Assembly (NCBI GenBank): GCA_017397545.1
Contig: JAFQIK010000029.1
Location: 27,264 to 91,263, forward strand
DNA from: Clostridia bacterium
GTDB taxonomy: Bacteria; Bacillota; Clostridia; TANB77; CAG-508
DNA: 64,000 bases
Reading direction: 5' to 3'
Numbering within the stretch: the stretch's first letter is position 1; the number at the start of each line of letters is the position of its first letter. A model generated the notes under the pieces. It was not told the origin of the DNA and did not search any database. It was given only the letters and a program-made list of their open reading frames with translations. Shown piece after piece: positions 1-64,000 of the stretch. A program made the position numbers and the translations under genes.

Positions 1-170
1 GAAATTACATCTTTATTTCTCATCCATGCTTGTACTGGTATTTTTGGCTCTTCTGGATTTGCATATCTTGCTAAATCGGTTAATGATATGTATTCCTTAT
101 TATTTATTCTAATTACACTTACTTTATTTTTCTCAACGTATATCTCTGTTTTTATTATATCTTTGCTCAT
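1..170 (-). CDS. KilA-N domain protein (partial; only the N-terminus lies in the window, the gene continues past position 1)
   Basis: Reverse strand translates MSKDIIKTEIYVEKNKVSVIRINNKEYISLTDLARYANPEEPKIPVQAWMRNKDVI.., a typical KilA-N signature (ISLTDLA..W.RNK). ATG at 170-168. Confidence 0.5.
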   Translation of the reverse strand, partial: MSKDIIKTEIYVEKNKVSVIRINNKEYISLTDLARYANPEEPKIPVQAWMRNKDVI

Positions 171-501
171 ATATTGTACCTTCTTCCTAATTATGCAGAT
201 ATCGTCTGCACAATTTATTTATTTTCTATTAATTGGCATTATAACATCTATTTCCAAATTTTTCATTAAAAATCTGAAAAAAGTCAAATTTTTACATTTT
301 TAATTATCCTGTAATATTTTGGGTTAGTAATCAAATTATTGTAGATAGCATGCCGATTTAAAGAAAATTTTTAATTTTTCTTTAAAATGTTAAAAGCTAA
401 AATAATTAATTTTTGACAACCAACAGGTCGTAAGACCTTTGTTTCAAAAATTAATATTTTAGCTTGATTTATAATATATATTAAGAAAATCCTACGAAGA
501 G

Positions 502-632
502 CGGGCGATTAAAATCGCCCCTACAACATTTGCAATTAATTTGTATATATTTTTGGGCAGGCACAAGACCTGCCCCTACAAACTCTTAATTAATTTTCTT
601 CACTGCGGGCGAGGATGGAACCTCGCCCCTAC
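502..632. repeat. three tandem REP hairpins downstream of glcK
   Basis: gcgggcgattaaaatcgcccctaca / gggcaggcacaagacctgcccctaca / gcgggcgaggatggaacctcgcccctaca. Confidence 0.7.
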
Positions 633-652
633 ACAATGCAAATTTAGGCAAC

Positions 653-1564
653 CTAAATTTGCATTGCTGCTCCTATTATTCCTGCATCGTTTTTAAGCTC
701 TGCAAGTACTATTTTAGGTATACTTTCTTTATTATATAACTCTACTTTTTCTGCAAGTTTATTTTCTAATCTTTCTAACAATATTTCTTTATAATGTGCA
801 AAACTTCCTCCTATAGATATTGCTTCTGGTTCTAAAATATTAATTAAATTAGCAATTCCTATGCTTAAGTCCTCTATATATGTATCTAATATTTCATTTA
901 ACTTTTCGTTTTTCTTATTGTCTATCATAAATTGTTTTATTAATTTTCCATCTATACTAGCTAAATTAAATTCTTTTTTTATTTTTTCTTTTAATCTCTT
1001 CATAGATGCGTATGCTTCAAAACATCCATTTCTTCCACAATTACATTTTTCTCCGCCTTTTTGTATTACCATATGTCCAACTTCAAACGCAGAATATCTT
1101 TTAGGTTTTAAAAGTTTTCCATTTAAAAATGCTGCTCCACCAACTCCTGTACCTATTATAAGAAAAAGTGAATCATCATATTCTTTTAAAGAACCATATG
1201 TTTTTTCGGCTATTGCTGCACACTTAGCATCGTTTTCTAAATATATTTGAATATTAAACTCTTTTTTTAATTCTTCTACTATTCTAAAATTTTCTATGCC
1301 TAGATTTTCTGCTTTTACTACTACGCCATTTGATACTGTTCCCGGAAAAGCAATTCCAATCGATTCTATTTTTTCTACTTGTTGTTGTTTTAAAATTTGA
1401 TTTAAAAGTTCTTTTATTGTATCTAATACTATATTAGACATGTCATTTTCGTGTATGTCATAATCTTTTTCTGTTTTTAATAAAAGATTTCCATTTGAAT
1501 CTATAATTCCTAATCCTATGTGACTTCCACCAACATCAATACCGATTTTCATATTAACCTCCAA
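653..1564 (-). CDS. glcK: ROK family sugar kinase (glucokinase-like)
   Basis: N-terminal MKIGIDVGGSHIGLGI ATPase motif, CNCGRNGCFE zinc motif, no HTH N-domain. Confidence 0.8.
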   Translation of the reverse strand: MEVNMKIGIDVGGSHIGLGIIDSNGNLLLKTEKDYDIHENDMSNIVLDTIKELLNQILKQQQVEKIESIGIAFPGTVSNGVVVKAENLGIENFRIVEELKKEFNIQIYLENDAKCAAIAEKTYGSLKEYDDSLFLIIGTGVGGAAFLNGKLLKPKRYSAFEVGHMVIQKGGEKCNCGRNGCFEAYASMKRLKEKIKKEFNLASIDGKLIKQFMIDNKKNEKLNEILDTYIEDLSIGIANLINILEPEAISIGGSFAHYKEILLERLENKLAEKVELYNKESIPKIVLAELKNDAGIIGAAMQI

Positions 1565-1619
1565 ATTTTTCTAAAAAAATAAATTGTAATTTATTTGAGA
1601 ATTATTTTTAGCGCAATTT

Positions 1620-1734
1620 GTAGGGGCGAACTTGTTCGCCCTCACTTCGAAGAACGGGCGATTAAAATCGCCCCTACATTTTTAGGTAATTCCTTCGATG
1701 CATTACGGGTCGCTGTGGGCAGCGACCCCTACAA
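1620..1734. repeat. REPIN plus an extra REP
   Basis: gtaggggcgaacttgttcgccc tcacttcgaagaa cgggcgattaaaatcgcccctaca ... gggtcgctgtgggcagcgacccctaca. Confidence 0.7.
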
Positions 1735-1768
1735 CGTTTGCAATTAATTCCATAATACAAATTACAAT

Positions 1769-3125
1769 TTATAAATATGCAGAGAATAACCATGTACCCA
1801 TATATACATTAATTAATGGAACTAATACTATTATTGTTACGAATATTAATAGCGCTCCAACAATTATATATACAATTTGAGGTAATACTTTCATTATTCT
1901 TTCTATTATATTATCAATATCAATTTGCATATAATCTAATAGTTTTTCCATCATTTCTGCTATATCTGTCTGCATTCCTATTTTTAACATTTCTGTTACC
2001 ATAGGGCTTGATAATCCAGATTGTTCAAATGGTTCTATCCAGCTTTGTCCTATTAATATATTATTAATAGAAGCTTCTACTAATGATAACATAACTAAGT
2101 TTGTTGCAATACTTTTACTTGTTTCTAATGCTTCTTGTATTCTCATACCATTTTTTACATTTAATAGTATTGCTTTTATTAATCTTGAAAAATCTATTGC
2201 ATAAATTAATGGTCCAAATATTGGAGCTCTGTATTTGAAATAATGATAATTATATTTACCGTGTGGTGTTCTTATATATACAATTATACCTACTACAGCT
2301 GCAATTATTGCAAATGTAGGAATATACCAAAATTCAATTAATTTATCTAATACTCCTTTAAACCATAAAGTAGCTGCTGGTAATTGATCCTGAGTTCCTA
2401 CTTGATCAAATACATTTTGTATCATAGGAATTGCAACCAATGTTCCTATAATTAGTAAAGCGAGTAATGCTACAAATTGTGCAATATTTGGAACTAATAT
2501 TTTCTTTAATCTTCTAGTCATTTCTGCACTTTCATCAAGATATTTTACAGCTTGTTCTAATGCTCTTGTTAAAGATCCGAGACAACTCTCCTACTTTTAT
2601 CATATTTATATAAATAGGTGGAAACACTCCTGAATAGTATTCCATTGTAGAATACATACTTTCTCCAGCTTCTACTCCTAATAATATATCTTCTAGAATT
2701 GCTCTAAGTGATGGATTTTCTGTTCCTTCAATAATTGTTGATAATGCATGTATATTATTAAAATTAGCTTTTTTTAGTAAATAAAAATTTTGCGTAAATA
2801 TAACAATATCTTTATTAGTTATTTTTACATCACCAAAAAGAACCTTTTTAGCTTTTTCCGCAAATCCCTTACTTTTAGATGACACACTTTTAGCAATTTC
2901 TTGCTCTCTAACTGTTTTTAATGCACTATCACTAGTTTCAATGTTTTTTCTTTGTTTTTTTACAGCTTTATTTGCCTTTGCACTCATTCTTATTTGAGTA
3001 ACTGATATTGGCATTAATCCATTATTTTTTAATTTTTTTAACAATACAAATTTATTTAATTCTTCTACTCTATTACTTACAACCTGTTTGTCTTTAGTTG
3101 CAGCCTTGTATATATATAATGGCAT
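1769..3125 (-). CDS. pilC: type IV pilus / T2SS platform protein PilC(GspF); needs +1 recoding at in-frame CGG (extra C, plus-strand G about 2579)
   Basis: Two adjacent ORFs (2535-3125 N-terminal part, 1769-2521 C-terminal part) are both GspF-like. Coding strand reads ...GTA GGA GAG TTG TCT C GGA TCT TTA ACA..; dropping the C gives VGELSGSLTRALEQAVKYLDESAEMTRRLKK, joining the halves. Confidence 0.8.
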
Positions 3126-3149
3126 ATATACCCTCCATTTCTTTTTGTC

Positions 3150-4248
3150 TTATCCTCTTTTTATTTTCATTTGCATTATTGTTCTATTTAATACTTCTAT
3201 ATTTTTTTCTTCTATTTGAGATTTAGCTTGTGCTAAACTTATTTTTTCATCAACAAATAATGTTGCAATAGAATTTATAAGACTTACATTTCCTTTATCA
3301 CTATTTCCTTGTATAGCATCTTCTAATTCTGATACACTAAATTTTTCTTTTCTAATACATCCAGCAACTACATTGTCAACAACCATAACTTCTGGTAATA
3401 ATACTAATTTTCCATCTAAACCTTTTAAAAGTCTTTGTGATACAACAAGTTTTAATAAAGATGACATTAAGTATTTTATACTTGCTTGGTCCCTTACTTC
3501 ATAGAAGTTTATCATTCTGTCTATAGTTTCAGCACAAGATTTTGTATGCAATGTTCCTATAACCAAATGTCCAGATTCTGCCATATCAATTGCTGCTTCC
3601 ATTGTCTCTTTATCTCTAATCTCTCCGTATAACCAATATATCGCAATCTTCTCTTAGAGAATTTTTTACTCCATCTCTAAAATTATCAACATCTCCGCCT
3701 CTTCCAACTTCTTTTTGTACAATCATAGACTTTTTACATTTATGTTTAAATTCTATAGGTTTTTCCAAAGTCAATATTTTCTTATTGTGTGATTCATTTA
3801 TTTCATTTATTAAAGCATTTAATGTTGTTGTTTTTCCTGAGTTTGTTTTTCCTGTAACTAAAATTAGCCCTTGAGGTTGAAGTGTCATTCTTCTTACTAT
3901 ATCTGGTACTCCTAATTCTTCAAATCTTGGAAGTGTGTTTTTTATAATTCTTAATGTAAAAATAGGTAAATCCTCGGCAGATGATATATTAACCCTTAAT
4001 CTTACATCTGCATATTCAAAAGAAGTATCTAACCTTTTTGTAGCTTTATAAGTTTCGTCTTTATCTATATTTCCTCTTACAAAATAATCGTATGCTTCGT
4101 ATAATTCTGTCTCTCCTAGAATATCCTCTTCTTCTATCTCTTTTAATTCCCTAGCTATTCTAAGTATTGGTTTTAACCCTTTTATTAAATGTATATCTGA
4201 TGCATCTTTTTCTATTGCTATATCTAAAACTTTATTTATATTTAACAT
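3150..4248 (-). CDS. pilT: twitching-motility ATPase PilT; needs +1 recoding at in-frame CGG (plus-strand G about 3627)
   Basis: N-terminal ORF has the Walker A GKTNSGKTTT; C-terminal ORF has MEAAIDMAESGHLVIGTLHT. Junction reads GTT ATA C GGA GAG ATT; without the C it gives LVIGEIRDKETMEAAIDMAESG. Confidence 0.8.
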
Positions 4249-4281
4249 TAGTATCCTCCCTTAATAAATTTCTTTTGTTTA

Positions 4282-5910
4282 TTAATATATTATTATTTTT
4301 TTATCTATTTCACTTAATGTAGTTACTCCATCTATTACTTTATTTATTCCATCTATTAATAATGGTTTGTAATTACCTTTTAGTGCTTCTTCTTTTATTT
4401 CTATACTTGATGCACCATTTACAATTAATTCTTTTACATTATCTTCTATATTTAAAACTTCAAAAACTCCTGTTCTTTCGTAATATCCACTGCCATTGCA
4501 TTCTGCACATCCTACTGCATCATATGTAAATTTACCATCTAAATTAAATTCTACATTATATTTTTTCCCAATTTGAGTAATAATATTTTTTTCTTCTTCA
4601 GTAAATTCTCTCTTTCTTGCACATTTTTTACATAACTTTCTTACTAATCTTTGAGATACAGTTGTTCCTACTGTACTTGAAATATCATAATTAGAAATAC
4701 CCATTTTTCTAAGTCTTGTTATAACTTCTATTGAATCAATAGTATGTATTGTAGATAAAACATAGTGACCAGTTTGTCCAGCTTGCAAAGCTATTTCTGC
4801 TGTTTCTGTGTCTCTTATTTCTCCAAGTAAAATTATATCTGGGTCTTGTCTTAAAACTGTTCTTAAAGAATCAGAAAATCTAAGTTTTTCGTTTATTTCA
4901 ATTTGATTTAAACCAGGAATACGAATTTCAACCGGGTCTTCTATTGTAGTTATATTTATTTCTGGTCTATTCAAATAATCTATTATACTATATAATGTTG
5001 TAGTTTTACCTTCACCAGTAGGTGCAGCAATTATTGTTATACTATTTCTTTTGTTAAAGCTTGATTTTATAAGACTTTGGTCATCTGGAAATCCTAAGTC
5101 TGCAAGACCTCTAATATTAAGATTTTTCTTTAATAATCTTAAAACAAATTTTTCTCCATGTATATTTTTTTGTGAAGATACACGAATATTAAAATCTGGA
5201 TACATTATAATTCTACCATCTTGTGAGTCTTGCTTTTCTTGGAACATATTAGATATAGCTTTTAATCTTCCTATTATTTGTGTTTGTTTTTCTTTTGGTA
5301 TTTTTACCGCATTTATTAACTCTCCATCTATTCTATATCTAACTCTAATTTCGTTTTCTAATGGTTCTATATGAATATCACTTGCTCTTTTTTTAATAGC
5401 TGTTTTTATTATACTATCTACAAGTCCTGTTGTATCTGCATTAGAATTAATATTTTCTGCTGCTGTTCCTTCTAATGATTCTAAAATATCATTAATATTT
5501 TTTTCAAATGTAATATATCTTTCCATTATTAATCCCTTATTTAAAAGAATTAATCTAATAGTATCTACTGATTTTCTATCTAAAGTATCTGCAAAACATA
5601 CTTTTATTTTGTTTCCAGTTATATCAAATGGAATTGCTTTATTTTGTTTTGCAACATCTATTGAAATATATTCTGAAACATTTAAAGTAATATCATTTGG
5701 TGTTAATATAATAGATTTTTCATCTAATATATCTCCTAAGGCATTAATTAGGGCATATTCATCACATAAATTTAGTATGTTTATAATTTCTATAATTTTT
5801 TTATTTGGATTTTCTCTTTGATAATCTATTGCTTTATTAATATCATCTTGGTTTACTAATCCTCTTCTAACTAATTCTATACCTATTGGTCCTCTTCTTT
5901 TGTTATCCAT
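4282..5910 (-). CDS. pilB: type IV pilus assembly ATPase PilB/GspE
   Basis: 542 aa with a GSPII_E N-terminal domain, Walker A APTGEGKTTT and a C-terminal CxxC..CxxC zinc motif. Confidence 0.85.
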   Translation of the reverse strand: MDNKRRGPIGIELVRRGLVNQDDINKAIDYQRENPNKKIIEIINILNLCDEYALINALGDILDEKSIILTPNDITLNVSEYISIDVAKQNKAIPFDITGNKIKVCFADTLDRKSVDTIRLILLNKGLIMERYITFEKNINDILESLEGTAAENINSNADTTGLVDSIIKTAIKKRASDIHIEPLENEIRVRYRIDGELINAVKIPKEKQTQIIGRLKAISNMFQEKQDSQDGRIIMYPDFNIRVSSQKNIHGEKFVLRLLKKNLNIRGLADLGFPDDQSLIKSSFNKRNSITIIAAPTGEGKTTTLYSIIDYLNRPEINITTIEDPVEIRIPGLNQIEINEKLRFSDSLRTVLRQDPDIILLGEIRDTETAEIALQAGQTGHYVLSTIHTIDSIEVITRLRKMGISNYDISSTVGTTVSQRLVRKLCKKCARKREFTEEEKNIITQIGKKYNVEFNLDGKFTYDAVGCAECNGSGYYERTGVFEVLNIEDNVKELIVNGASSIEIKEEALKGNYKPLLIDGINKVIDGVTTLSEIDKKIIIY

Positions 5911-5940
5911 ATTCTCTTTCCTCCTTCAAAATTTGCTTTC

Positions 5941-6219
5941 TAGCAAATTTTGTACTATTCACTTTTCACTATTCATTATTCACTATTCACGGGTCGCCCA
6001 GGAGTGCGACCCCTACAATATTTTGATACTAATTATTATTATAATACATTTTTAGATTTTTTTGTACATATTTTTTGTTATTTCATAAAATTACCAGATT
6101 TTTTATTAAACAATTAAATTTGCAATTTTTTGTAGGGGCGACTAGTAGTCGCCCGCTCTTCGAAGGCATTTCTTAATAGTATGTCTTTGTAGCACGGGCG
6201 ACTACTAGTCGCCCCTACA
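5941..6219. repeat. cactattca satellite followed by REP and REPIN elements upstream of pilB
   Basis: tactattcacttttcactattcattattcactattcac + gggtcgcccaggagtgcgacccctaca; then gtaggggcgactagtagtcgcccgctcttcgaag ... cgggcgactactagtcgcccctacattttctctaca. Confidence 0.7.
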
Positions 6220-6225
6220 TTTTCT

Positions 6226-7191
6226 CTACAATTCTAGATTTGTGTCTAACAATTGCTCCCAAATTCCTACTAATTGTATTGTCTCTTCACCTGTACTATC
6301 TGTAAAAGAGCTATTAACAGTTCCCTGTTCCAAATCTACTAATATTTCATACCCTTCTTGTTCTGCTACATATTTATTTGTATTACTGTATAAATACTTT
6401 ATATTACCTTCTGAATCTTCTGCATATCTTGGAATCCATTGGTATATTAATGTATCTTCTTCTGCTAATATATATCCTACTTCTAAAGTTTTATTAGTAA
6501 TTAATACTTTTGCACTCTCTCCATTTTCATAGTTATACCAATTAGTATCATTTTCGTTGCACACTACATAATTATTATTTATCTCTTTAATAGAATATGC
6601 TCTTTGACCTTCTTCTAAACTTAAAAGATTTAAATCTGGTTTGTTTGGTGTTACTAGTTTTTCTCTTGATTTTATTCTTTTTATTGTTATTTCTTGTTCT
6701 TTATTTCCTAATTTATATTTTACTGTCATAGTTATTTCTTTTACTAAATCTAGTTCTTTTGTATCTGGATTTCCTTCCATTTCATTATAGTTTTTCAAAT
6801 CTATTATTGCTTTAAATGGAATATCCCCATACTTTTCTACCAGAGTATCCTCATCCTTTTCTGCCACTACTTCTACATCTTCGTTCGGAGTAGTTCCATC
6901 TTCCTGATAGTAGTACTTATTATTAAAGTATGTTATTAATTCATTTTCGCTTACTTTATCATAATATATTTTATCTACATATTCGAATACATCTACTATA
7001 TATCCATTTGCTTTGCTCATTCTTTTTAAAGAAGCATTTGACAAATATATGTTATATAACAGACTTGCTATTATTCCTGTAAATAATGTTATTATTAAAA
7101 CTGCTATTAACGCATCTGATGCCGCAAAACCATTTGATTTTTTTAAATTTTTTATTGTCATGTTTTTCTCCTTGTATATTGCATTTAGCAT
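6226..7191 (-). CDS. pilus-associated protein with a prepilin-like N-terminal hydrophobic segment (minor pilin candidate)
   Basis: N-terminus ..KKSNGFAASDALIAVLIITLFTGII resembles a class III signal peptide; sits in the pilus cluster. Confidence 0.45.
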   Translation of the reverse strand: MLNAIYKEKNMTIKNLKKSNGFAASDALIAVLIITLFTGIIASLLYNIYLSNASLKRMSKANGYIVDVFEYVDKIYYDKVSENELITYFNNKYYYQEDGTTPNEDVEVVAEKDEDTLVEKYGDIPFKAIIDLKNYNEMEGNPDTKELDLVKEITMTVKYKLGNKEQEITIKRIKSREKLVTPNKPDLNLLSLEEGQRAYSIKEINNNYVVCNENDTNWYNYENGESAKVLITNKTLEVGYILAEEDTLIYQWIPRYAEDSEGNIKYLYSNTNKYVAEQEGYEILVDLEQGTVNSSFTDSTGEETIQLVGIWEQLLDTNLEL

Positions 7192-7278
7192 TTAGTAATT
7201 GGTATTTAGATTTCAATTTTTTATAGAAACTACCAAACGCCAAATGCCAACTACAAATTATAATGTAATTTTATATTT

Positions 7279-8103
7279 TTAATATACTATATAGTTATAT
7301 ATAATTAATGCTGCAATATTTGCAAAACATAAATAAAATCCTATTGGGATTTGTTTATTTATATTTGTTTTTTCTTTTCTTTGTTTTAATTTGTTTATTA
7401 TTTGTTTTATTGCTACAAGCAATAATGTAATTATTATGCTTGCAATTGCAATTTCTTCTTTTGTTCCTATTACTAAATAAAAGCATAATGCAAGTATTTT
7501 CAATACATAACTTTGTTTTTCTTTTTTGTTTAATAAACTTTTATTCAATATTAAAATTGTAAGTATCAAAAATAAATATATTACATATTTATATATACTA
7601 ATGTTTACTATATATAAATATATTATATATAAAACTTCTATTATTAATCCAAATACTAATACAGGTATAGAAACTAAATGATTTTCCTTCTCTATTCCAC
7701 CTATTATAAATAAAGTACTAATATAAAACATTCCAAATACTAAATATACTAATTTGTTTATTTCTAAATTAAATATATTTATTTTTAAACTAATTGCAAA
7801 TAATAAAAATAATAATCCAGAAAATACTTCTAATAATAAATATCTTGGTCTTATTTTTTCTTTGCAATATCTACATTTTCCACCTAAAAAAAGGTAACTA
7901 AGTATTGGAATTAAATCTAAAAATTCTAATCTATGGTTACATTTTGGACAATATGACCTTTCATGTGTAATATCTTGTTTTAATGGTATTCTATATACTG
8001 CAAGTGTAAAAAAACTTCCAAGTAATGTTCCTATTATAAATATTGCTCCATATATTATTAATTCCAATTTTATCTGCTCCTTTATAGTAATTAAGGCATA
8101 CAC
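7279..8103 (-). CDS. pilD: prepilin peptidase (A24 family, PilD-like)
   Basis: Polytopic membrane protein with the CPKCNHRLEFLDLIP..GGKCRYCKEKI zinc-finger motif typical of PilD. Confidence 0.75.
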   Translation of the reverse strand: MYALITIKEQIKLELIIYGAIFIIGTLLGSFFTLAVYRIPLKQDITHERSYCPKCNHRLEFLDLIPILSYLFLGGKCRYCKEKIRPRYLLLEVFSGLLFLLFAISLKINIFNLEINKLVYLVFGMFYISTLFIIGGIEKENHLVSIPVLVFGLIIEVLYIIYLYIVNISIYKYVIYLFLILTILILNKSLLNKKEKQSYVLKILALCFYLVIGTKEEIAIASIIITLLLVAIKQIINKLKQRKEKTNINKQIPIGFYLCFANIAALIIYNYIVY

Positions 8104-8162
8104 AATAATTGTATATGCCCAAATTTATTTGTAATATTTAATTTATCCTTAAGTTAATTAAA

Positions 8163-8570
8163 TTAGCTATTAGATGCTGCATATTCTGTTTTTAAATCAA
8201 CTACTGGTGCTGATTCTCCAGTTAGATATTCTACATCATCTGTTGATAAAGTATATTCACCATCAACCATTTCTGCTTCCATTGTTACACCATCTAAGTA
8301 TTCTTCAACCATATCCGCAAATTCAGGTCCTGTTGGCCATGTATAAGTTTCAGCTGCAGGAGTATTATAGTAAGCTGATAAAACTTCTGCTTTAGCTAAA
8401 GCAGCTGCTTCAGATACTTGTGCTTGTTGTGTTTTTCTTGCTGCATCTCTAGCATTATCAAATAATCCTCCATTTAAAGCTACAGATATACTTACACCTA
8501 CTAATATTAACATTACTATAATTGTAATAATTAATGCAACTAATGTTATACCTTTTTGTCCTTTCATCAT
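8163..8570 (-). CDS. type IV pilin / pseudopilin
   Basis: MMKGQKG^ITLVALIITIIVMLIL prepilin leader plus hydrophobic helix; GC content is higher than the surroundings. Confidence 0.7.
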   Translation of the reverse strand: MMKGQKGITLVALIITIIVMLILVGVSISVALNGGLFDNARDAARKTQQAQVSEAAALAKAEVLSAYYNTPAAETYTWPTGPEFADMVEEYLDGVTMEAEMVDGEYTLSTDDVEYLTGESAPVVDLKTEYAASNS

Positions 8571-8674
8571 TTGTTTCCCTCCTTCTTTTTTATTATTTGT
8601 ATATATATTATTTAAAATAAATAATACCTAAAATTATGATATACTATTGCTAGTACAAAATCAAGACTTTTTTG

Positions 8675-9067
8675 TTATTTTGTCGTATTTATATTTGCTT
8701 GATTGTCTTTAACAGTATTTGAGCTACTTTGCCCATTACCATTTTCGTTATTATTATCAGTAATAGTTATTGTTTCTGTACCTACAGTAGAAAATGGATT
8801 CTTTTTTCCTATATCATAATCGTTTTCTTTTTGATATAATTCTAAATCTGCACTATCTACTGTATATGTTTTTACTATTGTTTGGTCTTCTAAAACTTCT
8901 TTACCAAGTTCTTCTTCTAATTCATTTGATATTTTATAAGCTTCTACTTTATATGGAACTGTTTTATTCATTGGAATATAATCATAGAAAAGTATTCCTA
9001 AAAGCAAAGCTACAACTAATAGTATTAATACTACTATTGCTGATTCTTTAATTACATTTTTAGCCAT
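8675..9067 (-). CDS. small membrane-anchored pilus assembly protein
   Basis: Start MAKNV.. preceded by AAAGGAGG; one TM helix, then a low-complexity N/T-rich tail. Confidence 0.5.
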   Translation of the reverse strand: MAKNVIKESAIVVLILLVVALLLGILFYDYIPMNKTVPYKVEAYKISNELEEELGKEVLEDQTIVKTYTVDSADLELYQKENDYDIGKKNPFSTVGTETITITDNNNENGNGQSSSNTVKDNQANINTTK

Positions 9068-9077
9068 AATTCCTCCT

Positions 9078-9902
9078 TTAATCAAAGCTTATTGTAATAT
9101 TTTCTACAGTAAACTGAGCTTGTACATTTTTAGGATCATATGCTACATCTGTTTTTGTTGTACTTGTTTCTTTTTTATCTGTATTATTGTTATTATTTGT
9201 TATTGCATTATTATCATTAGTATTATTATTTGTTATATTTGTTTGTTCTTTATTTGTTGTGCTATTACTGCTACTTGAAGTAATAACTGGTGTAGATGTT
9301 ATTGTTTCTTTTGAGCTGTATGGTTCATATGTTGAAGTACTAGCACCTTCACCTGTTACAGTAGTTGTTGTTCTCACCATATAAGGTTCTACATTTAAAT
9401 TTACTATTTCAAATAACAAATCGTCGTCATTTTCTATACTATATATAAAATTATAAACAGATTCATAAGTTCCTACTATTGTTAAATCTAGGTCATACAC
9501 CTCTGCACTTTTTGTTGTTTTTAAATCTAATCTCAAGTCTTTTAAACCATTTTGTCTTGAGTGTCTACCTAAATCAACCATTAATGTTTCTATTTTATAG
9601 TTCCTTAAATATGTTCCAAAAGTATCTTCAATTGATGTAGCATATGCTACTTTTGTATTATATTTATTTTTACTAGTTTCTAATTTCTTTATAGACTCTT
9701 CCAAAGCGTTAAGTTCTTTAGGATAAGTTTGATCTGAAAGCTCATATGCTTGTTGTAATTTTGAATCTAAATTATTGCTCATGTCTTTTATGTTTTTTAT
9801 ACTTTCAATCTTTATACTTCCTAAATTAATGCTTTTAAAACACATGAAATATCCTAAAACTAATAATAATATAATTATAAATCCAATTATTATTTTTTTC
9901 AC
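9078..9902 (-). CDS. PilO-like pilus biogenesis protein
   Basis: N-terminal TM helix, coiled coil and PilO-like periplasmic domain; in the pilus cluster. Confidence 0.55.
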   Translation of the reverse strand: MKKIIIGFIIILLLVLGYFMCFKSINLGSIKIESIKNIKDMSNNLDSKLQQAYELSDQTYPKELNALEESIKKLETSKNKYNTKVAYATSIEDTFGTYLRNYKIETLMVDLGRHSRQNGLKDLRLDLKTTKSAEVYDLDLTIVGTYESVYNFIYSIENDDDLLFEIVNLNVEPYMVRTTTTVTGEGASTSTYEPYSSKETITSTPVITSSSSNSTTNKEQTNITNNNTNDNNAITNNNNNTDKKETSTTKTDVAYDPKNVQAQFTVENITISFD

Positions 9903-9919
9903 GTTTTACTCCTTATCTT

Positions 9920-20084: not shown

Positions 20085-20978
20085 TTATATTTCTATAATT
20101 TTTTTAATAATATTTTCATCTTCTATTATATTAATTCCAAAACACTTTTTACCTAAATCTTTTATTGAAGCACCACAATGATATAATTCTTTATTATCAA
20201 TAGCTATAAATCTATCATGGAATTTATCTGTTTTTGCAACTTTTAATATTGGATATTCTTTATTAAATTTTTGGATATCTAATTTTGAAATATTACTCTT
20301 ATCAGATGTTAATACTACTACTTCTACATCTTTATTTTTCTTTGTTAGCATTTTTAGCACACTATCATCAATATAATTATCAATAATTAAAATTTTTTGC
20401 TTTGCTTTTCTTATAATATCTATTATTAAACTATATGCATCGTATATTTGTCCTTCAAAAAATATTTTTTGTTTTATATTTTCTTCTTGTTGTAATTGAT
20501 TAAACACTTCATCAAATTTTTTATCATGTTCTAGTAATTTATATTCTACATTTATAAGTCTATTAAACATCTCTGAATTACTAGATAAGAATCTTCTCAT
20601 TTCTACGAACGCATCCATAATATTTATACTTACTTGTACTGCAATCTGATTTCTTAATAGTCCTGATAGCATAGCAATTCCTTGCTCAGTAAATGCATAA
20701 GGCAAATATCTTCTACCTCCATAGTTTTCTTTTTCTAAACTTGAGGTCACAATTTGTGACCTCAAGTTTTCTACTTCATTTTCATTTAATTGAAAACAAA
20801 ACTTTTCAGGAAATCTATCTATATTCCTTTTTACAGTTTGATTAATTTTCTTTGTTTCATAGTGATATAACATAGCTACATCTTTATCTAACATAACTTG
20901 TTTTCCTCTTATTGTGTATATTAAGTTTTTTATATTGTAATTTCCTATATCTAACATTTTTTCTTCCAAACACATCAC
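20085..20978 (-). CDS. ORF6N domain protein, paralog 2
   Basis: Same architecture as 18392-19306; the upstream leader and downstream terminator are also duplicated. Confidence 0.65.
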   Translation of the reverse strand: MMCLEEKMLDIGNYNIKNLIYTIRGKQVMLDKDVAMLYHYETKKINQTVKRNIDRFPEKFCFQLNENEVENLRSQIVTSSLEKENYGGRRYLPYAFTEQGIAMLSGLLRNQIAVQVSINIMDAFVEMRRFLSSNSEMFNRLINVEYKLLEHDKKFDEVFNQLQQEENIKQKIFFEGQIYDAYSLIIDIIRKAKQKILIIDNYIDDSVLKMLTKKNKDVEVVVLTSDKSNISKLDIQKFNKEYPILKVAKTDKFHDRFIAIDNKELYHCGASIKDLGKKCFGINIIEDENIIKKIIEI

Positions 20979-21244
20979 ATCCTTTGTTTAAGTATATTTA
21001 GTTTAAAACATTTGTTTGCACGTGTCAAGTATTTTTGGTAAATTTTGTAAAATAGTTTGTGGACTATTTTTACAATATACTTATAATATACAAAAGCTCT
21101 TAAAATCGTTAAAGATTCAATATTTGAAATTAACTAAGAGATAATCAAATACAAACATACCAAAATCCAGAATTTATATTCTGGATTTTTTCTTTTTTAC
21201 GGAAAGCGCCCCGATTAACTTCTGTTAATCGGGGCGAGCAATAC

Positions 21245-21460
21245 TTATTCAATAGGGATGACATGCCAACATCCACCTTTGAAGGTGTCGAGCCACTTAA
21301 GCTCATAGCCTGCATCAGCAACCATTTTCTTGGTTGCATCTTCAAATCTATATTCCTTTTCCCTAAATTCGGGCATAGGCATACAATTGAAGTTGCACTC
21401 CTTTATTGATCCAATTGCTCTTTCTACGATGCTTTTTTCCATCGTGCTACCTCCTGGCAA
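21245..21460 (-). CDS. small hypothetical protein on an atypically GC-rich segment
   Basis: 71 aa ORF with local GC about 40 % against about 25 % background; a GC-rich hairpin (gccccgattaac..gttaatcggggc) lies just downstream. Confidence 0.35.
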   Translation of the reverse strand: MPGGSTMEKSIVERAIGSIKECNFNCMPMPEFREKEYRFEDATKKMVADAGYELKWLDTFKGGCWHVIPIE

Positions 21461-21584
21461 TTTGCCATAAATTTTTAAACTGTCTTAACCAAAGTAGTAT
21501 TTGCGAGGTTAAGTAAAGTTTAATTAATCATATTTCACATAAAAAAGGAAGCTTTAATGCTTCCTTGCTGTATTTTTTACTTTA

Positions 21585-22124
21585 TTAATAATTTTCAGCT
21601 TTTATTTCAAAGTGTGCTTTTGGATGTGCACATACTGGACATACTTCTGGAGCTTCTTTTCCAATATGAATATGCCCACAATTTCTACATTTCCATATTT
21701 TTTCTCCATCTCTGCTAAATACTAATCCATTTTCTACGTTTTCTAATAATTTCATATATCTTTCTTCATGTTCTTTTTCTACTTTTGCAACACCTTCAAA
21801 TAAATCTGCTATATGGTCAAATCCTTCTTCTCTAGCTTCTTTAGCCATTCTGTCATACATATCTGTCCATTCGTAGTTTTCTCCTTCTGCTGCTGCTTTT
21901 AAATTTTCTGCAGTTGTTCCAATCCCACCATGTAATAGTTTAAACCACATTTTAGCATGTTCTTTTTCGTTGTCAGCTGTTTCTTGGAATATTGCTGCAA
22001 TTTGCTCATATCCTTCTTTTTTTGCTTTACTTGCAAAATATGTATATTTATTTCTTGCTTGTGATTCACCAGCAAATGCCTCCATTAAATTTTTTTCTGT
22101 TTTTGTTCCTCTTAAATCTGCCAT
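21585..22124 (-). CDS. rbr: rubrerythrin
   Basis: Ferritin-like diiron EExH motifs plus a C-terminal rubredoxin-like CxxC...CxxC (KCRNCGHIH...CPVCAHPK). Confidence 0.9.
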
Positions 22125-22234
22125 TTTTTTACCTCCTAATTATATATTTATTTGATTTTATTTATATCATAGTATGTTCTTTTTATCAAGATTTTTATTT
22201 GCTGATTTATAAATTTAATTTTTTATATTGTTTG

Positions 22235-22257
22235 CGGGCGATTAAAATCGCCCCTAC
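22235..22257. repeat. single REP
   Basis: gggcgattaaaatcgcccctaca. Confidence 0.6.
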
Positions 22258-22317
22258 ATTTACTCTACATTTGTTGTTTTGGCGTGAACAATAAAAAATT
22301 CTTAATTTTATAATTAT

Positions 22318-23019
22318 TATTGTATTACCTCTGTTATATCCTCTTGTTTCATTCCTTCTAAATTATAATAACTTTGTGGTACCTCACCAACAATTACGGT
22401 TTCTACTAATAAAACCTGATTTACTATTTCTTCATCTATTGTTTTATATTCACTTACTATACTAACCTTGGAGGTTAATTCTAAATATATTCTATATACT
22501 GTCTGATTAATTCCCTTCGATTCAAACTCATTTTTTATTTCTGTTAAAACGTTTCCTGTAGGAATTACCTGTATATTTATATCTGGTCCGCACTCCTGTT
22601 AAATATTTGTTTCCTGTTATAGCACCAATTGGTATTTGTATTTCTTCACCTTCCAATTCCATAAACTGTTTTTCGGCTTCTAATGCTATATCTGATGCAA
22701 TTTTATTAATTACAACTACATCTGTTTTTAAAACTCTTTCTTCTCCTTTTTCTTCTATACTTACTATATTTGTATAATCTATATTGTCTAATATAATATT
22801 TGATGCATTATTAATTATGTATGTACCTATTCCTCTAGCTTTTTCTATGCATAATTTTTCAAATATTGGATTAAGATACGAAAACAAATTATAAAAAGTA
22901 TAACATGTTATTAATATTATAACAAAAATGCTAAAAAATTTTTTAGCATTTTTATTCTTTGTATAAAATCCTTTTATCTTAGGAATTTTTATTCTTCTTC
23001 TTGAATATATACTATCCAT
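22318..23019 (-). CDS. yunB: sporulation protein YunB; needs +1 recoding at in-frame CGG (plus-strand G about 22590)
   Basis: ..ACA GGA GTG C GGA CCA GAT ATA AAT..; skipping the C continues as TGVGPDINIQVIPTGNVLTEIKNEFESKGINQTVYRIYLEL.., the conserved YunB C-terminal domain; the zero frame stops after 18 unrelated residues. Confidence 0.8.
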
Positions 23020-23023
23020 TTTA

Positions 23024-24562
23024 TTATACCGCTATATTTCTATTTACAGATTTAGGAATATATAGCTGTTGACCTACATATATTTTGTTTTCATCTTCTA
23101 TGTTATTTACTCTTGCTATATCCTCTATGGTACTTCTAAACTTTTTAGCAATTTTCCATAATGTATCTCCTGGTTTTACAAAATATATTACCATACTATA
23201 TATATTATTTTCAGAGCTTTCCTCCCTTGATATTTCATCTATTATATTTATCTTTTCATTTTTACTAATACTAACATTAAATTCTAGCTCTATCTTTGTA
23301 CTTATATTCCCTCCATTTACTACAAACTCCTCTCTCTTTATATCTACAATAGTATCTATATTAGAATTTTCTGTTACACTATCACAATTTATTTGAAAAT
23401 TAAATGGTATTTGTATATTCCTAGAATCCATTCCATTACTTATAGCAAAAAGAACCTCTAAATTTAATTCTCCTTCGTAAATAATTTTTCCATTTCTAAC
23501 TATAGTATTTTGTATAATTGGTATTGTTTGTACATTATATAATTGATTATCTCCAATTTCTGAAATTGCAAATTGCTCATTTATATTACATATGTCTTTC
23601 ATATTTGTTTTATCTTGCATTGTAACTATTTTATTTTGTGTAAATCTTAAATCTGCCTCAATACTATATAAATCTTCTATCAAATTAATATTTCTTGTTT
23701 CATATGCAAAACATGTTATTTCTATTTCAGCTTCTACATATATAGAGTGAGCATCTACATTGTTAGGCTTTACTATAAAATTTTTAATCTTATAATTTAT
23801 ATCACAAATATTATTATCACTAATATTTTCTATATCTATAAATCCCATTATTGGAATTCTAGCACTAATATTTTTTATCCTATTATCTTCTGTTAAATAC
23901 ATAATTGAAATTTCTGATTCTGCTTTTGCTAGAACTTTATTATAACTTAGCTTCATATCTCTATCTACGATTTTAATTGAAGCCTTCATAATCTCTGCTA
24001 AATCATCTACAGCGTCTATACTTATTGTATCCTTTGCATAAACTTTAGTATTTCCCTCTCCTATTAAAGAATTAACTGTCTTTCGATTATTTAGCATTTG
24101 AATGTCTTCTAAATTATTAATATTAGATACTATTTGGATATTTTCATTTGAATATATTTCCAGTTCCATTTCTAATACTACTTTTACATTTATCTTTCTT
24201 CCATTTAGAATTCTTGTTTCTATTTTCTTTATATTTACTTTTTCATTTGCCAACATATAAGACATGCAATTTTCTATATCTATCATACCTGTAAAGTCAA
24301 TAACTGTGTTTAGACTTCTTACAGCACTATCTTCACTATCAGCTAAGTATATAATATATGTATTAATACTTCCATCTAGTCTTACTTTTCCATCCATTAC
24401 TTCTTTTTTATATACACATGGTATTCCACTGGTACTAATTATACTTAATACATCTGGTTTAATATCATTTACTATAACATCTCCTTCTACTATAATTTCT
24501 TCTTTCTTTTGTCCAACTTTTTTGTTTATGCATACACTCTCTTTTTCTGTTTCTAGTAGCAT
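23024..24562 (-). CDS. SipL/SpoVID-like spore morphogenetic protein (DUF3794-like N-domain, C-terminal LysM)
   Basis: 512 aa; C-terminal LysM (YFVKPGDTLWKIAKKF..IEDIARVNNIEDENKIYVGQQLYIP). Confidence 0.6.
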   Translation of the reverse strand: MLLETEKESVCINKKVGQKKEEIIVEGDVIVNDIKPDVLSIISTSGIPCVYKKEVMDGKVRLDGSINTYIIYLADSEDSAVRSLNTVIDFTGMIDIENCMSYMLANEKVNIKKIETRILNGRKINVKVVLEMELEIYSNENIQIVSNINNLEDIQMLNNRKTVNSLIGEGNTKVYAKDTISIDAVDDLAEIMKASIKIVDRDMKLSYNKVLAKAESEISIMYLTEDNRIKNISARIPIMGFIDIENISDNNICDINYKIKNFIVKPNNVDAHSIYVEAEIEITCFAYETRNINLIEDLYSIEADLRFTQNKIVTMQDKTNMKDICNINEQFAISEIGDNQLYNVQTIPIIQNTIVRNGKIIYEGELNLEVLFAISNGMDSRNIQIPFNFQINCDSVTENSNIDTIVDIKREEFVVNGGNISTKIELEFNVSISKNEKINIIDEISREESSENNIYSMVIYFVKPGDTLWKIAKKFRSTIEDIARVNNIEDENKIYVGQQLYIPKSVNRNIAV

Positions 24563-24657
24563 ATAAAATCCCTCCTTAAAAGTTTAATAATATATATTAT
24601 ATTTAGAAGGATAAAAAAAATTCCTAAAAATTAGGAATTTTTGACTTTATTATATTT

Positions 24658-24939
24658 TTACTTTTGTAATGGTGGTATTAATGGACAATATCCTTCTCCA
24701 TCAAATACTGAAACTTCTAAATCTCTTGTAAGTATATCCGTATATCTGTAGCTAACATTAGTATCATGTTCTTCATATTTTACTACAAAAATATTTGGAT
24801 ATGTTTCTTTTATAACCGCTTGTTCTTCAAAAGGTTTATTTCTCCCTAGTGATCCTTTTACAATTATCTTTTGTCCTATTTTTTCGCCTATTTCATTTTT
24901 AATGCTAGAAATATCATTTTTGTAAATCATAAACCTCAC
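24658..24939 (-). CDS. veg: Veg-like small protein
   Basis: ..KGSLGRNKPFEEQAVIKETYPNIFVVKYEEHDTNVSYRYTDILT.. matches the Veg/DUF1021 pattern. Confidence 0.7.
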   Translation of the reverse strand: MRFMIYKNDISSIKNEIGEKIGQKIIVKGSLGRNKPFEEQAVIKETYPNIFVVKYEEHDTNVSYRYTDILTRDLEVSVFDGEGYCPLIPPLQK

Positions 24940-25102
24940 GCACCTTCATATTTAAGATGTCGCTATTATACCATTTTACGTGAAAATTGTCAAAAAACAT
25001 CTCCTTGCATTTTTGTCCTATTTCCTTTGCGGCTGTAAGTTTACATGTCTTTTATTTGTCAAATATTACAATTGTATTACATTGTTGTTACATTCTTATT
25101 AC

Positions 25103-25921
25103 TTACCCTATTATCCTCCTTTTTCCCCTTGCTCCAATTCCGCTAACTCCCTTTGCTCCTTCTTTTATCTCTTTTGCAATTTCATAACTACTTACAAATT
25201 TATAATCCTCTGTAATAGCAATTTTTTCTGCAACTATTAATGGATCTACAAAATCTATTAAAATTCTACCAGGAGATGATGCAAAATCTGCACCTGCTGA
25301 TATTATACCTTCATAAAAGCTTTGACATGCTCCAGCAAATATTGCTAATTTTTCGGAACTCTTTCCCCATTTTCTTGCTTCTTTTACTGTATTTATAAAA
25401 TACCTAGAATTCCTATAATTGTATATGTTATTATAGTTACTGCCTCTTTTTAACATTGCATCATGCCCAGTTATTATTAATATATCTGGATTATATTTGT
25501 TTAAAAGTGGTATTACTACTTTCTCTTGTTTATTCTCTGCTATATTTTTTACTACTGCATTAAGCCCAATTTTATTATAATATCTACTAGACTTTTCACT
25601 GTACTTTTTATCTCCATCCAAATGCAATATTTTTCCTGTATAAATCCTTTGTCTTATTAAATTTCTATTTACTTTACGTTCTTCTATTATCCTTTGTAAC
25701 TCCGTCTCAGATCTTTTTATACTATTTACAACTTCTTGCTTACTAATTACTTCTAAGTCTTCCATTGGGCTATCTGCCATTATACGAATATTTAATCCTT
25801 TTAGTATTGCAAACTCATTATTTAACCTACTTTTTAATATTTTATCTACAATAAAAAAAACATCTTTTCCATAAGATTTTCTACCTACAATATCTCCTTT
25901 TCTTATTTTCATAACTACCAC
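25103..25921 (-). CDS. yabG: sporulation-specific protease YabG
   Basis: MKIRKGDIVGRKSYGKDVFFIVDKI...PDILIITGHDAM... conserved YabG layout. Confidence 0.8.
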   Translation of the reverse strand: MVVMKIRKGDIVGRKSYGKDVFFIVDKILKSRLNNEFAILKGLNIRIMADSPMEDLEVISKQEVVNSIKRSETELQRIIEERKVNRNLIRQRIYTGKILHLDGDKKYSEKSSRYYNKIGLNAVVKNIAENKQEKVVIPLLNKYNPDILIITGHDAMLKRGSNYNNIYNYRNSRYFINTVKEARKWGKSSEKLAIFAGACQSFYEGIISAGADFASSPGRILIDFVDPLIVAEKIAITEDYKFVSSYEIAKEIKEGAKGVSGIGARGKRRIIG

Positions 25922-25999
25922 TCCATAATAATTAGCTACTATATTTTATGTCGAAGATTGTAGTTTTGTGAAAAAATGTCTAAAAGGGATGTTTCTATA

Positions 26000-26263
26000 C
26001 TAAGAAACATCCCTTTTTGAACTATATTTTAGTTTGGTAGCCATGCCACCTCTTATATGTCTTTCAGCCTTGTTCTCATCTAATACTTTTCTAACTTCTA
26101 TAGCCAGTGCTTTATTTATATGTATTAATCTTTCGCTTACATCTTTATGTACTGTTGATTTTGAAATTCCAAATTTTTTTGCAGCTCCCCTTACTGTATC
26201 TTTCGAATCTATAATATACTGTGCTAAACTTATTGCACGCTCTTCTATTGATATATTTCTCAT
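26000..26263 (-). CDS. spoIIID: stage III sporulation protein D (HTH regulator)
   Basis: AISLAQYIIDSKDTVRGAAKKFGISKSTVHKDVSERL. Confidence 0.85.
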   Translation of the reverse strand: MRNISIEERAISLAQYIIDSKDTVRGAAKKFGISKSTVHKDVSERLIHINKALAIEVRKVLDENKAERHIRGGMATKLKYSSKRDVS

Positions 26264-26451
26264 AAAGCAAAACCTCCACTTTAGAATACATTTGTTTAAT
26301 TGTATTCGAGTAGAGATTTAATTAGAACAACAGTGGACTTTCTTTTGTGTCAGACTGTTTAAATTTATTGCAAAGTCCACGGCTGTTGTTCGTCCGCCAA
26401 AATTTTGAAAAAATTTTGTGTGGAATATTTGCCAAGCTTTTTTGTTGAATA

Positions 26452-27290
26452 TGGAAAATCATCGATTTTTCCTATTCAAGAACGAAAGTTTTTTCAAAAT
26501 AACTAAATGCCAAAAATCTCCGTCCCTAATGACAGCATATTATTCTGAATATATTAATGGTTCCAAGACAGGATTAATTATAATACATGGACTTGCAGAA
26601 CATAAAGGAAGATATGAAGATTTTATTAAACAACTTTTAAAAAATAATATTTCTGTTTTTGCAATTGATTTACGAGGACATGGTGAGAGTTCTGGTCAAC
26701 GAGGCGATATAAAAGACTTCTCAAATTACTTAACTGATCTACATTATTTTGTAAGTTATATAAAAGAAAAATATCCAAATTTAAAATTAGCAATTTTCGG
26801 ACATTCTTTTGGAGGACAAATAGCTAGTGCTTATGTTTCTACATATAATAAAGTTGATTTATTAATTTTATCGAGCCCTCTACTAGAAGCTCCTTCAAAA
26901 TCAAAATTATTCAATATTATTCCTTATAAAAAATTAGGTTTTATAAAACTAAAGAAAAGACATAGTGAAAGCAAAGAAATGCTAGAATATAGTAAAAATG
27001 ATGATTTAGCCTGTCATCATTTCACATTGAGATTAGTTGGAATTATGTTTAAACAAGGAATAAACTATATTACAGATAGATTTAAATATATAAAGTTGCC
27101 AGTCCTTTTACTTGGTGGAAAGTTAGATCCGCTTATTAACTGTGAAAATCTGCCATTAATATTAGAGAAATTTGGAAGCAATGATAAAACAATTAAAATA
27201 TATGATAAAGTAAAACATCGTATTGTTCAGAATGATTATAAAGATAAGATTATACAAGAAATAATAGAATGGATTAATATACATTCTTGA
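26452..27290 (+). CDS. alpha/beta hydrolase (lysophospholipase / monoacylglycerol lipase family)
   Basis: IIIHGLAEHKGRYE, GHSFGG nucleophile elbow; start is ambiguous (26452 or 26527). Confidence 0.75.
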
Positions 27291-27466
27291 TAAATTTTTA
27301 AAGCAAAACCTCCACTAGAATACAACAAATGTATTCTAGTGGAGGTTTTAGTTTTATAATATAATTATTAAATCAGTACTATAACCCGTCTTGACTTTAT
27401 GTTGATTTGTGATATAATATTGCCATTAGTTTACACTAATAATTTATATAAGAAAGGAATGTTTTT

Positions 27467-28531
27467 ATGGCAAACCAATTTACTACTCGGAAATTAATAT
27501 CAAGCAATTTAGGAATGCTTCGGGTGTTACAATCTGGCAATTTCTCTGTTAAGGACGACGGTCTTAAAGGAATTGTTAACAAGGTAAATTCATCTTGGCC
27601 AACACTTAAAAAGGTAAAAATGGATATGATAGAAGCAAAAATTATAAGTGAAGATTTCAAAATAAACTCATCATTTGCATTTTTTGTTGGAATAAGCATA
27701 TACCAGAATACTATTGAAATTTCTGTTGTTGGACTAGATGGCAAACCTTTATCATGGGATTTTCTTTCTTCTCACATTAATAATTGTCCTAAAAATTTTG
27801 ATGGAAAACTCTCATTTGACTATTCAATGTCAAGTTTGATTGATGCTTCAAATTCTCTTAAACAATTAATTTGTGATTTGGAATGTTGTTTTCCTATTAA
27901 AGCAATCTGTTTTTCATTTGACGACATTAATTTGAAAAATAAAACATTTTCATTTTCAAATTATTTTACAGGATATACTACTTCTATGTACTCCTTCAAT
28001 GATTTTTGTGATCTTTGCTTAAAAGATATTTCGGATAACATAGAATTATATTTAGACTGTAATTCTGTTTGTCAAATTATATCAGAGGAATTTCCCTGTT
28101 GTAAAAAAGATAATGATAGTGTATATATTAATATTTCACAAACTGGATGTTATGCAACTACAATAATTCATAATAAAATTCGTAATTTAAAATCATTTGA
28201 AATTTCAAATTTAATTACTGAATCAGAAAAACATCTTCTGCTTGAAAATACTGTTTCAAGTTCTGAATTTTTCTCAATTTGTAAAAAGCTAATTTATCCA
28301 TTTTCATTTTCTTTGTTACCTGAATATTTTTCTATAGGCCATTATTCATTGAAAAAAAACTCAGATATTTTTACAAATTTTATTTTGCAAAAGTTTGATG
28401 TTTTTAAAGAATTTGGATTTACGGAAAATAATATCCCTGATTTTAAATTTGATACAATCTCATCACTTAGCAAAGGTGCTGCACTCTCTGCAATGTATCA
28501 ATACTATGGTTGGGATTATACTTGCATTTAA
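27467..28531 (+). CDS. hypothetical ASKHA/ROK-like protein; N-terminus doubtful (alternative start at 27622)
   Basis: Long ORF; FFVGISIY..VVGLDGKPL resembles an actin-like ATPase motif. The first 20 codons hold two in-frame CGGs; a second ATG with RBS AAAAGGTAAAA lies at 27622. Confidence 0.5.
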   Translation: MANQFTTRKLISSNLGMLRVLQSGNFSVKDDGLKGIVNKVNSSWPTLKKVKMDMIEAKIISEDFKINSSFAFFVGISIYQNTIEISVVGLDGKPLSWDFLSSHINNCPKNFDGKLSFDYSMSSLIDASNSLKQLICDLECCFPIKAICFSFDDINLKNKTFSFSNYFTGYTTSMYSFNDFCDLCLKDISDNIELYLDCNSVCQIISEEFPCCKKDNDSVYINISQTGCYATTIIHNKIRNLKSFEISNLITESEKHLLLENTVSSSEFFSICKKLIYPFSFSLLPEYFSIGHYSLKKNSDIFTNFILQKFDVFKEFGFTENNIPDFKFDTISSLSKGAALSAMYQYYGWDYTCI

Positions 28532-28558
28532 AAAACATTCATCTGAAGTTGTAACTTC

Positions 28559-28592
28559 AAACAAAAAAGAAACCGTGGTGGTTTCTTTTTTG
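28559..28592. terminator. bidirectional terminator between the convergent hypothetical gene and purC
   Basis: aaaaaagaaaccgtggtggtttcttttttg. Confidence 0.7.
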
Positions 28593-28600
28593 TTATTATA

Positions 28601-29296
28601 TTATCTATTAAGTATAAGTTTTGTAAGTTCAACTGGTTCAACTATTTTTCCATCTTTATAAACTCTCATGTTTCCAGATGCTATTTCGTCTATAAGAATT
28701 ACTTCGTTATTATTATAACCAAATTCAAATTTAATATCCCATAAATCAAGTCCAATTGATTTTAAATCATCTGCAACTATTTTTGTAATTTTTAATGTTT
28801 GTTCTTTCATACTTTCAAACATTTCTGGTGTCATAACTCCAAGTGCTGCAAGTCCTTCTTTAGTTACTAGTGGATCACCTTTCTCATCATTTTTAAATGT
28901 ACATTCAACATATCCACCTTCTAGAGTTGTACCATCTTCTATGTATTCTCCATATCTACGTACAAAACTACCTGTTGCAACAAGACGACATATAACTTCT
29001 AATCCATGTCCAAATACAGTAGCTGGTAATACTTCCATAGTAGCTTCATCAATATTTGCTCCTACATAATGTGTTTTTATTCCAGCTTCCTTAAGAAGTT
29101 CAAAATAACGTATAGATGTTTCTAAGTTAGCTTTTCCAATGCCTTCTATAGTAAGACCTACACTATTTTCTCCTGGATCAAATACTCCATCTTTTCCTGT
29201 ACAATCATCTTTAAATTTTAACATTACATTTCCATTTTCTAATGAATAAACATCTTTTGTTTTACCTTCATAAATTTTTTTCATAAGATACGACAT
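28601..29296 (-). CDS. purC: phosphoribosylaminoimidazole-succinocarboxamide synthase
   Basis: [24 protein letters not shown]..; full-length SAICAR synthetase. Confidence 0.9.
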
Positions 29297-29476
29297 TCCT
29301 TTCTTTTCTTAATTTTGACTATATTTTATCACTTTATTTTTATTTTGAATACATTTTTTGTAAAAAAAATAATTTTTTTTTGATTTTTTGGGCATAATAA
29401 TAACTATTTAAGCTGTTGCACACTATTAAAAATTGTGATATATTATTTAGGAATTATTTTTGTGAGGTGACTTTAT

Positions 29477-30862
29477 ATGGAAATTATAAAAAATTTATTT
29501 TTAGACATGGATAGCTACATCAATAAAGAAGTTACTGTAGAAGGTTGGGTAAGAACTGTTAGAGATTCTAAAACATTCGGATTTATAGAATTAAATGATG
29601 GTAGCTATTTTAAAAATATACAAATTGTTTTTGATGATACTTTAGATAATTTTGCAGAAATTTGTAAATTACCACTTAGTTCATCAATAGAAGTTACTGG
29701 TACTTTTATTAAAACAGAAGGAGCAAAACAACCTTTTGAAATAAAAGCTACTAAAATAACATTAGAATATGCATCTGATTTAGATTATCCTCTTCAAAAG
29801 AAGAGACATACTTTTGAATATTTAAGAACAATATCTCATTTAAGACCTAGAACAAATACTTTTAATGCAGTATTTAGAGTACGCAGCGTTTTATCTTATG
29901 CAATACACAAATTCTTTCAAGAAAGAGGATTTGTATATGTTCATACACCAATAATTACTTCTAGTGATTGCGAGGGTGCAGGAGAAATGTTTAATGTAAG
30001 TACATTAGATATTAACAATTTACAAAAAACAGAAGATGGACAAGTTGATTATTCTAAAGACTTTTTCGGAAAGCCAGCACATCTTACAGTTAGTGGTCAA
30101 TTAAATGTTGAAACTTATGCTTTTGCTTTTAGAAATGTTTATACATTTGGTCCTACTTTTAGATCAGAAAATTCTAACACAGTAAAACATGCTTCTGAAT
30201 TTTGGATGATAGAACCTGAAATTTGTTTTGCAGATTTAAAAGATGATATGGACTTAGCAGAAGATATGGTTAAATATATTATAAAATATGTTATGGATAA
30301 TTGCCCAGAAGAAATGAATTTCTTTAATTCTTTTATAGATAAAGGATTGTTTGATAAATTAAATAATGTTGTAAATTCAAATTTTGCTAGAATAACATAC
30401 ACAGATGCAATTAAAGAATTAGAAAAAAATAATGCTAATTTTGAATTTCCTGTACATTGGGGTTCAGACCTTCAAACAGAGCATGAAAGATATTTGTGTG
30501 AAGTATTATTTAAAAAACCAGTATTTGTAACAGATTATCCAGCTGAAATAAAAGCATTTTATATGAAACAAAACCCAGATGGAAAAACAGTTGCAGCAGC
30601 TGACCTACTTGCTCCTGGAATTGGAGAAATTATTGGTGGTAGCCAAAGAGAAGACGATTTAGAAGTACTAAAAAATAAAATAAAATCTCTTGGCATGAAA
30701 GAAGAAGACTATTGGTGGTATTTAGATTTAAGAAAATACGGTAGTGTAAGACACGCTGGATTTGGTTTAGGCTTTGAAAGAATGATGATGTATTTAACAG
30801 GTATGCAAAATATACGTGATGTAATACCATTTGCAAGAACACCAAAAAATTGTGAATTCTAA
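29477..30862 (+). CDS. asnS: asparagine--tRNA ligase
   Basis: Class II aaRS motifs, AsnRS-specific ..[30 protein letters not shown].. Confidence 0.92.
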
Positions 30863-31095
30863 TAATGAAAAGGAACATTTATTACTATCAACAAATGTTC
30901 CTTTTCTAATTAACCTCTTCCATTTAAACCTCCTTGTTATAAAATTAATACTTTTCGTATCTATAAGAAGAGTATTTATATAATCAACTAGATTGTTACT
31001 TCTAACATATCCTAGTTGTATTTTTATTTTAACACACTTTACATAATCTGTCAACATTTATTGTATATTGCATAATTTAAATTTATAGAGTAAAT

Positions 31096-31192
31096 GTAGG
31101 GGCGACTAGTAGTCGCCCGTCACTTCGAAGCGTTGCTAAAAAATTATTAATAGTTATTCCTACGAAAAACGAGCGAACACAGTTCGCCCCTA
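31096..31192. repeat. REPIN-like element (GTAG-hairpin plus degenerate inverted partner)
   Basis: gtaggggcgactagtagtcgcccgtcacttcgaag ... cgagcgaacacagttcgcccctaaaaa. Confidence 0.65.
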
Positions 31193-31229
31193 AAAATTTC
31201 GAAATTAAATCTGCTATACAAATTACAAT

Positions 31230-33188
31230 TTACGCATTTTTCATTATCATTTTATCAAATTTAGAATTTATATATTTTTCTAGTTTCTCCATAAATTCGT
31301 CTGATACTATTTCTTTTTTTGCTACCATTTCTAATCCTTTTTCCCAGCTAGCTGTAAGTTTAGGATTTAACATATCTGGCATTGTAATATTTACTACATC
31401 ATATATTGCTTCTCCTTTTTCGGTTGGAGTTATAATTTGTGTTTTTGTGTTTATTGCAATATATTTTATTTTTTCTAATTTTTTAATTATTTCTGCCCTT
31501 GTTGCACTAGTCCCTATTCCGGCACCTTTTATTTGTTCTCTTAATTCTTCATCTTCTATTAATTTTCCTGCATTCTCCATTGCTAAAATCATTGAACCTG
31601 AATTATATCTTGTTGGCGGTGTTGTTTCCGCCTCTTTTGTATTAATCTCTACAATATTTAATTCTTGTCCTTTTTTTAATGTGTTTAAAAAATCATTTTG
31701 CGGGTCGATGTGGGCATCGACCCCTACATTGCTTGTTTGTTTTATCGGATCGCCTAAAGGAGCGACCCCTACAGTTGGTTTCAATATTTCTAAATAGCCA
31801 GGTTTTGTACATATTTTCTGGCTTGCAGTAAATATTTCTTCTCCAACTTTTATTGTTAACGAAAGTTTGTTAAATTCTGCTGGTGAATAAAATATACTTA
31901 AAAATCTTTTTACAATTATTTTGTATATATCTTTTTGCAAATTTCCTAATTTATCATAATTTTCATATCCTTGTCCTGTTGGAATTATTGCATAATGGTC
32001 TGTAATTTTGCTATCATTTACATACTTTGTTTTTATAAGATTAGTAGAATACTTTTCTTCTATCATTTTGTTTATATATCCTTTTATTTCTTCATCCTTA
32101 AATCCTTTGGCTATTCCATTTAAATTTTTAGATATTTCTTTTGCAACTGCTGTAGACAAAACCCTTGCATCTGTTCTAGGATATGTTACTAATTTTTTCT
32201 CGTATAATTCTTGAATTACCTCTAAAGTCTCATCTGGTTTTATTTTGAACTTTTTAGAACACTCATTTTGTATTTCTGCTAAATTATATAAAAGTGGTGC
32301 ATTTTCTTTTTGTTTTGATTTTTTTATTTCTGATACTACTGCCTTATATTCCTTTACTTTATTTATAAACTCTTTTGCATCTTCTTTTTTCTTAAAGCCT
32401 GTATCATTATATAATTTATTAGAATTATACATTTCAGATTTCTCTTGTGTCTTCCATTCAGCTTCTACAAAGTTTTGTTGCTCTCCAAATTTTCCTACTA
32501 ATTTATAATATTTTGTCTTAACAAAATTTCTTATTTCTCTTTCCCTTGAAACTACCATGCCTAAAACGCATGTCATAACACGTCCTATAGCTATTGATGT
32601 TCTTTCTTCATTAACCTGTTTTGCAACTCTTCTTCCATGAGTAATAGAAAGAAGTCTTGAAAAATTAATTCCTATTAAATAATCTTCTTTTGCTCTTAAA
32701 TATGCAGAATCTGAAAGACTATCATAATAAGACGCCTCTTTTGCCTCGTTTATTCCTCTTAAAATTTCTTCTTCTGTTTGAGAATCTATCCATACACGTT
32801 TTATTTTTGCATTTGGATTTGGCTTTGCCATCATAAGCACTAGTCTTTGAATATATTCTCCCTCACGCCCAGAGTCACCGGCATTATATATTTCGCTAAT
32901 ATCTTCTCTTTGTAGTAAACTTTGTATAACATTAAATTGATTTTGAACTGCAGGTATTATTTCGTATTTCCATTCCTTAGGCATAAAAGGTAATGTATCT
33001 AATCTCCATTGCTTTAGTTTTTCGTCATATTTTTCTGGATATGACATTGTAACTAAATGACCAACGCACCATGTAATTATCCATTCATCTGATTCCAAAT
33101 ACCCATTTTTTCTATTTGTATTTATTTTTAATGCCTTTGCAAATTCCATTGCAACAGATGGTTTCTCTGTAATTAATATTTTTTTCAT
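31230..33188 (-). CDS. topB: DNA topoisomerase III, carrying an in-frame 30-codon REP-doublet insertion
   Basis: Toprim and type IA topoisomerase motifs; residues TVGVAPLGDPIKQTSNVGVDAHIDPQND are encoded by two REP hairpins (31701-31774). Confidence 0.85.
   Translation of the reverse strand: MKKILITEKPSVAMEFAKALKINTNRKNGYLESDEWIITWCVGHLVTMSYPEKYDEKLKQWRLDTLPFMPKEWKYEIIPAVQNQFNVIQSLLQREDISEIYNAGDSGREGEYIQRLVLMMAKPNPNAKIKRVWIDSQTEEEILRGINEAKEASYYDSLSDSAYLRAKEDYLIGINFSRLLSITHGRRVAKQVNEERTSIAIGRVMTCVLGMVVSREREIRNFVKTKYYKLVGKFGEQQNFVEAEWKTQEKSEMYNSNKLYNDTGFKKKEDAKEFINKVKEYKAVVSEIKKSKQKENAPLLYNLAEIQNECSKKFKIKPDETLEVIQELYEKKLVTYPRTDARVLSTAVAKEISKNLNGIAKGFKDEEIKGYINKMIEEKYSTNLIKTKYVNDSKITDHYAIIPTGQGYENYDKLGNLQKDIYKIIVKRFLSIFYSPAEFNKLSLTIKVGEEIFTASQKICTKPGYLEILKPTVGVAPLGDPIKQTSNVGVDAHIDPQNDFLNTLKKGQELNIVEINTKEAETTPPTRYNSGSMILAMENAGKLIEDEELREQIKGAGIGTSATRAEIIKKLEKIKYIAINTKTQIITPTEKGEAIYDVVNITMPDMLNPKLTASWEKGLEMVAKKEIVSDEFMEKLEKYINSKFDKMIMKNA
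31701..31774. repeat. two REP elements inside the topB coding sequence
   Basis: cgggtcgatgtgggcatcgacccctaca ... ggatcgcctaaaggagcgacccctaca; about 90 bp, reading frame kept. Confidence 0.7.
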
Positions 33189-33197
33189 CGCTTCATC

Positions 33198-34940
33198 CTA
33201 TATATCAATCTTAATATGTACATCTTTTAATTGCTCTTCTGTAACGTGGCTTGGTGCTCTCATAAGTAAATCTCTTGCTTTTTTATTTTTTGGAAACGCT
33301 ATTACTTCTCTTATATTGCTTGAATCAGCCACTAACATTACCATTCTATCTAGTCCTGGTGCTGCGCCAGCATGTGGTGGTGCTCCATATTGAAATGCTG
33401 TATACAATGCTCCAAATCTATTTTTTATTTCATCTTCTTTATATCCTGCTATTTCAAATGCTTTTACCATAATTTTTGGATCATGGTTTCTTACTGCTCC
33501 TGATGCAACTTCATATCCATTACATACTACATCATATTGATATGCTAAAATATCTAGAGGATTTATTGTTTCTAGAGCTTCCATTTCTCCCTGTGGCATT
33601 GAAAATGGATTATGGCAGAAATCTATTTTTCCTTCATCTGATAATTCGTACATTGGGAAATCTACTATAAAGCATAATTTATATTCACCTTTTTTAATTA
33701 AATCTAATCTATTTCCAAGTTCTAATCTTACAGCTCCTGCTATTTTTTGAGCTTTCTTAAATTCGTCTGCTATAAAGAAAATACTATCTTCTTTGTTTGC
33801 ATTTAATTTTGTCTGTAATTTTTCTTTTCTTTCTTCATCTATAAATTTTGCAATTCCACCAACTGGATTATTTGCTTCATCAAATTTAACCCATGCAAGT
33901 CCTTTTGCATCTGCTTCTTGAACTGCAAATTCTGACATACTATCAAAGAATTTTCTGCTTTGGCTTCCTCCATTTGGAACTACTATTGCTTTTATTGTTT
34001 TATTTTCAAAAGCTTTAAAATCTGACCCTTCAAAAACATCAGTTACATCTTGTATTATAAGTGGATTTCTTAAATCTGGTTTATCTGAACCATATTTCTC
34101 CATTGCTTCTAAGTATGGAATTCTTATAAATGGAGCTGAATCCACTTTCCAATTTGTATGTTTTGTAAATACTTCTATAAATACTTGTTCTAATACTTTT
34201 AAAACATCTTCTTGGCTAGCAAAACTCATTTCAAAGTCTAATTGATAAAATTCTCCTGGAGCCCTATCTGCTCTAGGGTCTTCGTCTCTAAAACATGGTG
34301 CTATTTGATAATATTTGTTAAATCCACTAACCATTAATAATTGCTTAAATTGTTGTGGTGCTTGTGGAAGTGCATAAAATTCTCCTGGATGTAGTCTACT
34401 TGGTACTAGAAAATCTCTTGCTCCTTCTGGTGATGAATTTGCAAGTATTGGAGTTTGAATTTCTGTAAAACCTAATTCATCCATTTTATTTCTTAATGTT
34501 TTCATTATTTCAGAACGAAGTAAAATTGTATTGTGTAATTTTGTATTTCTTAAATCTAAAAATCTATATTCTAATCTTAAATCTTCTCTTGCTTCTCCTG
34601 CCTTTTCTGAATTTATTTCAAATGGTAAAATATTTTTACAGGTTCCTAAAACTTCTATATTTTTAGCTTCAATTTCTATATCACCTGTTGCAATTTTTGC
34701 ATTTTTATTTGATCTTTCTATTACTTTTCCTTCTACTAATATTACGCATTCTGTAACAATATCTTTTAAATCTATTCCTTCAGATACAACAATTTGAGTA
34801 ATTCCTGCTTCATCTCTTAAATCTATAAATTTCATTGCCCCTAGGTTTCTAATTGTTTGTACCCAACCAGAAAGTTTTACCTCTTCTCCTACGTTTTTTA
34901 ATGTTAATTCATTACAATTATGTGTTCTGTATTTGTTCAT
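33198..34940 (-). CDS. aspS: aspartate--tRNA ligase
   Basis: Start MNKYRTHNC.. behind RBS AAGGGGGAAAAAAGG; class IIb AspRS motifs (..QLDFEMSF.., ..GAPPHAGAAPGLDR..). The listed ORF runs further upstream only by reading through the REPIN. Confidence 0.92.
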   Translation of the reverse strand: MNKYRTHNCNELTLKNVGEEVKLSGWVQTIRNLGAMKFIDLRDEAGITQIVVSEGIDLKDIVTECVILVEGKVIERSNKNAKIATGDIEIEAKNIEVLGTCKNILPFEINSEKAGEAREDLRLEYRFLDLRNTKLHNTILLRSEIMKTLRNKMDELGFTEIQTPILANSSPEGARDFLVPSRLHPGEFYALPQAPQQFKQLLMVSGFNKYYQIAPCFRDEDPRADRAPGEFYQLDFEMSFASQEDVLKVLEQVFIEVFTKHTNWKVDSAPFIRIPYLEAMEKYGSDKPDLRNPLIIQDVTDVFEGSDFKAFENKTIKAIVVPNGGSQSRKFFDSMSEFAVQEADAKGLAWVKFDEANNPVGGIAKFIDEERKEKLQTKLNANKEDSIFFIADEFKKAQKIAGAVRLELGNRLDLIKKGEYKLCFIVDFPMYELSDEGKIDFCHNPFSMPQGEMEALETINPLDILAYQYDVVCNGYEVASGAVRNHDPKIMVKAFEIAGYKEDEIKNRFGALYTAFQYGAPPHAGAAPGLDRMVMLVADSSNIREVIAFPKNKKARDLLMRAPSHVTEEQLKDVHIKIDI

Positions 34941-34966
34941 CCTTTTTTCCCCCTTCAAAATTCTGT

Positions 34967-35016
34967 TGTAGGGGCGAACTGCGTTCGCCCGCGGGCGACC
35001 AAAGGTCGCCCCTACA
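34967..35016. repeat. REPIN inserted between the T-box terminator and the aspS RBS
   Basis: gtaggggcgaactgcgttcgcccgcgggcgaccaaaggtcgcccctaca. Confidence 0.7.
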
Positions 35017-35039
35017 TCATTTGCAATCATTCTATACAT

Positions 35040-35215
35040 GCAAAAATCCCTGCATACTAAATGTATACAGGGACGAAGATAATCTAATTTTCTCCGCGGT
35101 GCCACCCTAATTGGAATTTAATTCCCGCTTCTTTTTTGTTTAATATATAGCTCTAAATGTGTCACTAAATAATTTTATTAATTATTTCCATTTATCAACC
35201 GCTTTTTACTGTATA
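35040..35215 (-). promoter_or_regulatory. T-box riboswitch leader (Asp specifier GAC) controlling aspS
   Basis: Minus strand: TTGACA-17-TAAAAT promoter; specifier loop ..uuaguGACaca..; conserved T-box AAUUAGGGUGGCACCGCGG (plus 35095-35115); terminator ccctguauacauuuaguaugcaggg + UUUUUG (plus 35048-35072). Confidence 0.75.
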
Positions 35216-35382
35216 ATATTTTATAATTTTTTTATGATTTTGTCAATCATTTATTTTATTTGCTTTTTTGTCAATTTTGTATTGACTTTTATTTCCAGTT
35301 TTTATATAATCTGCTTTGAAATAGGAAAATGCAGGAATGTGGTTCTGCCATCTCTTTATACTTGTAATAAGAGGGGATGCTT

Positions 35383-35496
35383 ATGGTTGAACAAACTATG
35401 TTACATATAATAATTCTACTTTTCGCTGCACTTGTTGCAGTCACCATAATTGCTATTACCTTAATTATAGCTTTGGCTATAATTATTAGCAAATAA
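35383..35496 (+). CDS. small hydrophobic peptide (37 aa)
   Basis: MVEQTMLHIIILLFAALVAVTIIAITLIIALAIIISK, strong RBS AGAGGGGA, followed by a hairpin terminator at 35506-35545. Confidence 0.35.
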   Translation: MVEQTMLHIIILLFAALVAVTIIAITLIIALAIIISK

Positions 35497-35650
35497 AGCA
35501 AATCACATCTCTGCTTGGCATTAGAGATGTGATTTCAATCAATCTTTGATGGCAACCACATTTTTGTGGCTTCCTATTTCTATTCTTATTATAACATATA
35601 TTCAAATTTTGTAAATACTTTTTTGACAAATTTTAGTATGTCCTTGGAAA

Positions 35651-35681
35651 GCGGGCGACTACTAGTCGCCCCTACATTTTC
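35651..35681. repeat. single REP downstream of spoIIE
   Basis: gcgggcgactactagtcgcccctacattttctctaca. Confidence 0.6.
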
Positions 35682-35714
35682 TCTACAATTTTATATTATA
35701 TACTAATTATCAAA

Positions 35715-37969
35715 TTATATTTTTTCTACCTTTGCAATTAGTATCGTCATATCATCTTTTGCTATTCCAAAGCCATTATCTATTGATTCTTGAAGTAATA
35801 TATTTGCAATTTTTTGAATATCTTCTGTTTCTATATTTTCCAATAATTCTTTTACCCATATTTCTTTATTAGTAAGTTCTTGATTAGACTCTAATATTCC
35901 ATCACTACACATTACTATTATTTCTCCACCTTTTAGGTCTTTATCATATACTACTAAATCTATATTTTCTACAATCCCTGCAGGAAGTGAAACCGCTTTT
36001 ACAACTTCTACTTTGTTTTTAGCTTTTATAAATGTTGGGCAAGCTCCATTTTTTATAAATTCTATATTCCCTGTATTTCTATCAATTACTGATATATCTA
36101 TACTCGCATATGTTTCTTCTGTTGAATTTAAATTTACAGATGAATTAATTAATCCTATTGACACATCTTTATCAAAACCTGTTGTAAGTAATCTTCTTAA
36201 CATTTTTATAACTGTTGAACTACTTTTTTGAGCTCTTGATCCTGATCCCATTCCATCACTTATTGCCATCATGTACTTTCCATCATGAAGACTTGTTTGA
36301 ATACTTGTATCTCCAGATACTTCACTATTATTTTTAGTAGCTTTGGCAGATGCTATTTGTATTTTATATTTTGCTTCCTTTTGCGGGTCACTTAAGGGCA
36401 TCTTTCCTACGTTTTTTTCTTTCTCTTCTATGTCACTCGCAAGTGAAGATATTACTTTAGATACTCCTCCGTAATTGATTTGCAAGTGTTTTTTTATTGC
36501 TTGCTTCTCTTTGTTTCCATATAAGATTTAATTTATTTATTCTATATGTATGATTAATAGCTTTTACTATTTGGTTTATATCATTTTCTATTTCGTTATG
36601 TCTTTCATCTTCTTCGTTTAATCCTATAATATAATTATTATTTTTTTCAAATACATCAATTAATTCTTCTTTAGTTAATTCCTCTTTATCTTCTAATATA
36701 TCGTATATATCATCTAACACATCATCTTCGCTATATATAATGTCATCATATAATAAGTTATCTGTAAAATCTTCTATATTACTTATTAATTCTTCTTTAA
36801 AGATCTTTTTGCTATCTTCTTTTAGCTCTTCGTCTGTTTCTATTGTTGTTGCAGCCACTTCTTTATAGCTTCTAGCTATTTCAGATATTGTTTCAGATAC
36901 ACTATTTAATTTATGTACTGTTTCTTCTCTAGCCCCTTCTAATGCACCACCTGTTGTTGGTAATAATTTAGTTTTTCCAACTATATCTGATATATCAATA
37001 TCTATAGTCTTTGGTAAAAGTAATAGTCCTAAAGATGCTATTAGTATTTCTCTTATTGTTATAATTGGAAGTGTATTTCCATTTGCAACATATGTAAGTA
37101 GAGCATTACCTACAATAAATCCTACTATCACACCTATTTTTCCTAATCTATTTAGAAGTCCTGCTATCATTCCGTGATATTGCATATGATGCAACTAATA
37201 TTGGCTCCGAATTTCCTATTATTCCAAGTACCATTCCAATAGTAATACCTGCTGTTGCTCCAACTAGCATTCCATTTTTCCATCCTAAGAAAAGTACTAA
37301 CATAATACTTAAAATATTGCTAATTGATAACCCAAATATATTAAGTCCATTTAATGAATAAACTGCAATAGCTAAAAGCAAGCTTGCACCTATTACTTCT
37401 TCTACAGTAAATGCTCTTTTTATTCCATATTCTTTTATTACAGTAATTGAATTTGCAAATATTTTATAAAAAATGTATGTTAATAAAGAAAACATTATAC
37501 TTGCTAATAAATCATATACTAAAAACATTGTAAATAACATTTTGCCTGCTTGTACAATAAAAGAAGATACTAAAACATATACACCTAATTTTTGTTTTTC
37601 GTTTCTATCCATACTTTCATATCTTGGTCTGAATATAAGTGTTGCAACTATAAATAATAGTGTTGTAAGTAAATAGCTTAAAAATCCATTTACTCCAAAA
37701 CCAATTAATGTACCTAAACAAGTGGTTAAATATACAATTCCTGCTGGTATTCTATTACTACATACAGCTGCAAATATAGCAAGTCCAAAAGGCGCAAATT
37801 TTTCTCCAAATCCTACCATTGAAACCATAAATGATACTGCATATAAAATAAAGTCTGATACTGAAAAAAGCTTTTTTAAATTTATTATTCTTTTACTTTT
37901 TTCATTACCAAAACTTTCATTTTCTTGTTTTATTTCTTCATCTATAATATTTTGAAACATCCTTACCAC
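35715..37969 (-). CDS. spoIIE: stage II sporulation protein E (PP2C phosphatase); needs two +1 recoding events (plus-strand G about 36471 and 37174)
   Basis: Three consecutive ORFs cover the N-terminal multi-TM domain, the central domain and the C-terminal PP2C domain (..MAISDGMGSGSRA..). The junctions CAA TTA C GGA GGA GTA and ATA TCA C GGA ATG ATA restore ..NQLGGVSKV.. and ..YAISGMIAGLLNRLG.. when the C is skipped. Confidence 0.85.
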
Positions 37970-38010
37970 CCTTAATAACTTTTTCTATTTTCTTGTTACA
38001 GGTCGGGACG

Positions 38011-38068
38011 AAACCCGTTCCCTACATATTTTATTTTAAGCGGGCGACTACTAGTCGCCCCTACATTT
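38011..38068. repeat. REP pair (one degenerate)
   Basis: ggtcgggacgaaacccgttccctaca ... gcgggcgactactagtcgcccctacattttctcta. Confidence 0.6.
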
Positions 38069-38246
38069 TCTCTATAATGTTTAATTATGCACCGAATATT
38101 AATTATTCTACTACATATTTAAAGACTTTTTTGTCACATATGGCTGTCAAAATAGAAAAAGTTTTTTGCAATTTGTGATATATTTATTTAATTTTTTTCT
38201 TTTGCTTTCTTTATTTTATTTTTTCTAACTATATTTATGTATTTTT

Positions 38247-40254
38247 TTAAGCTTGTTCTGTAAAATATTCGTTTATTCTTATTATAAGTTCATGTTTTGC
38301 TTCTTCCATAGTCATTCCTTCTAGTTGTGCTCCTGCTAGTGTAATATGTCCCCCTCCTCCGAAGTTTTTCAAGTATTATTTGAACATTTATATCTCCTAT
38401 TGAACGTCCACTAATACAAATTTTATCTCCTAAGTTTCCTATTACAAATGATGCTGTTATATTACTAATTGTAAGTAATTCATCTGCTGCTTTTGCACAA
38501 ATTAAATTAGCATTTTTATCTTTTTCTTCGTATTCAGAAATTCCTATAGATTCGTTTATAACTTCTGCTCTTTTTACTATATCTGCTATTACATTATAAC
38601 TTTCCAAATCACTTTGGAACCATTTTTTTACTCTTATTATATCTATACCATATTTCCTTAAATATGCTGCTGCCTCAAATGTTCTAACCCCTGTTTTAAA
38701 AGTAAAGTTTTTAGTATCCATCATTATACCTGCATATAATCCTTCTGCTTCTATTTGTTCTAATTCTATATCGTTTGTACCATATTCTATTATTTCTGTA
38801 ACTAATTCTGATGCAGAAGATGCATATGCTTCGTGGAAACTAAGTATAGCGTTTTCTATATAATCTGTACTTTTTCTATGATGGTCTATTATAACAATAT
38901 TTTCTGTTTCTTCTAATAATTCTGGAACTTCTACATAGCTTTTTTTGTGTGTATCTGTAATTATTAATAGAGTATCTGGTGTTATCTTTGCTAAAGCTTC
39001 ACTTTTATCTATAATAACATTTTTATATTCTTCTTGTTCATCTAAAGCATCTACAAAACTATCTAATGCAAGTCCTCTTGCCCCATTAACTATATAAGCT
39101 TCCTTATTTAAAGTTGTTGCAAATCTATACAGTCCTAAACTAGAACCTAAAGAATCTATGTCTCCATTTAAATGTCCCATTATCATAACATTCTCAGAAT
39201 CTTTTATTAATTCTTCTAATGCATGTGCAACAACTCTTGCTTTAACTTTAGTTCTTTTTTCTAGTTCTTGAGCTCTTCCACCAAAGAAGTTATATTTGCC
39301 TTCTGTTTTTATTACTGCTTGATCTCCACCTCTTCCAAGGGCTATATCTATTGCATCTTGTGCTTCTTGGTATTTTTCATAATTTGTTTCTCCTTGGTTG
39401 GAAATAGCAATACTTAAAGTTATTTGTATTTTTTCTTTAGTTTTAATTTCTTTTATTTCATCTAAAATACTAAATTTTTCATTTTGCATTTCTTCTAGGT
39501 ATTTTTGTTCAAATACATATACAAAAGTATCTCTTTCTGTTTTTATCATTACTCCTTGTGTTTTAGCTGCCCAGTCATATAGATTTTTTTCTATTGCTGC
39601 CATTACTTGTGGTTTTTCTTCTGTCGCTATTCTTTGAACAATTTCTTCGTAATTATCAATCATAATGATTCCTATACAAGATTTAGAATCATTATATTTT
39701 TGAAATAACAATTTTTCCTCTGTTATATCTACAAAATATAAAATTGTCATATATTTGTTTGTTTTTTTTCTATCTTTTTGTTTTATTTTTATATAGTCTC
39801 CAATAATATGATATGTTTTTTCTTCTATTTGCACTTCTTTATCTACTGTAGGAATATTGTTATTATCTATATCTGTTTTTATTTCTTTTGTAATTTCATC
39901 TATATATTTATTAATTCCTACATTTGCAAATTCTTTATTAAATTTAGAGCTTCTCCAAATTACATTTCCATCTGTTTCTAAAATTATTAATGGAAAAGGT
40001 GAATTTATTAATGTATTTTTGGCTGCAGAATCCATACTGATTGTAAGCTCATTTATGTAATTAGATACTTCTCCTTTTCTCTTTTTATATACCCAATTTG
40101 TATAAAGTATTATTATTGCATATAATATTACGCTTGGTAAAATGTATGTTGGTATATTAATACATAATAAAATTAATATTATTGCAATTACAAATAAATA
40201 TATCTTTGTTTTGGACTCTATATTTTCAAGCATTTTTCTATTTTTATCTGACAT
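38247..40254 (-). CDS. gdpP: cyclic-di-AMP phosphodiesterase GdpP (TM-PAS-GGDEF-like-DHH-DHHA1); needs +1 recoding at in-frame CGG (plus-strand G about 38361)
   Basis: The zero frame ends ..LEKLRRRGTYYTSRSTTRRNDYGRSKT*; skipping the C in GAA AAA CTT C GGA GGA GGG GGA CAT gives ..LEKLGGGGHITLAGAQLEGMTMEEAKHELIIRINEYFTEQA*, the canonical GdpP C-terminus including the GGGH motif. Confidence 0.85.
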
Positions 40255-40302
40255 ATTTTTTATCTCTCCTCTTATAACCTTATTAATTGTACCTCAAAAT
40301 GG

Positions 40303-41176
40303 CTATTTTGTCAATTTTTTCAACCAATAGTCAGACATTTTTGCAAAATCTTCTAAACTTAATTTTTCTCCTCTTACTTTTAAATCTAAATTTAAATTTG
40401 TTAACATTTCTTCAATTTCTTCTTTGCTTCCTAAATTTCCATTAGTAAGTCCATTTAGAAGTGTTTTTCTTTTTTGCATAAATGCAAGTTTTATAATTTT
40501 AAATAAAAGTTCTTCATTTTCTACTTTTACAGATGGCGCATCTAATACAGTTAGTTTTATAACACTTGAATTTACTTCTGGTGCAGGCATAAAAGAAGTA
40601 TTTGGTACATCTATAACTTTTTCTGGTTTTGTATAATAATTAACCCCATATGTTATTGCTCCTGAATTTTTTCCTCCTGGACTATCTACCAATCTATCTG
40701 CAACCTCTTTTTGGACCATAACTGTTATGCTTTCTATATCTAATCTTTCTTCTAAAAGTTTCATTATTATTGGTGTAGTTATATAATATGGTAAATTTGC
40801 AACAATTTTTATAGATGTTATATCTCCACATTTTTCTTTATTTATTAAATCTTTTAAATCTACTTTTAAAACATCTTCATTTATAAGATTAAAATTATTA
40901 TAAAATTTAAACCTATCATTTAAAATTTCAATCATTCTTGTATCCAATTCAATACAGATTACTTTACCTGCGTTATCAAGTAATCTTTTAGTTAAAGTTC
41001 CGAAGACCTGGACCAATTTCTATAATTAAATCTTGTTTTGTTATATTAGCCGCTTCTAATATTCCATCAATAGCTTCTTCATCAATTAAAAAGTTTTGTC
41101 CAAGCTTTTTATTAGCCGAAATATTATATTTTCTTAAAATATCCTTAGTTTCATTATATAAATTCAATTCTATCAC
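40303..41176 (-). CDS. rsmA: 16S rRNA (adenine1518/1519-N6)-dimethyltransferase RsmA/KsgA; needs +1 recoding at in-frame CGG (plus-strand G about 41002)
   Basis: N-terminal ORF ends IIEIGPGLRNFN*; skipping the C in GGT CTT C GGA ACT TTA gives IEIGPGLGTLTKRLLDNAGKVICIE, the SAM-binding motif continuing into the 237 aa ORF. Confidence 0.85.
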
Positions 41177-41206
41177 CTTTTACATTATACAATAAATTTA
41201 ATATTT

Positions 41207-41277
41207 AGTAAAGAACGAATGGGGACAGACCCCTTTTGTCCGAAAACGGACAAAAGGGGTCTGTCCCCATTCGTTCT
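41207..41277. repeat. perfect ~33 bp-arm palindrome (hairpin)
   Basis: agaacgaatggggacagaccccttttgtccg aaaa cggacaaaaggggtctgtccccattcgttct. Confidence 0.8.
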
Positions 41278-41355
41278 AATTTATCTATAACTGATATAAT
41301 AATCGATAAATACTCTTGAAAAAGACATTATAAATATGTTAAAATATAAAAGTAA

Positions 41356-43160
<1,805 letters not shown>

Positions 43161-43202
43161 TACTATTCACTATTAACTATTCATTATTCACTATTCACTA
43201 AT

Positions 43203-44228
43203 TTATTTTGTTAATTCCAAATTTTTCTTTTCTTCTTCTACTGCATCGATTAATTCTTGTTCTGTTGGCATATGCAATTTATATTCAGACGAAAATATAG
43301 TTTTATTATCTTCTGGAAGTGTATATTTTACAACTGTCTTATTTCTGTTAGTACTTAATAATATTCCTACAGTTGGGTTTTCATCATTAGTTTTTATTTC
43401 TCTATCATAGTAATTTACATACATTTGCATTTGACCTATATCTTGATGTGATACTTTTCCAATTTTCAAATCAATAATTACAAAACATTTTAAAAGTCTA
43501 TTATAGAAAACCAAATCAGGATAAAAATGGTCTTCTTCTAATGTTAATCTTACTTGATTTCCTACATAACTAAATCCTTTACCAAGTTCAAGTAAGAATT
43601 CTTTTAAATGCTCCAAAATATTTTTCTCTAAATCAGATTCTAGATACTCAGTGTTTTCTTTAATATCAAGAAATTCAAGTACGAATGGGTCTTTTACTAA
43701 ATCTTTACTTTCTTTTATATCTTGACCTTTTTGAGACAATTCTAATATTTTTTCTTTGTTCGCAGATAAAACCAATCTTTCATAAAGTAAAGAATCTCTT
43801 TGCCTTTGTAACTCACGAACACTCCACATAGAATTTATGCACTCATTTAAGTAGAAATTCCTTTTAGGTTCTTCTTCTATTTTTATAAGTTCTAAATAAT
43901 GAGACCAACTCAATTTGGAAGACACTGTCTTCCAAATTGGATATACTAAATAAAATTTTCTCATAGTTCTTAGATTTCTAGATGAAAATCCTTTTCCAAA
44001 TTCATTGGTTAATTTTTGAGATAGCTTTTCAAGTACAGTTTCTCCATAAGTAGCTCTTTCATTACCTTGTTGTATTTCCATTATTGCTTTTCCTATATTC
44101 CAATATAAATTAAGCATTTCAGTATTAACAGTAGCATATACTCTATTTCTACTATTAATAACTAATTCTTTAATATTGTCAAATATATTATTAATTTCGT
44201 TATCATTGTTTATTAATTCACTAGTCAT
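43203..44228 (-). CDS. YhcG-like PDDEXK nuclease (DUF1016 family)
   Basis: The N-terminal region resembles the YhcG/DUF1016 family; ..HFYPDLVFYNRLLKCFVIIDLKIGK.. is the nuclease core. Confidence 0.55.
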   Translation of the reverse strand: MTSELINNDNEINNIFDNIKELVINSRNRVYATVNTEMLNLYWNIGKAIMEIQQGNERATYGETVLEKLSQKLTNEFGKGFSSRNLRTMRKFYLVYPIWKTVSSKLSWSHYLELIKIEEEPKRNFYLNECINSMWSVRELQRQRDSLLYERLVLSANKEKILELSQKGQDIKESKDLVKDPFVLEFLDIKENTEYLESDLEKNILEHLKEFLLELGKGFSYVGNQVRLTLEEDHFYPDLVFYNRLLKCFVIIDLKIGKVSHQDIGQMQMYVNYYDREIKTNDENPTVGILLSTNRNKTVVKYTLPEDNKTIFSSEYKLHMPTEQELIDAVEEEKKNLELTK

Positions 44229-44454
44229 AGTAATTCCTCTCTTTCCAATCGTGCACTTTGCAATTGCGCAATTTAAAAACTATCAATATTATATCACAAA
44301 AATTGGAAAAAACTAGAAATTTTGTTAAAAATTAATTTTAAAGTCATACTTTTTATACGAGTTAACCTAAATGATTAGGAAGCACAAAATTACATTTTTT
44401 TGCAGATTTCAAAAAAACTGAATATTACCGTAAAATTTAATAATACTACATAGT

Positions 44455-45408
44455 ATGAAAAAACTATTTTTAATAAAAAATCTTGAACTGTTTCAGGGAG
44501 AAAAATATATAAAAACAAATAAAAATTATTTTGAAGGTTGGTATTTTAAAAATACAAATAATGAAAGTGGAATTTCTTTTATTCCTGGCATAAATATAAA
44601 CGGACACGAGAAAAAAGCATTTATACAAATTATTACAATGGATTCATCATATTTTGTAAATTATATTATTGATGATTTCAAATTTAGTTTTTCACCTTTC
44701 TACATTAAAATTGGTAATAACTTTTTTTCTAAAGATAGAATCCATATCGATATTAAAGATGATGCTCAAAATCTTACAATTTCTGGGGATATTAAATATT
44801 CTAATAATCAGAACATAAATACTAATTTTTTTAATCCTAATATAATGGGGCCTTTTTCATATGTGCCATTTATGGAATGTAACCATGCTATACTTAATAT
44901 GAAAAATAGAGCAGATGGATTAATAGATATTAATAATAATATAATAAATTTTGATAATGGTATTGGATATATAGAAAAAGACTGGGGATGTTCTTTTCCC
45001 AAGTCTTATATTTGGTGCCAAGGCAATAACTTTAAAAATTCAAATGCTTCCTTTATGATTTCAATTGCACATATTCCTTTTAAAGCCTTTAATTTTAGAG
45101 GTATTATTTGTGATTTAATAATAGATAATAAGGAATTTAAATTTACCACATATAATAATGCTAAATTAATAAAATATGATGTAGATAACAATTCTCTAGA
45201 TATACTCTTAAAAAGAGGTCCCTATTATTTAAATATACAATCAAAATATAATTCTGGACTAAAGCTTTCTGCTCCTGTTAAAGGTAAAATGGAAAAAGAT
45301 ATTTTTGAAAGCATTTCTTCCTCAGTTATCGTAACATTAAAAAAAGATAATAATATTATTTTCTCTGATACTAGTACAAATTGTGGATTGGAAATTGTAC
45401 ACGAATAA
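44455..45408 (+). CDS. hypothetical protein (EGWYFK motif)
   Basis: 317 aa ORF; an internal ~95 bp segment is duplicated at 46706-46800. Confidence 0.5.
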   Translation: MKKLFLIKNLELFQGEKYIKTNKNYFEGWYFKNTNNESGISFIPGININGHEKKAFIQIITMDSSYFVNYIIDDFKFSFSPFYIKIGNNFFSKDRIHIDIKDDAQNLTISGDIKYSNNQNINTNFFNPNIMGPFSYVPFMECNHAILNMKNRADGLIDINNNIINFDNGIGYIEKDWGCSFPKSYIWCQGNNFKNSNASFMISIAHIPFKAFNFRGIICDLIIDNKEFKFTTYNNAKLIKYDVDNNSLDILLKRGPYYLNIQSKYNSGLKLSAPVKGKMEKDIFESISSSVIVTLKKDNNIIFSDTSTNCGLEIVHE

Positions 45409-45518
45409 TTTTAAAATATTCTGTTGTTTAAGATTAATTTAATAGCATTCAACCAAAAAAGAGCGGTTCTGTGTTTCCACAGCCGCTCCTATTGGAGTGA
45501 TGAGAGAGTAAGATAATA

Positions 45519-46409
45519 TTACATTCCACCTTTTTCTGACCAAGGAATTACTTCTCCATTTTGTAAGACACAAAACTCAGGTTCATGCCACTCGAGAGAA
45601 CCCTTTTCACGCCATGCCATCGAGTATGTTCCATCGTGAACAGGAACAAGGCTCGTAACATTTTGAGCTATAGATTCAAATTCCTTATTCAAAACATTAA
45701 TATGAATTAAGTTAGCATTCATATCGACATACCATACAGATCCATATAACATCTGAATTGGTCCGGCACAATCAGAAGTTATTTCTTCATATTCGAATTT
45801 GCCATCTTTCGAAATAATAGTGCTAATAGTACTATCACTTCTTATAATGGTTTCAAAAGTGCCATCATTTTCCAATATTCCTACCACTTCAATTTCGCTA
45901 CTGGGAAGCTCTACCTCAAACAGTTCTTTTCCAAATTGCCAGACCTCAATTGAATCTAACGATTCGTGGTATGTACAATCATTGATAACTGTCATACATA
46001 TATCAGCAGACAAACAATTTGGAAAGTCTACATTTTTACATAAAACTCTTCTCCAGTACTCGCCTTTTTCTAAAGTAAGTGCACGCGTCAATGTGTTCAA
46101 TCTTAAAGAGTACTCATCATCAATGTGCCACCTGTACAAATAGTCAGTTGTCTCATCGGGAATTTCTTGTTGAATATAGTCAACAACATATTTATATGCC
46201 TTGTCTGCAAGGCCCAAATATGTGTCAGTTGCCAATATTTCGTTCAAGAGTTCCGATTCTTTAGAATTGCTCGCTGTATTGGAAACGGTTTCAGTTGTTG
46301 TGTCTTGAGTTGTGGTTTCACTTTCGTTTTGCGGTTTGTCTTTGCCATTACAGGCGACCAGAATCATCATTAAAATTAACGCAAGAATGATTGTAATTAC
46401 TTTTTTCAT
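45519..46409 (-). CDS. lipoprotein, atypical composition (about 42 % GC)
   Basis: Signal peptide MKKVITIILALILMMILVAC (lipobox); codon usage rich in CCG/GCC/CGC, unlike the neighbours; terminator hairpin at 45450-45490. Confidence 0.7.
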   Translation of the reverse strand: MKKVITIILALILMMILVACNGKDKPQNESETTTQDTTTETVSNTASNSKESELLNEILATDTYLGLADKAYKYVVDYIQQEIPDETTDYLYRWHIDDEYSLRLNTLTRALTLEKGEYWRRVLCKNVDFPNCLSADICMTVINDCTYHESLDSIEVWQFGKELFEVELPSSEIEVVGILENDGTFETIIRSDSTISTIISKDGKFEYEEITSDCAGPIQMLYGSVWYVDMNANLIHINVLNKEFESIAQNVTSLVPVHDGTYSMAWREKGSLEWHEPEFCVLQNGEVIPWSEKGGM

Positions 46410-46705
46410 TAGAAAAATACCTCTCTTTTATGTATGAATTTTTGAATGTGCATAGTTTCGTTCCCTTTTCTCTCATCACTTGCTTATTGTAAAAAGTATT
46501 ACACTACTTACTACTTTAAGCTAAAGAGTACAAAACATATTTATATTATAGCACAAATAAACATAAAGTGCAAATTGTGTGGATTTTACTTTTAGTTGAT
46601 TCTTATATATTCTCATTTAAATTAAAAGTATGAATTCTAAATATCAGTAAATAATTAAGATTAAATCCTTAATATTAAATAGGCTCTTCACTATTTGTAT
46701 AATAA

Positions 46706-46800
46706 TATAATAAAGTTTGATAATGGTATTGGATATATAAAAAAAGACTGGGGCTGTTTTTTCCCAAGTCTTATATTTTGTGCCAAGGCAATAATTTTAA
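46706..46800. repeat. duplicated fragment of the 44455-45408 gene
   Basis: ataataaagtttgataatggtattggatatat..gactgggg..tcccaagtcttatat..tgccaaggcaataa.. about 90 % identical to 44943-45040. Confidence 0.75.
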
Positions 46801-47246
46801 ATTTCAATGTCTCCCAATTCTAAGAACTCTCCATAAACATCCGCTCTCTCATTTGATTTATCTGGTAATATCCCTAAACTAATCACATTGTTTTCAGCTT
46901 CATAATCTTCAAATATACATCTTCCTTCTACTTCATCTTCTAAACCAAATTCTATTTTAGTTATATATTGATGACCACTTGCTGTTTTATTAAATATAAC
47001 ATCATTATATTTAATAATTTCATCACTTATTCTTTGATAATTCATATTCGCTATAATTTCACCAATAGATATTAAATTGTCACCAGGAATAATAACTAAT
47101 ACTTTGTTATTACTTAATTCACACTTAATATAAGATGTGTTTTCATCTTCTTCAATTGAATACCAAGTTTTTGTTTTTACTATGTATTCTGTATTTTTTA
47201 TTTTAATTTTAGCATTTTTAACTATTTTTTCTATAAATTTTTCCAT
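46797..47246 (-). CDS. hypothetical protein
   Basis: 149 aa ORF, no recognised motif. Confidence 0.4.
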   Translation of the reverse strand: MEKFIEKIVKNAKIKIKNTEYIVKTKTWYSIEEDENTSYIKCELSNNKVLVIIPGDNLISIGEIIANMNYQRISDEIIKYNDVIFNKTASGHQYITKIEFGLEDEVEGRCIFEDYEAENNVISLGILPDKSNERADVYGEFLELGDIEI

Positions 47247-47273
47247 AACTTTCTTCTCCTATATTTAATTTAA

Positions 47274-47948
47274 TTATATAACATACAACAATATACACAA
47301 AAATTGCAATAAGCTTCCTATTATGCAAGCTATATGGAATATAGAATGCATCCATTTATATTTTCTTCCAAATCCATATATTATTGCTCCTATTGTATAT
47401 GCAACTCCACCTAGTAATAATAGCCAAAAGCCTATTAACCCTAAGCAGTTATAAATAACATTAATTCTAAATATTATGCACCATCCCATTACAAGGTAAC
47501 ATATCATAGAAAAAACTTTATATCTTTTTAAATCTATACTATTTAAGATTATTCCTATAATTGCAAGTCCCCAAACAATTCCAAACATCCACCAGCCAAG
47601 TGCTGTATTATATTCTCTTAAAGTGCATAATGTAAAAGGTGTATATGTTCCTGCAATTAATAAAAATATAGAACAATGGTCTATTACTTGAAAAACTTTC
47701 TTTGCTTTAATATTTGGGCTTAGTCCATGGTAGATACTTGACATTGTATATAATAAAACCAAGCTTGCTCCAAATATAACTCCAGACACTATTCCATAAA
47801 CATTTTTATTAATTGCTCCAACTATAGCGCAAAGTACTATTGCTACTATTCCTAAAGCTCCACCAATTATATGTGATACCATATTAAATATTTCTTCGCC
47901 TTTTGTATATTTTGGTAATACTCTTTCGCTTAATTTTACTCTTTTCAC
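47274..47948 (-). CDS. hemolysin III family (PAQR) membrane protein
   Basis: 7-TM with the conserved HxxxH..H pattern (..YHGLSP.., ..SIFHIACI..). Confidence 0.75.
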   Translation of the reverse strand: MKRVKLSERVLPKYTKGEEIFNMVSHIIGGALGIVAIVLCAIVGAINKNVYGIVSGVIFGASLVLLYTMSSIYHGLSPNIKAKKVFQVIDHCSIFLLIAGTYTPFTLCTLREYNTALGWWMFGIVWGLAIIGIILNSIDLKRYKVFSMICYLVMGWCIIFRINVIYNCLGLIGFWLLLLGGVAYTIGAIIYGFGRKYKWMHSIFHIACIIGSLLQFLCILLYVI

Positions 47949-47973
47949 GTTTTTTCCTCTTTTCTGCCCTTAT

Positions 47974-48618
47974 CTAATATCCCAATTCTTCTCCAATTAA
48001 TATAATTTTAATACGGTTTGGAACTCCTGAACGTCTTGTTACTACAAATTGTCCACATATGCAATCAGGAGAATAGCAATCTTCGCATTTCCCTGTAATA
48101 GCACATGGTGTTTTTTTGTTTAATCTAACAGTATTAGGTGGTGATGCAATATCTCGTACTCTTTTTAATCCTGATTCAACATCTGTAACAATTTTATTCA
48201 TACCTGCTAAAATTACTACATTTTGTGGACCATAGCATAAAAATGCCACACGATTTCCTCTTCCATCTATGTTAATTAGTTCTCCATCTAATGTAATTGC
48301 ATTTGTGCTCATTAGGAAAACATCAGACATACAAATTTCTCCATAAACTTTTCTTTGTTCTTCTAAATTTGTAGCTGCATCTCTATCAATTAATTTGTAA
48401 TCTCCATTTTTAATAGCATCCATTAATCCTGTTTCTGTAAGTGTCATTGAACCTCCCCAAGAGACACTTGCTTCTTTTGGAATCAATTCCAATGCTTTCT
48501 TAACTGCAGATTCTTTATCTTTACAATAGTATCCTTCTATCTGGCGTTTGCTTAAGTTTTTGATAATTGTATTTGCAACATTTTCGTAATACTTTTGTTT
48601 TGGAAGTAACTTCTCCAT
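47974..48618 (-). CDS. LUD-domain protein (LutC/YkgG-like)
   Basis: ..WGGSMTLTETGL.. LUD fold plus a C-terminal Cys cluster. Confidence 0.6.
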   Translation of the reverse strand: MEKLLPKQKYYENVANTIIKNLSKRQIEGYYCKDKESAVKKALELIPKEASVSWGGSMTLTETGLMDAIKNGDYKLIDRDAATNLEEQRKVYGEICMSDVFLMSTNAITLDGELINIDGRGNRVAFLCYGPQNVVILAGMNKIVTDVESGLKRVRDIASPPNTVRLNKKTPCAITGKCEDCYSPDCICGQFVVTRRSGVPNRIKIILIGEELGY

Positions 48619-48678
48619 AACTTACTCTCCTTTCACTTGATTAAATACATTATATTTGATTAATATTTTAAATATTAC

Positions 48679-50046
48679 TTACTTTTCATATGTAACTACT
48701 TTAATATTACACAACTCTCTAAGGCCAAATTCACTATTGTTTTTTCCCATTCCTGATTTTTTATATCCACCAAAAGGATTACAAGGTTTTAAATAATATA
48801 AATTATTTAATGCTATCATCCCTGTTTTTAATTCCTTTACTACTTTTTCAAATTTTGTTTTATCTGAAGTATATATATAACCACCTAATCCATACTCTGT
48901 GTCATTTGCTATGTTAATAGCTTCTTCTAAAGTTTTAAATTCTATTATCGGTATAACTGGTCCAAAAACCTCTTCCTTGTAAACTTTCATATCTTTAGTT
49001 ATATTTGTTAAAATTGTTGGAAGGTAGTAGTTACCATTATTTAATTTTAGGCGTTCTCCTCCGCATATAATTTTTGCACCTTTATCAACAGCATCTTGTA
49101 CTTGGTTTTCTAACTTTTCTAATTGCGGAATAGATACAAGCGGTCCAATTTCAACATTCTCATCCAATGGATTACCTATTTTTTTATTATTAATACATTT
49201 CTTAAATTTTTCGCATATTTCGTCAAATTTACTTTCATGTACAATTAATCTTTTTTGGCCGTCACATATTTGACCAGTATTAGCAAATTTATTTATATAT
49301 ATTGCTTCAATTACAGAATCTATATCTGCATCTTCAAAAATAATTCCAGGAGCTGAACCTCCGCATTCTAAAACTATAGGTATAAATTTTTCTCCAGCAA
49401 TTTTATATAATTTCTGACCAGTGTATGTACTACCTGTAAAACATATCATATCAATATTTTGTTTTACTAAGTGTTCTCCAACTTCACCATCTCCGTACAC
49501 AACACTATATACGTTTTCAGGAAGTATATTAGATACCATATCATAAATGTATTTACTGCATAATGGAACATATTCTGAATGTTTAATTATTACTGTATTA
49601 CCTACAATTAAATTAGGTATAGCTTGCCATACAAAACTTGAAAAAGGAAAGTTCCAAGCTATAATTACTGCTACAACACCCTTAGGTTCAAAAATAACTT
49701 TGTCTATTTCTTGTTCATCTTCATAGGTAACTTTTTCTCCTATAATATTTTTTGCATTATCTATATACCACTTAATATGTTCTAGTCCACTATCAACATC
49801 AAATAAAGATTCTGATATTGGCATCCCCATTTCATTTGTTAATAATTCTGCAAATTCTTGTTTTTTGGATTTTATAATATCATACAATTGCTTTATATAT
49901 GATATTCTTTCTTCTAAGCTTGAATATCCCCAATTTTCAAATGCTAATTTACTATTATTTACTATTTCTTCTATTCCAGATAGAGTTGTTGATTCTACTT
50001 GTCCAAGTAGCTCATTATTAGATGGATTGTATGATTTTATAATCAT
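48679..50046 (-). CDS. aldehyde dehydrogenase family protein
   Basis: Catalytic ..VLECGGSAPGII.. and FTGST motifs. Confidence 0.85.
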   Translation of the reverse strand: MIIKSYNPSNNELLGQVESTTLSGIEEIVNNSKLAFENWGYSSLEERISYIKQLYDIIKSKKQEFAELLTNEMGMPISESLFDVDSGLEHIKWYIDNAKNIIGEKVTYEDEQEIDKVIFEPKGVVAVIIAWNFPFSSFVWQAIPNLIVGNTVIIKHSEYVPLCSKYIYDMVSNILPENVYSVVYGDGEVGEHLVKQNIDMICFTGSTYTGQKLYKIAGEKFIPIVLECGGSAPGIIFEDADIDSVIEAIYINKFANTGQICDGQKRLIVHESKFDEICEKFKKCINNKKIGNPLDENVEIGPLVSIPQLEKLENQVQDAVDKGAKIICGGERLKLNNGNYYLPTILTNITKDMKVYKEEVFGPVIPIIEFKTLEEAINIANDTEYGLGGYIYTSDKTKFEKVVKELKTGMIALNNLYYLKPCNPFGGYKKSGMGKNNSEFGLRELCNIKVVTYEK

Positions 50047-50067
50047 TTCTTTTTCCTCCTTAACCTT

Positions 50068-52300
50068 TTAATATCCACTAGCAGTTTCTGTTTGCATAGT
50101 TACTGTAATTACAGTTCCTTTTTCTACTTCTTTTTCACCTGCTATATCTTGGCTTACAACTGTTCCTGAGCCATCTAAAATCACATTTAAATTTGATGCC
50201 TGTATAGAATTTATTACTTGTGCAGAAGACATTCCTTTTAAATTAGGAACGGTTGTTACTTCTCTAACATTATTATTTGATGTATACAAATATATAACTG
50301 AATCTTCTAATAATGTAACTCCTGGTTTTGGAACTTGGTCTACAATTAAAGTTGTTTTTTCATCTTCATCTCCTGTAATTCTAACTTTAAATCCAGAATC
50401 TTTTAATAAAGCTTTTGCTTCTTCTATAGTTTTATTTCTAACATCTGGAAGTAAATTACTTTTACTAGAATTACTTGAACTTGAATTAGCAGTATTTTCA
50501 GATACAACTCCTAAATATGGAAGCACTTCTGATAATATTTGTTTAACTACTGGCCCTGCAACTTGGCTACCTTGATGACTATCTCCTTTAGGGTCATATA
50601 TTGTAACTAATACAACAACTTGTGTATTTACAGTAGGTGACATTGCAATAAAAGATGCAACATATCCTTCATCTTCGCTTCCAGAAAGCGGTTCAGAAGT
50701 ACCAGTTTTTCCTCCTATAGAATATCCTGCAATTTTAGCATATTTACCTGTTCCATCAGTTACTACATATTCTAGCATCTCCATTAAATCTTCTGCTGTC
50801 TCTTTAGATACAACTTGTCTTACACTTTTTGGTTCTATTGTAGTAATAGCTCCTGTATCTGTATTTTTTATTTCTTTTACAATGCGAGGTTCCATTAAAA
50901 CACCTTCATTACAAACTGAAGATATTGCAGTAACTAATTGAATTGGTGTAATTGTAAATCTTTGTCCAAACGACATTGTAGCTAAGTTAAATTCATTTAT
51001 ATTATTCTCATCAAAAAATACGCTGTTTGATTCTCCGTAAAAATAAGAATTTGTTTTATTAAATAATCCAAAACCTTTATAATATTTATATAATGTATGA
51101 GCTCCTAATTTTTGACCAAGTTGTATAAAAGCTGGGTTACATGAATTTCCAAGCGCTTCTTTTAAACTTTGATTTCCATGTGGATCAGTATGATTCCAGC
51201 AGCGCATTGTAACTCCAGAAACGTTTTCAGCACCTGAACAATAAAAGTCAGAGTGATTGTCTGCAGTAATTATTCCTTCCTCTAGTCCTGCTGCTGAAGT
51301 TATTATTTTAAAAGTTGAACCTGGTTCGTATGTACTTTGCACAGCTGGGTTGTTCCACATATTAAATAATTCTGTGTTTTTTTCTTCTGAAGATAATGTA
51401 TCCCATTTTTCTTGTAATTCACTTGTGTTAATTGTATATGGTTCATTTAAATTATAGTCTGGATATGTAGCCATCGCTAAAACATCACCATTAGATGGAT
51501 TCATAATAATTACATTTCCTCCATCTGCTTTGTTTTCTGTTACTGCTTGAGCAAGATATTTTTCTGCTATTGATTGTACATTTACATCTATTGTAAGTGT
51601 TACATCATTACCATTTTGGGCATCTACATATGATTTTTGTCCATTTGGGATTTCGCCATTAATAGAATCTGTTGCAGTTAAAATTTTTCCAGGTGTTCCG
51701 AGAAAGTATATCATCTAAACTATATTCTAATCCCATTCTTCCAGTATTTTCTGCTCCTGTAAATCCTATTAGGTTTGATGCTAAATTATTATATGGGTAA
51801 TATCTTTTTATATCATCTGTAACACTAATTCCTGATTTTACTTTATTATTTTCCATCCAATCTTCAAGTGCTGTTATTTTATCATTTTCTACTTTTGATG
51901 CAATAACAAAGGATTTTTTTGCTGTATTTATTTTTTCTAAAGTCTCTTCATAATCTAATTCAAAAATATCACTAAAAGCATGTGCCAAAACCTCTTTATT
52001 AACTTGTTCTCCATTAGAATATTCTACTTGTGAGGGATTTATAGAAACTGTATCAACCTCTGCACTAATTGCAAGAGCTTTACCTGTAGAATCATAAATT
52101 GTTCCTCTATTTGCTGCAATAGTTTTAGAAGATAATTGTTTCTTTGTAGCCGCTTCTTTAAGCTCTGCCCCTTCAATAAATTGTAAATATCCAATTCTAA
52201 TAACAAGTAGCATTAGTAAAACAAAACCAGTAGCCATACAAACTCTTAGCTTTTTTAATCCTGAATTATCTATTTTAATATTTTTCTTTTTTCTTCCCAT
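50068..52300 (-). CDS. penicillin-binding transpeptidase (FtsI/SpoVD family, C-terminal PASTA); needs +1 recoding at in-frame CGG (plus-strand G about 51700)
   Basis: The N-terminal dimerisation ORF ends ..LDDILSRNTW..*; skipping the C in CTT TCT C GGA ACA CCT GGA gives LDDILSGTPGKILTATDS.., joining the transpeptidase ORF (SxxK, SxN, KTG motifs). Confidence 0.85.
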
Positions 52301-52446
52301 TTTTTAACCTCGTTATGTTGTTAATTCTTTAAGAAAATTGTATATTATTAGGGGCTAAAAATCAATGCTAAAATAAAAGTTTTTGTTTTAAAGTTTGGTT
52401 TAAATTAATAATAGGAGAAGCACTATTACTTCTCCTATTATTAATA

Positions 52447-53505
52447 TTAATTCGATTCTGCAAATTCTAAAGTATCTTCTATACTCATTCCTAATCCTTT
52501 CCATTCTTCCATATACTCACTATCAACATCAAATGAATTTATAATACATTTACCATCTACAGAATATATCCACATACAACAATAATATTTTCCATATTCA
52601 ATTTGTGGTATATCCATATAAAAACTTATTATTCCTACTTTTCTATCTTCTCCTATAGTTTGTATTATTTGATCTTCCCAAGTTATATAATCGCTTAAAT
52701 AAGTGTCAAAACCATATATTAATGCATCTAACGCATCTTCTATTTCGTTGTTTTCAACATGATTATTAGTTATAGCACTAATCAAATTTATTTTTCCATC
52801 TTTATATTGGTATACTTCTTTTGCTTCATATTCTATCATATTGCTTAAGCTATATCTGGTATTTATATGTTCTTCTGTTGCTTTTGTAAATTTATTAGGT
52901 ATTCCTATATAAACCTTATCTTCTATAATTTCGGTTCTTTCTAAAAGTACATCTTCGCCACCAATATTAATATAATATGGATCTATAAATTCTGAATGTT
53001 GAGATTTTAAATATTTTCTTCCATCATCACATTTATAATAGTCATATAGAAAAGCTTTATATTTCTCTATATGTGCTCTTTCTTCTTTAGTATCTTTTAT
53101 TGATAAAATAGGTCTATTGGTTGTAACTTCGCAATATGTAAAATCTAACAATATTAAAGCTCCTATTATTCCAAGTATTAAGCTTATAATTATTATTGGT
53201 TTTTTTATTCTTTTAACAGAATTTTTATAATCTTCTCCTGCTAAATGTTTTTTGTACATTTTATTTATTTTAATATCAGTTGCTATATCTATAATAATGG
53301 CAGGAACAACCAAAATTAATGTTCCCCCTCCTACTATAAATCCCAAGGTTGCCTCAATTATTGTAATACTACTTCCTATTTGCCCTATAGTGATTAATAA
53401 CATATTAATTATATATATAACACTTACTATATACAAAATTCTTCTATCTGTTAATATAGGATTTTTCTCTTGCCTTAGAATTTTTTTAAATTCTCTTTTC
53501 TTCAT
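52447..53505 (-). CDS. hypothetical membrane protein
   Basis: Three to four N-terminal TM helices followed by a soluble domain. Confidence 0.4.
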   Translation of the reverse strand: MKKREFKKILRQEKNPILTDRRILYIVSVIYIINMLLITIGQIGSSITIIEATLGFIVGGGTLILVVPAIIIDIATDIKINKMYKKHLAGEDYKNSVKRIKKPIIIISLILGIIGALILLDFTYCEVTTNRPILSIKDTKEERAHIEKYKAFLYDYYKCDDGRKYLKSQHSEFIDPYYINIGGEDVLLERTEIIEDKVYIGIPNKFTKATEEHINTRYSLSNMIEYEAKEVYQYKDGKINLISAITNNHVENNEIEDALDALIYGFDTYLSDYITWEDQIIQTIGEDRKVGIISFYMDIPQIEYGKYYCCMWIYSVDGKCIINSFDVDSEYMEEWKGLGMSIEDTLEFAESN

Positions 53506-53730
53506 TTTTAATGTTCCCTCCTTGTCTTATATGTAAATATTCTACTATAAAAAACATTAATTTTCAATAATTTATTTGTTTAAACAAAAGATTACAATTT
53601 AAACTTTACTTTAAATATAGCTTATTGATATAATTGCATTATATATTAGCAATTTGTTCATCACATGGGTATTTAATTGATTTAAAGAATGATAAAAATT
53701 AATTAGTATATTTTTGGAAAGGGAAAACAA

Positions 53731-54906
53731 ATGAAACGCTTATTAAGAATTAGTCTTGACACATTAATATCTTCTTTAATGTCTATATCAATTTGGATTA
53801 TATTAAGTATTACGGTAGAAAAGAATTTAATTAATATCTTCACTTTAACTTATCCTATACAATATCTTTCTTGTGTTCTTAAATCTATATTTGCTACTGG
53901 AGCAAATATAAGTAAACAAAAAGGAAACTCAAACGATGTTATGTCCGGAATATTAATTGGTACTATATTTTCAATTGTTTTATTTGGAATATTATTGTTT
54001 AATTTAGATTTGTACTTAGATTTTATGAATTTATATGTAGACAAGTCTTTTGTTGCCTATTCTATAATTCAAATATTACTACAAACTTTATTAAGTTTTG
54101 TACTTACTAAACTTTACTATGAAGAAAAAAATGTATTGGCTAATAAATATTCAATAACATTTTACTTTTTAAACTTTATTTGTATATTAATTACATCTTT
54201 GTTGTATAGTCAGTCAAATAAAATTATTGTTCCTACTATTACAATTTTACTAGTGTATATAATTTATATCATGGCAAAATCTTATCAAAAATTTGACTTT
54301 AAATTTAATTTAAAGAACTGGATTAAATATGATGCTGTTGAATTAAGTAATAGTATATTTCTAGGACTTGCTTATTTATTTGGACTTAGTACTACTGTTA
54401 GCTATGGCGAAAGTTGTGCATTAGCCTTAACCTTTATAGCTCTAATTACAGATACACAATGGGATATTTCAAGTTCAATTAGTACAGTTGCCAAAATTGA
54501 TATTAGTAAAAATAAATTTAATTATAGAACTCATATAAATAATGCATTAAAATTAGCTACTATTCTAATTATTAGTGTACTTTTTATGTTCGGAATTCTA
54601 TTTCATTTTTATGATTTAAACTTAAGTATTACTTTAATTTTCTTAAGTTTTCATATAGTGGACTTTATGCTTTGCCCATTTTATAATGTTACTACTTGTT
54701 ACCTACAATTAGAGTATTCAGCAATAAAAACTACAAGCACTAATCTGTCTGTACGTTTTATAAGACTATTATTAAGTTTTTTAAGAACACCATTTTGTAC
54801 AGTAATTGCTCAAGTTGTTTCTTCTATATGTCAGGTTGTTTCAATGAGTTTTATATTTAGCAAGAGGTTTAGGATTGGTAAAAGTGGAAATGTGGAAATA
54901 AAATAA
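53731..54906 (+). CDS. polytopic membrane protein (flippase/transporter-like)
   Basis: About 10-12 predicted TM helices. Confidence 0.4.
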   Translation: MKRLLRISLDTLISSLMSISIWIILSITVEKNLINIFTLTYPIQYLSCVLKSIFATGANISKQKGNSNDVMSGILIGTIFSIVLFGILLFNLDLYLDFMNLYVDKSFVAYSIIQILLQTLLSFVLTKLYYEEKNVLANKYSITFYFLNFICILITSLLYSQSNKIIVPTITILLVYIIYIMAKSYQKFDFKFNLKNWIKYDAVELSNSIFLGLAYLFGLSTTVSYGESCALALTFIALITDTQWDISSSISTVAKIDISKNKFNYRTHINNALKLATILIISVLFMFGILFHFYDLNLSITLIFLSFHIVDFMLCPFYNVTTCYLQLEYSAIKTTSTNLSVRFIRLLLSFLRTPFCTVIAQVVSSICQVVSMSFIFSKRFRIGKSGNVEIK

Positions 54907-55237
54907 AAACGCACTGTTTTTTTAATAAAATAGTGCATTTTTGATAAAAAAAGACAAAAAACGCACTATTTATTCACAAATTTTATTTATATAATTAATT
55001 TTTAGACTATATTAGTTCGATTCTGTATGCCAATGGGGACGGCAGAATTTTGGCAACTAATTTATTTAATTAGTGAATAATGAAGAATAAAATTGTAGGA
55101 TCAGGTAGCCAAATCATACCTATTTGTACCTATTCTCCCCTATTCCTAAATATCTATAATCGTTGAAATATTTCAGTCTATCTCACGCTATTCTACAATA
55201 TTTTTGCTATTGTATACTTTTTTATCTGCTTTTTTAA

Positions 55238-64000: not shown

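Follow-up and report, generated by a model that had tools for sequence, protein, structure and literature searches.

Two GTAG-type REP elements lie in frame within a hypervariable loop of topoisomerase III in an uncultured gut Clostridia bacterium

Results

The stretch of DNA analysed here (the window) covers 64 kb at 27.7% GC. An initial annotation had described two REP hairpins within its topoisomerase III open reading frame, and a check of the sequence agreed with their presence and coordinates. The relevant features are the following.

31230..33188, minus strand: topB, the host gene, an intact CDS of 652 aa for a type IA DNA topoisomerase (Topo III-like), assigned from the ORF list, Pfam and NCBIfam
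31745..31773, minus strand: REP A, TGTAGGGGTCGCTCCTTTAGGCGATCCGA, upstream in the gene, encoding (T)VGVAPLGDP, residues 473-481
31729..31744, minus strand: AT-rich linker of 16 nt between REP A and REP B, with codons for IKQTSN
31700..31728, minus strand: REP B, TGTAGGGGTCGATGCCCACATCGACCCGC, downstream in the gene, encoding VGVDAHIDP(Q), residues 488-497
31171..31189, minus strand: hairpin resembling a REP (GGGCGAACTGTGTTCGCTC); its head is mutated and a T-run comes after it, 40 nt past the topB stop
31095..31120, plus strand: intergenic REP with the commonest core (TGTAGGGGCGACTAGTAGTCGCCCGT), between topB and asnS, the normal extragenic setting
13773..13801, plus strand: intergenic REP (TGTAGGGGTCGATGCCCACATTGACCCGA), the window copy most closely related to REP B; together with the one at 13813-13847 it forms an inverted pair
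36378..36413, minus strand: decayed in-frame REP relic (AACGTAGGAAAGATGCCCTTAAGTGACCCGCAAAAG = NVGKMPLSDPQK) in a SpoIIE-like ORF, in the linker before the PP2C domain, V-G frame

The topB product carries Toprim (PF01751) and Topoisom_bac (PF01131) domains, and the REP-coded stretch (residues 473-497 of 652) has Pfam domains on either side. Ten contigs encode an identical protein, which NCBI names 'type IA DNA topoisomerase'. Its scores lie just under the cut-offs of the NCBIfam topB profile TIGR01056 (491.5 against 515.75 bits) and of PRK07726 (556.9 against 597), the C-terminal parts of both profiles being unmatched. Escherichia coli Topo III is the best Foldseek match of the structural model, and its structure 1d6m matches the protein at E = 7e-70 with the catalytic tyrosine and the decatenation-loop stretch aligned. 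Tyr336, in a TYPR motif, falls on E. coli Y328, and NAGKLIEDEELREQIKGA is the ungapped counterpart, with fewer basic residues, of GIARFVQDKDLKKILRAT from the E. coli decatenation loop, which we take to be residues 502-519 in domain IV. Catalytic and structural residues do not vary among the aligned orthologues. Outside the loop discussed below dN/dS is 0.05-0.12, indicating that topB is under purifying selection; the value is about 0.07 in REP-bearing pairs and the same in comparison with a REP-free orthologue (L005). Because this selection persists, the REPs are evidently tolerated, which upholds one half of the original description of the element as 'domesticated or tolerated'. The accompanying term 'essential-class enzyme' was too strong, as Topo III is dispensable in both E. 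coli and Bacillus subtilis.

REP B folds into a perfect 9-bp stem with a 4-nt loop (DNA fold -10.7 kcal/mol, z = -4.2, 0 of 200 shuffles as stable). The hairpin of REP A is degenerate through a single C-to-T change in its 3' arm (DNA fold -4.9 kcal/mol, z = -1.7); in the sense RNA this position pairs as G-U and the hairpin is retained (-12.9 kcal/mol, z = -2.5). The topB frame stays open across both elements (...KPTVGVAPLGDPIKQTSNVGVDAHIDPQNDF...), with neither a stop nor a frameshift, as first proposed, and both are read in the sense orientation and in the same reading frame (V-G-V...D-P). The local GC contrast was likewise confirmed: GC is 0.45-0.48 over the REPs against about 0.25 in the flanks, and the jump is confined to the elements. 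Two details needed correction. REP A, linker and REP B together span 74 bp rather than about 90 bp, and the 'REP doublet' consists of two direct (head-to-tail) copies with heads 45 nt apart, a shared orientation that separates them from the inverted doublets of the REPIN/BIME type. A search of the sense strand at the topB REPs found no terminator-like site, ruling out an internal transcription terminator, and an Rfam search of the window yielded two tRNAs only, which disposes of a known RNA family. The hairpin at 31171..31189, judged by its sequence, is a likely terminator.

Both elements belong to a dispersed family. The 11-mer CGACCCCTACA, common to REP A and REP B, occurs eight times in the window (allowing one mismatch) against 0.04 expected. 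About 30 elements of the form TGTAGGGG-stem-loop-stem-CCCG are spread over the 64 kb, all intergenic except the two in topB and the SpoIIE relic; TGTAGGGG, with the unpaired GTAG head, is the 5' start of REP A, REP B and about 30 others. The core of REP B is 1 nt away from the intergenic copy at 13773-13801, and its exact 29-mer occurs on other metagenome contigs. The two elements are thus genuine members of a GTAG-type REP family that lie in frame in topB.

Intragenic copies are rare but not restricted to topB. In the window, the SpoIIE-like ORF also carries a REP in the V-G frame, making it the second such CDS; at the orthologous position the REP of contig L081 (NVGVDAYSDPQK) is less decayed. 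When metagenome contigs were scanned for one REP subfamily, 128 copies turned up on 120 contigs, 126 of them extragenic; the 2 truly intragenic copies lie in the linker of a MiaB-like methylthiotransferase, in the V-G frame, and in UppP/BacA. The SpoIIE-like ORF is a further in-frame case of the kind that the initial annotation had suggested looking for. High-GC metagenome contigs gave many more apparent cases of a REP within a long ORF; these were set aside, the REP lying 5' of the evident true start in a spurious ORF extension. Translated intergenic REPs similarly give spurious N-terminal extensions in ORF predictions, for example in the aspS ORF of the window. When concatenated REP peptides were searched against a database of 5.8 billion proteins, none of the 656 word-sharing candidates reached E <= 10.

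A candidate transposase was found outside the window. A low-GC metagenome contig (L134) encodes a 161-aa ORF with HUH (NHIHFI) and tyrosine (RNYYEH) motifs, which matches the REP-associated tyrosine transposase family NF047646 under its cut-off (E = 6e-16) and Pfam Y1_Tnp over its cut-off. Three tandem REPs lie upstream of this RAYT-like ORF and one inverted REP downstream, all fitting the search pattern used for the window, so that a REP-flanked RAYT gene (REPtron) exists on this contig. RAYT-mediated mobilisation in the window genome itself is what we infer, since the search there covered the window, where tblastn with an approximate E. coli RAYT query, a weak test, returned nothing significant.

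The REP site is a hypervariable loop in the second half of domain II, aligned to residues ~448-464 of E. coli Topo III. Measured between the GYLE and LKKGQ anchors, the loop is 45 aa in the window and 27-86 aa in REP-free orthologues; the shortest of these (27-28 aa) equal E. coli Topo III (27 aa). Alignment with orthologues therefore bears out an insertion, but the net gain over the shortest REP-free forms is 17-18 residues, not the 30 or so proposed. REP-free orthologues with a similar 30-aa segment had been named as evidence against an insertion. Since the loop is hypervariable, many REP-free orthologues have a segment equally long or longer, so that the objection holds in part for length; these segments are of unrelated K/E/N-rich sequence, and for sequence it does not hold. 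In the AlphaFold2 model, residues 474-497, exactly the REP-coded stretch, have pLDDT below 50 and no secondary structure; the loop is accordingly predicted to be disordered, and may influence gate dynamics. The model is of moderate quality (mean pLDDT 71.5), and with a TM-score of only ~0.4 to 1d6m its loop geometry was not used.

Close relatives carry 0, 1 or 2 REPs at the same two codon positions, in the V-G frame throughout, with differing cores or decayed relics (the latter in L002, L004 and L007). At the codon position of REP A, L081/P0002 and many other orthologues have intact REPs of other cores, and in L081 the head-to-head spacing is 45 nt, identical to the window. Window and L081 differ at site A by 7 of 27 positions at dS ~0.31, for which plain point-mutation divergence is adequate. 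For site B it fails: the window, L081 and L083/L001 each have a perfect hairpin of a different core (pairwise dS ~0.3), the cores are of different length, and each has an identical or very similar counterpart among the intergenic REP cores of the window or L081. The encoded peptides vary accordingly (VGVDAHIDP, VGANCVRP, VGADDSVCP).

One pair of alleles is informative about turnover. P0009, with two REPs, and P0044, with none, are 100% identical in protein sequence outside the loop. Their DNA differs in the loop and at 5 substitutions clustered within 25 nt just 3' of it, with only 2 elsewhere in 1.9 kb. This clustering leaves a clean insertion or excision unsupported and indicates a recombination patch. 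Given the recombination signature (L205/L207), differences in presence or absence need not each represent a transposition event.

In 59 unique REPs the sense V-G frame never contains a stop (0/59) and yields 1.6% Cys and 6% Arg; in the sense C-R-G frame Cys makes up 15% and Arg 32%, and all 59 REPs have a stop in the third sense frame. REP peptides were recognised in the loop of 34 of 120 orthologues, every one of them in the V-G frame.

Discussion

We consider it probable (roughly 80%) that the topB REPs are near-neutral passengers in a permissive loop, with no evidence of domestication. GTAG-tagged REPs, GC-rich perfect-palindrome hairpins of the type moved as single-stranded DNA by RAYT/TnpA-REP HUH tyrosine transposases, would have become fixed in the part of topB coding for the domain II loop, a disordered segment that tolerates variation in length. 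Three properties would have allowed them to survive there: their sense orientation and stop-free frame (GTA GGG = V-G), giving a peptide that contains Gly, Asp and Pro and is poor in Cys and Arg; a joint length that preserves the frame; and a loop free of length or sequence constraint. For these three reasons the enzyme would stay functional, and the REP peptide would be carried along almost neutrally, not recruited as a module. At the population level the loop would act as a polymorphic cassette, in which REPs are gained, swapped for other cores, decay under AT-biased mutation and pass between strains by short-patch homologous recombination. Both the neutrality of the REPs and the manner of core exchange are what we infer from the pattern of alleles.

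The strongest competing explanation is site-specific targeting, in which a preferred RAYT/REP target, or a resident REP that attracts more, sets position, orientation and frame. Different cores occupy the same two sites in different lineages, and the in-frame REPs of the SpoIIE-like and MiaB-like genes have a common AAT-GTAGGGG...CCCGC-AAA context, orientation and frame; the restriction to a single orientation and frame, seen at two sites and across three genes, could be due to target-site or strand specificity instead of selection on the peptide. Direct tandem arrays, spaced at 40-90 nt, are common both in this genome and beside the RAYT gene of L134, and in vitro TnpA-REP cuts REP substrates and carries out strand transfer at short CT/CA sites, which the GTAG motif may help to select (PMC8266576). 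On the other hand, the flanks of intergenic REPs have no conserved target apart from A/T richness, the UppP REPs are in other frames and orientations, and the frame statistics suffice as a selective explanation. Such targeting is possible but doubtful as the principal cause; it is compatible with near-neutral passengers and does not exclude them.

Domestication would mean that the REP peptide, or the hairpin in topB DNA or mRNA, has been recruited, for instance to modulate the Topo III gate, to contact a partner or to regulate topB in cis. The recurrence of REPs at exactly two codon positions, in one frame and in many lineages, could be read in this way, as could the survival of the RNA hairpin of REP A through a G-U pair. 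Sister clades have an exact TCCACA-N14-TGTGGA inverted repeat, in rare codons, in the same topB loop, which hints at constraint at the nucleotide level. Domain II, which houses the loop, also holds an acidic loop that touches the decatenation loop in molecular-dynamics simulations of the E. coli enzyme; that loop, however, comprises residues 248-253, within the first half of the domain, and is not the REP site (~448-464). Alleles with 0, 1 and 2 REPs coexist in near-identical genes, cores are interchangeable though their peptides differ, several lineages contain decaying relics, and the sense strand has no terminator signal at the REPs. We regard domestication as improbable, and the presence/absence polymorphism, the relics and the exchange of cores argue against this part of the original proposal. 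Equally improbable is the related idea that the loop is a slot in which the hairpin itself is selected, REPs having been recruited to a cis function (expression, or a ssDNA structure for Topo III or RAYT), which was suggested because sister clades keep the TCCACA-N14-TGTGGA repeat where the window clade carries REP hairpins. In a weaker version, the locus may be a natural record of in-situ replacement of one REP by another through RAYT.

That the REPs inactivated topB and the gene is decaying is very unlikely: profile scores slightly under the curated cut-offs and a TOPRIM motif of D-S-G in place of D-x-D might suggest it, but the ORF is intact, the catalytic tyrosine is conserved, dN/dS in REP-bearing pairs is as low as against the REP-free L005, and D-S-G is invariant in 51 of 51 aligned orthologues, REP-free ones included. 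Least credible of all is that nothing was inserted, the GC-rich palindromic codons being ancestral or convergent, or an assembly artefact; many REP-free orthologues do have long loops and the window comes from a metagenome-assembled genome, but the cores match or nearly match intergenic family members, the GC jump stops at the elements, minimal loops have the E. coli length, and the identical protein on 10 contigs is joined by related alleles from many independent assemblies.

The topB REPs leave the understanding of topoisomerase III unchanged. Their interest lies in showing that REPs of the GTAG type, most familiar from Proteobacteria, also abound in uncultured, AT-rich Clostridia of the gut and occasionally become coding. 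The topB loop offers a natural series at two fixed codon positions (none, one, two, other cores, relics), with some alleles in otherwise identical genes, that can be used to study the poorly understood gain, replacement and loss of REPs. We note that REP-derived peptides (VG..DPQ) exaggerate apparent protein divergence.

Comparison with known systems

The host protein resembles E. coli TopB (PDB 1D6M, 1I7D, 2O5C) in having a Toprim and Topoisom_bac core without C-terminal zinc-finger domains, a catalytic tyrosine in TYPR and a putative ungapped counterpart of the decatenation-loop stretch (502-519). It differs in sharing only ~26% identity, in its TOPRIM motif (D-P-D in E. coli, D-S-G here) and in the domain II loop (~448-464, SKERDEENDG), which is expanded and hypervariable in the window clade and REP-filled in the window.

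GTAG-tagged REPs and REPINs reportedly go together with RAYT (TnpA-REP) transposases (Nunvar 2010; Bertels & Rainey 2011; Ton-Hoang 2012). The elements described here are like them in their dozens of copies, nearly all extragenic and often in tandem or inverted groups, in their many cores with compensatory arm changes, and in having, on L134, a RAYT-like HUH-Tyr gene with REPs of the same type on both sides. They also share the 26-30 nt GC-rich palindrome after an unpaired (T)GTAG (PMC3733652, PMC8266576), and as perfect palindromes resemble the second REP class of Corneloup 2021 (PMC8266576). The differences are that the topB copies are within a CDS and in direct orientation rather than an inverted pair, that no RAYT was seen in the window, and that the host is an AT-rich (27.7% GC) Clostridia bacterium, whereas Di Nocera 2013 (PMC3733652) lists GTAG REPs only in Proteobacteria, Cyanobacteria, Chloroflexi and the PVC group.

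Rickettsia palindromic elements (RPEs) are likewise selfish palindromes in frame within still-functional genes. RPE-1 is about 100-150 bp long and occurs in alphaproteobacterial obligate intracellular bacteria, where many different genes are struck per genome. The 29-nt GTAG-headed elements match RPEs in neither consensus nor size and form a separate sequence family, and here 2 of about 30 window copies, plus one relic, are intragenic. RPEs were described as selfish palindromic repeats in frame in coding genes that stay functional (Ogata et al. 2000, cited in PMC3733652), and the intragenic REPs of R. conorii are of the CGTC type (PMC3733652).

The closest precedent is the report of in-frame GTAG and CGTC REPs in known protein genes by Di Nocera, De Gregorio & Rocco 2013 (BMC Genomics 14:522; PMC3733652). 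Many of the hosts listed there are DNA replication and repair enzymes (UvrA/B/D, DnaE, PolA, ligase), and the inserts were proposed to be neutral and to lie in flexible linkers or loops. The topB REPs are likewise in-frame GTAG-type elements inside a known protein gene. They differ in that the accessible text and supplementary tables of that report contain no topoisomerase and no Firmicutes, and describe no case in which one loop is struck across many related species, with REPs present or absent between alleles and cores replaced. In-frame intragenic REPs are thus already known, from Rickettsia RPEs and from the GTAG and CGTC REPs of PMC3733652, and are new here for Clostridia and for topB.

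Two in-frame REP hairpins in a hypervariable loop of topB

The window has a GC content of 27.7% and carries, on its minus strand, a gene for a topoisomerase III-like type IA enzyme that contains two REP hairpins:

topB ORF: 31230..33188, minus strand; 652 aa, with Toprim and Topoisom_bac domains
REP A (upstream hairpin, within topB): 31773->31745, coding-strand reading (minus); TGTAGGGGTCGCTCCTTTAGGCGATCCGA
Linker between REP A and REP B, within topB: 16 nt, AT-rich
REP B (downstream hairpin, within topB): 31728->31700, coding-strand reading (minus); TGTAGGGGTCGATGCCCACATCGACCCGC

The REPs and their linker are translated as T-VGVAPLGDP-IKQTSN-VGVDAHIDP-Q. REP B forms a perfect 9-bp hairpin (-10.7 kcal/mol as DNA, z = -4.2), while the 3' arm of REP A carries a single C->T substitution that leaves the hairpin weaker as DNA (z = -1.7) and becomes a G-U pair in the sense RNA (-12.9 kcal/mol).

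E. coli topoisomerase III (1d6m, E = 7e-70) can be aligned over the full length of the protein; the alignment takes in the catalytic tyrosine of TYPR and, without gaps, a segment corresponding to the decatenation-loop stretch. Scores against the NCBIfam topB models fall slightly under the cut-offs because the C-termini of the profiles are unmatched. The identical protein, which NCBI assigns to a metagenome-assembled genome of an uncultured "Clostridia bacterium", was found on 10 contigs, and catalytic and structural residues are invariant among 51 aligned orthologues, including a clade-wide D-S-G at the TOPRIM DxD motif. There (TopB residues 105-111, GDSGREGE) the clade has D-S-G-R-E-G-E against D-P-D-R-E-G-Q in E. 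coli, with the second Asp replaced by Gly in 51/51 sequences. Excluding the loop, dN/dS was 0.05-0.12 across all pairs and was alike whether both partners, one or neither carried REPs. By these sequence measures the topB gene appears to be alive, and the proposal of the initial annotation that REPs are tolerated within it was borne out; domestication of the element and the "essential-class" status of the enzyme were not.

Across 120 orthologous proteins and 80 genomic loci of related uncultured Clostridia, the stretch between the conserved anchors GYLE(I/V) and LKKGQ, in domain II, varies from 27 to 86 residues, and its shortest form (e.g. GYLEILKPKKEDGEKEPSTLLRELKKGQ) equals the E. coli stretch in length (27 aa). 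REP-free orthologues with a shorter loop, together with the two in-frame elements, confirm the annotated insertion; however, the 45-residue loop of the window represents a net gain of 17-18 residues over the shortest REP-free form, rather than the "about 30" originally suggested. In distant orthologues the loop consists of K/E/N-rich low-complexity sequence without GC-rich REPs. These alignments show the REPs to be an insertion in a hypervariable loop.

An AlphaFold2 model (51-sequence alignment, mean pLDDT 71.5) placed residues 474-497 below pLDDT 50 without secondary structure, exactly matching the REP-coded stretch; on either side are beta-strands, modelled with confidence, that belong to the second half of domain II. 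The top structural matches were E. coli topoisomerase III chains at a TM of only ~0.4, and the model geometry was therefore left uninterpreted. Equating the REP loop with the E. coli acidic loop, whose partner in simulations is the decatenation loop, was rejected: the acidic loop lies elsewhere (E. coli residues 248-253).

A different repeat occupies this loop in sister species without GC-rich REPs. In 35/80 loci (among L008-L080, e.g. L030 4429-4454) we found TCCACA-N14-TGTGGA, a perfect inverted repeat present exactly once per ~8 kb locus and always at the topB loop, against ~0.15 chance matches expected over all 80 loci combined. It encodes K-S-T-x5-N-V-E, with a spacer fixed in length and variable in sequence. 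Its arms are written in rare codons (TCC, 5% of Ser codons; GTG, 13% of Val codons), and at other invariant Ser/Val columns the majority codon is retained in only ~60% of cases. This pattern suggests constraint at the nucleotide level.

The REP family and its candidate mobiliser

The window contains 8 occurrences of the 11-mer common to REP A and REP B, where 0.04 would be expected. Searching with the head sequence identified ~30 elements, each built as TGTAGGGG - 5-9 bp arm - loop - arm - CCCG(C) and arranged singly, as tandem arrays or as inverted pairs. Their cores are diverse and always self-complementary (CGACTAGTAGTCG, CGATTTTAATCG, TCGCTGCCCACAGCGA, CGAACTGCGTTCG and others). They are a real repeat family, beyond chance. 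The GTAG REP super-family is defined by the combination of GTAG and a palindrome (PMC3733652). Apart from the topB pair and a decayed relic in SpoIIE, the window REPs are intergenic.

An inverted pair at 34965-35018 (34968/35015), upstream of aspS, lies inside predicted ORF 33198-35105 (-); the longest-ORF call has a spurious N-terminal extension (MAPRRKL...GATFGRPRANAVRPYN...) ahead of the real start MNKYRTHNC..., and the REPs thus lead to mis-annotation. The likely topB terminator at 31171-31189 (-) consists of a T-run preceded by a REP-like hairpin with the core CGAACTGTGTTCG and a mutated head (TTTAGGGG); it may represent a REP that was co-opted as an intrinsic terminator or that decayed into one.

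A tblastn search of the window with an E. coli query, a weak test, found no gene for a REP-associated tyrosine transposase (RAYT). A metagenome contig of 30% GC, L134, contains a candidate:

RAYT-like ORF: L134 96-581, minus strand; REPs at about 30-70 and 640-830

This 161-aa ORF has HUH and Tyr motifs, scores over the cut-off of Pfam Y1_Tnp and matches the NCBIfam model "REP-associated tyrosine transposase" at E = 6e-16, under the model cut-off. Three tandem REPs upstream (62-nt period) and one inverted REP downstream are of the same type, an arrangement that we read as a putative REPtron (a RAYT gene flanked by REPs). The gene lies immediately 3' of a SpoIVB-like peptidase gene, and a fragmentary second RAYT match (L094, about 3237-3479) likewise follows a SpoIVB-like gene. 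TnpA-REP recognises folded single-stranded REPs via the GTAG motif and hairpin, and cleaves and transfers strands at nearby CT/CA sites (PMC8266576). By analogy, such cleavage and strand transfer would be a plausible route to REP gain and REP-for-REP exchange.

Alleles at fixed positions

One or two recognisable REP peptides occur in the loop of 34/120 orthologues, without exception in the V-G...(D/R)P(Q/K) frame, and when the loop is left out of the tree, REP-bearing alleles are interleaved with REP-free ones. The related locus L081 (93% amino acid identity to the window topB, dS 0.31) has REPs at both codon positions, with the same 45-nt spacing, and different cores: TCGCTGCCCACAGCGA at site A (the REP A position) and CGAACTGTGTTCG at site B. 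L083 and L001 have a REP at site B only, with a third core, CAGACGACTCTGTCTG; L002, L004 and L007 contain AT-decayed relics. The window copy at site A could be a point-mutated descendant of that in L081, because 7/27 differences are as expected at dS 0.31. For the three site B copies point mutation was rejected, as they are perfect palindromes unlike in length and sequence; each core matches or closely resembles that of an intergenic REP from the window or L081.

Protein P0009, with two REPs, and protein P0044, which has none, share 100% identity once the loop is excluded. Their genes (L205 and L207) differ in the loop segment and by 2 substitutions in the other 1.9 kb. A cluster of five synonymous-type substitutions occupies the 25 nt immediately downstream of the loop (alignment positions 1511-1535). 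This pattern is the mark of a short recombination tract that brought in the loop allele, and loop alleles are therefore also shuffled between strains.

Among 59 unique REPs, the sense V-G frame (GTA GGG, Val-Gly) contained stops in 0/59, the sole frame never interrupted, and its peptides are low in Cys (1.6%) and Arg (6%). The TAG-reading frame was closed in every case; the remaining four were closed in 5-10% and are rich in Arg, Cys or Pro. Selection at the peptide level is thus enough to explain the frame bias, while a mechanistic target preference is a possible alternative.

Other coding hosts and neighbouring genes

In L081 the REP NVGVDAYSDPQK lies in-frame within the SpoIIE linker, ahead of the PP2C domain, and its counterpart in the window is the relic:

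Decayed SpoIIE REP relic: window 36378-36413; NVGKMPLSDPQK

Scanning metagenomes for TGTAGGGGTCG-N8-12-CGACCCGC returned 128 copies on 120 contigs, many from gut samples. With contig GC running from 27% to 70%, the family is therefore widespread in metagenomes and spans organisms of widely differing base composition. The exact REP B 29-mer occurs on some of these contigs (among L085-L204), and on high-GC contigs REPs sit just 5' of start codons. After apparent intragenic copies upstream of true starts were removed as false, 2 remained: one, also in the V-G frame (NVGVAPKGDPQK), falls in the linker between domains of a MiaB-like radical-SAM methylthiotransferase, and the other is an inverted pair within UppP/BacA. 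Intragenic REPs are thus rare (~2%), and topB is not the sole host.

The topB gene neighbours asnS, aspS and purC. SpoIIE further along the window, with SpoIIID and SipL on syntenic related contigs, points to a spore-forming host. Gene order varies among close relatives: topB directly follows aspS in the window, Tim44-like and Band_7 genes separate the two in L081 and L083 (with a 203-aa gene after topB), and L205 has a D-Tyr-tRNA deacylase gene around topB. The SpoIIE homologue consists of overlapping ORFs in different frames (window 35715-37969 (-), three pieces; L081 1818-4069, three; L205 413-2654, two). At the ORF break that shortly precedes the REP relic, the window and L081 have the identical sequence TTA CGG A GGA GTA TCT; a pattern search did not find it in L205, where the ORF breaks at a similar position. 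The fragmentation could reflect +1 frameshifting at a conserved site, a gene that is genuinely split, or a pseudogene common to these relatives.

Comparison with known intragenic REPs

The first palindromic repeats to be described in-frame within genes were those of Rickettsia (cited in PMC3733652). Di Nocera et al. (2013) reported that genes of several phyla contain GTAG and CGTC REPs, many in replication/repair genes and more than half as dimers or groups encoding 20-30 aa, and suggested a flexible-loop location (PMC3733652). Topoisomerase is absent from the hosts in their text and text-form supplementary tables, and their GTAG REPs came only from Proteobacteria, Cyanobacteria, Chloroflexi and the PVC group (PMC3733652). 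Clostridia are known to have Group 1 RAYTs (PMC5581495); we found no description of REPs in Clostridia in the literature searched. The topB REPs represent the same phenomenon as the intragenic REPs of Di Nocera et al. They extend it to a new host lineage and to a new host gene, and the series of multiple alleles that they form at fixed positions is unusually clear.
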